From: a virus
IMG/VR virus record: IMGVR_UViG_3300038701_000543
DNA: 34,262 nucleotides
Direction: 5' to 3' (one strand)
Of the stretch, positions 1 to 34,262 are shown piece after piece (positions within the stretch are counted from its first letter, which is position 1; the number at the start of each line of letters is the position of its first letter). A program made the position numbers and the translations under genes. The notes below the pieces were generated by a model. It saw only the letters and a list, made by a program, of their open reading frames with translations, was not told where the DNA came from and made no database searches.

Positions 1-127
1 GCTAAGCCTTTGATATCCCTATGTTTGAGAGTTAACATAATGGGTATTCTCGGACAACATGCCCGAATTTCCGGGGCCGCCACCCCCACCCTCGCCCAAA
101 CCGCCCGCCACTTCCTACTGCGATATG
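1..127. repeat. Terminal direct repeat, left copy (identical to 34136..34262)
   Basis: Bases 1-127 (gctaagcctttgatatccc...cttcctactgcgatatg) recur base-for-base at 34136-34262. The window therefore starts and ends with the same 127 nt, and the unique length is 34135 bp. Confidence 0.97.
10..38 (+). promoter_or_regulatory. Candidate sigma70-type promoter in the AT-rich island of the terminal repeat
   Basis: TTGATA (10-15), 17-nt spacer, TAACAT (33-38). It lies in the only conspicuously AT-rich stretch of this region and faces the ORF78/terL late genes. A second copy sits at 34145-34173. Confidence 0.3.
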
Positions 128-131
128 TCGG

Positions 132-368
132 GTGCTGAAAACATCCACGCTGTCTGAGGCCGCCGCAATGCCCGCACCGCCACTACACCCCGCTGTCCTC
201 GCGCACATGCAATCGATGCAGGACGACCTGGCAGAAATGACCCAGGACCCGGACAGCACCGACCCCTACGAAGCCCTCGAGGTCGCGCTCCTGCTGCTCG
301 ATCTCTACGAGCGCATCCTCGAGCAGCAGGGTCTGTTTGTCATAGAGCGCGCAGAACAGGTGCACTGA
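132..368 (+). CDS. Small acidic hypothetical protein translationally coupled to terL (start uncertain: GTG 132, ATG 168 or ATG 207)
   Basis: 78-codon ORF. Its stop TGA (366-368) overlaps the terL ATG (368-370) as TGATG. Third codon positions are G/C-rich in the distal half. No convincing SD sequence. Confidence 0.55.
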   Translation: MLKTSTLSEAAAMPAPPLHPAVLAHMQSMQDDLAEMTQDPDSTDPYEALEVALLLLDLYERILEQQGLFVIERAEQVH

Positions 369-1642
369 TGGAAATTGTGATCCCTTACGCCCCTCGACCG
401 CTGCAGCTGAGCCTGCATGCTGAGATGCAGGCCAAGCGCTGGGGGGTTGTCGTGTGCCATCGGCGCTTCGGCAAGACTGTCTGGGCGATCAATCACATTC
501 TGCGTGACGCCATCATGTGCGGGAGGCCGAATCCTCGGTACGCCTACATGGCCCCGACGTATCGGCAGGCCAAGAACGTGGCGTGGGATTATCTCAAGCA
601 GTTCGCGGGCGGGATCCCTGGGGTCAAGTTTCACGAGACGGAACTGCGGTGTGATTTGCCGACTGGTGCGAGGATAAGCCTGCTCGGCGCCGAAAATCCG
701 GACAGTTTGCGCGGCATTTACCTGGATGGTTGCGTGATGGACGAGGTTGCCCAGATGCCGGAGAACGTGTTCCCGGAGGTCATCCGCCCTGCCTTGTCGG
801 ACCGCAAGGGTTGGGCTGTGTTTGTCGGCACGCCGAAGGGTCACAATGCGTTTTTCGATTTGTACGAGGAGGCTGCGGCGGACGAGGGCTGGCTGTGCGC
901 GGTGTACAAGGCCAGCGAGACCGGGATTCTGGACGACGAGGAATTGCAGGCTGCTCGGCAGACGATGACGCATGACCAGTATCAGCAGGAGTTTGAGTGC
1001 AGTTGGAACGCGAATGTGCCTGGTGCGATTTACGGGAAGGAGTTGGAGGAGGCGCAGAACGCTGGTCGCATCACGAATGTTCCGTATGACCCGGCGCATC
1101 GGGTTGATACGTTCTGGGATCTGGGGGTTGGGGATAGTACGGCGATTTGGTTCACGCAGACGGTTGGGCGCGCGGTGCATGTGATTGATTTCTACGAGGC
1201 TCGGAACGAGGGGTTGCCGCATTACTGCAAGATCTTGACGGAGCGTCGGTATTTGTACGGGAGCCACAATGCCCCGCACGATATTGAGGTTCGCGAGCTT
1301 GGGAGTGGGAAGAGTCGGCGTGAGGTGGCTTGGGATCTTGGGTTGAATTTTCGGATTATTCCGAAGCTGCCGATCGAGGATGGTATCCATGCGGCGCAGT
1401 TGCTGATTCCTCGGCTGTGGTTTGACCGGGAGAAGACGAAGGTTGGGTTGGAGGCGCTGCGGCAGTATCACCGGGCGTATAATGAGCGCACGCGGAGTTT
1501 TCGGGCGGCGCCTGTGCATGACTGGACGAGTCACGCGGCGGATGCGTTTCGGTATTTGGCGGTTGGGATTCGGGAGACGGGGGATCGTGTGAAGCCGCCG
1601 CAGGTGCGTGCGGTGATGGACTACGATCCGTTTGCGGTGTGA
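368..1642 (+). CDS. terL: Terminase large subunit
   Basis: 424 aa. Walker A-like CHRRFGKT, Walker B-like LDGCVMDEVAQ, and GTPKG coupling motif. The C-terminal RNaseH-like nuclease half shows WDLGVGDSTAIWF, HNAPHD and HAADAFRY. Confidence 0.92.
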   Translation: MEIVIPYAPRPLQLSLHAEMQAKRWGVVVCHRRFGKTVWAINHILRDAIMCGRPNPRYAYMAPTYRQAKNVAWDYLKQFAGGIPGVKFHETELRCDLPTGARISLLGAENPDSLRGIYLDGCVMDEVAQMPENVFPEVIRPALSDRKGWAVFVGTPKGHNAFFDLYEEAAADEGWLCAVYKASETGILDDEELQAARQTMTHDQYQQEFECSWNANVPGAIYGKELEEAQNAGRITNVPYDPAHRVDTFWDLGVGDSTAIWFTQTVGRAVHVIDFYEARNEGLPHYCKILTERRYLYGSHNAPHDIEVRELGSGKSRREVAWDLGLNFRIIPKLPIEDGIHAAQLLIPRLWFDREKTKVGLEALRQYHRAYNERTRSFRAAPVHDWTSHAADAFRYLAVGIRETGDRVKPPQVRAVMDYDPFAV

Positions 1643-1649
1643 TGGAGGT

Positions 1650-2111
1650 ATGATGGAAGTTCGTCGGATAGGTCGGCCTGATTTTGAGGCTGTGTATTTG
1701 CTTGGCGCTGAGATGAGGCGTGAGGGTTTGTTCCGCGCGGTTGAGTATGACCGTGGCAAGGTGTTTGAGTTTTTGGGTAAGTATGTGTCGGAGCCTGACG
1801 TGAACTATGGGGTTGTGGCTTATTCTGGTGGTGAGTTGGTTGGTTTTTTCATGGGATATGTCTCGGAGTACTTTTTTGGCCGAAATTTGATTGCGACTGA
1901 GGTGTTGTGGTATGTCGCGCCGTCTGTTCGCGGTGGTGCTTTGGGCGTAAGGTTGCTGCAAGGCTTTGAGGATTGGGCGCGTGATCTTGGTGTTTCTGAG
2001 GTCTGCGTGGGGATTTGGATGGGTGTTGAGCCTGATCGCATTGGCTTGTTGCTTGATCGGCGCGGGTATGTTCACGCTGGTGGTAATTACAAGCTACCTG
2101 TTGTAATGTGA
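1650..2111 (+). CDS. GNAT-family N-acetyltransferase
   Basis: 153 aa. GNAT-like core ...GELVGFFMGY...WYVAPSVRGGALGVRLLQGFEDWARDLG..., with RGGALG in the position of acetyl-CoA motif A (one deviation from R/Q-x-x-G-x-G/A). GGAGG at 1644-1648; the start could be ATG 1650 or 1653. Confidence 0.75.
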   Translation: MMEVRRIGRPDFEAVYLLGAEMRREGLFRAVEYDRGKVFEFLGKYVSEPDVNYGVVAYSGGELVGFFMGYVSEYFFGRNLIATEVLWYVAPSVRGGALGVRLLQGFEDWARDLGVSEVCVGIWMGVEPDRIGLLLDRRGYVHAGGNYKLPVVM

Positions 2112-2134
2112 CGGCGGATTTCTGGAGGTTTGCC

Positions 2135-2806
2135 ATGATCAACTGCTTCATGCCTGGGAAGATCGAGCTGCTTCGCTGTTTTGGCGGCGGCGGCGGCGGC
2201 GGTGGTAGTGACAGCAGCAGCGGCGGCTACACGAGCATCAGGGACCGTTTTGACGGCGGCGGGCCTGGCGCGTCGGGCGGTGCGTTTCAGGGTGGCGGGA
2301 TCATTTCCTCGGCGGCCAACCGCGTGACGGGCCGCACGGATACTGGAACGGCGACTGAGAATGCGCCGACCGAGACGACCCGCCCCGCTGCCCGGCCCAC
2401 GACGTCCACTGGCGGTGCAACGCCTGGGATGTCGGCGGCTGACATTGCCGCGGAGACTGCCGCCACCTCGACGCCCAGTGGTCGCGGCAGCCTGATCAGC
2501 GCGGTGTCTCAGCCGCCGCCCCAGCCGTCGTCTGGCTCGGACGACAACCGTCCGGCACCTGCACCTGCACCTGCACCTGCGCCTGCTCCCACCCCTGCAC
2601 CTGTCCCGGTGCGTCCGCCTGCGCCTGTGCTGACTGAGGCGCAGCGTGATCAGAAGGTTGCCGAGGCGGCCCAGGAGGCGGATGCGCGGGCGCGTCGGCT
2701 TGGCCTGGCGCAGTTGGTTGCGACGTCGATGCGGGGCCTTCTGTCTGGCGGTGAGGGCACGACGCGTCGGCGGCGCAGCCTGATGGGCGGGGGTTTGATC
2801 CGATGA
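2135..2806 (+). CDS. Gly/Ser/Pro/Ala-rich, probably disordered protein (function unknown)
   Basis: 223 aa starting at ATG 2135, with GGAGG at 2124-2128. It contains a G8 run, a (PA)n tract PAPAPAPAPAPTPAPVP and a basic C-terminus RRRRSLMGGGLIR. Third positions are G/C-rich. Confidence 0.7.
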   Translation: MINCFMPGKIELLRCFGGGGGGGGSDSSSGGYTSIRDRFDGGGPGASGGAFQGGGIISSAANRVTGRTDTGTATENAPTETTRPAARPTTSTGGATPGMSAADIAAETAATSTPSGRGSLISAVSQPPPQPSSGSDDNRPAPAPAPAPAPAPTPAPVPVRPPAPVLTEAQRDQKVAEAAQEADARARRLGLAQLVATSMRGLLSGGEGTTRRRRSLMGGGLIR

Positions 2807-3012
2807 TGCGCGACGGGTACAAGCGGCAGTCTGGCCGCATGGGCGCGATGGCGTCTCAGCCGACGCAGGGCATTTCGTCGGCGATGACGGTGGACCCGTT
2901 GGAGCGTCTGAACCAGCGCATAGCTGGTCGGATGGAGGGCGGCGACATGCGGAAGCAGAAGAAGCAGAGCCGCGTTCGGCAGAGCCTGATGGCTAATTAC
3001 GGGGGCATGTGA
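2803..3012 (+). CDS. Hypothetical small basic protein
   Basis: 69 aa. ATGA overlap with the upstream gene and TGATG overlap with the portal gene. G/C-rich third positions. Confidence 0.65.
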   Translation: MMRDGYKRQSGRMGAMASQPTQGISSAMTVDPLERLNQRIAGRMEGGDMRKQKKQSRVRQSLMANYGGM

Positions 3013-4634
3013 TGGCGAGTGTAGATCCGCTGGTTTCTCGTTTGGATCGCCGATATCGGGATCTGGCCAATGCGCGCACCAACTGGGAGAAGCACTGGCA
3101 GGAGCTGGCGGACTACATGCTGCCGCGCAAGGCGGACATCGTGAAGAAGCGCACGCAGGGCGACAAGCGCACCGAGCTGATTTACGATGGCACGGCGATT
3201 CATGCGGTGGAGCTTTTGGCGTCGTCTCTGCACGGGATGCTGACGTCGCCCAGCACGCCTTGGTTTTCGATGCGGTTCCGCGATCGGGACCTGCAGAACG
3301 ACGACGCGGCTAACGAGTGGCTCGAGGTCTGCATAGACCAGATGTACCAGGCGTTTCACCGCTCGAACTTCCAGCAGGAGGTGCACGAGCTGTACTTCGA
3401 CCTGGTCGTGTTCGGCACGGGTGCGATCTACGTCGAGGCTGCCGAGGACGGCGTTCGGTTTGGCACGCGCCACATTGCCGAGATCTCGATATCTGAGGAC
3501 GCCAACGGGCTGGTCGATACGGTTTATCGCAAGTTCAAGATGACGGCTCGTGCGATCGAGCAGCAGTTCGGGAAGGACAAGCTGCCGCCTGCCGTGCTGA
3601 AGGACGTCGAGAACAGCCCGTACACTGAGCATACGATTCTGCATGCGGTCTACCCCCGCAGCGACAAGCCTGGCCGCGTGGCGAACAAGAAGCGTGTTGC
3701 GTCGGTGTATTACCACATGGACAGCAAGGCGTTGCTGTCTGAGGGCGGGTTTGACGATTTCCCGTTCATGGTGCCGCGGTTCGTGAAGGACAGCGTGTCG
3801 GTGTACGGGCGCTCACCCGCCATGACCGCGTTGCCCGATGTGAAAATGCTTAACAAGATGAGCGAGGTCACGATCCGGGCGGCTCAGAAGCAGATCGACC
3901 CGCCGCTGATGGTCCCGGATGACGGGTTCATCATGCCGATCAGGACCACGCCTGGGTCGCTGAATTTCTATCGTGCGGGCACGCGCGATCGGATGGAACC
4001 GCTGAACATCGGCGCGAACAACCCGCTCGGGTTGAACATGGAGGAGCAGCGCCGCGCGGCGATCCGGCAGGCGTTCTACGTGGACCAGCTGTTGCTGGCG
4101 CAGGGTCAGACCATGACGGCGACCGAGGTGCTGCAGCGGAACGAAGAGAAGATGCGGCTGCTCGGTCCTGTTCTGGGTCGCCTGCAGTCCGAGATGCTGC
4201 AGCCGCTGATCTCTCGGGTGTTCGGCATCCTGCTGCGCAATGGCGTGCTGCCGCCTGCACCGGATGAGCTGCAGGGGCAGGACATCGAGATCGAGTATGT
4301 GTCGCCGCTTGCCAAGGCGCAGAAGCTGACGGACCTGCAGTCGATGCTGCGCGGCTTCGAGGTGATGATGCAGATCGCCGAGGTTGCCCCGGTGATGGAC
4401 TACTTGGACAGTGACAAGCTGGTGAAGTACCTGGTTGATACGACCGGGATCCCGGCGACGGTGATCAGGTCGGATGAAGAGGTCGCGCGGATGCGCCGGC
4501 AGGCTCAGCAGCAGCAGCAGCAGCAGAGCGAGCTGGAGACGCAGATGATGCAGGCCGAGGCGCTGGGCAGCGCGGCTCCGATGGTCAAGGCTCTGGGTGG
4601 CCCCCAGGCGCTTGAGGGGATTACCCAGGCATGA
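3012..4634 (+). CDS. Portal (head-to-tail connector) protein, T7 gp8-like
   Basis: 540 aa. The N-terminal segment ...WEKHWQELADYMLPRKADI...TELIYDGTAIHAVELLASSLHGMLTSPSTPWFSMRF is typical of podovirus head-tail connector proteins. It sits between terminase and scaffold and has a poly-Q tract near the C-terminus. Confidence 0.88.
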   Translation: MASVDPLVSRLDRRYRDLANARTNWEKHWQELADYMLPRKADIVKKRTQGDKRTELIYDGTAIHAVELLASSLHGMLTSPSTPWFSMRFRDRDLQNDDAANEWLEVCIDQMYQAFHRSNFQQEVHELYFDLVVFGTGAIYVEAAEDGVRFGTRHIAEISISEDANGLVDTVYRKFKMTARAIEQQFGKDKLPPAVLKDVENSPYTEHTILHAVYPRSDKPGRVANKKRVASVYYHMDSKALLSEGGFDDFPFMVPRFVKDSVSVYGRSPAMTALPDVKMLNKMSEVTIRAAQKQIDPPLMVPDDGFIMPIRTTPGSLNFYRAGTRDRMEPLNIGANNPLGLNMEEQRRAAIRQAFYVDQLLLAQGQTMTATEVLQRNEEKMRLLGPVLGRLQSEMLQPLISRVFGILLRNGVLPPAPDELQGQDIEIEYVSPLAKAQKLTDLQSMLRGFEVMMQIAEVAPVMDYLDSDKLVKYLVDTTGIPATVIRSDEEVARMRRQAQQQQQQQSELETQMMQAEALGSAAPMVKALGGPQALEGITQA

Positions 4635-4846
4635 ACAAGAAGATCGAAGAGCTGAAGCTGGCGTATCGCCGGACGTTCAACACGGATGACGGCCAGGAAG
4701 TTCTGGCCGATCTGAAGAAGCGCTTCTCGTTTGAGGCGACGACATTTGTTTCGGGCGATCCACAAACATCTGCTTTCAACGAGGGACAGCGCGCAGCCGT
4801 GCTGCTGATCGTCCGAATGCTGTCCGAGGAAAAGGAAAGAGTATGA
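4631..4846 (+). CDS. Small conserved-looking phage protein between portal and scaffold
   Basis: 71 aa, with ATGA overlaps on both sides. Confidence 0.7.
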   Translation: MNKKIEELKLAYRRTFNTDDGQEVLADLKKRFSFEATTFVSGDPQTSAFNEGQRAAVLLIVRMLSEEKERV

Positions 4847-5658
4847 GCGAAGAGGCAACCCAGGAATCTGGATCTCAGGAAGTCGCGTCTGCACCGGCGG
4901 CTCCGGCTGCCGCACCGGTTGGGTTTCTTGACAGCCTGCCGGAAGATTTGCGCCAGGAGCCGAGCCTGCGCAATTTCACCGACCCGACCATGCTGGCGAA
5001 GAGCTACGTGCATGCGCAGCGCATGATCGGGGCGGACAAGATTCCGCTGCCCGGCAAATCGGCGACGGATGAGGACTGGGCGAATGTGTGGGCCAAGCTG
5101 GGCCGCCCGCAAACGCCGGACGAATATCAGCTGCAGTTCGAGAACCCCGTGTTTTCGGACAGCGAGCTTGAGGGCTTTCGGAAGTCTGCTTTTGAGGCCG
5201 GCCTGAACAACCGCCAGGTGGACCGGATGGCCCGGTTCCTGGAGGAGGCTGTGACCGGCGCCAACGCGTCACGATCGGAGATGGCCGAGAAGGCAGTGTA
5301 CGAGGCTGAGCAGGAGCTGCGGCAGGAGTTCGGCCAGGCGTTCGAGCAGCGCATGGGGCTGGCGTACAACGCGGCCAAGCAGCTGCTTGGGGATGCCGGC
5401 CTGCTGGACGAGGTGCAGCTGTCTGATGGCCGGATGCTGGGCGATCACCCGCAGGTCGTGCGCATGTTTGCCAAGCTGGCCGAGCAGATCGGCGAAGACC
5501 AATTGCTGGGTGAATCGAGTGAGCTGATTATGACGCCGCAGGAGGCAAATCAGCGCATTTCAGAGATGACTAGACGGGACAGCCCATATTGGGATAAACT
5601 GCATCCTGAACATGACACATACGTCGAGGAAGTCTTGCGACTTCGAGAGTATGTTTGA
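4843..5658 (+). CDS. Scaffolding protein (positional call)
   Basis: 271 aa, acidic, with Ala/Glu/Leu-rich helical composition. It lies between the portal and major capsid genes. Confidence 0.65.
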   Translation: MSEEATQESGSQEVASAPAAPAAAPVGFLDSLPEDLRQEPSLRNFTDPTMLAKSYVHAQRMIGADKIPLPGKSATDEDWANVWAKLGRPQTPDEYQLQFENPVFSDSELEGFRKSAFEAGLNNRQVDRMARFLEEAVTGANASRSEMAEKAVYEAEQELRQEFGQAFEQRMGLAYNAAKQLLGDAGLLDEVQLSDGRMLGDHPQVVRMFAKLAEQIGEDQLLGESSELIMTPQEANQRISEMTRRDSPYWDKLHPEHDTYVEEVLRLREYV

Positions 5659-5793
5659 TGTGGCGGACAATCCTCGGACCCGCCGGGCATACCGATCAGA
5701 TCGGTGGAGTAGCGGCCCTAAGCAGCAAGCACGGCCCCGCCTTTGGGACAACCGAGCGTAGCACCCTGAAACCTTTGTTGGAGTGAAAGACTG

Positions 5794-6654
5794 ATGTCTA
5801 CCCAAATCACTACGGCATTCGTCAATCAGTTTTCCTCGAACATCCAGATGCTCTCGCAGCAGATGGGTTCGCTGCTGCGCAACGCGGTGGACGTGGAGAC
5901 TGTGAACGGCGAAAAAGCCTTCTTCGACCAAGTCGGCAGCGCGGCTGCTGTCCTGCGCACCACCCGTCACGCTGACACCCCGCTGGTTGATACGCCGCAT
6001 TCGCGTCGCATGGTCACCATGTCGGACTACGAGTACGCCGACCTGATCGACGATCAGGACAAGGTGCGCCTGCTCGTGGACCCGACTTCGACCTATGCCC
6101 GCGCTGCTGCTGCAGCTATGGGCCGGGCGATGGATGACGTGATCATCTCGGCTGCCCTCGGCAGCGCGCTGACCGGCAAGGACGGCACCACCTCGACCTC
6201 GTTCGACAGCAACAACCAGATCGCCGTAGGCGCCGCTGGTCTGACGCTGGCGAAGCTGATCGAAGCCAAAGAGATCCTCGACAGCAACGATGTGGATCCG
6301 TCGATCCCGCGTTACATCGCAGTTTCTCCGAAGCAGATCACGAACCTGTTGGATGACCCCGAGGTGACCTCGGCTGACTACAACACCGTTCGTGCGCTGG
6401 TTAAGGGCGAGCTGGACACCTACGTCGGCTTCAAGTTCATCACGACCAACCGCCTCGGCCTCGACGGCTCGGGCGATCGTCGCTGCTTTGCTTGGGCGAT
6501 GGACGGCATCAAGCTGGCCGTTGGCAAAGAGCCGACTGCCCGCATCGACGAGCGCGCGGACAAGTCGTACGCGACCCAGGTCTACTACTGCATGTCGGTC
6601 GGCGCGACCCGCATGGAGGAGGCCAAGGTCGTCGAGATCATCTGCGACGAATAA
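5794..6654 (+). CDS. Major capsid protein (HK97 fold; P22-coat-like family from memory)
   Basis: 286 aa, starting MSTQITTAFVNQFSSNIQMLSQQMGSLLRNAV...HSRRMVTMSDYEYADLIDDQDKVRLLVDP.... Preceded by a 135-nt leader with SD ttggagtgaaag. G/C at 31 of the first 40 third positions. Confidence 0.85.
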   Translation: MSTQITTAFVNQFSSNIQMLSQQMGSLLRNAVDVETVNGEKAFFDQVGSAAAVLRTTRHADTPLVDTPHSRRMVTMSDYEYADLIDDQDKVRLLVDPTSTYARAAAAAMGRAMDDVIISAALGSALTGKDGTTSTSFDSNNQIAVGAAGLTLAKLIEAKEILDSNDVDPSIPRYIAVSPKQITNLLDDPEVTSADYNTVRALVKGELDTYVGFKFITTNRLGLDGSGDRRCFAWAMDGIKLAVGKEPTARIDERADKSYATQVYYCMSVGATRMEEAKVVEIICDE

Positions 6655-6667
6655 GGAGAGCTGACCA

Positions 6668-7129
6668 ATGGCTACTGTCTACTCCGCGCAGCGCACCAAC
6701 GCTCTCGCAAGCCCTATTGTGAACAATAAGGCGAACGAGATGGGCGGTCGCGTCCGCATCGCGCACGGCACCTACGAGGCATCGGCGCTGGCATCCGGCG
6801 ATGTGATCGAGATGTTCACCCTGCCCAACGGCGCACGGCTGATCCGCGGCTCTCTGGCGTACGACGCGCTCGGGGCCTCGACCACGCTGTCTGTCGGCTA
6901 CGCGGCGCACGTGTCGTCGGCTGGTGCGGCTGTCAACGCCTCGGCGGCTGCCTACAAGGCGGCTGCGTCCACCGCGTCGGCCGGCAAGGTGGACGTCCTG
7001 GCAACCCTGGCGCTCGGCTCGGGCACCGAGGTTGACGCGAACGAGGACGGCATGGTTGTGACGGCGACGATGGGCGGTGCGGCTGGCACCGGCACCATCG
7101 AGCTGACCATCATGTACGCGATCGACTGA
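6668..7129 (+). CDS. Capsid-associated protein (possible decoration/cement protein; positional)
   Basis: 153 aa, Ala/Gly/Ser-rich, immediately after the capsid gene with SD aaggagag. Followed by a strong hairpin. Confidence 0.6.
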   Translation: MATVYSAQRTNALASPIVNNKANEMGGRVRIAHGTYEASALASGDVIEMFTLPNGARLIRGSLAYDALGASTTLSVGYAAHVSSAGAAVNASAAAYKAAASTASAGKVDVLATLALGSGTEVDANEDGMVVTATMGGAAGTGTIELTIMYAID

Positions 7130-7133
7130 TCGA

Positions 7134-7163
7134 CTGGCGGGGCGGCTGAAGCTGCCCCGCCAG
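7134..7163 (+). terminator. GC-rich hairpin after the capsid module (attenuator/terminator or RNA stabiliser)
   Basis: ctggcggggcggc-tgaa-gctgccccgccag forms a 13-bp stem (one G.U pair) with a TGAA loop. There is no U-run, so readthrough into the tail genes is likely. Confidence 0.5.
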
Positions 7164-7184
7164 CATATGCGCGGAGGGTGAGGC

Positions 7185-7790
7185 GTGACGAGTACGGTGT
7201 CGATCGTAAACAACGCGCTGAACATCATTGGCGCGTCGAACATCACTGAGCTGGAGGAGAACTCCAAGACGGCTCGCGTGATGAACCAGATGTATGAAAG
7301 CATCCGGGACGACGTCTTCCGTGCGCATCCTTGGAACTGCCTGATTCGTCGGGCGAACCTGGCGCAGAGTGTGGACACGCCTGCGTTCGACTACGCGTAC
7401 CAGTACGCCTTGCCGACTGACCCGTACTGCCTTCGGGTTCTGGAGTTTCAGAACGGGTCGATGACGTACCCGTACGAGAACCTGGTTGGGCAGGGCAACA
7501 AGCCGTTCTTCGTTATTGAGGGGCGCAACATCCTGACGGACAGCGGCACGGCGCGCATCAAGTACATCGCTCGGATCACTGACCCGTCGCAGTACGACGC
7601 CGGTCTGATCTCGGTGCTGGCCGCTCGCCTCGCTTCTGAGGCGGCTTACGCGATCACCGGCTCCACGTCTGTCGTGCAGCTCGCGGACGCGCTGTACGAG
7701 CGCAAGCTGCGCGAGGCGCGGTTCTCCGATGCGACGGAAAATGCGACGGTTCGGCTGGAAGCGAGTGACTTTATCGAAGCGAGGTTCTGA
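7185..7790 (+). CDS. Tail tubular protein A / adaptor (T7 gp11-like)
   Basis: 201 aa with GTG start and SD ggagggtgagg. The N-terminus ...IVNNALNIIGASNITELEENSKTARVMNQMYESIRDDVFRAHPW is typical of podovirus gp11-type proteins. Sits directly upstream of the nozzle gene. Confidence 0.7.
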   Translation: MTSTVSIVNNALNIIGASNITELEENSKTARVMNQMYESIRDDVFRAHPWNCLIRRANLAQSVDTPAFDYAYQYALPTDPYCLRVLEFQNGSMTYPYENLVGQGNKPFFVIEGRNILTDSGTARIKYIARITDPSQYDAGLISVLAARLASEAAYAITGSTSVVQLADALYERKLREARFSDATENATVRLEASDFIEARF

Positions 7791-9796
7791 TGGCTCGCTC
7801 GGCGCCCGCGTTCAGCTCGTTCACCGCAGGTGAGGTGTCGCCCCGGATGGAGGGGCGGGTCACGCTGGACACCTACCGCGAAGGTCTGGCCGACATGACC
7901 AACCTTCTGGTGCTGCCGCAGGGCGGCGTCACGCGGCGGCCTGGCACTGAGTTTCTGGGGGAGATCAAGGATAGCTCCAAGGCTGCGCGACTGATCCCGT
8001 TCCAGTTCAAGACGTCGGACACCTACATCCTCGAGTTCGGGGACCAGGTGATGCGGGTGTTCCGCAACGGCCTGCAGGTTCTGGATGCGACTGACAAGAC
8101 GATCACGGGCGCCACGCAGGCCGACCCGGGCGTGATCACGTCGAACTCGCACGGGTTCAGCGATGGCGACGAGATCTACATCGACTCGATCGCCGGGATG
8201 GTGGAGCTGAACGCGCGGAACTACCGGGTGGCGAACGCGACCACCAACACGTTCACGCTGACTGATCTGTTCGGCAACGACATCGATACGACGGCCTTCA
8301 CTGCCTACACCTCGGGCGGCACGGCCACCGAGATCTACAACGTCGCGACGCCTTACACTGAGGCTGACTTGCCGAATGTCCGTTTCGTGCAATCGGCTGA
8401 CACGATGTTTCTGGTGCATCCCAGCTACGCAATCCGGAAGCTCACGCGCTCGGCGGACAACAACTGGACGTTCTCGACCGCGTCGATCACCGGCTCGCCC
8501 AGCCCCGCGCTCAATACGAGCGCCGACAACTACCCCAGCGTCGTGACGTTCTTCGAGCAGCGACTGGTTTTCGGCGGCACGAACAACAACCCGCAGACGC
8601 TGTGGTTCTCAAAGAACGGCGACTACGAGAACTTCACCACCGGCACCGGCGACGATGACGCGCTGATCTACACGATCGCCTCGAACCAGGTGAACGCGAT
8701 CCGGTATCTGTCGGCCACGCGCGTTCTGACGATCGGCACGACTGGCGGCGAGTACGTGCTGACAGCGACCAGCGACGGCCCGGTAACGCCGAGCGAGACC
8801 GTGATCCGCAAATACTCGAACTATGGATCTGCCGCGGTTGAGCCTGTGCAGGTGGCCGACGTGACGCTGTTCGTGCAGCGCGGTGGCCGGAAGGTCCGAG
8901 AGTTCAGGTACGTCGGCGACATCAACGTGTCTGCCTACCAGGCGCCCGACGTGACTGTGGTCGCGGAGCATATCACGGTCGGCGGCATCACTGAGTTTGC
9001 GTACCAGCAAGAGCCTGACGGCGTCGTGTGGTGCGTGCGCGCGGACGGCACGCTCCTGGGGCTGACGTACCGCCGCGAGGAAGAGGTGGTCGCCTGGCAC
9101 AAGCACGTGATCGGCGGTGAGTACGACGGCGGTCAGGCGGTCGTGGAGAGCATCGCCACGCTGCCCAGCGACACCGGTGAGGACGAGCTGTACATGCTCG
9201 TGAAGCGCACAATCAACGGCGCGACCAAGCGCTACGTCGAGCAGATGCGCTCGTTCAACTTCGGCGGCGCCACGACCGGTGCGTTCTTCGTGGACTGCGG
9301 CCTGCGGTATTCCGGCTCAGCTGTCGGCTCGCTGAGCGGGCTGTACCACCTTGAGGGCGAGACTCTGAGCGTGCTGGCCAATGGCGCAACGCACCCCGAC
9401 CGCGAGGTCACCAACGGGGGCATCGTCCTGGCGTTCAACGCGACCACCGCGGCGATTGGCTACGGCTACACGAGCAGTATGCAGACCATGCGGATTGAGG
9501 CTGGGTCGGCTGATGGCACGTCGCAGGGCAAGCCCAAACGGATCCACGCGATCACGCTGCGGCTGCTTGAAACGGTCGGGATCGAGGTCGGAAATTCGTC
9601 CAGCGAAAACGATCGCGTGTTTTTTCGTGACAGTTCGATGGCGATGGACCAAGCTGTGCCGCTGTTTACCGGCGACAAGGACGTCGAGTTTCCCGGAGGC
9701 TATGACAACGACGATCGGCTGTATATCCGTCAGACACAACCGCTGCCGATGAGTGTGCTTGCCCTCTTCCCGAGGATGAACACGTTCGACAAATGA
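7790..9796 (+). CDS. Tail tubular protein B / nozzle (T7 gp12-like)
   Basis: 668 aa with ...FTAGEVSPRMEGRVTLDTYREGLADMTNLLVLPQGGVTRRPGTEFLGE...PFQFKTSDTYILEF. It has an inserted beta-barrel module ITGATQADPGVITSNSHGFSDGDEIYIDSIAGMVELNARNYRV. TGATG coupling to the gene upstream. Confidence 0.75.
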   Translation: MARSAPAFSSFTAGEVSPRMEGRVTLDTYREGLADMTNLLVLPQGGVTRRPGTEFLGEIKDSSKAARLIPFQFKTSDTYILEFGDQVMRVFRNGLQVLDATDKTITGATQADPGVITSNSHGFSDGDEIYIDSIAGMVELNARNYRVANATTNTFTLTDLFGNDIDTTAFTAYTSGGTATEIYNVATPYTEADLPNVRFVQSADTMFLVHPSYAIRKLTRSADNNWTFSTASITGSPSPALNTSADNYPSVVTFFEQRLVFGGTNNNPQTLWFSKNGDYENFTTGTGDDDALIYTIASNQVNAIRYLSATRVLTIGTTGGEYVLTATSDGPVTPSETVIRKYSNYGSAAVEPVQVADVTLFVQRGGRKVREFRYVGDINVSAYQAPDVTVVAEHITVGGITEFAYQQEPDGVVWCVRADGTLLGLTYRREEEVVAWHKHVIGGEYDGGQAVVESIATLPSDTGEDELYMLVKRTINGATKRYVEQMRSFNFGGATTGAFFVDCGLRYSGSAVGSLSGLYHLEGETLSVLANGATHPDREVTNGGIVLAFNATTAAIGYGYTSSMQTMRIEAGSADGTSQGKPKRIHAITLRLLETVGIEVGNSSSENDRVFFRDSSMAMDQAVPLFTGDKDVEFPGGYDNDDRLYIRQTQPLPMSVLALFPRMNTFDK

Positions 9797-9810
9797 TGTA
9801 GAGTCAACGC

Positions 9811-10329
9811 ATGCTCTTTCCTATCCTCAGTCTAGGCGCGACATTGCTGGGTGGCATCTCCCAGCGAAACGCTGCTGACAAAGCAGCGGACGCTGCCAGC
9901 CGCGCCGGGGAATACAACGCGCAGCTGATCGAGCGCGACATCGGGCTGCTGGAAAAGCAACGTGAGATCATCAATCGGAACTTCCTGGTGGAGGGGCAGC
10001 GCGCGCGGACGTTCTTCGAGCGCGATGTCCAGGGCGCCGTGCGGGCTGGGTTTGGGTACGCTGGCATCGACATGTCGCAGGGTACTCCGCTCGACGTCTT
10101 CCGGGAGAATGCGCGGGAGTTCGAGTACGAGCAGACTGTTGCGCAGATGAACAACGAGATCACGAACATGCAGATCTCGGACGAGCAGGAAACCTCGCGG
10201 CTGAACGCGGAGTTGTCGCGGATGGAAGGCGGCGCGCAGGCGTCCGGCATCCGTGCCCAAGGCACCTCGAGCCTGATCCGGTCGTTCGGGTCGGCTGCGC
10301 AGCAAGCATATGAGTTCAGGCTGTTGTAA
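9811..10329 (+). CDS. Internal virion protein (gp13/14-position)
   Basis: 172 aa with a hydrophobic N-terminus MLFPILSLGATLLGGI. It sits in the position of T7 gp13/gp14. Confidence 0.6.
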   Translation: MLFPILSLGATLLGGISQRNAADKAADAASRAGEYNAQLIERDIGLLEKQREIINRNFLVEGQRARTFFERDVQGAVRAGFGYAGIDMSQGTPLDVFRENAREFEYEQTVAQMNNEITNMQISDEQETSRLNAELSRMEGGAQASGIRAQGTSSLIRSFGSAAQQAYEFRLL

Positions 10330-12080
10330 TGCGGATACCTGTCTATCGAAGCCAAGCGCAGCGGTCCAACGAAGCCCCAGGGCGGCGGATCACTGCCCGC
10401 ATGAACGCGGCACCCTTCATCCGGGCTGAGCTGGAGCGGGGATCTGTTATCGGCGAGGTGATGACTCAAGTCGCCGAATACGGCCTGATGCGCCACAAGG
10501 CGGCGGTCGAGGTGCAGATGAGCGAAAGCCTTCTGGCCGCCGAGGAGGAGATGCGCGCCTACGCTCGGCAGATGCAGAACTCGCCGGACATCCAGAACGT
10601 CTTCCGCCCCGACGGCACGGGCCTTTGGGCGGATGGCACCGCCGGGATGCGCGATCGCCTAGCGGACAACATCCAGAGCCGCTCGGCGCGTGACGAGTTC
10701 AAGGCCAGGTTCAACCAGCGCGAGCAGGCAATGCGGTTCAGCCTGCAGGATGAGATCGATGCTCGGATCAAGGCGCGCGCTGCGGCTGCCCATGCGGCGC
10801 GCATGAGTGCGCTGGAGGACAGCCTGTCCGATCCGTTCAACGCGGCGACGCAGGACTATGAGATGGCCGTTCTGGCCGTGGGCACGGAAAGCGACGCGGC
10901 GGTCAGGAGCGGCATCGCCACGCCGGAGACGACCCGCGTGATGAACGCGCAGCTGGCGAAGAGGGTCGCCGAGCGCACCGCTGCGGCTTACGTCTTCGAC
11001 GACCCGACGCGGGCGGTGGCTCTGGCCGAGGCGCTGGACCTGCAGGACGAGGTGGACGCTGGGCGGCTGACCCCAGAGGAGGCGTACGCCAGGTCTGGCC
11101 TGAGCGACGACGCGGCCTATACGCTCTTCACGCTGGACGCTATCCCGCGCGAGCAGGCGCTGGAAATCATCTACGACACGCTGTCTCGGTCGAACCGGCT
11201 GTATGAGGCTGCCGAAACGCAGCGCGCGCGCGTCGAAGCAAAGATGGGCGAGTCGTTCGGCAACGACTACCGCGGGATGTTTTTCTTTTCGGACCCGGCC
11301 CGCGACTACACCGCCAACGACGTGATCCGCATGGCCCCCGGCGTGGCGGCGATGGCTGGCTTCACGAACGACCCGACCGCGACTGTGTCGGCGGATCAGG
11401 TGCGTGATGCGTTCATGACCTACTTCGACACGTTCAACTACCTGACGCCGGAGCAGCGGCGCCAGATCGACACGGCGTTCAACCGCTCGCCCGCTTCGTC
11501 GTTTGCGCCCGAAACCAACCGCGACGTCTACACCGACCTGTTTGCTCGGGCGGAGGCGGGCAACCTGACGGTAGTCGGCCTGAACGCGGCGCGCGGATCG
11601 ATCACGTCGGACAACTACACCACGCTGCTCAGCAAGATCGGCGCCGAGGCTGACGACGCGCTGAACGATGCGAAGAGCGTGGCGCGTCTGCGATTTGGGT
11701 ACGACGAGCGCATGGCCGTCGATACTGACAGCGCGCGGCAGGCACAGGCGGCGTATTTCTCTGTCGCGTCTCAGCTTGAGCAGATGGCCACCACGCGCCG
11801 CGCGCAGGGCAATCCGATGACGCGCGCCGAGATGAACAGCGAAGCCGATCGTCTGGCGAACCAGCAGCTTGAACTGTTCCGCACCGCGCTGCGCGGCGAT
11901 CGGGATCAGTACATCGAACTCAGCATGTCGAGTATCCCTGACATCGGCTTCGAGAACCCGCTGGCGGATCTGGAGGCCTGGTGGGCTTCGCTGGATGAAG
12001 AGGGCCAGCGCAGCTTCCGCAGCGACTATGCGCGCCACAAATTCACGTTGCTTGACTACCAGAGCAGGATGAGCCGCTGA
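10329..12080 (+). CDS. Internal virion protein (ejection-apparatus position)
   Basis: 583 aa, helical, Ala/Arg/Glu-rich. TAATG coupling upstream and TGATG coupling downstream. Confidence 0.6.
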   Translation: MRIPVYRSQAQRSNEAPGRRITARMNAAPFIRAELERGSVIGEVMTQVAEYGLMRHKAAVEVQMSESLLAAEEEMRAYARQMQNSPDIQNVFRPDGTGLWADGTAGMRDRLADNIQSRSARDEFKARFNQREQAMRFSLQDEIDARIKARAAAAHAARMSALEDSLSDPFNAATQDYEMAVLAVGTESDAAVRSGIATPETTRVMNAQLAKRVAERTAAAYVFDDPTRAVALAEALDLQDEVDAGRLTPEEAYARSGLSDDAAYTLFTLDAIPREQALEIIYDTLSRSNRLYEAAETQRARVEAKMGESFGNDYRGMFFFSDPARDYTANDVIRMAPGVAAMAGFTNDPTATVSADQVRDAFMTYFDTFNYLTPEQRRQIDTAFNRSPASSFAPETNRDVYTDLFARAEAGNLTVVGLNAARGSITSDNYTTLLSKIGAEADDALNDAKSVARLRFGYDERMAVDTDSARQAQAAYFSVASQLEQMATTRRAQGNPMTRAEMNSEADRLANQQLELFRTALRGDRDQYIELSMSSIPDIGFENPLADLEAWWASLDEEGQRSFRSDYARHKFTLLDYQSRMSR

Positions 12081-13408
12081 TGGCCGATCTGATCCCGAAG
12101 AACACTGACGAAGAGATCGAGCGCTACATGGAGGCGGACATGGTCCGCCGCGCGCGCATCCCGATGGAGGGCAACGCCGCCCTCAAGTTCGAGGCAGATC
12201 CGATCACCAAGCGCGAGAACGCTTACTTTCCGCTGTCGTCCGGCGGCTACGTGAAGATCGGCGAGCGCGCCGTCAAACCCAAGGACACGGCCAAGACGGA
12301 CGTGCTGGCCGCGGCGCGCGACATCCAGAACGATGCGCGCGGCCCGATCAGCGAGGTGATGGGCGGGGCTGAAGGTCCGACGATGGCGGACTATGAGGCC
12401 GCTGGTTTCACCGAGGCTGAGGTTCTCGCGTTCCAGGCTCAGGAGGAGGCGCGCATGCTGGCGCAGCCCGGCATGCAGGTGCCGGTGCAACTGACGCCTG
12501 AGCAGGTCCAGTTCGGAGTCGATGTCGGCGCGCCGATGACTGCACCGCGTGCGACGACCTTCCGCGATCGGGTGCGCGACGTAGCCTATAGTGGTCTGAG
12601 CGAGTTTATTGACGACCCCAATCAACTGCGGTTCTGGTCTGATTATCTGACTGACGTGGCGGATATCATGGTCCCAGGCGTTGGCGGCGCGATCTCCACG
12701 GATGAGGGCGCGCGCCTGTTCAATCAGGGCGTCGAGCAGGGCAATGCCATCGACATGCTGATTGGGGGCGGCCTGACGACTTTGGGCGTCGCTGAGATGG
12801 TTCCACTCGTGCGCAGCTTGAGCGGCCCAGCACGTCAGGCACTGACTGAGGGCCTGTCGCCTGCAGCCAAGAACCTGCTGGCTGACTCGATCGGCGCCAG
12901 CCGTGCGATCGTGCAGCGTGACAAGGACATGCTGCTCGAGGTCTTCCAGCCTGCCGGGACGCCGCGCAGCTTGGGGGCTGCTGCGCCTGACCCGGAAACA
13001 GCGGGCGCCGTAATCCGACCAGATGATGTCTATCGTGGTGAAGGCACGCCCCGCATCACTGTGCGAGAAACCAACGAGCCTTTCGTTACCAGAGGTACAC
13101 AGCAAAGCCAAATTGACGACATGATACAGTCAGGCTTGGTCAGGCCAAAGCCGGGCGGCTATGGAGCCAACAATTCAGCACAACTGTATTTTGGTGAGTC
13201 GTCTGAGGTTTTACCGACGAGCATCTTTGGCCGCCCATCAGAAGAACGCTTCGTTCTCGTTGGAGACTCTAATAAGTTAGCGGGAACTGAAGGCCCGATA
13301 CCGATTGACCAGTTGCGTCACGTTTGGGTCGTCAGGGATGGCGAAACGGTAGACATTCTGCCAGAGATGCTGCGGGCCAACCGCGAGTTTGACAACACAG
13401 GGCAGTAA
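12080..13408 (+). CDS. Internal virion protein with a compositionally distinct C-terminal module
   Basis: 442 aa. The last ~130 codons (about 13000-13408) fall to roughly 45-53 percent GC by hand count of 60-nt blocks, well below the flanking sequence. Confidence 0.6.
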   Translation: MADLIPKNTDEEIERYMEADMVRRARIPMEGNAALKFEADPITKRENAYFPLSSGGYVKIGERAVKPKDTAKTDVLAAARDIQNDARGPISEVMGGAEGPTMADYEAAGFTEAEVLAFQAQEEARMLAQPGMQVPVQLTPEQVQFGVDVGAPMTAPRATTFRDRVRDVAYSGLSEFIDDPNQLRFWSDYLTDVADIMVPGVGGAISTDEGARLFNQGVEQGNAIDMLIGGGLTTLGVAEMVPLVRSLSGPARQALTEGLSPAAKNLLADSIGASRAIVQRDKDMLLEVFQPAGTPRSLGAAAPDPETAGAVIRPDDVYRGEGTPRITVRETNEPFVTRGTQQSQIDDMIQSGLVRPKPGGYGANNSAQLYFGESSEVLPTSIFGRPSEERFVLVGDSNKLAGTEGPIPIDQLRHVWVVRDGETVDILPEMLRANREFDNTGQ

Positions 13409-13410
13409 GA

Positions 13411-16400
13411 ATGGCCATCGACCCCACAACCCTCGCAGACGAGCAGACCCAGCGCGCGGCCCTGGCAGCCCAGGGCGCGCCGACTGAGTTTGCCCAAGGC
13501 CCCGAGCAGGCTGTGCGGGTCGCTGGGCCAGCCGCTGAGGGCATGTTCGAGCTGCTGAGCAGGCTGGGGCGCAGCGTGCAGGAAAGCCGCCCCAGCGGCC
13601 AGCCTGTGCGCCCTCCGACGCCGCAGGAGACCGGGATCGTCGAGCAGCCCGGCACGCTGTCGATGCGTGGCGCAGCGGCTGAGGCTGCCCCGCAGGTTCT
13701 TTCGGATCAGGGCCTGCAGCGCTTTCAGGAGATGCAGTATCGCGCTCCGACGCCGCAGGAGCTTGCCGCCGGGCAGGCTGGCCCTCAGGCGCCGAATGAC
13801 GTGCTGCAGTCGGCAACCGAGGCGCTGGACGCCGAGGCGACTGCAGCCGCTCAGCAGGCCGAAGAACTGCGCACGGGCGCCCAGCGCGCGCTGACGGCAG
13901 AGCAGCGTGGCTTCGGCCCGGAGAGCGGCGTGGCGTCGGAGCAGATCACCGACGAGGTGCTGGCGCAGCTGAGCGCGCAGGAACTGAACATCAAGAGCCT
14001 GGCCGATGGCGGCGACTTCAACTTCGACTACCTGACCACGCCGGACGACGTGAAGGCGGCCATCACGGCTGTCGGCGATGTGCTGGCAGATCCGCAGGCC
14101 GCCGTCACGCGCGGCGTCCGGACCAACGAGGTCACGAATGCGGAAGCCGCCCGGCTGGTGGCAGACGAGGTCGGCATGACTCGTCGGCTGCTGTCGCGCC
14201 GGATCGGAGATGGCGCGCTGAACGCCGAGCAGATGGTTGCTGCGCGCGAGCTGCTGGTGCGCTCGGCCACCCGGCTCACGGACCTGGCAGAGGCGATCAA
14301 GAGCGGGCAGGCGACCGCAGCGGACAGGCTGGCATTCCGTCGCCAGCTTGCCATCCACAGCGGCATCCAGCTGCAGCTGAAGGGCGCGCAGACTGAGGCA
14401 GCCCGCGCCCTGCAGTCGTTCCGCATCCCGGTCTCTGGCGAGCTGGACGCGGCGCGGCTGAACGCCGAAGCGCAGCGGATGCTCCAGGACGGGAACCTGG
14501 ACGAAAGCACGAACGCTCTGGCCGATCGGCTGCTGGCCACCAGCGCGCTGCCCGAGAACGAGCGGCTGACGGCAATCAACCAGATGACCGAGCGCGGCTG
14601 GTACGCGCGCACCAAGGCCGCCGTGCACGAGGCTTACCTTGTCGGCTTGCTGTCGAACCCTGCCACGCAGGTCAAGAACCTGGTCGGCACTGCTTCGTTT
14701 ATGATGTATCAAGTACCGGCTGAAATGATGGCCGGGGCATACGGCGCGGCGCTGCGCAACACATATGGTCGCATGCGCCCGCGCTACCTGACCGAGGATC
14801 AGGTCTACATGCAGGATGCGTTCCTGCGGATGAAAGGCTGGACTGACAGCTTCCGCGACGCGCTCCGATCTGCATCTGTGGCCTATCGCACCGAGATGCC
14901 GTCAAGCATGGCCACCAAGCTGGATGTCGAAACCTTTGAGCCTGGCATTGCCTCGAGCCGCGGCGACATCTTCGGACGAGCGATCAACGAGTTCGGCAAG
15001 CGGGCGCGCATTCCGTTCCGGATGCTGCTGGCGGGCGACGAGTTCTTCAAGACGATCTCGATGCGTGGCGAACTGTACGTCGCAGCTAACCGGCGCTACC
15101 AAATGTCGCTGCGCCAAGGCCTCTCGCAGGAAGAGGCGATCGACAACGCAGGCATGGTGCTGCTCGACCCGCGTGCCGTTCGGGAGGATCTGGACCTCAA
15201 CGCGCGCTACAACACGATGACCAGCGACCTCGGCACGTTCGGCAAGGTGGCCAATGAGCTGCAGCAGACCGCGTTTGGCCGGTTCATCCTGCCGTTCGTC
15301 ACCGCGCCGACGAATGATGTGCTGCGCACGACCGAGTTCATGGGGGTCAACCCGAAGGCATGGGCTGACATGGCGGGCCAGAACGGTCCACGCGCGCAGC
15401 AGCTTGCAATGGGCAGGCTGTCAGTCGGCGCGGCGACGATGGCGGTTGTGGCTCAATACGCAACCGGCGGCCAGATCACCGGCTCGATGCCGTCCGACCC
15501 GAAACTGCGCGACGCGCTGCCGCCGGGCTGGCAGCCCTACAGCATGGTCTTCCGTGGCGACGGGTTCCCGACCGACGAAGACGGCGATCCGCTGCCGCTG
15601 TACGACATCTACGGTCGGCCCAACGGCCCGCTGACCTACGTCAGCTACGCAGGCTACGGACCGCTGACCTCGGTGATCGGCATCACGGCGGATTCCACCC
15701 AGCGCATGACCATGACGCGCGACCCGGAGCAGCGGAACAACATGGCGGCAGCCGCGCTACTTGCGACAGTCGATTACTACAAGGAATTGCCCATGCTGCA
15801 GGGCATGGGCGATGTGGTGGCTGCGCTTGAGTATGGGTCGATCGAGCAGCTGCTGCGCGGCCCGGCGCAGGCTGCGACACCGATCGGCGTTCCCAACCCG
15901 TGGAGCGCATTGCAGCGTTCGGGCGCTCGCATTCTGGACCCGACTCGCGTCACGCCGCGCGACGACATGGAATACTACACGCTGGAGGAAGTGCAGGCCG
16001 GCGCTGCGGCTGGTGACGCGCGGTTCTTGCTGCCCAACGGCGAAACCGATTTCCGCATGGTCGGTATGCCGCGCGGCGACTGGGAAGCGTCGGCCAAGCA
16101 GATCTTCGGCGCACTCGACGCCTATCAAGCGCAGGACAGCGTGTTCCGCAGTGAGCGCGACGCCAACGCAGTGATGTACGACACGCTCGGCAACGTGATC
16201 GGCGCAGAAGACGTCAGCATCTCGAACCGACCCGGCCTCGCAATCTGGAACTCTACCACCGGCATCCGCATCGTTCCCGGCCAAGAGCTGACGCCGCTGG
16301 AAGAAGAGCTGATGCGGGTTGCCGCGCAGACCAACGGATGGCCGCTGCGCAACCGGGAAAGCATGAACGGCATGCGGCTGGGCGCTGGCGCACAGTCGGA

Positions 16401-16671
16401 TCTGACCAACCAGGCGCGCAACGAGGTGGTAGGCACCAGGATTGCAATGCCTGCGTATAACGGCTTGGATTTTCGCGCCGCATTGATGCGTGAGATTTCC
16501 AGGCCAACATACATTCGCGCATCTGATAAGGAAAAGGCGCTGGCATTGCGTCGTGTTGAAGATGCGTACTACAACCGAGCATTCCAGATTTTGCTCACGA
16601 TGCCTGACTATGCTAACCTCGCGCAGGCATACCAGGACAAGCAGCGCCTCGAACAGCAGGGCTTGAGATGA
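13411..16671 (+). CDS. Large internal virion / ejection protein (T7 gp16-position)
   Basis: 1086 aa, the largest gene. It lies between the smaller internal proteins and the tail fibre, as in T7-like genomes. Confidence 0.65.
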   Translation: MAIDPTTLADEQTQRAALAAQGAPTEFAQGPEQAVRVAGPAAEGMFELLSRLGRSVQESRPSGQPVRPPTPQETGIVEQPGTLSMRGAAAEAAPQVLSDQGLQRFQEMQYRAPTPQELAAGQAGPQAPNDVLQSATEALDAEATAAAQQAEELRTGAQRALTAEQRGFGPESGVASEQITDEVLAQLSAQELNIKSLADGGDFNFDYLTTPDDVKAAITAVGDVLADPQAAVTRGVRTNEVTNAEAARLVADEVGMTRRLLSRRIGDGALNAEQMVAARELLVRSATRLTDLAEAIKSGQATAADRLAFRRQLAIHSGIQLQLKGAQTEAARALQSFRIPVSGELDAARLNAEAQRMLQDGNLDESTNALADRLLATSALPENERLTAINQMTERGWYARTKAAVHEAYLVGLLSNPATQVKNLVGTASFMMYQVPAEMMAGAYGAALRNTYGRMRPRYLTEDQVYMQDAFLRMKGWTDSFRDALRSASVAYRTEMPSSMATKLDVETFEPGIASSRGDIFGRAINEFGKRARIPFRMLLAGDEFFKTISMRGELYVAANRRYQMSLRQGLSQEEAIDNAGMVLLDPRAVREDLDLNARYNTMTSDLGTFGKVANELQQTAFGRFILPFVTAPTNDVLRTTEFMGVNPKAWADMAGQNGPRAQQLAMGRLSVGAATMAVVAQYATGGQITGSMPSDPKLRDALPPGWQPYSMVFRGDGFPTDEDGDPLPLYDIYGRPNGPLTYVSYAGYGPLTSVIGITADSTQRMTMTRDPEQRNNMAAAALLATVDYYKELPMLQGMGDVVAALEYGSIEQLLRGPAQAATPIGVPNPWSALQRSGARILDPTRVTPRDDMEYYTLEEVQAGAAAGDARFLLPNGETDFRMVGMPRGDWEASAKQIFGALDAYQAQDSVFRSERDANAVMYDTLGNVIGAEDVSISNRPGLAIWNSTTGIRIVPGQELTPLEEELMRVAAQTNGWPLRNRESMNGMRLGAGAQSDLTNQARNEVVGTRIAMPAYNGLDFRAALMREISRPTYIRASDKEKALALRRVEDAYYNRAFQILLTMPDYANLAQAYQDKQRLEQQGLR

Positions 16672-19256
16672 CAGTCAGCAGCTCCACCAACCGCGTCAGC
16701 TACGCAGGGAACGGCTCGACCACCGTCTTCCCGTACACCTACAAGGTCTTTGACGAAGACGACCTGACGGTGATCTTGCGCTCGGCTGACGGCACTGAGG
16801 CGGTCAAGACGATCACGTCGGACTACACGGTCAGCGGCGTCGGCAACGCGGGCGGCGGCAACGTGACCATGCTGACGGCTCCGGCCACCGGCGAGACGCT
16901 GGTGATCCTGCGCGAGCAGGACCTGGTACAGGAGCTGGACATTGTCCCGAATGACCCTTTCCCGGCTGACAGCCTGGAAGGCGCTCTGGACCGGTTGACC
17001 TTCATGGTGCAGCAGCACGAGGAAACCCTTGGCCGCACGATCAAGGCCTCGCGCACCAACACGATCAGCGGCTCGGAGTTCACGATCTCCGCGGCGGATC
17101 GCGCCAGCAAGATTTTCGCTTTCGATAGCAGCGGCGATCTGAGCATCGCGCAGGAGCTGGGCACCTACCGCGGCGACTGGGCGACGGGCACGGCTTATGC
17201 CGAGCGCGACATCGTGAAGGACAGCGGCAACGACAACATCTACTTCTGCAACACGGCGCACACATCGAGCGGATCTGTCCCGATCTCGACCAACACCGAT
17301 GCAGCCAAGTGGGACCTGCTGCTGGATGTCAGCGCGTTCTCTGATCTCTACGACCAGTTCGACGTGCGCTACCTTGGCTCGAAATCCAGCGACCCGGCAA
17401 CGGACAACCAAGGCAACGCGCTGATCGACGGCGCGCTGTACTGGAACACGACCGACAACCGCATGAAGGTCTACGACCTCGGCAACACGACCTGGGCGCT
17501 CACCGCTCCCACCGCAGCCGAGCAGGTCAACATCGACGCAGTGGCGGCGATCGCCGCGGATGTCAGCGCGGTGGCCGCTATCGACACGGACGTGACGGCT
17601 GTAGCGGCGGATGCGACGGACATTGGCACGGTCAGCGCCAGCATCGCGGACGTGACCACGGTCGCCGGTATCAGCGCGAATGTGACGACTGTCGCTGGCA
17701 TCAGCGCGAATGTGACGACGGTGGCGGGGATCAGCTCTGACGTCACGGCAGTGGCGCCGGTCGCGGCTGACGTGACTGCGGTGGCAGCGATCGACAGCGA
17801 CGTGACCACGGTCGCCGGCATCAGTTCGGACGTGACCACGGTTGCGACGAACGTCGCGGACATAACGAACTTCTCTGACGTCTACCTCGGCCCGAAGGCC
17901 AGCGACCCGGCGACCAGGAACGACTCTTCGGCGCTGCAGGCTGGCGATCTGTACTTCAACACGACCAGCGACACGATGCGGGTCTACACCGGGTCGGCCT
18001 GGGAGGCCACGGCGGTCAGCATCTCCGGACTGGTCGAGAAGACCTCGGCCACGGGTTCCGCCGAGATCCCTGCTGGCACTGATGCTGAACGCGACGGAAC
18101 CCCTTCGGCTGGCTACTTCCGCTTTAACACTGACAGTTCCAGCTTCGAGGGCTACGACGGCACGGCTTGGGGTGCGGTAGGCGGTAGCGCTGATTTGTCT
18201 GCTGTTGCCGAGGACATCATTCCCGACGCTGACAGTACTCGTGACATCGGCAGCACGTCGAACAGATGGGCGCAAGGCTGGTTTGATGATGTCACCCTGA
18301 CGAATCTGAACGGCAACCCCATCGCCACTGCTGGCTCCCTGTCGAAACGCAACAAGATCATCAACGGCGCAATGCAGATCGCGCAACGCGGCACGAACTT
18401 TGCTGGCGGCACGACGAACGCGGACGACGCCTATACGCTGGACCGCTGGTACGTGCTGTCGGAGGGGTCTGACAGTATCGACGTGGATCAGGTTGCGGAC
18501 AGCCCTGACACGGGCGGAAAGTGCATCCGGCTTGACGTGGAGACGACGGGAGAAAAGTTCGGCATTGCCCAAATCGTAGAGGCGTCGAACTGCACTGGCC
18601 TGATTGGCAATACGGTCACGCTGTCCTTTGCGGCGAAGGTCTCTAACGCCCGGATCGACACGGTAAAGGCCGCAGTCGTCGCGTGGAGTGGCACGGCAGA
18701 CACGGTGACGAGCGACATCATCTCGGCATGGAATGCTGACGGCACGACGCCCACGCTTATTGCCAACGCAACGTTTGAGAACACGCCCGCCGATCTGGGC
18801 GTGACGACCTCATGGGCGACCTACCAGATCACGGCGACGGTTGATACTGCCAGCACGGCGAACCTGATTGTGTTCATCTGGTCGGACGACGCGACGAACC
18901 CTCTGGCAGGGGATTTTCTGTATATCACGAACGTCCAGCTTGAAGCTGGCGACACTGCCACGCCTTTCGAGCATCGGTCGATTGGGCAGGAGTTGACTCT
19001 GTGTCAGAGGTATTATGAAGTTGGGACGATTTTTATGCAAAACCCAGCCGTTGGTTCTTTTGGCTTCTCTAATCAATATTCCGTTGAAAAACGCACAACC
19101 CCGACAAGAACTGGAACCGACATTGCTTCTGGTGGAATCGGGGCAATAACTCCTCAAGGGGCCGGAAACGTAAAGAACACTCTTCAACTAAAAGTCGAAA
19201 TAACAGGCTCGGGCGGGTATTTATTCTACAGTTGGATATCAGACGCGGAGTTGTAA
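16668..19256 (+). CDS. Tail fibre protein
   Basis: 862 aa. T7-fibre-type N-terminus ...SSSTNRVSYAGNGSTTVFPYTYKVFDEDDLTV, 11 tandem decapeptide repeats, and a low-GC C-terminal tip. Confidence 0.88.
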   Translation: MTVSSSTNRVSYAGNGSTTVFPYTYKVFDEDDLTVILRSADGTEAVKTITSDYTVSGVGNAGGGNVTMLTAPATGETLVILREQDLVQELDIVPNDPFPADSLEGALDRLTFMVQQHEETLGRTIKASRTNTISGSEFTISAADRASKIFAFDSSGDLSIAQELGTYRGDWATGTAYAERDIVKDSGNDNIYFCNTAHTSSGSVPISTNTDAAKWDLLLDVSAFSDLYDQFDVRYLGSKSSDPATDNQGNALIDGALYWNTTDNRMKVYDLGNTTWALTAPTAAEQVNIDAVAAIAADVSAVAAIDTDVTAVAADATDIGTVSASIADVTTVAGISANVTTVAGISANVTTVAGISSDVTAVAPVAADVTAVAAIDSDVTTVAGISSDVTTVATNVADITNFSDVYLGPKASDPATRNDSSALQAGDLYFNTTSDTMRVYTGSAWEATAVSISGLVEKTSATGSAEIPAGTDAERDGTPSAGYFRFNTDSSSFEGYDGTAWGAVGGSADLSAVAEDIIPDADSTRDIGSTSNRWAQGWFDDVTLTNLNGNPIATAGSLSKRNKIINGAMQIAQRGTNFAGGTTNADDAYTLDRWYVLSEGSDSIDVDQVADSPDTGGKCIRLDVETTGEKFGIAQIVEASNCTGLIGNTVTLSFAAKVSNARIDTVKAAVVAWSGTADTVTSDIISAWNADGTTPTLIANATFENTPADLGVTTSWATYQITATVDTASTANLIVFIWSDDATNPLAGDFLYITNVQLEAGDTATPFEHRSIGQELTLCQRYYEVGTIFMQNPAVGSFGFSNQYSVEKRTTPTRTGTDIASGGIGAITPQGAGNVKNTLQLKVEITGSGGYLFYSWISDAEL
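17541..17870 (+). repeat. 11 x 30-nt in-frame tandem repeat inside the tail fibre gene
   Basis: The decapeptides are VAAIAADVSA / VAAIDTDVTA / VAADATDIGT / VSASIADVTT / VAGISANVTT / VAGISANVTT / VAGISSDVTA / VAPVAADVTA / VAAIDSDVTT / VAGISSDVTT / VATNVADITN. Each starts at 17541 + 30n. Confidence 0.95.
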
Positions 19257-19259
19257 GAT

Positions 19260-19682
19260 ATGAACATCACAAGCGCACAATATCAAAACGACATGTCCGC
19301 CAACGAACCCTCCGGCATCAAAGCCACCATCGACGGAGTGGAAATGTTCGTGCCTCTCGCACCGGGCAACCGCCACTATCAAGCTATCATAAAAGCTGTC
19401 GAGTCTGGCGATCTGGTGATTGAACCTGCGCCGACCCCCACGCTCAGCGGCGAGCGTGCCGCCATGCGCTGCACCCCTGCCCAGATGCGCCTGACGCTCC
19501 ATCGTATGGATCTCCTGACGCAGGTGCAGGCAATAGCTGACGCGGACCCAGAGGCGAGCATCGTGTGGGAATATGCCACGGTCATCGAGCGCACCAGCCC
19601 TCTGATCGACGCACTGGGTGGGCCGAATGGGTTCACCGACACACAGATCGACGGCATCTTCCGCGCTGCGATGCAGGCTTGA
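19260..19682 (+). CDS. Hypothetical protein downstream of the fibre (possible fibre-associated/assembly factor)
   Basis: 140 aa. Its 5' third shares the low-GC island with the fibre tip. Confidence 0.6.
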   Translation: MNITSAQYQNDMSANEPSGIKATIDGVEMFVPLAPGNRHYQAIIKAVESGDLVIEPAPTPTLSGERAAMRCTPAQMRLTLHRMDLLTQVQAIADADPEASIVWEYATVIERTSPLIDALGGPNGFTDTQIDGIFRAAMQA

Positions 19683-19705
19683 ACTAGACGTACGGAGTAG
19701 GCCGA

Positions 19706-19951
19706 ATGGAGCTGACATTCATCTGGAGCGGCGCGCTCACCTTTGCCTTCGGCCTGCTCAGTTGGATCATCCGGGGCTACGTCGAGGAGCTGAAGCGCGT
19801 GACGATCCTGCTGAACCGCACGCGCGAGGAGCTGGCCAAGGAGTACGTCACCAAGGCCGAGGTGCACGCTGACATCAACCGGGTAATCTCGCGGCTTGAG
19901 GCGCTGGACGCCAAGCTCGACCGGATCATCGAGAGCTACAAGAGGCAGTGA
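19706..19951 (+). CDS. Membrane protein with one N-terminal TM helix plus coiled coil (holin/antiholin or lysis regulator)
   Basis: 81 aa. TM segment LTFIWSGALTFAFGLLSWII followed by a charged helical tail. SD ggag; immediately upstream of the endolysin. Confidence 0.6.
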   Translation: MELTFIWSGALTFAFGLLSWIIRGYVEELKRVTILLNRTREELAKEYVTKAEVHADINRVISRLEALDAKLDRIIESYKRQ

Positions 19952-19953
19952 TA

Positions 19954-20541
19954 ATGGACCGCCGTCAGGTAAACGCCTACGCCCTCGCGTGCGAGGAGAT
20001 CGGCACCCGCGAGCTGAAGGGTGACAAGCACAACCCGGACGTGGTCCAGTACTTCGCAGACGTCGGCCACGCATGGGTCAAGGACGACGAGACTGCATGG
20101 TGCGCAGCCTTCGTCGGTGCCATGCTCGAGCGCAACAAGCTGCCCTCGACCCGTAAGTTGAACGCCCGGTCCTATCTGGACTGGGGCGACCCGGTCGATC
20201 TCGAGAGCGCCCGCGCCGGTGACATCGTCGTGTTCAGCCGGGGCAACCCGGCAGGCTGGCAGGGTCACGTCGGGTTCTTCGTGCGGGTCGAAGGCACCAA
20301 CATCGAGGTGCTGGGCGGCAACCAGTCCGATCAGGTCATCATCTCCCGCTACCCGATCTCGCGGCTGCTGGGCGTCCGGCGCTGGCCCACTCTGGACCCG
20401 ACGCCGGTGGTGGTCGAGGATGATGATCTGCCGCGTGGCAACCCCATCGCCCGGCTGATCGAGACTATCGTCATGGCCCTGGCGCGGATCCTGACCAATA
20501 TCATGAGGCAGCTCGGCCTTGGCAAGGACGGCCCGGCATGA
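19954..20541 (+). CDS. Endolysin, NlpC/P60-CHAP-like peptidase (TIGR02594-type)
   Basis: 195 aa, with a catalytic-Cys context ETAWCAAFVGAML and a His context GWQGHVGFFV. ATG 19954 follows agagg; the alternative start is GTG 19948. Confidence 0.8.
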   Translation: MDRRQVNAYALACEEIGTRELKGDKHNPDVVQYFADVGHAWVKDDETAWCAAFVGAMLERNKLPSTRKLNARSYLDWGDPVDLESARAGDIVVFSRGNPAGWQGHVGFFVRVEGTNIEVLGGNQSDQVIISRYPISRLLGVRRWPTLDPTPVVVEDDDLPRGNPIARLIETIVMALARILTNIMRQLGLGKDGPA

Positions 20542-20777
20542 GCTACTTCCGCCCCTCTTCGCTGACGTGGTGGTCGGGCGTCCTGGCCGTGGCGACTGGC
20601 GTTGCATCGATGGTCATGCCCGAGAGCCTGGCGGTAACGGAGTTCGGGCGACTGCTGGCGATGTTCGCTGGGTCCGCCGATGCGTCGCCCGCGGCGCTGA
20701 TCTTCCTCGGCACCGGCCTGATCGGCGTCAGGGCGAAGCTGGAGCGCGCGTTCCAGCAGAGTGGCCCGCATGTTTGA
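20538..20777 (+). CDS. Holin-like multi-TM membrane protein
   Basis: 79 aa with three hydrophobic segments (WWSGVLAVATGVASMVM, FGRLLAMFAG, AALIFLGTGLIGV). ATGA overlap with the endolysin gene. Confidence 0.6.
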   Translation: MSYFRPSSLTWWSGVLAVATGVASMVMPESLAVTEFGRLLAMFAGSADASPAALIFLGTGLIGVRAKLERAFQQSGPHV

Positions 20778-20979
20778 CCTGGCGGTCATCATTGGCGGGC
20801 TGACCGCGCTGGTGCTGAGCGTGCTGGGCTATGGGGAAATGCGCAGGCGCGAAGGCAAGAGAAAGGCGAAAGACGATGCAGAACGTGCTGATGCGGAGCG
20901 GGCGCTGGGCATTCGCCGCAGCGCTGATCGTGCTGACGAGCGGTTGCGCAAGTATGACGACGCAGGGTTCCGAGACTGA
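20770..20979 (+). CDS. i-spanin (Rz-like)
   Basis: 69 aa. N-terminal TM segment FDLAVIIGGLTALVLSVLGY followed by a highly charged Arg/Glu/Asp/Lys periplasmic tail. Confidence 0.65.
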   Translation: MFDLAVIIGGLTALVLSVLGYGEMRRREGKRKAKDDAERADAERALGIRRSADRADERLRKYDDAGFRD

Positions 20980-21118
20980 AGCGGCCATCTGCGAGGGCAT
21001 CGGGGGAGCGCTGCCGACGCGATCGCGCGCTGACACGCAGACTACCATCGACGACATCACGCGCCTGTATGCGACGTTCTCCGCCGTGTGCCAGGCTCAG
21101 GAAGGGATGATCCCGTGA
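20876..21118 (+). CDS. o-spanin (Rz1-like lipoprotein), overlapping the i-spanin in another frame
   Basis: 80 aa. Signal peptide MQNVLMRSGRWAFAAALIVLTSG|C with a lipobox-like LTSGC, plus two further Cys in the mature part. It starts inside the i-spanin gene and extends beyond it. Confidence 0.65.
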   Translation: MQNVLMRSGRWAFAAALIVLTSGCASMTTQGSETEAAICEGIGGALPTRSRADTQTTIDDITRLYATFSAVCQAQEGMIP

Positions 21119-21873
21119 CGCTGCCGACAGAGAAGCTGTACACGTGGCAGCGCGGCACGGACGTCCCGTTCCGCACGCGCGTGTCGATGGGCAAGGTGGT
21201 GGACGTCAGGCCTGTGTTCGTCTTCGGGTTCAACCCGGATGTGCAGAACGTAGAAGAGACGATCTGGGATCACGGCGGCGTGTACACCTACCCCGCCTCG
21301 GCCGCCCAGATGACGATCAGCTCGAGCGACGCGGGCACAAATGCCGTCGTGTCGATCGTCGGCCTGGGCGCCGACTACGTCGAGCAGACCGAGCTGATCA
21401 CGGTGAACGGGCAGACGCCGGTCACGACGGCCAACAGCTACCTGCGCATCAACGGCATGTCGGCGCTGACAGGCACGGTGGCCGGAAGCATCTATCTCGG
21501 CACTGGCACCGTGACGGCTGGCGTTCCAGCCACGGTCTACGCCAGGATCATCAACGGCAACAACCGCACCGAGGCCGGGATCTACACCGTGCCTGCTGGA
21601 TATGAATTCTACTTCGACCACGGCACCGTGTCGCACGGCTCGGACAGCTCGAACGCTTTCATCACGGCGCGCCTGGCGTATCGCCTTACAGGCATCCTGT
21701 TCCAGACCGGCGCCAAGGTCACGATGAACAACATATTCATCCACTTCCCCTTCGAGTATCCGCTGCTGCTTCCTGCTGGCAGTGACATCGAGACGCGCGC
21801 GATTTGCAGCAAGGCGCAAACCAACGCCGTAGCCACCTCGTTCCAGGGGCTGCTCGTGAAGACCGAGATCTAA
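21115..21873 (+). CDS. Conserved-looking beta-rich protein of unknown function (possibly virion-associated)
   Basis: 252 aa from GTG 21115 (GTGA overlap with the o-spanin stop; aggaaggg 9-10 nt upstream). Gly/Thr/Val-rich sequence suggests an all-beta fold. Confidence 0.65.
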   Translation: MTLPTEKLYTWQRGTDVPFRTRVSMGKVVDVRPVFVFGFNPDVQNVEETIWDHGGVYTYPASAAQMTISSSDAGTNAVVSIVGLGADYVEQTELITVNGQTPVTTANSYLRINGMSALTGTVAGSIYLGTGTVTAGVPATVYARIINGNNRTEAGIYTVPAGYEFYFDHGTVSHGSDSSNAFITARLAYRLTGILFQTGAKVTMNNIFIHFPFEYPLLLPAGSDIETRAICSKAQTNAVATSFQGLLVKTEI

Positions 21874-21883
21874 GGAGGCCGAC

Positions 21884-22036
21884 ATGGCAAAGCGCCCTGG
21901 ACTGTACGCCAACATCAACAAGCGCAAGGAAGCTGGCACGTCCCGGCCTGAGAGCGAAAGCACGATCGACGACAAGACGTACTCGCTGATGCGCCGCAAG
22001 GCTGGCGGGTTCAAGCCGGAGAAAAAGAATGGCTAA
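21884..22036 (+). CDS. 50-aa Lys/Arg-rich miniprotein (below the ORF-track cutoff)
   Basis: MAKRPGLYANINKRKEAGTSRPESESTIDDKTYSLMRRKAGGFKPEKKNG. Perfect SD taaggagg lies 6 nt upstream of ATG 21884. Confidence 0.65.
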   Translation: MAKRPGLYANINKRKEAGTSRPESESTIDDKTYSLMRRKAGGFKPEKKNG

Positions 22037-22334
22037 GTCTCCGGCGTGGACCCGCAAGGAAGGCAAGAACCCGAGCGGCGGTCTGAACGAAAAAGGGCGC
22101 CGCAGCTATGAGCGTGAGAACCCCGGCTCGGATCTCAAGGCGCCGGTCAAGTCTGGCGACAATCCGCGCCGCGCCTCGTTCCTCGCACGCATGGGCAACA
22201 TGCCCGGCCCGGAGCGCAAGAACGGCGAGCCGACCAGGCTGTTGAAATCGCTGCAGGCCTGGGGTGCGAGCAGCAAGGCCGACGCGCGGGCAAAGGCTAA
22301 GGCGATCTCCGAGCGCAACAAGAGGAAAGACTGA
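22029..22334 (+). CDS. 101-aa basic protein
   Basis: MAKSPAWTRKEGKNPSGGLNEKGRRSYERENPGSDLKAPV.... GGAG lies 7 nt upstream, and the gene overlaps its upstream neighbour by 8 nt. Confidence 0.7.
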   Translation: MAKSPAWTRKEGKNPSGGLNEKGRRSYERENPGSDLKAPVKSGDNPRRASFLARMGNMPGPERKNGEPTRLLKSLQAWGASSKADARAKAKAISERNKRKD

Positions 22335-22474
22335 TGCCGAAGAAGATGGAGCAAAGCCTGATGCGCCGCGCGGCGGAGATGGGCCTCAAGGGCGAGCGCA
22401 AGGACGCGTACGTCTACGGCACGATGTCGAAAATGGAGAAGAAGAAGGATCAAAAGAAGCCGAAAGGCTCTTGA
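22334..22474 (+). CDS. 46-aa Lys-rich miniprotein (below the ORF-track cutoff)
   Basis: MPKKMEQSLMRRAAEMGLKGERKDAYVYGTMSKMEKKKDQKKPKGS. ATG 22334 overlaps the upstream stop (TGATG), with SD agaggaaag. It is the last gene of the rightward late operon. Confidence 0.55.
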   Translation: MPKKMEQSLMRRAAEMGLKGERKDAYVYGTMSKMEKKKDQKKPKGS

Positions 22475-22504
22475 TCATTATGGCTTTCCCGCCTCAGCCT
22501 TAGA

Positions 22505-22580
22505 TGCCAGCGCGCACAATGCAAACCAGCCAAGCGCTGGTTCGCGCCGGGAGTTCGCACGCATTCTCTGCGCGCTGGCA
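22505..22580. terminator. Long inverted repeat at the convergence of the late (+) and early (-) operons
   Basis: tgccagcgcgca (22505-22516) pairs perfectly with tgcgcgctggca (22569-22580). The inner hairpin is aaccagc-caagc-gctggtt. No U-runs on either strand. Confidence 0.45.
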
Positions 22581-22586
22581 CGATCG

Positions 22587-22949
22587 TCACCTACCCTCCA
22601 GCTCGTCTTCGTAGGCGTCGGTGATGATCCCGGCCACCAGCTCGGCGACCGTTCCGCCGTCAGGCACCTGGCTGTAGACCCAGATCCGCACGTGATCCGG
22701 CAGCGTGGCCAGCATGAGTGCCATCGATCCAGCGGGCGGATCGTTCCGCCCCCTGAACATGTGCGGCACGCGCCGCGGCGGGAGAAGCCCGGCTTCGCGC
22801 GCGTCCAGGATGTACTTGTGCACCATGCTTCTGCTGAGGCTGAGATCTTCGGCGATGTCCTTCGCGCTCTTCCCTGACAGCGTCATGTCGGTGACCTGCT
22901 GCACCCGCTCTGCGCGAGGCTTCTTCCAGGGCGCTATTCCTCCGGGCAT
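22587..22949 (-). CDS. HTH DNA-binding protein (LuxR/sigma region-4-like N-terminus), last gene of the early operon
   Basis: 120 aa from ATG 22949, overlapping the deaminase stop by 16 nt. HTH-like segment LSGKSAKDIAEDLSLSRSMVHKYILDAREAG. Confidence 0.65.
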   Translation of the reverse strand: MPGGIAPWKKPRAERVQQVTDMTLSGKSAKDIAEDLSLSRSMVHKYILDAREAGLLPPRRVPHMFRGRNDPPAGSMALMLATLPDHVRIWVYSQVPDGGTVAELVAGIITDAYEDELEGR

Positions 22950-23398
22950 GCTTCCGCCTCGAAGATCGTCACGCCAGCCTCGCTGAACTGCTGCTGCGTC
23001 AGCAGCAGATCGTGGCGCCAGCGCTCTTCGAACTCGGTCGTCGGCTTCGGCCATATGACGTAACGCACACCGGCTTGGATGATCAGCGCCGCGCACTGGG
23101 CGCAGCAAGGATGCGTGACGACCAGAGTACAGTCATGGGTGGATCCGGTTGCGAACAAGATCGCGTTCTTCTCCGCGTGCAGGACCAGCTTGTACTTGGT
23201 CTCCCGGTGGTTCAGCCGAGCCTCGGTGTCGTAGACACCACGGGCGAAGCCGTTGAACCCGGCCGAGACGATCCGCCGTTGGGGGTCGAAGATGACGGCT
23301 CCCACTTGGGTGCTTGGGTCCTTGCTCAGCTTGGAGACGTGATGCGCCATGCCCAGCGCCCACTCTTGCAGGCGTGGGGTGTTCAGCGGGTTGGTCAT
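22934..23398 (-). CDS. dCMP (deoxycytidylate) deaminase
   Basis: 154 aa from ATG 23398 (ATGA overlap with the upstream gene). Zinc-binding signature HAEKNAI ... PCCAQCAALI (H-A-E ... P-C-x-x-C). Confidence 0.88.
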   Translation of the reverse strand: MTNPLNTPRLQEWALGMAHHVSKLSKDPSTQVGAVIFDPQRRIVSAGFNGFARGVYDTEARLNHRETKYKLVLHAEKNAILFATGSTHDCTLVVTHPCCAQCAALIIQAGVRYVIWPKPTTEFEERWRHDLLLTQQQFSEAGVTIFEAEACPEE

Positions 23399-23616
23399 TG
23401 CTCGCCCTCCTGCCGCAGCTTGTTCAACGCCCGCCACCCGAGGACCTCGCTGTGCGCTTCCCAGATCAGGTCGGCCACGCCCGTTGCAGGCATGAGCCGC
23501 TCGGTGTCCGTCCAGATGTCCGAGCGCTCCGCCATCTGCGCCGCACGCTCAAGACGCCTCGGGAGGGAGGCGTCGAGCGCCTCCATCACCGCTTCCCAGT
23601 CGATGTCTTTGGTCAT
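23395..23616 (-). CDS. Hypothetical early protein
   Basis: 73 aa (MTKDIDWEAVMEALDASLPRRLERAAQ...), with ATGA overlaps at both ends. Confidence 0.6.
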   Translation of the reverse strand: MTKDIDWEAVMEALDASLPRRLERAAQMAERSDIWTDTERLMPATGVADLIWEAHSEVLGWRALNKLRQEGEQ

Positions 23617-23831
23617 TGTGTCCTCACTGTTGTGAACGCGACGAGATTGATGGACCACCAGCGGTTTTCCTCTGCCTCGTCGAACCCCACGGCTGCGATG
23701 GCATCCTCTTCGTCGCAGCGTTCTCCGTCTGGCCCGACGAAGTCGGTAAGCCGGATCACGCGGTCTTTGCTTGTCAACGCCACGCCCGCATCGCGATTGA
23801 TGGCGATCACCTCTTCTTGGTCCTCGGTCAT
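23613..23831 (-). CDS. Hypothetical acidic early protein
   Basis: 72 aa (MTEDQEEVIAINRDAGVALTSKDRVIRLTDFVGPDGERCDEEDAIAAVGFDEAEENRWW...), with ATGA overlaps at both ends. Confidence 0.6.
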   Translation of the reverse strand: MTEDQEEVIAINRDAGVALTSKDRVIRLTDFVGPDGERCDEEDAIAAVGFDEAEENRWWSINLVAFTTVRTQ

Positions 23832-24133
23832 TGGTTTCTCTCCCCAAATATCGCTGCCAGCAGCCGCCGCTCTTTGAACCCGTGCCGTATGGCCCGGCAG
23901 TGCGTTTCCCGCTCCGCCTTGGTCCGCGCAGCAAAGGCCTCCATCGGCACCCACAGCGCCTGCGCCAGCTTGTAGGCGGTGTTGTAGGTCGGGTTGTCCA
24001 CCCGGCCCGAGGTCAACGTGCCGAGCGTCCCCTTGGGGAACGGCGCCTCCCGGCAGATGTCCGTAAAGGTGCGCCCGTTTTCGTCATGCTCCTTGAGGTA
24101 GGTCTCAAGGCATGTGGTGAAGATAGATTTCAT
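23828..24133 (-). CDS. XRE/Cro-CI-type HTH transcriptional regulator
   Basis: 101 aa. HTH segment RTFTDICREAPFPKGTLGTLTSGRVDNPTYNTAYKLAQAL. Strong SD aggagg upstream. Confidence 0.75.
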   Translation of the reverse strand: MKSIFTTCLETYLKEHDENGRTFTDICREAPFPKGTLGTLTSGRVDNPTYNTAYKLAQALWVPMEAFAARTKAERETHCRAIRHGFKERRLLAAIFGERNQ

Positions 24134-24136
24134 CCC

Positions 24137-24682
24137 TCAATCCTCCTGCCGCCGAGCGAAGTCGTCTTCGAGCATGTCGCAAAAGCGGGCCAGCTGCGCC
24201 GCGTTCGTCTCGCCCTGCCGCCACTCCGCCTTGGCTTCGGCCACCTCTCCGACGCCCTCCAAGCGGACGCCGCCGTCGTACTCGGCCATGAAAAAGCAGT
24301 GGCCAGTGTCCCCGTTGGGGATGCGCACCTCGCCGATCATGCCATCCTGCGGCTTGATCTTCCGGAACTCCTCCATGACCCGGGCAAAGCGCTCGGGGAT
24401 GGACAGCTCTGCCGCCACGGCCCTGTCCTCTTCGATGGCAGACAGGACCTTGTCGATGTTATTGGCCGCATCCATGAGCGTGAACGGCATCCCGTCAGCG
24501 CGCAAGGTGTAGCCGGTCAGCTGCCGGTAGCCGTCGAGCCAGTACACCCGGTCGTGCCCCGGACGGCGGCGCGCCTTGCTCAGGTCGATCCGAACGCCCA
24601 GCGCCTCGGCGCGCTTGACGAACTCAGGGAAATCCTGCCGAAAGCTGCGACAGATCCGGTTTTCTTTCCTTGCCTTGGTCAT
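24137..24682 (-). CDS. Hypothetical early protein
   Basis: 181 aa from ATG 24682 (ATGA overlap upstream). No motif recognised. Confidence 0.65.
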   Translation of the reverse strand: MTKARKENRICRSFRQDFPEFVKRAEALGVRIDLSKARRRPGHDRVYWLDGYRQLTGYTLRADGMPFTLMDAANNIDKVLSAIEEDRAVAAELSIPERFARVMEEFRKIKPQDGMIGEVRIPNGDTGHCFFMAEYDGGVRLEGVGEVAEAKAEWRQGETNAAQLARFCDMLEDDFARRQED

Positions 24683-24948
24683 TGGTCTTCTCCTTCTTCT
24701 TCCAACTGTCTCATCACGTCGCCGATCCGCTGATCGATCTTGTGGGCAGGCACGCCATCGTAGAGGTCGGCTGCCACGTCCATGATCAACGTTTCGAGGA
24801 TCTCGGACCGTGCTTCGGACTCCGCCAGCTTGGCCTCCAGTTCCTCGATGCGGTCGGCCAAAACCTGCACAGCATCGACCATGTAACGACGGCATCGCGC
24901 AAAGTCCCGCAGTTCTGCAATCGACTGCTTCACCAGATCCTCGGTCAT
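24679..24948 (-). CDS. Hypothetical coiled-coil early protein
   Basis: 89 aa, with RIEELEAKLAESEARSEILETLI; acidic. Confidence 0.6.
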   Translation of the reverse strand: MTEDLVKQSIAELRDFARCRRYMVDAVQVLADRIEELEAKLAESEARSEILETLIMDVAADLYDGVPAHKIDQRIGDVMRQLEEEGEDQ

Positions 24949-25157
24949 CCCAGATTCTCTCCTTCCCGCATCTTCTGATGCAACGTTTCCAGCCCTGACT
25001 CGACCTTCGCCAGCTCGGCGTCGAGTTCCCGCTCGAGCATGTCCAGCAAGGTCCGCAGATCGTCCATGTCGTGGTACAGAACGTCCAGCCGCGCCTTGGC
25101 GTCCAGCCTGACGATGTCGATCTTCCGGCGCATGCGGGTGATGATGGTGTTGATCAT
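24945..25157 (-). CDS. Hypothetical coiled-coil early protein
   Basis: 70 aa from ATG 25157 (MINTIITRMRRKIDIVRLDAKARLDVLYHDMDDLRTLLDMLERELDAELAKVE...), with ATGA overlaps. Confidence 0.6.
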   Translation of the reverse strand: MINTIITRMRRKIDIVRLDAKARLDVLYHDMDDLRTLLDMLERELDAELAKVESGLETLHQKMREGENLG

Positions 25158-25333
25158 TTCTGCTCCTTCACATTCCCCAAGATGTCGAGAGCCGCGCCCA
25201 CCTCGTGCAACAAGCGTCCCTCTTCGTTCTGCTGCCACCGTCCGTCCTCGGTCCACGCATCGGCGCGCGCGTCGAAGTACTCCTCACACTGCTGCAGGAT
25301 CTCCACGATCCTCGCTTCTTGGTCCTTGGTCAT
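25154..25333 (-). CDS. Hypothetical small early protein
   Basis: 59 aa from ATG 25333 (MTKDQEARIVEILQQCEEYFDARADAWTEDGRWQQNEEGRLL...). TGATG overlap with the upstream repeat-protein gene. Confidence 0.55.
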   Translation of the reverse strand: MTKDQEARIVEILQQCEEYFDARADAWTEDGRWQQNEEGRLLHEVGAALDILGNVKEQK

Positions 25334-26049
25334 CAGAAGCCCTCCGTCAGCATCTTGCGGAGCTGTTGCTCCTGTGCCGCCCATGCGGCGTCCCATGCGG
25401 CGTCCCGTGCGGCGTCCCGTGCGGCCCGTGCGGCGTCCTCTGCGGCGGCCCATGCGGCGTCCCGTGCGGCCCGTTCGGCCGCCCGTGCGGCGTCCCATGC
25501 GGCGTCCTCTGCGGCGGCCCATGCGGCGTCCCGTGCGGCCCGTTCGGCCGCCCGTGCGGCGTCCCATGCGGCGTCCCGTGCGGCGTCCCGTGCGGCGCCC
25601 TGTGCGGCGCCCTGTGCGGCGCCCTGTGCGGCGGCCCGTGCGGCGCCCTGTGCGGCGCCCTGTGCTGCGTCCCGTGCGGCGGCCCGTGCGGCGCCCTGTG
25701 CGGCGCCCTGTGCGGCGGCCCGCTCGTCAGGCGTTGCGGCGTCGTTCCGCAGCGTTGCGATCTGGGCACGGACGCAGGTGTCGCCGGGGAACTTCTCCTC
25801 AAACAGGTGCAGGACCTGCTCAGCACACCACGCCTGAAAGTGGCGCGACAGGCGGTCGTGTTCCGGCTGCATGGCATGGGACAGCACCCCAAGGGCGTCG
25901 TCCAGCCCGTTGCTGTCGAGGATCGTCAGGAGCGGAAGAGGCTCGTCGTCGGCCTTGGTCTTGCCAAGATGCGACAGGAGCCTTTCCCAGCCATCCCTGC
26001 AAGGGGACGCCGCGCGAATGGCGTTGAGGGTGGTGGTGTAGGTGGGCAT
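25333..26049 (-). CDS. Early all-alpha protein with a C-terminal Ala-rich (AAxx)n repeat array
   Basis: 238 aa from ATG 26049. The N-terminal part has ...SPCRDGWERLLSHLG...LPLLTILDSNGLDDALGVL...WCAEQVLHLFEEKFPGDTCVRAQIATLR.... The C-terminal part is AAQGAAQGAARAAARDAA...EDAAWDAARAAERAARDAAWAAA (x2)...QEQQLRKMLTEGF. Confidence 0.75.
   Translation of the reverse strand: MPTYTTTLNAIRAASPCRDGWERLLSHLGKTKADDEPLPLLTILDSNGLDDALGVLSHAMQPEHDRLSRHFQAWCAEQVLHLFEEKFPGDTCVRAQIATLRNDAATPDERAAAQGAAQGAARAAARDAAQGAAQGAARAAAQGAAQGAAQGAARDAARDAAWDAARAAERAARDAAWAAAEDAAWDAARAAERAARDAAWAAAEDAARAARDAARDAAWDAAWAAQEQQLRKMLTEGF
25375..25722 (-). repeat. Coding microsatellite-like array (12-nt sub-period) including a perfect 69-nt tandem duplication
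   Basis: Units such as gcggcgtcccgt and gcggcgccctgt recur throughout. 25432-25500 is identical to 25501-25569 (69 nt = 23 codons). All six frames are open across the array. Confidence 0.95.
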
Positions 26050-26141
26050 CAGAATCCCACCCCGTGGCCGAGCATCAAGAACGCATAGCCAGTCGCGCCA
26101 ATGCACAGGATCCCCAAGAAATCGCAGATGATGTCCTTCAT
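26049..26141 (-). CDS. 30-aa hydrophobic membrane peptide (below the ORF-track cutoff)
   Basis: MKDIICDFLGILCIGATGYAFLMLGHGVGF. ATG 26141 overlaps the stop of the zinc-finger gene (ATGA), and its own stop overlaps the next ATG (TGATG). Confidence 0.5.
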   Translation of the reverse strand: MKDIICDFLGILCIGATGYAFLMLGHGVGF

Positions 26142-26314
26142 TCTTCCTCTCCGTAGTTATCCGCGACCTCGCCTGTTCCGTCGCACAGCTCGCAGGTTTT
26201 ATTGATCACGTCGATAAAGCCGCCGCTGACGTAGTTGATCACAGGCAACTCATAGTCGCAGCGACCGACGCCGCCGCATTCGGGGCAGACTCGCATCTGC
26301 TCTTCATGGGTCAT
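26138..26314 (-). CDS. DnaJ-type zinc-finger miniprotein
   Basis: 58 aa from ATG 26314 with SD ggaggaag. Two CxxCxGxG motifs (CPECGGVG, CELCDGTG). Confidence 0.75.
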   Translation of the reverse strand: MTHEEQMRVCPECGGVGRCDYELPVINYVSGGFIDVINKTCELCDGTGEVADNYGEEE

Positions 26315-26355
26315 GACTTCCTCCGGTGGGTGGTGGGGGCCGAAGGCCTCGGTTG

Positions 26356-26568
26356 TCAGGCAGCGTCGCGAAGCTGGATCGCTTTGCGTGCTTCGGCGCG
26401 CATTGCCTGCGCGTCCGGGCTTTTGGTGGTCCTGTGCATTTCCCACCAAACCTTTTCAAATTGCTCTGCTGCCCAAGTGTAGCAGCGCGCTGCCTCAGCG
26501 TAGTTTCCAGCGGCCATCGCGGCTTCTGCTTCTGCGCGGCGGGCGTTTCCTGCTTGAAGGTTGGTCAT
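26356..26568 (-). CDS. First gene of the leftward early operon, hypothetical helical protein
   Basis: 70 aa, ATG 26568 with SD ggaggaag (rc of cttcctcc at 26573-26580). Ala/Glu-rich. Confidence 0.7.
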   Translation of the reverse strand: MTNLQAGNARRAEAEAAMAAGNYAEAARCYTWAAEQFEKVWWEMHRTTKSPDAQAMRAEARKAIQLRDAA

Positions 26569-26689
26569 CTGTCTTCCTCCGGTGTGGGCTGCTGCCCGTT
26601 TGCTGATGACCCATACTCCTCATGGAGAGAGCGCGCAGTCAACAGGAAATCCGCTTGTCCGGAAGAAAACTTCGCGTAGGGTGTAGCCC
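26569..26689. promoter_or_regulatory. Divergent promoter/operator region between the early-left operon and the cro-like/replication operon
   Basis: 121-nt gap between back-to-back genes. Leftward candidate: TTGACT (rc of 26637-26642), N18, GAGTAT (rc of 26613-26618). Rightward candidate: TTGTCC (26655-26660), N16, TAGGGT (26677-26682). Both are weak matches. Confidence 0.5.
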
Positions 26690-26884
26690 ATGGAACCGTT
26701 ACGCACGTACCTCACGACACACAAGGCCGTCGCCCTGGCTCAGGCCGTCGGCATCTCGCAGTCCTATCTATCGGACATGAAAAAAGGCAACCGCGTCCCC
26801 AGCCTGCGGGTTGCGTTTGCGCTCGAAGACGCCACGCACGGTGCTGTGCCGGCGCGCAGCTGGGTTGGTGAGCCGGATGGCTAA
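26690..26884 (+). CDS. Cro-like small HTH protein
   Basis: 64 aa. HTH segment HKAVALAQAVGISQSYLSDMKKGNRVPSLRVAFALE. First gene of the rightward operon, with almost no SD. Confidence 0.75.
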   Translation: MEPLRTYLTTHKAVALAQAVGISQSYLSDMKKGNRVPSLRVAFALEDATHGAVPARSWVGEPDG

Positions 26885-27269
26885 CAGTAGAAACAAGGGC
26901 GCTCAGTTCGAGCGAGACGTGGCGAAGCGGCTGTATCAGCTGCTCGGCGTGAACTTCTCCCGCGACCTCGACCAGTACCGGCAGGCCGATCACGGCGACC
27001 TGATCGCCGACGATCCCGACTTTCCGTTCCTAATCGAGTGCAAGCGATACGCCGCTGGCACGGGCTGTATGCCGGGCTGGTGGGATCAGGCCTGGCGCGC
27101 AGCCCAGCGCACGGACCTGCTGCCGTGCGTGATCTACAAATACGATCGCCGCGACATCCGCTGCGTGATCCCGCTCGGCGCGGTGTTCGCATGCCACCAC
27201 GACTACACGATCGAGGTGGATCTGGAGACTTTTGCTTACATTTGCAGGGAGATCATGGCAGATGACTGA
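26877..27269 (+). CDS. PD-(D/E)xK Holliday-junction-resolvase-like endonuclease (Hjc-type)
   Basis: 130 aa from ATG 26877. NKGAQFERDVAKRL ... HGDLIA ... FLIECKRY gives the E...D...E-x-K catalytic arrangement. Confidence 0.7.
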   Translation: MANSRNKGAQFERDVAKRLYQLLGVNFSRDLDQYRQADHGDLIADDPDFPFLIECKRYAAGTGCMPGWWDQAWRAAQRTDLLPCVIYKYDRRDIRCVIPLGAVFACHHDYTIEVDLETFAYICREIMADD

Positions 27270-28020
27270 CGGCTTTACCCGACACAACATCGACCACCTA
27301 TCCGCGTCGTCTATCAATCTCTGGTCGAACGCGCCGGACGTCTGGGTCATGCAGTATCTGCACGGCCTGCGCACGCCGATGGGTGCAGCGGCCTGGCGCG
27401 GCATCTGCACCGAGGATGCCGTCGTGCAGATCCTGATGGGCGACAGCGAGACAGCCGCGATCGATAAGGCGCTCGAAAAGTTCGACAAGCGCTTTCCGAT
27501 CGGTGACGAAAAGACCAGCGCCGAGCGCAGGCGGATCACGCCCATGACTCAGCTCGCTGTCGAGGAGCTGAAGGAGTTCGGCAAGCTAGAGTTCCCGGAA
27601 GACGAGGATCACCCGCAGGAAAAGATTAGCATAACGGCAAAGGGCGAGGGCTGGTCGGTCCCGGTCATTGGCTACCTCGACCTGGTCTTCCCGCAGCACG
27701 GCGTCGTGATCGACCTCAAAACGACCGGGCGCATCCCGTCCACCATGTCGCCAGAACATCAGCTGCAGCGCGCGATCTACCAGACGGCCAAAGGCAACAT
27801 GGCGGTCAAGTTCCTGTACGTCTCAGAGAAAAAGACGAGCATGCTCGAGGACGGCGACCCGACCGAGCTGCTGGCCAAAGCCAAGATCCAGATCAGCCGG
27901 ATGGAGAAATTCCTGCGCCTGCTCGACAAGGACCAGGCGAAAGAGATTGTGCCGCTGGCGCCCAACAGTTTTTACTGGTCCGGCGCCGAGGACCTGCGGC
28001 AGCAATTCTACGGCGTCTGA
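27262..28020 (+). CDS. PD-(D/E)XK nuclease, RecB/Cas4-like exonuclease
   Basis: 252 aa from ATG 27262. GYLDLVF...VVIDLKTTG (D ... D-x-K) followed by QLQRAIYQ (QxxxY). Confidence 0.7.
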   Translation: MTDGFTRHNIDHLSASSINLWSNAPDVWVMQYLHGLRTPMGAAAWRGICTEDAVVQILMGDSETAAIDKALEKFDKRFPIGDEKTSAERRRITPMTQLAVEELKEFGKLEFPEDEDHPQEKISITAKGEGWSVPVIGYLDLVFPQHGVVIDLKTTGRIPSTMSPEHQLQRAIYQTAKGNMAVKFLYVSEKKTSMLEDGDPTELLAKAKIQISRMEKFLRLLDKDQAKEIVPLAPNSFYWSGAEDLRQQFYGV

Positions 28021-28094
28021 GCCGTAGCATCCGCACCGGGCGGTTCCCGGTTTCCAATGTGCCAGCACGCACAACACGACAAAGGACAAACCAC

Positions 28095-28718
28095 ATGTTT
28101 GCAATCGACACAGGCAGCACCGGCGTCGGCGGCCCCTTCCTGCAATGGTCCGCACGCGGGACCCAAGACGGGGCAGTCCCCGCCCGGTCGTTCTACATCC
28201 GCGACGGCTCGGACAAGACGCCCTACGACGCGACCAAGGGCATGGTGCTCGACATCGAGAAGATGAAGACCGGCTGGCAGCACAGCGAAGGCATCGCAGG
28301 CGTGGCCCCCGAGTGGCGTTGGAACCCGAGCGTCAGCCAGATGATGCCGTCGCCCGGCGAAGACTGGAAGAAAGGCTTCAGCATCCCGGTCGCGATCGGC
28401 GGCGGCAAGACTGCCACCTGGGAACAGGCAGGCACGGCAGCGTGGCAGGCGCTGGTTGATCTGGCACCGCAGCTGCAGCAGCAGCCCGGACCGGACCAGC
28501 TGCCCATGTGCAAGATCACCGACACCAAGGCCATGCAGTTCAAGCGGGGCTCGACTGTCAGCCCCGTGCTGTCGATCGTCAAATGGGTGCCGCGGCCTGA
28601 CTGCCTGAAGGACGGTGCCGCGGCAGGCATCGCCACCGAGCCAGCACCTGCCCCGCAGCCAGCACCTGCCCCGCAGCCTGCCCAGCCCGCTCTCAGCGCC
28701 GACGAGCTAGAGTTCTGA
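28095..28718 (+). CDS. Single-stranded DNA-binding protein (T7 gp2.5-style, inferred)
   Basis: 207 aa from ATG 28095. Position between the recombination nucleases and the primase-helicase. C-terminal Pro/Ala/Gln linker (PAPAPQ PAPAPQ) ending in an acidic-aromatic tail SADELEF, as in SSB C-termini. Confidence 0.55.
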   Translation: MFAIDTGSTGVGGPFLQWSARGTQDGAVPARSFYIRDGSDKTPYDATKGMVLDIEKMKTGWQHSEGIAGVAPEWRWNPSVSQMMPSPGEDWKKGFSIPVAIGGGKTATWEQAGTAAWQALVDLAPQLQQQPGPDQLPMCKITDTKAMQFKRGSTVSPVLSIVKWVPRPDCLKDGAAAGIATEPAPAPQPAPAPQPAQPALSADELEF

Positions 28719-28726
28719 GGCCCGAC

Positions 28727-28805
28727 AAAAAGACCCCCGGCAGGGAGGATTGCCGGGGGTCAGTTGGGGGGGAAGGTCAGAGGAGAAGGGGGAAACACGA
28801 CCCCT
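28727..28805 (-). ncRNA. Candidate ~80-nt antisense RNA opposite the primase-helicase leader
   Basis: Minus-strand promoter TTGCTG (rc of 28835-28840), N17, TATCCT (rc of 28812-28817). About 80 nt of pyrimidine-rich transcript follows, then the 11-bp terminator plus T5. Confidence 0.35.
28732..28761 (-). terminator. Intrinsic terminator oriented for the minus strand
   Basis: gacccccggca (28732-28742) pairs perfectly with tgccgggggtc (28751-28761), with loop gggaggat. A5 at 28727-28731 gives stem+UUUUU only on the minus strand. Confidence 0.6.
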
Positions 28806-28819
28806 GAGGAAAGGATAGC

Positions 28820-30997
28820 ATGCAGTCGCCAGCCCAGCAAGCCGACCACGCGGAGGTCGTGAATTTCCTGCGCACCATCACAGACGGATGGGCCGAGATC
28901 GCAGACGAGCAGCCGCAGCTCGAGCTGCGCTGCATCGGGCTTAACGGATCCATCTCGGTCGCCAGGTTCAGCCACACAGCCGTCGAAGACGCCGCGCACC
29001 ACGCGGTCGAGATGAACCAGCACCACCAGAACGTCTACGCCTGCGTGAACCCGGTCAACCCGAGCGCTGATCGCCGCGGCGCCAAGGATGCCGACATCCT
29101 GGCCGCCTTTTTTTGCTTCGCCGACGCTGACAGCACCGACAGCATGGCCAACGTCACGGCATTCGCCGGTCCCAAGTTCACCATGAGCGTGCGCACCGGC
29201 ACGGTGCCGTATCTGCGCGGGCATGCGTACTGGCGGCTGGAAGAGCCGGTGCGCAACCTTGACGCCTGGCGTCAGGTGCAGAGAGACATTGCCGCCAGGC
29301 TGCAGACCGACAGCACCGTGGTGAACCCCAGCCGCATCATGCGCGTGGCAGGCACAATGTCCTGGCCGCCCGAGCGCAAGCGCATGAAGGGGTACGTGCC
29401 CGAGCTGGTCACCATGCGCACAGAGTTCTCGACCGATCGGGACCCGGTGCCGTTCGAGCGCATGATGCGCGCCTTCCCGGCAGACAGCGCAGCGCCCGGC
29501 ACCGGCCAAGGCGTCCAGATCGACCTCGGTCAGCAGGCCATGGACCGAGCGCTGGCCGAAGCCGACATCCTGGCAGGCAAGAACTGGCACCAAAACGTCG
29601 TGCGCCTGGTCGGATCATACGTCACCCGCGGCCTGACCGACGCAGAAATTCACGCCCTCACCGACCGGTTCACGATGGCCGGCTACACCGTCGAGGACAC
29701 CAGGCGCGAGGTGCAGACCGCCATCGACGGCGCCAGGGCCAAGGGCTGGACCCCGGCACCCGACCCGGCAGCCGAGCGCATGGCAGCGCAGGTCCCGGAA
29801 CAGGCCGCAGGAGCCGCTGAGAGCGCCGCTGACGGGCAGGTCGGGCAGGCGTGGCCGACACCCGTGCAGGCGTTCAACGCCGCCCTGCTGCCGCGCAGAC
29901 GCTGGGTCTACGACAACGTGTACATCCGCAGCTATCTGACGGTCACAGCATCGGCAGGCGGGATTGGCAAGACGTCCCTCGCACTGGCCGAAGCCATCGC
30001 GATCGCAACAGGGAAGCCGATCCTGCAGCGCCCGGTGCGCGAGCAGACAAACACATGGGTCATTAACCTCGAGGACCCCAGAGCAGAGATGCAGCTGCGT
30101 CTGGCATCCCTCATGCAGCACTACCAGATCAGCCACGCAGATCTGGCAGGCAGGCTCTTCATCGACGGGGAAGACGACATCCAGATCACCCTGGCTGCCG
30201 AGGGCAGAGACGGCGTCATCACGAACGACGCACTGCTCGAGCTGATGGCCACCAAGATCCGCGAACACAAAATCGGCTGCGTGATCGTGGACCCTTTCGT
30301 CAGCACTCACGCAGTCAACGAGAACTCCAACGTCCAGATCCAGATCGTCGTCGCCATGCTGCGCAAGCTGGCCCGCGACACCGACTGCGCCGTGCATCTG
30401 ATCCACCATGTGCGCAAGGGCAACGGCGAAGACGCCACCGTTGACAGCATCAGAGGCGCCAACGCCCTGATCGGGGCGGCGCGAGCGGCCAGGGTCATCA
30501 ACCGCGTGAGCATCGACGACGCCATGCGCCTTGGCATCGAGGAAGAGCAGGCGTCTGGCCTGTTTCGCATTGACGATGCAAAGGCCAACCTGGCAGCGCC
30601 GGCAGACAAGGCGCTCCACATGCGCACGATCGGCGTCGAGATCGCCAACGGCGAGTGGATCGGGACGGTGGTGCCAGTGCAGCTGCCCGACCTGTTCGAC
30701 GGCATCACCGCGCAGCAAACCATTCAGGTGCAGCGCGTCGTGGCCGAGGCCGAGCGCAGCAACGAGCCGCTGCGCGACAACGTGCAGGCAAAGCAGTGGG
30801 TCGGGCACGCGATCGGCGAGGTCCTCAGCATCGATACGACCGAGAAGCACGGCAAGGCGCGCGTCAGCGGCATGGTCAAGCAGTGGGTCAAAACCGGGGT
30901 GCTGAAGGTAGAGCGGGTGTACGACAAGAAGCACAGCCGAGAGATCGGCACGGTCGTCGTGGGCAAAATGATCACCCGAGAGGAGGCTGGGTTGTGA
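28820..30997 (+). CDS. Primase-polymerase (AEP-type) fused to a RepA/DnaB-like P-loop helicase
   Basis: 725 aa. N-terminal half: NVYACVNPV, FCFADADS (DxD), RGHAYWRL (xGxH), IMRVAGT. C-terminal half: Walker A SAGGIGKTS, Walker B CVIVDPF, and HHVRKG. Confidence 0.82.
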   Translation: MQSPAQQADHAEVVNFLRTITDGWAEIADEQPQLELRCIGLNGSISVARFSHTAVEDAAHHAVEMNQHHQNVYACVNPVNPSADRRGAKDADILAAFFCFADADSTDSMANVTAFAGPKFTMSVRTGTVPYLRGHAYWRLEEPVRNLDAWRQVQRDIAARLQTDSTVVNPSRIMRVAGTMSWPPERKRMKGYVPELVTMRTEFSTDRDPVPFERMMRAFPADSAAPGTGQGVQIDLGQQAMDRALAEADILAGKNWHQNVVRLVGSYVTRGLTDAEIHALTDRFTMAGYTVEDTRREVQTAIDGARAKGWTPAPDPAAERMAAQVPEQAAGAAESAADGQVGQAWPTPVQAFNAALLPRRRWVYDNVYIRSYLTVTASAGGIGKTSLALAEAIAIATGKPILQRPVREQTNTWVINLEDPRAEMQLRLASLMQHYQISHADLAGRLFIDGEDDIQITLAAEGRDGVITNDALLELMATKIREHKIGCVIVDPFVSTHAVNENSNVQIQIVVAMLRKLARDTDCAVHLIHHVRKGNGEDATVDSIRGANALIGAARAARVINRVSIDDAMRLGIEEEQASGLFRIDDAKANLAAPADKALHMRTIGVEIANGEWIGTVVPVQLPDLFDGITAQQTIQVQRVVAEAERSNEPLRDNVQAKQWVGHAIGEVLSIDTTEKHGKARVSGMVKQWVKTGVLKVERVYDKKHSREIGTVVVGKMITREEAGL

Positions 30998-31902
30998 CAG
31001 CGTACTACAACGAGATCGACCCGAAAGCCGCAGCATGGCTGCGCGAACTGATCAAGCAGGGACACATTGCACCGGGAGAGGTAGATGAAACCGACATCAG
31101 AGACGTGGATCCAGATCGACTGGGTCGATACACTCAATGCCACTTCTTCGCAGGCATCGGCGGATGGAGCCTCGCCCTGCGCCTCGCAGGATGGCCAGAC
31201 AGCCGTCCTGTTTGGACGGGATCCTGCCCGTGCCAGCCGTTCAGCGCGGCAGGCCGAAGAGCAGGGACTGCTGACGAGCGGCACCTCTGGCCGCACTGGC
31301 ACCACCTCATCAGCCAGTGCCAGCCTGCAGTCGTATTTGGCGAACAAGTTGCAAGCAAAGACGGCCTCGGCTGGCTCGACCTTGTACAAGCTGACATGGA
31401 AGCAACGGGATACGCCGTCGCAGCTCAAGATATCTGCGCTGCGGGCGTCGGTGCGCCGCACATCAGACAACGCCTCTGGTTCGTCGGGCTGGCCGACGCC
31501 AAGCAGCCGGGATTGGAAAGACAGCCCCGGCATGGCGACGGCAGGCACCAACCCGGACGGCTCGACGCGAACGCGGCTGGATCAGTTGCCGAGGCAAGCA
31601 TCTCTAGCAGCGTGGACGACCGAGGACGGCCCGACCCGACGAACGGTCGCTGGCGCGATGCTGACTGGCTCTTCTGCCGAGATGGAAAGTGGCGGCCAGT
31701 TGAACCCTCGGTTCAGCGGATGGTTGATGGGTTATCCAACGATCTGGTGCGAGGCGGCGCTATCGTCTCAGCAGCCTACCCGCTCGCGAAAAACCAAGAG
31801 CGGCGGGTAATGCGACTGCGCGGCTACGGCAATGCCATCGTCCCGCAAGTCGCAGCCGCGTGGATCGAAGCCGTGATCGAGTACGAAAGAGAGCAGCCAT
31901 GA
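30994..31902 (+). CDS. DNA (cytosine-5) methyltransferase
   Basis: 302 aa from GTG 30994 (GTGA overlap with the primase stop; aggagg 8 nt upstream). Motif I FFAGIGG, IV PCQPFSAAG, VI-like VFGEQV, VIII GAPHIRQRLWF, X GYGNAIVPQ. Confidence 0.85.
   Translation: MTAYYNEIDPKAAAWLRELIKQGHIAPGEVDETDIRDVDPDRLGRYTQCHFFAGIGGWSLALRLAGWPDSRPVWTGSCPCQPFSAAGRRAGTADERHLWPHWHHLISQCQPAVVFGEQVASKDGLGWLDLVQADMEATGYAVAAQDICAAGVGAPHIRQRLWFVGLADAKQPGLERQPRHGDGRHQPGRLDANAAGSVAEASISSSVDDRGRPDPTNGRWRDADWLFCRDGKWRPVEPSVQRMVDGLSNDLVRGGAIVSAAYPLAKNQERRVMRLRGYGNAIVPQVAAAWIEAVIEYEREQP
31085..31810 (+). CDS. Nested +1-frame ORF inside the methyltransferase gene, with WPTP / LNPxFxxWLMGYP motifs
   Basis: 241 codons, with ATG 31085 preceded by gggagagg. 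Contains ...STLYKLTWKQRDTPSQLKISALRASVRRTSDN..GWPTPSSRDWKD...RLDQLPRQA...LNPRFSGWLMGYPTIW. G/C third positions are 133/180 versus 119/180 for the methylase frame over 31261-31800 (hand count). Confidence 0.45.
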   Translation: MKPTSETWIQIDWVDTLNATSSQASADGASPCASQDGQTAVLFGRDPARASRSARQAEEQGLLTSGTSGRTGTTSSASASLQSYLANKLQAKTASAGSTLYKLTWKQRDTPSQLKISALRASVRRTSDNASGSSGWPTPSSRDWKDSPGMATAGTNPDGSTRTRLDQLPRQASLAAWTTEDGPTRRTVAGAMLTGSSAEMESGGQLNPRFSGWLMGYPTIWCEAALSSQQPTRSRKTKSGG

Positions 31903-32020
31903 CCCCCGAATACCCCGTGCCCACCTTGGTGGGGAACAGGTGGGCAAGGTGGGGAAATGCCGCCGAAAGCAAGCGGGCGCGACGCACGTGACATGGCGCA
32001 AACAAGGCAAGAAGGCACAA

Positions 32021-32080
32021 AAAAACCGCCCATCGGGCGGCTGCTTCTCGGGGTTTCCCCACCTTGTTTGTTGAAGTCCT
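32021..32080 (-). ncRNA. Candidate ~60-nt small RNA transcribed leftward within the non-coding hub
   Basis: Bounded by the promoter at 32085-32113 (-) and the terminator at 32026-32040 plus T7. Predicted RNA: AGGACUUCAACAAACAAGGUGGGGAAACCCCGAGAAGCAGCCGCCCGAUGGGCGGUUUUUUU. Confidence 0.35.
32026..32040 (-). terminator. Intrinsic terminator oriented for the minus strand
   Basis: ccgccc-atc-gggcgg (6 GC pairs), preceded on the plus strand by A7 (32019-32025). This gives stem+UUUUUUU on the minus strand. Confidence 0.55.
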
Positions 32081-32084
32081 CCGG

Positions 32085-32113
32085 ACTTTACCAAGTGGTG
32101 GGCAACCCGTCAA
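32085..32113 (-). promoter_or_regulatory. Sigma70-type promoter on the minus strand
   Basis: TTGACG (rc of 32108-32113), exact 17-nt spacer, TAAAGT (rc of 32085-32090). Confidence 0.45.
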
Positions 32114-32196
32114 CCCCCCCCGAAAAAGGCGGGGAAGCACCTAAAAGGAGTTGGCACCCAAGGCTGCCAACACACCTTTTGTTTTCGGTGCCTCTT

Positions 32197-32252
32197 CCCC
32201 ACCCCACCCCCTCGCTTCGCTCGCCCCTGGCGGGGGTAGGGGTGGGGTGGGG
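32197..32252 (+). other. 14-bp perfect hairpin (C-arm/G-arm); the G-arm region is a canonical G-quadruplex motif
   Basis: ccccaccccacccc (32197-32210) is the exact reverse complement of ggggtggggtgggg (32239-32252). 32232-32252 reads GGGGG-TA-GGGG-T-GGGG-T-GGGG. It is followed by the hairpin ggaccg-gcacgt-cggtcc plus ttt (32251-32271). Confidence 0.8.
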
Positions 32253-32283
32253 ACCGGCACGTCGGTCCTTTGGACCAATCAAA

Positions 32284-32312
32284 TTGAAGCAAAGGTCTGT
32301 GTCGGCTAAGAT
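32284..32312 (+). promoter_or_regulatory. Candidate sigma70-type promoter for the rightward late operon
   Basis: TTGAAG (32284-32289), 17-nt spacer, TAAGAT (32307-32312). A leader hairpin ggagggcg (32319-32326) / cgccctcc (32342-32349) lies downstream, then SD taggagg. Confidence 0.4.
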
Positions 32313-32379
32313 GAAGTTGGAGGGCGCGCTGCGCCAACAGCCGCCCTCCTGATCGCAACCTAAAGCCTAGGAGGTCGCA

Positions 32380-32673
32380 ATGACCAGCAATCTATCCAGC
32401 CGCTATCTCGACGGCAACATGCACCCGGCAGACGCACTCGCCGAAGTGCGCCAGCAAATGGCAGAGTTGAAAAAGATTGAAGCCGAGCTGCGCGAACAGA
32501 TCCTCTCGGATGTGTCCGGTCGGTCCGGGCAGATGTACAAAGCCGAGGTCGTGTTGTCCGCCCAGCGCCGCATCGACCCGGCAGCCGTGGCAGAGCTGAT
32601 CGGTGACATGGAGAAGGTCAAAAAATCTTTTGATGTCACGTTTGTCCTGCTGAAAAAAATTGAGGTGGAGTGA
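32380..32673 (+). CDS. Hypothetical protein (first gene after the hub)
   Basis: 97 aa, with strong SD taggagg 5 nt upstream and a coiled-coil-like centre. Confidence 0.7.
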   Translation: MTSNLSSRYLDGNMHPADALAEVRQQMAELKKIEAELREQILSDVSGRSGQMYKAEVVLSAQRRIDPAAVAELIGDMEKVKKSFDVTFVLLKKIEVE

Positions 32674-33257
32674 TGACAGCCAAGCGACCACAGAAACCGA
32701 AGCGAGAACGCAAGGCCGATCGGATCCTGCACTCGGGGGTCTCGGCCAGAGAGATCATGTGCGACTACGGGCTGGCACCGTTCGACCGCATGGCCGTGGA
32801 GATGGATCGGAAATGGGGCGTCGATATGCTCGTCGAGCTGGTGACGCCCGAGATGGCCGAGCGCTACGGCAGCGCCATGGCCAAGCTCAATGCCGCGATC
32901 GAACAAGGGGATCCTGAGCAGGTCAAGGTCAGGGCTGCTGTGTGCATCAGAGGTATGCAGGCAATGGACCAGGCAGCCACGGAGGCGGGCGCCAGACCGG
33001 CGAGCGAGGATGTGTGGCTCGTGCAGGCGGACGGGCAGGAGTTCGGGCTGCTGCGCGACGCCAGAGCCTGGCAGAGGGTGCAGGAGAAGTATCCCGGCCT
33101 GCGGCTGGTGTCGGAGAGAGAGATGGTGCTGGCCCTCGAGGTGTACCGGCAGTCGAAAATGGGCCAAATGGTCGAGGCGGTGAAAAGTAGTTTTCCGCAA
33201 GCCGACATGGTAAAAGTAGGGGGCAAGAGTCTCGAGGATGAGATTCCATTCGGGTGA
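32673..33257 (+). CDS. Hypothetical protein
   Basis: 194 aa from ATG 32673 (TGATG coupling; GTG 32670 is an alternative). Basic N-terminus KRPQKPKRERK. Confidence 0.7.
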   Translation: MTAKRPQKPKRERKADRILHSGVSAREIMCDYGLAPFDRMAVEMDRKWGVDMLVELVTPEMAERYGSAMAKLNAAIEQGDPEQVKVRAAVCIRGMQAMDQAATEAGARPASEDVWLVQADGQEFGLLRDARAWQRVQEKYPGLRLVSEREMVLALEVYRQSKMGQMVEAVKSSFPQADMVKVGGKSLEDEIPFG

Positions 33258-33258
33258 G

Positions 33259-33531
33259 ATGATGAAGCGCGCAGACATACTGGCAACCGCGGCGGATTAC
33301 GTGACGAAAGATCGGGCAGCCACGCACGGCAGCGCCGAGGATAATTTCCGGCGCCTGGCCGATCTGTGGGCCGCGTACCTGAACGTCGGGGAAATCACAG
33401 CGACAGATGTCGCAGTGATGCTGGCGCTGCTCAAGGTGGCGCGCATCCGCGAGAACCCAGGGCACGAGGACAACTGGATTGACCTGGCAGGGTATGCCGC
33501 CTGCGGCGGCGAGATAGCGACAGGAGATTGA
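33259..33531 (+). CDS. Small conserved phage protein (DUF6378-like signature, from memory)
   Basis: 90 aa: ...DRAATHGSAEDNFRRLADLWAAYLN..ITATDVAVMLALLKVARIRENPGHEDNWIDLAGYAACG. Confidence 0.65.
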   Translation: MMKRADILATAADYVTKDRAATHGSAEDNFRRLADLWAAYLNVGEITATDVAVMLALLKVARIRENPGHEDNWIDLAGYAACGGEIATGD

Positions 33532-33533
33532 GC

Positions 33534-33998
33534 ATGGCTGAAGAGAAGAAGAAACGCGCCAAGCCGGTGCGGGTGACCAAGCAGCTGATGATCAGCGTTG
33601 CCGAGCGCCTGGCCAAGGGTGAGAGCCTGCTGCGCATCTGCGCCGAAGAGGGGATGCCCGAGTACCACGCGATCACGCGGGCTGTCATCCGAGACCCTGA
33701 GCTGCATGACATCTACCGAGAGGGGCGGGTCCGGCAGGCCGAGTACTATTCGGACCAGATCAACACCCTGGCCAACGATCCACTGCCGACGCACCACGCG
33801 GATGGGACGCCGTGCGACAGCCGCTGGCTCGGCGCTGAGATCCAGCGGCGCAAGCTCGAGGTTGAGGCGCTGAAATGGACGCTGGCGCGGACTCAGCCGT
33901 ACGGCATCCGGGACAAGAAGGAGGATGCGCCGCAGCAGCAGTCGGCCATCACGATCAGCTGGGCGGGTGGCGATGTCGCTGTGAGCGGAAAGGAATAG
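33534..33998 (+). CDS. terS: Terminase small subunit (HTH-type, inferred)
   Basis: 154 aa from ATG 33534 (aggag 7 nt upstream). N-terminal HTH-like segment VTKQLMISVAERLAKGESLLRICAEEGMPEYHAITRAV...YREGRVRQAEYYSDQI. It is the last gene before the repeat and terL. Confidence 0.6.
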   Translation: MAEEKKKRAKPVRVTKQLMISVAERLAKGESLLRICAEEGMPEYHAITRAVIRDPELHDIYREGRVRQAEYYSDQINTLANDPLPTHHADGTPCDSRWLGAEIQRRKLEVEALKWTLARTQPYGIRDKKEDAPQQQSAITISWAGGDVAVSGKE

Positions 33999-34135
33999 GG
34001 CGTGTCGTCCTGTATATCGCACACGCTGCTGCTCCAGCTACGCGCGGGTGCAGCCACCTGTCGGCCCGAGATGCTGGGGCACCCCCGCCCGGCACAAGAT
34101 GTTGTGTTGGCGCCCCGGATTCTGGGCGTCAATCG

Positions 34136-34262
34136 GCTAAGCCTTTGATATCCCTATGTTTGAGAGTTAACATAATGGGTATTCTCGGACAACATGCCCG
34201 AATTTCCGGGGCCGCCACCCCCACCCTCGCCCAAACCGCCCGCCACTTCCTACTGCGATATG
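34136..34262. repeat. Terminal direct repeat, right copy (identical to 1..127)
   Basis: Exact copy of bases 1-127. It is either a true DTR or an assembly overlap of a circular or circularly permuted genome. Confidence 0.97.

Follow-up and report, generated by a model that had tools for sequence, protein, structure and literature searches.

M.EcoHK31I, which Lee, Kam and Shaw are said to have described in 1995, is the C5 methyltransferase of a type II restriction-modification system in E. coli and consists of two polypeptides, reportedly an α chain of 309 and a β chain of 176 amino acids. The gene for the small subunit of another two-subunit enzyme, M.AquI, is not known to be nested within the gene for the other subunit. 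In phage lambda, the spanin gene Rz1 lies wholly within Rz, in its +1 frame and on its strand, and their products act together as a single complex. For M.EcoHK31I, the β gene lies in another frame wholly within the α gene, motifs I-VIII and X are found in α and motif IX in β, both chains are required, the target-recognition domain has been assigned to α rather than β, and the 42 N-terminal residues of β are dispensable in vitro (PMC2836561; PMC3404938). M.AquI is a two-subunit C5 methyltransferase split in the variable region (Karreman and de Waard 1990; PMC3404938). Its smaller chain has recognition-domain sequence and motif IX together with motif X, and its large subunit retains half of the variable region (PMC3404938). 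Literature searches for the nested layout in phages found no description of it, and the M.EcoHK31I precedent was absent from an earlier note on the DNA analysed here.

The window, a stretch of 34,262 nucleotides of viral DNA (IMG/VR record IMGVR_UViG_3300038701_000543), has a GC content of 63% and many long ORFs in alternative frames; all features given below lie on its + strand. As the earlier note had reported, an ORF of 241 codons starting with ATG (31085-31810) is nested in the +1 frame of a methylase ORF that ends at 31902. The methylase gene, here called α (30994-31902, 302 amino acids), encodes three parts in order: a C5 cytosine methyltransferase large catalytic domain, a linker free of constraint and motif X. 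Its likely start is the GTG at 30994, which overlaps the TGA (30995-30997) of an upstream ORF (28820-30997) matching primase/helicase PHROGs and is preceded by a Shine-Dalgarno-like GAGAGGAGG read from the sequence (30978-30986). The nested gene, here called β, covers ∼80% of the α gene. Its putative internal translation start (31074-31087) consists of a Shine-Dalgarno-like GGGAGAGG at 31074-31081, a +1-frame TAG and ATG 31085, in agreement with the earlier note, in which the nested frame has a sequence of its own just ahead of this codon. The methylase gene is an orphan that adjoins phage replication genes, and a restriction gene is not adjacent. When positions 10000-34000 were compared with known phages by megablast, the methylase locus was the sole match.

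As in M.EcoHK31I, β is nested wholly within α on the same strand and in the other frame, and α has 302 amino acids against the 309 reported for that enzyme. Unlike M.EcoHK31I, which belongs to a restriction-modification system (YGGCCR), the gene in the window is an orphan near phage replication genes, and its β chain has 241 rather than the reported 176 amino acids. The recognition domain of M.EcoHK31I is assigned to α in the literature, whereas here the variable region of α is neutral and predicted to be unfolded and conserved W-P-T-P modules are found in β. The likeness is one of layout and motif distribution as described in print, and none of the matches in the homologue searches bore the name M.EcoHK31I. 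Like M.AquI, the locus is predicted to specify two polypeptides; in M.AquI, in contrast, motif X is on the small subunit and half of the variable region stays with the large one (PMC3404938). With the monomeric M.HhaI and M.HaeIII (PF00145), α shares alignable motifs I-VIII and a large-domain fold, and a β motif aligns to motif IX of M.HhaI. The monomeric enzymes carry the recognition domain and motif IX in frame between motifs VIII and X, whereas the equivalent in the window is read in the +1 frame. The lambda Rz/Rz1 pair differs in its role in lysis, its unrelated proteins and the small size of Rz1 (∼60 codons); the embedded gene here extends over some four fifths of its host gene.

The α product scored 55.2 bits against PF00145 (cut-off 22), with Pfam coverage of residues 75-169 only, and matched phrog_363 end to end (residues 1-298 on profile positions 9-316 of 327, E 2e-86). 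By hhalign, it aligned to residues 4-173 of M.HhaI (sequence confirmed against PDB chains), that is, to motifs I-VIII only (E 8e-12). Catalytic motifs I (FAGIGG, 31147-31164), IV (PCQPFS, 31228-31245), VI (GEQV, 31339-31350) and VIII (QRLWF, 31468-31482) were all found in the translation, placing α in the C5 methyltransferase family, and motif X (GNAIVPQ, 31828-31848) is followed by a C-terminal helix. AlphaFold2 modelled residues 1-165 and 281-300 with confidence (pLDDT 81-89 for 281-300, at the motif X end) and gave residues 167-280 a pLDDT of 30-40; searched with Foldseek, the model matched the large domains of M.HhaI and of DNMT enzymes, including DNMT1. A confidently folded small domain, comprising a recognition domain and motif IX, was absent between motifs VIII and X of α, and the Pfam and hhalign matches end at about residue 170, which bears out the earlier observation that the methylase frame lacks motif IX. 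Since the region from motif VIII to motif X is both neutral and predicted to be unfolded, α appears to have no recognition domain.

After the linker of ∼55 unconstrained residues (∼167-222), α has a conserved block of low model confidence, ADWLFCRDGKWRPVEP, and then the motif X region, in which G279, N280 and A281 are invariant. This block, ADWLxCRDGKWRPVEPGTFPLAHGxP in its conserved form, loosely resembles motif IX, so that α might be self-sufficient. The resemblance (PVEP | PLAxG) is weak and is split by insertions of 21 amino acids in the window and of ∼150 amino acids at the same point in a homologous locus (L005), while the β motif stays contiguous. In the window the insertion comprises 63 nt (31742-31804), is specific to a subfamily and preserves both frames, as seen from DNA alignment with typical homologues and C-terminal comparison across loci; it parts the α YPLAKNQERRVMRLRGY block from β motif IX.

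All motifs quoted in the earlier note for either frame were located. In β these include WPTP (31490-31501), RDWKD (31508-31522) and LDQLPRQA (31577-31600). The β product matched phrog_1008 (E 1e-25) and phrog_31772 (E 4e-16). Pfam and NCBIfam scans of β identified no family, and sequence searches of the PDB with the β profile and with a profile of motif IX only gave nothing meaningful. By hhalign, β GQLNPRFSGWLMGYPTIW (31694-31747), which overlaps ..GKWRPVEPSVQRMVDGLS of α, fell on residues 272-290 of M.HhaI, RKLHPRECARVMGYPDSYK, with a probability of 23% and a pairwise P of 9e-4; because this match is short, the assignment holds only at the level of the motif. Eight residues of the motif (G, L, P, W, L, M, G and W) are invariant across β homologues. 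The earlier suggestion that LNPxFxxWLMGxPxxW is the equivalent of motif IX thus agrees with the alignment, and at the motif level β is predicted to carry motif IX and α motifs I-VIII and X. The conserved β core consists of a helix, a hairpin (GSTLYKLTWK..RASVRRTSD), the W-P-T-P module and the contiguous motif IX, and starts at 31373, upstream of α motif VIII (31468). Modelled alone by AlphaFold2, β gave a poor structure (pLDDT 55, pTM 0.22), which fits a subunit that may fold on its partner and fits disorder equally.

Both frames were open in 84 of 84 loci with α homologues from IMG/VR and phage records. The +1 frame of these loci was open across 63-98% of the gene, and the +2 frame reached just 37-106 codons. 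The nested layout was also present in 100 of 120 pattern-selected IMG/VR loci, and it recurs across hundreds of independent sequences. It is kept in genomes of ∼52-54% GC, including an E. coli prophage of ∼52% GC with a nested ORF of 334 codons, and in phage-plasmids. Every one of the 62 non-redundant loci had a +1-frame ATG, whereas synonymous recoding predicts it in 35.7. These start codons recur at three places (−18, −12 and −8 codons from a CHFF motif), usually with a Shine-Dalgarno-like motif. When the methylase frame was shuffled synonymously, the longest +1 open run averaged 120 codons, compared with the 241 observed (p ∼0.007). ORF length alone is weak evidence, since a window of 63% GC holds many long alternative-frame ORFs; what decides against chance is the comparison of loci. 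Homologues of β numbered 3,841 at 90% clustering, and 16,626 representative clusters of β-like proteins were found; the nested layout occurred with two different α subfamilies. In three of the 120 IMG/VR loci (L151, L165 and L183), and in no others examined, the α N-terminus was in frame with the β C-terminus; judged by sequence comparison (L069 vs L081), these look like indel variants of normal relatives.

Selection on the two frames was estimated zone by zone from 11 sequence pairs by a simplified OLGenie-type method, the known transition/transversion bias of which was controlled by simulation; with selection on α only, simulated β ratios were 0.72-1.13. In Zone A (31130-31354), where α motifs I-VI are strongly constrained and the β N-terminus is of low complexity, dNN/dSN for α was 0.12, while dNN/dNS for β was 0.57, within the null range of 0.44-1.21. 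Diversity was highest at the third codon position of α, and the β N-terminus in this zone appears to be a by-product of the α sequence. The first ∼75-95 residues of β show no selection of their own and may, like the β N-terminus of M.EcoHK31I, be dispensable, and in a Citrobacter relative (L086) the β ORF opens only downstream of the PCQ motif. Zone B (31355-31489) is dual coding: α motifs VII-VIII (..QRLWF) lie over the start of the β core (GSTLYKLTWK, ISALRASVRRTSD). The ratio there was 0.08 for α; for β, with a null mean of 1.13, it was 0.20, a value just at the limit of the null range. Diversity at the α third position dropped to 0.26-0.34.

The picture is reversed in Zone C (31490-31669), where W-P-T-P, RDWKD and LDQLPRQA of β are constrained and α is an unconstrained linker. 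Here dNN/dSN for α was 0.94 (0.82-1.09), dNN/dNS for β was 0.36 (0.20-0.61) against a null range of 0.57-0.84, and diversity was highest at the β third codon position. Zone D gave 0.68 for α and 0.32 for β, the latter again just at the limit of the null range. The phase of codon-position diversity changes from zone to zone. From motif VIII to motif X, evolution is neutral in the methylase frame, and purifying selection acts on the nested one. Amino-acid identity was compared over 65 partners of less than 72% nucleotide identity, with synonymous recoding of α as the null. Identity of β in zones B, C and D was 0.64, 0.38 and 0.61 against null values of 0.33, 0.18 and 0.27. In Zone C, β identity (0.38) exceeded α identity (0.30), and β was more conserved than α in zones C and D. 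Among deeply diverged sequences, conservation of the nested protein is thus roughly double what would follow from the methylase frame by itself.

These data bear on what had been claimed from the sequence of the window. Third-position G/C counts for the methylase frame were exact (119/180 at 31261-31800 and 19/40 at 31321-31440), and those for the nested frame were slightly off, at 131/179 instead of 133/180 and 30/39 instead of 31/40; the conclusion drawn from them, that the nested frame looks no less coding than that of the methylase, holds up. The earlier note had also set the joint absence of stand-alone homologues and of excess constraint against a gene pair. No stand-alone β gene was found in ∼200 loci, but constraint on the nested frame is strong, so the gene pair is not refuted; both frames were open in all loci examined, the nested ATG is conserved and β is under purifying selection, all in support of a genuine gene pair. 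The term overprinted, used for the pair in that note, is doubtful in the sense of a de novo gene, since the nested product has a canonical C5 methyltransferase motif. As a candidate explanation, de novo overprinting was rejected given the canonical motif IX in β, the two α subfamilies and the 16,626 clusters.

We consider it likely that the locus encodes a two-subunit C5 cytosine methyltransferase, the β gene of which is nested within the α gene and read in the other frame. The nested gene could instead be real and its product, perhaps an anti-defence or regulatory protein that arose by overprinting, be independent of a methylase that is complete with a minimal recognition loop. Such a protein might well have no Pfam, NCBIfam or PDB sequence match and a poor stand-alone model, as β does, and the conserved, loosely motif-IX-like α segment before motif X would also agree with it. 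However, the most conserved element of β aligns to canonical motif IX, α has no contiguous one, and the α look-alike is split by natural insertions. The α region between motifs VIII and X is moreover neutral and predicted to be unfolded, the same layout is found with two α subfamilies, and in M.EcoHK31I, the sole case studied, both chains are required (PMC2836561). An independent product is on this evidence unlikely.

A shift from the methylase frame to the +1 frame after motif VIII, perhaps followed by a return, has been proposed as a way to a single-chain enzyme with no separate +1 gene, and we regard such recoding as very improbable. The resulting chain, with motifs I-VIII, W-P-T-P and motif IX, would resemble a conventional enzyme, and the α N-terminus and β C-terminus are in one frame in the three fused loci; these are, however, few and have the appearance of indel variants. 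In all 62 non-redundant loci, the +1 frame opens close to the 5′ end and has a conserved ATG and a Shine-Dalgarno-like motif; since a mid-gene shift needs no such start, recoding is unsupported. To reach motif X would demand two compensating programmed shifts, and the usual −1 shift from α leads into the closed +2 frame. A shift after motif VIII (31468) would also omit the start of the β core, which begins at 31373. It is harder still to see in the nested frame an artefact, be it an ORF that arose by chance in GC-rich DNA or the product of sequencing indels that split one methylase, and we give this next to no credence, even though the window is rich in long alternative-frame ORFs and synonymous shuffles still yield open +1 runs of ∼120 codons. 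Full-length alignment of α with phrog_363 in a single frame and the recurrence of the layout in all 84 loci, across hundreds of independent sequences and in genomes of ∼52-54% GC argue against both forms of it, as do the purifying selection on β and its conservation in excess of α in zones C and D; the indel errors suggested earlier are thus rejected.

For the two-subunit enzyme, ribosomes initiating at GTG 30994 would produce α, with the AdoMet-binding and catalytic large domain (motifs I, IV, VI and VIII), and ribosomes initiating at the internal ATG 31085, behind its own Shine-Dalgarno-like sequence, would produce β from the +1 frame. The β core would provide what α lacks, a small target-recognition domain with motif IX, and β probably supplies the missing DNA-recognition part of the enzyme. 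With the β core (residues ∼75-225) on the α large domain and the β NPRFSGWLMGYP helix in the position of motif IX, the two chains would assemble into an active enzyme. Since no restriction gene is adjacent, this enzyme may methylate phage DNA and thereby allow evasion of host restriction. Translation of β, assembly of the chains, the need for both and the biological role are what we infer mainly from M.EcoHK31I. Both ORFs are conserved, purifying selection on β is found exactly where α has none, and the β start codon is conserved.

A broader proposal is more tentative, and we hold it at slightly less than even chances. The nested β gene, with a whole small domain read in the +1 frame of the neutral α linker, would be no peculiarity of M.EcoHK31I but the usual arrangement in a vast group of C5 methyltransferases from phages and prophages, with at least two α subfamilies and tens of thousands of genes. 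The recognition domain in this group would comprise one to four W-x-T-P modules and motif IX, and specificity would be set by β and could change as modules are gained or lost.

The window holds a new instance of the M.EcoHK31I-type layout, and the nested layout is common in phages and usually mis-annotated. In Cr-LKS3 (g58) and PMG1 (PMG1_00057), it is the β frame that is annotated as methyltransferase; a literature search with the PMG1 annotation name, Mte8, gave no lead. NCBI PGAP records α of an intact E. coli prophage as two partial pseudogenes and leaves β out. Annotation pipelines admit only one of the two frames, and the 16,626 clusters of the β-like family have no Pfam or NCBIfam model. 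The locus is a nested same-strand pair of at least 241 codons with selection measurable on both frames across very diverse hosts, and it may rank with the longest and most broadly conserved nested pairs on one strand that are known from dsDNA phages. Its zones are cleanly divided, with constraint on α, on β or on both, and it therefore lends itself well, as a natural system, to the study of two proteins that share sequence. Naturally split C5 methyltransferases already serve as platforms for targeted methylation (PMC2836561). If β carries the recognition domain, the m5C specificity of phages would be predictable from β and could be re-engineered through it.

The ORF listing contains a 241-codon ORF at 31085-31810 (+), which begins with ATG and lies in the +1 frame of the methylase ORF ending at 31902, as the earlier note had claimed. 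The product of the methylase frame (30994-31902, +) is referred to here as alpha and that of the nested frame as beta. Translation of alpha most likely begins at GTG 30994, which is preceded by GAGAGGAGG and overlaps the TGA of the 725-aa primase/helicase gene upstream. The beta ATG follows GGGAGAGG (31074-31081, +) and a +1-frame TAG. The motif strings that the earlier note had quoted from both frames were all found in place, and its counts of G/C at third codon positions were reproduced to within two. Immediately 3′ of the methylase gene, ∼480 nt (31903-32379) are without a convincing ORF, the sole one listed being a 131-codon GC-type ORF at 31957-32352. A tRNA search of the entire window found none.

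The GC content of the window is ∼63% and long alternative-frame ORFs are numerous, their abundance being expected at this composition and cautioning against ORF length as sole evidence. Very long antisense or alternative-frame ORFs are common, one of them spanning 473 codons on the strand opposite the primase/helicase gene (29615-31036, −). Synonymous shuffling of the methylase frame left ∼120 open +1 codons, with p ∼0.007 for 241; ORF length alone is weak evidence for a beta gene.

Conservation of the nested ORF was followed with both products. Searching by tblastn with beta matched 246 phage records, at methylase loci. The +1 ORFs of Edwardsiella phage PVN06, cyanophage Cr-LKS3, Pseudomonas phage PMG1 and Xanthomonas phage PhiXhv-28 have GSTLYKLTWK, RTSD, W-P-T-P, DQLPRQA and GQLNPxxSxWLMGxPxxW in common. 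A further 80 IMG/VR loci were collected with the alpha protein as query, so that this sample is free of bias toward beta. Both frames were open in all 84 IMG/VR and phage loci, the +1 frame over 63-98% of the gene and the +2 frame for only 37-106 codons. A nested ORF is also present in Citrobacter and Marinobacter phage-plasmids, and in an E. coli prophage of ∼52% GC it reaches 334 codons. The +1-frame ATG falls at one of three recurrent sites, 18, 12 or 8 codons ahead of the CHFF motif, usually accompanied by a Shine-Dalgarno-like motif, and an ATG downstream of the last +1 stop was found in 62 of 62 non-redundant loci versus 35.7 expected from synonymous recoding.

Individual loci depart from this arrangement in detail. 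In L030 (1259-2695), beta extends 472 nt beyond the alpha stop for a total of 479 aa, its C-terminal tail being rich in Ala, Asp and Glu, and at several other loci the beta stop lies 4-40 nt past the alpha end. In PMG1 (L003, ∼1268-1600) the first ∼25 alpha codons (AYYNEID...) read in the beta frame (APTTTNSTHMPLSG...), so the alpha N-terminus is frameshifted there, by sequence error or real mutation. When 10000-34000 of the window was compared with INPHARED phages, only the methylase locus had nucleotide-level similarity (∼75% identity over ∼500 nt); the phage has no close sequenced relative by this comparison, and no part of its DNA is better conserved than the doubly constrained methylase gene.

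Diversity at the three codon positions changes phase from one part of the gene to another: it peaks at the alpha third position in 31085-31310 and at the beta third position in 31490-31624, and is low at all three positions in 31355-31444 and 31670-31759. Selection was estimated by an OLGenie-type analysis of 11 disjoint sequence pairs (80-97% identity) in four successive zones of the overlap. Alpha dNN/dSN and beta dNN/dNS were 0.12 and 0.57 in zone A (31130-31354), 0.08 and 0.20 in zone B (31355-31489), 0.94 [0.82-1.09] and 0.36 [0.20-0.61] in zone C (31490-31669), and 0.68 and 0.32 in zone D (31670-31759). Simulating a null in which alpha alone is selected (kappa 3) gave beta ratios of 0.72-1.13; the zone A ratio is indistinguishable from the null (null range in that zone 0.44-1.21), that of zone C is clearly lower, and those of zones B and D are at or under its lower edge. 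Beta was also compared with 65 partners of <72% nucleotide identity: its amino-acid identity was 0.64 in zone B, 0.38 in zone C and 0.61 in zone D, versus 0.33, 0.18 and 0.27 predicted by independent synonymous recoding of alpha, and in zones C and D beta was more conserved than alpha.

Alpha passes Pfam PF00145 and matches its PHROG family, phrog_363, end to end in a single stretch (E 2e-86), indicating that it is not a frameshifted gene. Beta had no family in Pfam or NCBIfam, and matched phrog_1008 (E 1e-25) and phrog_31772 (E 4e-16). A protein collection clustered at 90% contains 3,841 beta homologues, all lacking a Pfam domain, and beta matches 16,626 representative clusters (50% identity), 7,169 of them with E <1e-30.

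Alpha aligns with M.HhaI over motifs I-VIII only. Its AlphaFold2 model is confident at residues 1-165 and 281-300, with pLDDT 30-40 across 167-280, and Foldseek matched it to C5-methyltransferase large domains over ∼165-190 columns. Beta modelled alone was poor (pLDDT 55), although in this low-confidence model residues 76-95 form a helix, 101-123 a hairpin and 208-227 further helices. Each beta core carries 1-4 W-x-T-P modules. By hhalign, the most conserved beta element, GQLNPRFSGWLMGYPTIW, aligned with residues 272-290 of M.HhaI (sequence verified against PDB), RKLHPRECARVMGYPDSYK, the motif IX of that enzyme, in a short match of only weak significance. In typical relatives the same bases encode alpha EPGTFPLAHGxPARVGRLR and beta NPAHSRWLMGYPPEWDDCA. 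The subfamily of the window has a 63-nt insertion (∼31742-31804) that keeps both frames and parts the alpha YPLAKNQERRVMRLRGY block from beta motif IX, and L005 has a ∼150-aa alpha insertion at the same point (∼2000-2500). Insertions here split the loose motif-IX look-alike of alpha and leave the beta motif contiguous, which argues that the functional motif IX is held by beta and that each frame is maintained in its own right. The 63-nt insertion, which moves the alpha PLAxG..RVxRLRGYGNAI block off beta motif IX, partly resembles duplicated FPLAHG-coding bases.

In the proposed mechanism, a single mRNA with two starts would be read in two frames. Alpha would supply the catalytic large domain and motif X, the linker between them being free to vary in sequence, and beta the small domain with its W-P-T-P modules and motif IX, the two assembling into an orphan phage C5 methyltransferase. 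We infer that beta is translated and assembles with alpha, that both are needed, and that the enzyme has an anti-restriction role. As speculation, compensating indels in a monomeric ancestor may have put the recognition domain and motif IX stretch out of frame. A beta that functions independently of the methylase is improbable, given its motif IX and an alpha without a small domain. Recoding into one chimeric enzyme, raised in the earlier note, is considerably less probable still: the 5′ ATG is conserved, the +1 frame is open in the N-terminal part and the beta core starts upstream of motif VIII. An artefact, which the note had considered in the form of indel errors, or a chance ORF is the least credible reading and is regarded as refuted. 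The nested ORF is real, and the note's interpretation, that this frame is at least as coding as the annotated one and carries a motif IX equivalent, is judged essentially right.

Scanning IMG/VR with beta motif IX as a DNA pattern gave 120 loci (L089-L208), 100 of which have a PCQ-bearing alpha in the −1 frame; alpha was of the YYNE/CHFFAGIGG type in 42 and the canonical xLFxGxGG/ENV type in 46. This second subfamily (e.g. L202, L179, L183) has SLFSGIGG, PCQPFS, GENV, RRxR and LGNAVVPQ and likewise a nested beta, with C-terminal QLNPxWVEWLMGxPxGWTD, so the layout is not confined to the phrog_363 family. In three of the 120 loci (L151, on the same contig as L069; L165; L183) the alpha N-terminus (motifs I-VIII) is fused in frame with beta motif IX and motif X lies apart in its own ORF (90-116 aa); in L181 the parts are spread over three frames. 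They resemble indel variants; each may stem from an assembly indel, be a pseudogene or represent a genuine alternative layout.

Annotation of the pair is inconsistent between records. Alpha is annotated in PVN06; the beta frame is annotated 'methyltransferase', with alpha unannotated, in Cr-LKS3 (g58; L002, 1504-2241) and PMG1 (PMG1_00057, 'Mte8-like'; L003, 1620-2381); and both frames are 'DNA methyltransferase' in PhiXhv-28 (L004, 1495-2487 and 1577-2482). In the E. coli ECCTRSRTH03 prophage (L085, 2456-3658), the intact 400-aa alpha ORF appears in RefSeq/PGAP as two 'incomplete' partial DNA cytosine methyltransferase pseudogenes, and the 334-codon beta, with four W-P-T-P-T modules, is unannotated.

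The layout of the window gene pair is that published for M.EcoHK31I, whose beta chain is encoded wholly within alpha in a different reading frame; alpha has motifs I-VIII, X and a predicted recognition domain, beta has motif IX, and activity requires association of both chains, the first 42 beta residues being dispensable in vitro (PMC2836561; PMC3404938). M.AquI also has two subunits, the small chain comprising part of the variable region and motifs IX and X (PMC3404938). A literature search for the nested alpha/beta layout in phages found no paper describing it. Since the layout is already published for M.EcoHK31I, the window pair is a further case of a known layout, or a variant of it if beta carries the whole recognition domain. 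The precedent would be familiar to a methyltransferase specialist, yet follow-up is still merited by the size of the family, by how cleanly the selection pattern separates the two frames and by mis-annotation that is systematic.

Follow-up and report, generated by a model that had tools for sequence, protein, structure and literature searches.

The window, by which we mean the whole 34,262-nucleotide stretch of viral DNA that was analysed, contains a 477-nt gap between genes (31903-32379) in which short repeats are concentrated, and this poses the question of what the repeats are for. The original prediction entertained two answers, a replication origin or a set of operators through which one of the phage HTH proteins controls the middle-to-late switch. 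Comparison with related contigs favors the former, and we consider it probable from the sequence relationships described below that 31920-32254 is the replication origin of this phage, an iteron array read by the winged helix of its primase-helicase. If true, this provides a concrete and testable origin and initiator for widespread and almost wholly uncultivated ∼35-kb marine podoviruses, a group for which a search of the literature found no described origin. The structural genes of the group resemble those of HTVC010P-type pelagiphages (the portal is 59% identical), the methylase gene alone was matched when the DNA was compared with sequenced phages, and no cultured close relative of the primase-helicase was found.

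The gap is non-coding, as had been supposed. Its internal ORFs have flat codon-position GC contents (0.62/0.58/0.64), whereas real genes have GC3 values of 0.71-0.9, and the longest ORF contains a 1-nt indel in L001, a relative that is 98% identical; a hidden gene among the ORFs of 131, 126 and 82 aa was rejected on these two grounds. It had also been described as by far the largest gene-free stretch, which is an overstatement, since the ∼375 nt at 26315-26689 look non-coding as well. We note that gene callers place spurious small ORFs on the arrays of relatives, such as 'genes' of 53 and 55 aa, which should serve as a warning to annotators.

The repeat unit is GGTGGGG(AA), with ∼11 copies in direct and inverted orientation within 31920-32254; the CCCACCTTG originally proposed is a poorer description of the unit, and its plus-strand copies lie exactly where they were placed (31920-31928 and 32058-32066). 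Its reverse complement, CAAGGTGGG, is also present but at 31945-31953, one position away from the reported 31946-31954. The CCCACC-TT-GGTGGG palindrome at 31920-31933 and the GGTGGG copies at 31939-31944 and 32097-32102 are all found, and the long arms form a perfect 15-nt match between 32196-32210 and 32239-32253, close to the 32197-32252 first given. Exact CAAGGTGGG occurs three times in 34 kb, with all three copies in the gap and no more than 150 nt apart, seven of the nine distinct copies of GGTGGGG are in the gap (the whole-genome expectation is 5.2 ± 2.3), and 8 of the 15 genome matches to GGTGGGGAA with one mismatch or fewer, including all four exact copies, are in 31928-32254. The repeats are thus real and non-random. 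The features of the gap are the following:

31920-31956, no strand: iteron block I, in which an inverted copy precedes three direct ones
31920-31925: the inverted copy of block I, CCCACC
31928, 31939 and 31948: the direct copies of block I, GGTGGGGAA, GGTGGGCAA and GGTGGGGAA respectively, at spacings of 11 and 9 nt
31958-32048, minus strand: an insert present only in the window and L001, with a putative leftward intrinsic terminator (stem 32042-32024, then a minus-strand T7 run)
32049-32108, no strand: central imperfect palindrome with inverted iteron TTCCCCACC (32055-32063) and direct iteron GGTGGGCAA (32097-32105)
32085-32113, minus strand: leftward sigma-70-like promoter candidate, TTGACG-17-TAAAGT, TG-extended
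32109-32136, plus strand: GTCAAC, a C8 run and the degenerate iteron GGCGGGGAA (32128-32136)
32140-32190, no strand: putative bidirectional intrinsic terminator, an A-tract, the stem GTTGGCA/TGCCAAC (32150-32171) and then TTTTGTTTT
32195-32254, no strand: second palindrome, in which two iterons of each orientation (CCCCACCCCACC / GGTGGGGTGGGG) lie around the center CCCCCTCGCTTCGCTCGCCCCTGGCGGGG (32211-32232)
32284-32379, plus strand: putative promoter (TTGAAG-17-TAAGAT, 32284-32312) and leader of the 97-aa gene, with a 5′ hairpin (32319-32349) and the Shine-Dalgarno sequence GGAGG (32370-32374)

The genes on either side are the following:

30994-31902, plus strand: C5 cytosine DNA methyltransferase cassette (Pfam DNA_methylase, PHROG 363)
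32380-32673, plus strand: 97-aa gene, the cargo of an inserted cassette, with members in 12 protein clusters only
32670-33257, plus strand: conserved 195-aa gene (p195), which follows the array in every lineage

The window's copy of the locus is a composite, in which two cassettes, one with the methylase and one with the 97-aa gene, have been inserted at the array. The methylase cassette (∼0.9 kb) is missing in L001, where the junction corresponds to 30998|31919, and its gene has a GC3 of 0.66 compared with 0.71-0.9 for its neighbors; it is an insertion that parts the proposed initiator gene from the array in the window genome. The array was expected to lie next to the primase-helicase gene, and it does so in L001, where it begins 2 nt past the stop codon, but not in the window. 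The 97-aa gene, in which Pfam and PHROG searches found no domain, is missing in L049 (96% identical) and in most other relatives, and in L078 and L007 it is placed differently with respect to the array. Across lineages its leader is 89-94% identical but the protein only 22-63% identical. About half of the 477 nt suggested as an origin (32140-32379) is not origin but the upstream part of this cassette, consisting of its bidirectional terminator, the second palindrome, a sigma-70-type promoter and the conserved leader. The 195-aa product had no Pfam, PHROG or PDB match, but its last residues, DDEIPF, resemble the C-terminal tip of SSB, and because the downstream genes begin with a protein carrying such an SSB-like tail, the boundary between replication and late operons is less sharp than had been assumed.

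In more than 100 related uncultivated phage contigs an array occupies the same place between the primase-helicase gene and the conserved 195-aa gene, and in the same layout: an inverted copy comes first, three direct ones follow, and after a palindrome built from copies in both orientations there are further direct copies. It is present in every relative with readable sequence and intergenic in all lineages, with a unit that is lineage-specific (GGTG-A/C/G/T-GG, ACTGTGG, TGTAGAAA and others). In the relatives the copies number 8-12 and are confined to one array, the repeat core forming one cluster within the 13-18 kb examined, and the spacer is 158-209 nt in most of them; in the minimal relatives it is almost all repeats, with no evident terminator in these 158-209 nt. 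The arrays of close relatives are collinear with all units changed in concert at one base, and block I of the window aligns collinearly with the opening blocks in L176, L079, L082 and L003, the sole difference being the fifth base of every unit.

The window array is atypical. Its central palindrome occupies the place where most relatives have the CCC-T(A/T)TA-GGG palindrome, but the array is without that near-universal center, it has the 90-nt insert (in L049 and L074 this position holds only ∼18-20 nt) and it is preceded by the methylase cassette; its activity may therefore differ from that of the arrays in compact relatives. Within the central palindrome, the segment 32066-32094 is 43% GC compared with 62% for the genome, and the center GAAGTCCTCCGGACTTTAC is common to the window and L007. 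The GTCAA and C-run that come after the palindrome are also seen in L074, L078 and L007. The center of the second palindrome, CCCCCTCGCTTCGCTCGCCCCTGGCGGGG, recurs in L074 with one substitution (TGGCG versus TTGCG) and an exact match to the core CCTCGCTTCGCTCGCCCC, and there the outer arms are L074's own repeat, GCCGCAC/TGCGGC; a comparable palindrome in L007 is flanked by CCTCAC/GTGAGG.

The candidate reader of these repeats is the product of the gene upstream:

28820-30997, plus strand: primase-helicase, the proposed initiator, with an AEP PrimPol-like N-terminus, a RepA/DnaB-type helicase (AAA_25) and a C-terminal winged helix
nt ∼30710-30961: predicted C-terminal winged helix, residues ∼631-714
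nt 30785-30787 and 30932-30934: the specificity-linked residues Gln656 and His705, the latter at the wing tip

The protein matches Pfam AAA_25 at 5e-39, and its profile matches RSF1010 RepA (1g8y, E 1e-11) and a PrimPol AEP domain (6zp9, E 3e-4) in the PDB. A single-sequence AlphaFold model of the C-terminus was useless (pLDDT 39), and the prediction was redone with an alignment of 47 sequences; the resulting model of residues 545-725 (pLDDT 82) shows an H-H-H-beta-beta topology and places residue 705 at the tip of the wing. Foldseek returned winged-helix domains as the best matches to this domain, at weak levels (E about 0.01, TM 0.3-0.5), and 1KA8, the origin-binding domain of P4 gp-alpha, was not among them. 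No DNA polymerase and no other initiator were found in the early module.

Two residues of this domain change with the repeats. Residue 705 is associated with iteron base 5, Asp with C (13/13), Gln with A (18 of 20), small residues with T (Ser, Ala, Thr or Leu, 38/38) and Lys-rich wings with G, and it is the only one of 818 primase-helicase alignment columns to be fully partitioned by the variable base. In 80 distinct C-terminal sequences its MI/H is 0.88, with all other columns at 0.58 or less including neighbors 5-6 residues away, and none of 100,000 permutations of 85% clusters reaches the observed value, although the association is inflated to some extent by linkage, as the winged-helix codons lie near the array in the ancestral arrangement. 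The states of residue 705 are interspersed on a tree with the wing masked, with at least four sister contrasts, and residue and base still match where inserted genes put the array 0.3-1.65 kb away from the primase-helicase gene. These results come from partition and mutual-information tests, which replaced a strict three-class column test that gave nothing at first because T-class lineages use several residues; mutual information is uninformative for small families (n below 35), where the background rises to 0.8-1.0. Residue 656 is in turn associated with iteron bases 1-2, Gln with GG (34/34) and Arg with AC or AG (44/44), accounting for 78/78 sequences, and the two sites are found in seven of their eight combinations. 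Where the primase-helicase has a different C-terminal domain the repeats are unrelated (TGTAGAAA, GTATGAAA, TGTCTGG, TGGCGCA).

The rule at residue 705 is not a simple one-to-one code. Three of five advance predictions were borne out (Asp with C, Gln with A and Lys with G) and two failed, the predictions of G from His and from Arg being contradicted in L075 and L079; His and Arg each occur with both G and T. There are also two exceptions, L113 and L114, which have Gln at 705 and mostly G in a heterogeneous array, and four further genome-derived loci fit the rule. Comparison across the family thus shows, as far as sequences alone can, that the array and its layout are conserved and that its sequence co-varies with two residues of the predicted winged helix.

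That the array is tied to the primase-helicase gene throughout the family and co-varies with its product supports the origin reading, but the repeats could be operators for the primase-helicase or another phage protein across the early/late boundary, with replication starting elsewhere; they might repress or insulate the 195-aa gene and the packaging genes, or serve in autoregulation. In compact relatives 10-20 nt separate the last repeats from the ribosome-binding site of the downstream 195-aa gene, there are terminators and promoters in this region of the window, and winged-helix proteins that bind iterons often regulate their own genes too, as is established for the Rep proteins of plasmids. 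We nonetheless regard operators as an unlikely explanation. Each genome segment has one cluster and other promoters are free of copies, most relatives lack the inserted cassette to which the terminators and promoters belong, and the minimal spacers composed almost entirely of repeats speak against the switch that was envisaged. An arrangement of 8-12 sites in opposed sets around a palindrome resembles an origin rather than an operator, and the protein that covaries is a primase-helicase, which would otherwise lack a means of locating its start site; among the well-sampled proteins tested, none of the others follows the repeats as closely.

A second alternative is that the region serves chiefly to make one or more small non-coding RNAs, either a leftward transcript of ∼60 nt or the long hairpin at 32196-32253, with the repeats contributing RNA structure. 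The leftward promoter-like site of the original prediction is recovered by a promoter scan (one site versus 0.1 expected), and L007 has TTGACA-17-TAAAGT in the same place; a terminator scan likewise finds the minus-strand terminator at 32042-32024 with its T-run, and together these would yield an RNA of ∼60 nt from 32078 to 32017. The long hairpin is very stable (z = -4.3 when folded as single-stranded DNA), and the stem at 32150-32171 shows two compensatory pair changes in L074, T:A to C:G and A:T to T:A. This stem is part of the 32140-32190 terminator (-17.4 kcal/mol), of which the minus-strand call comes from the scan and the plus-strand T-tract was read off the sequence. However, the leftward RNA folds no better than shuffled sequences (z = -1.2), on which ground it was rejected as a structured sRNA, and the insert bearing its terminator is missing in L049 and L074. 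A search of Rfam 15 at the gathering score and a tRNA scan gave no matches in the whole window, and a permissive Rfam search below gathering score gave only weak miRNA-precursor noise on the long hairpin. Moreover, the orientation and spacing of the repeats are kept on the DNA while their sequence shifts in concert, as fits protein sites and not RNA pairing, and we find this RNA reading of the region very unlikely.

The rightward signals belong with the 97-aa gene. Its promoter scored 8/12 in the scan, below threshold, but is positionally conserved in relatives, with TTGnnn-17-TAnnAn kept in four of five lineages, and the leader hairpin has one compensatory change, A:U to G:C. An anti-Shine-Dalgarno switch in this leader was considered and rejected, as the CCUCC/GGAGG pairing is lost in L007 and L131.

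Third, the array could be a pac site for the Sf6-like small terminase (TerS) encoded ∼1.1 kb downstream, given that it lies upstream of the packaging genes and that repeat arrays occur at packaging sites of other phages, as at lambda cosB and SPP1 pac. But the identity of the repeats is not reflected in the N-terminal DNA-binding region of TerS. The TerS of L077 is nearly the same as those of the T-class ACTGTGG lineages although its repeats are GGTGAGG, L082, in the A class, has a TerS like that of the window, in the G class, and L057 combines unrelated repeats with a close TerS (69% identical to the window's) and a close p195; in the most repeat-linked TerS column, residues are shared between repeat classes. 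Neither TerS nor the 195-aa protein tracks repeat identity, so both were rejected as binding partners, and packaging is a highly improbable role for the array.

Finally, although different relatives carry different cassettes at this site (methylase, PAPS-reductase-like, HNH and small-gene cassettes), the notion that the repeats are functionless recombination debris of an insertion hotspot, left by slippage or as cassette scars, is scarcely credible, since layout, copy number and spacing are kept where the primase-helicase is only 43-60% identical, even in elements of bacterial genomes, and changes are concerted across all units and matched by changes in the protein. The insertion hotspot would itself be explained by the origin reading.

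Returning to a replication origin at 31920-32254, we infer a series of events that runs from binding and melting to helicase loading and priming. The C-terminal winged helix of the primase-helicase would bind the iterons, and opposed sets of bound protein would assemble on both sides of the palindromic and more easily melted center. The same polypeptide would then load itself as the replicative helicase, of RepA/DnaB type, and its AEP primase domain would prime; because no phage polymerase was found, extension would fall to a host polymerase. The leftward promoter within the origin might, speculatively, provide transcriptional activation or a short RNA. GC skew gave no clear origin signal (the cumulative minimum is near 30.0-30.5 kb) and was set aside as a marker because it is confounded by gene strand.

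The two residues may further represent a modular recognition code, used in this phage family and in alphaproteobacterial elements, in which residue 705 sets base 5 and residue 656 sets bases 1-2, so that orthogonal origin-initiator pairs would act as replication incompatibility types when marine phages co-infect a host, with the origin doubling as an insertion hotspot; we would give this proposal an even chance. Were it correct, single substitutions together with a concerted change of about 10 repeats would generate mutually orthogonal origin-initiator pairs. The relatives form a natural initiator-iteron series, with all four bases at one position, two states at another and nearly every combination, and thus a ready system for asking how a replicon changes origin specificity when a protein and about 10 DNA sites have to be matched.

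The array has the properties of known iteron origins, with a dense cluster of short repeats (∼11 copies in 335 nt), opposed sets around a more easily melted segment, a location downstream of the initiator gene (with the 0.9-kb methylase cassette intervening in the window), and an initiator whose DNA-binding domain is, computationally, matched to its own iterons. The closest parallels differ in instructive ways. The gp-alpha protein of P4 combines a primase, an SF3 helicase and a C-terminal winged-helix origin-binding domain. It recognizes octamer repeats (type I iterons) that run in both orientations, and P4 has two separated cis sites, ori and crr. The phage system resembles it in having primase, helicase and (predicted) winged helix in one polypeptide and both direct and inverted repeats, but there is a single array in the DNA examined and the helicase is not SF3. 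In RSF1010 and other IncQ plasmids, RepA is the helicase, RepB′ the primase and RepC the initiator that binds 20-bp iterons. The phage helicase domain is homologous to RepA, its best solved relative (1g8y, the RSF1010 RepA structure), and an iteron origin is common to both; however, three activities that IncQ plasmids divide among three proteins apparently reside in one, and the units are 7-9 bp. In lambda, initiator specificity is matched to the iterons, with lineage-specific pairs among lambdoid phages, and the origin undergoes transcriptional activation (PMC7466680). The phages described here likewise have initiator-iteron pairs by lineage, with transcriptional activation possibly echoed by the leftward promoter, but lambda iterons lie inside the O gene, where these are outside the initiator coding sequence, and O is not a helicase and recruits host DnaB via P. 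ORF904 of the archaeal plasmid pRN1 has prim-pol, helicase and winged-helix domains, with a cis element just downstream of the replication gene (PMC4234260, PMC2777425); the AEP prim-pol-helicase fusion and the downstream cis element are shared, but the pRN1 helicase is SF3 and descriptions of the pRN1 origin speak of a stem-loop region and not of an iteron array.

SaPI origins have 6-12 iterons directly downstream of rep, in opposed sets with an AT-rich center, and SaPI Rep is a self-loading initiator-helicase whose C-terminal winged helix reads short iterons in an element-specific manner, PriRep5 of SaPI5 being a primase fusion (PMC9371898). Here too iterons downstream of the initiator gene form opposed sets around a meltable center, with a predicted C-terminal winged helix, but the element is a marine podovirus and not a satellite, the center is a GC-flanked palindrome (CCC-TATA-GGG in relatives) and not a long AT tract, and the helicase is RepA/DnaB-type (AAA_25, DnaB_C-like), whereas SaPI Rep is SF3/MCM-like AAA+; no sequence similarity between the two proteins was detected. 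We conclude from these comparisons that the window system probably works in the manner of P4 alpha/ori or SaPI Rep/ori, with an initiator that lies outside the SF3-type protein families of P4 alpha, SaPI Rep and pRN1 ORF904.

The window is a circular assembly (34136-34262 are repeated at 1-127) of a podovirus genome of ~34.1 kb, whose GC content of 62%, with matches to Paracoccaceae and Rhodobacteraceae, hints at a host among the Rhodobacterales. Among its genes are those for a T7-type portal, a large terminase (TerL), a small terminase (TerS) of the Sf6-like kind and a primase-helicase. The portal shares 59% identity with its counterparts in HTVC010P-type pelagiphages; for the primase-helicase, sequenced phages offer no close relative. 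TerS and TerL are separated by a 504-nt gap that spans the circular junction (33999-34135 and 132-368 lie inside it) and probably holds a small gene at 132-368 (GC1/2/3 of 0.76/0.35/0.76), whose one homologue found was in the related locus L001. The features in and beside the repeat-filled gap at 31903-32379 are as follows.

28820-30997, primase-helicase gene
30994-31902, C5 DNA methylase gene
32113..32085, leftward promoter candidate; the counterpart in relative L007 is TTGACA-17-TAAAGT
32140-32190, bidirectional terminator; relative L074 has two compensatory changes here
32195-32254, second palindrome, its arms formed by each lineage's own repeat
32284-32312, sigma-70-type promoter, kept in four of five lineages
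32319-32379, leader of the 97-aa gene, 89-94% identical across lineages

The original prediction described this gap as non-coding and its repeats as a possible replication origin. All of the listed repeats are in the window, one coordinate being wrong by 1 nt, and the natural unit is GGTGGGG(AA). Every copy in the genome of the exact CAAGGTGGG and GGTGGGGAA falls within 31920-32254, as do seven of the nine distinct copies of GGTGGGG. One of the two outside sites is GGTGGGTGGTGGGGG at 26326-26340, within a second sizeable stretch of non-coding appearance (26315-26689, ~375 nt, flat codon-position GC) where minus- and plus-strand early genes diverge; the other, at 84-90, is the same site as 34219-34225 in the circular repeat. 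That the gap is non-coding is borne out by the flat codon-position GC of its ORFs, the longest of which is broken by a 1-nt indel in a 98%-identical relative; a tRNA scan and an Rfam search of the whole window found no tRNA or Rfam family. At 32232-32252 (+), GGGGGTAGGGGTGGGGTGGGG has the canonical four-run pattern of a G-quadruplex, and a C-rich partner lies at 32197-32211; relative L049 has the motif at 2462-2486. The motif arises as a by-product of the GGTGGGG unit of this lineage, since other lineages are unable to form one, and is unlikely to be the conserved function.

Across 64 related viral contigs the gene order is primase-helicase, spacer, conserved 195-aa gene, TerS and TerL. Most of these spacers measure 158-209 nt, and the longer ones all contain inserted extra genes. 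The layout is shared by every spacer examined: one inverted repeat and three direct repeats ~10 nt apart, then ~20 nt, a palindrome of two to three inverted and two to three direct repeats with a short (C)TATA(G) at its centre, and two to four further direct repeats. The unit is lineage-specific (GGTGGGG, GGTGAGG, GGTGTGG, GGTGCGG, ACTGTGG, AGTGTGG, TGTAGAAA, GTATGAAA, TTTGTAG or TGTCTGG) and is essentially confined to this one array in the 13-18 kb examined per relative. Between close relatives the arrays can be aligned position for position, and one base is changed in all units together. In public annotations, 'genes' of 53 and 55 aa coincide exactly with the arrays of two relatives (L075 4687-4848 and L176 5154-5321); these are probably annotation artefacts. 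Related primase-helicase genes with their own iteron arrays, containing an CCCTTTAGGG-type palindrome, also occur in Paracoccaceae, Cypionkella, Seohaeicola, Novosphingobium and Bradyrhizobium contigs (L166-L174), and because some of these are 0.19-0.62 Mb in length, they suggest integrated elements or plasmids of the same replicon type.

The gap in the window is longer than this compact form. L001 (98% identical) is without the methylase and its array starts 2 nt past the primase-helicase stop codon. L049 (96% identical) retains the methylase and first repeat block and has, in place of 31958-32671 (the remaining gap and the 97-aa gene), ~100 nt that are again CCCCACC/GGTGGGG repeats flanking a CCCTATAGGGG palindrome. 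From these alignments we infer that the methylase and the 97-aa gene are cassettes put into an older compact element. The methylase is present or absent between genomes 96-98% identical (L001 4036-4042) and has a GC3 of 0.66, below that of neighbouring genes; in L008, L011, L012, L075 and L176 a methylase lies upstream of the primase-helicase instead. The spacer between the primase-helicase and 195-aa genes is an insertion hotspot elsewhere, as in L002, L077, L081 (PAPS-reductase-like), L085, L110, L134 (small genes) and others; these varied cassettes sit inside the array or between the initiator gene and the array, which is left intact and usually adjoins the 195-aa gene directly.

At the centre of the second palindrome, a single base distinguishes the window from L074. 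The leader of ~65 nt (window 32319-32386; L074 2795-2863; L078 3615-3681; L007 5960-6023; L131 721-756) consists of a hairpin, GGAGGGCG...CGCCCTCC, followed by TGATCGCAACCTAAA..GGAGGTCGCAATGACC, and its stem has one compensatory change (A:U to G:C); the 97-aa protein is just 22-63% identical across the same lineages. Judged from the sequence comparison, this leader of a mobile small-gene cassette is a cis element under strong constraint. The leftward promoter, with a terminator at 32042..32024, predicts a putative RNA of ~60 nt.

For units of the form GTG-N-GG, alignment columns were tested for partitioning by N, the fifth iteron base. Only one of 818 columns of the primase-helicase is, residue 705, compared with none of 199 in the 195-aa protein and one in TerS, which falls in the C-terminal tail and makes no chemical sense. 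Predictions of base from residue were written down before new contigs were fetched; Asp to C, Gln to A and Lys to G were borne out, while His to G and Arg to G failed. With ~95 loci added from metagenome and genome scans, residue 705 accounts for 88% of the information on N and the next-best column for 58% (80 distinct C-terminal sequences): Asp goes with C (13/13), Gln with A (18/20) and Ser, Ala, Thr or Leu with T (38/38), G goes with Lys-containing wings, and His and Arg are ambiguous. None of 100,000 permutations matched the association (85% clusters), and the states are interspersed on a tree inferred after masking the wing. Sister contrasts include the window (G) with L002 (T) and L082 (A), and, at >85% identity, L003 (A) with L010 (T). 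L113 (1336-1520) and L114 (3544-3730), exceptions to the Gln-A rule, have a Gln wing tip and a mixed array of GGTGGGG, one CCTCACC, GGTGTGG and GGTAAGG units, which could be an array caught in transition.

Residue 656 tracks bases 1-2 in the same way (Gln with GG, 34/34; Arg with AC or AG, 44/44); it is the sole fully partitioned column for these bases, sister contrasts are seen here too, and seven of the eight 705/656 site combinations occur. Primase-helicases with a different C-terminal domain, including those of the Novosphingobium, Bradyrhizobium and Cypionkella elements, go with unrelated repeats. In an AlphaFold model of residues 545-725 (47 sequences, pLDDT 82), ~631-714 form three helices and a beta-hairpin, a winged helix whose wing tip bears residue 705; in PDB, the top fold matches of the domain are winged-helix domains, but weak. 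Outside this domain, the protein has matches to an AEP PrimPol domain and to the RSF1010 RepA helicase.

The other proteins compared are excluded as readers of the repeats. Adequately sampled early proteins reach 0.76 at most in tracking them. The 195-aa protein is highly conserved even between lineages with unrelated repeats, and both it and TerS are close in L057, whose repeats are unrelated. L077 carries GGTGAGG yet its TerS is almost identical to that of ACTGTGG lineages, and L082 has the window's TerS type yet A-class repeats. The 195-aa protein, for which Pfam, PHROG and PDB gave no match, is encoded just after the array in every lineage and ends in DDEIPF (33237-33254; consensus LDDEIPF), the motif of the bacterial SSB C-terminal tip; that tip recruits replisome partners, and the protein may act as an accessory factor in replication and not be a late gene product. 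Co-inheritance contributes to the association of primase-helicase and repeats because the winged-helix codons are near the array. Nonetheless, the signal peaks sharply at single residues, the match survives 0.3-1.65 kb of inserted genes between gene and array, and two sites follow two positions independently, all of which argue for functional coupling and not linkage alone.

The finding is real, and comparative evidence supports the origin reading, which we regard as quite probable. The iteron array would be the origin, read by a primase-helicase that loads itself; the early module shows no evident polymerase or other initiator. The element resembles P4 alpha/ori. Its array layout matches published SaPI origins, in which iterons lie just downstream of rep in opposed sets around an AT-rich centre, and SaPI Rep has a winged helix at its C-terminus (PMC9371898). 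It also resembles pRN1, in which the origin is downstream of the prim-pol-helicase gene (PMC4234260). In contrast to SaPI, P4 and pRN1, the helicase core here is of the RepA/DnaB type, not SF3, and the element would therefore work like these systems without joining their protein families. The kind of element is already known; what is new, and testable, is the natural series of residue-to-base matches.
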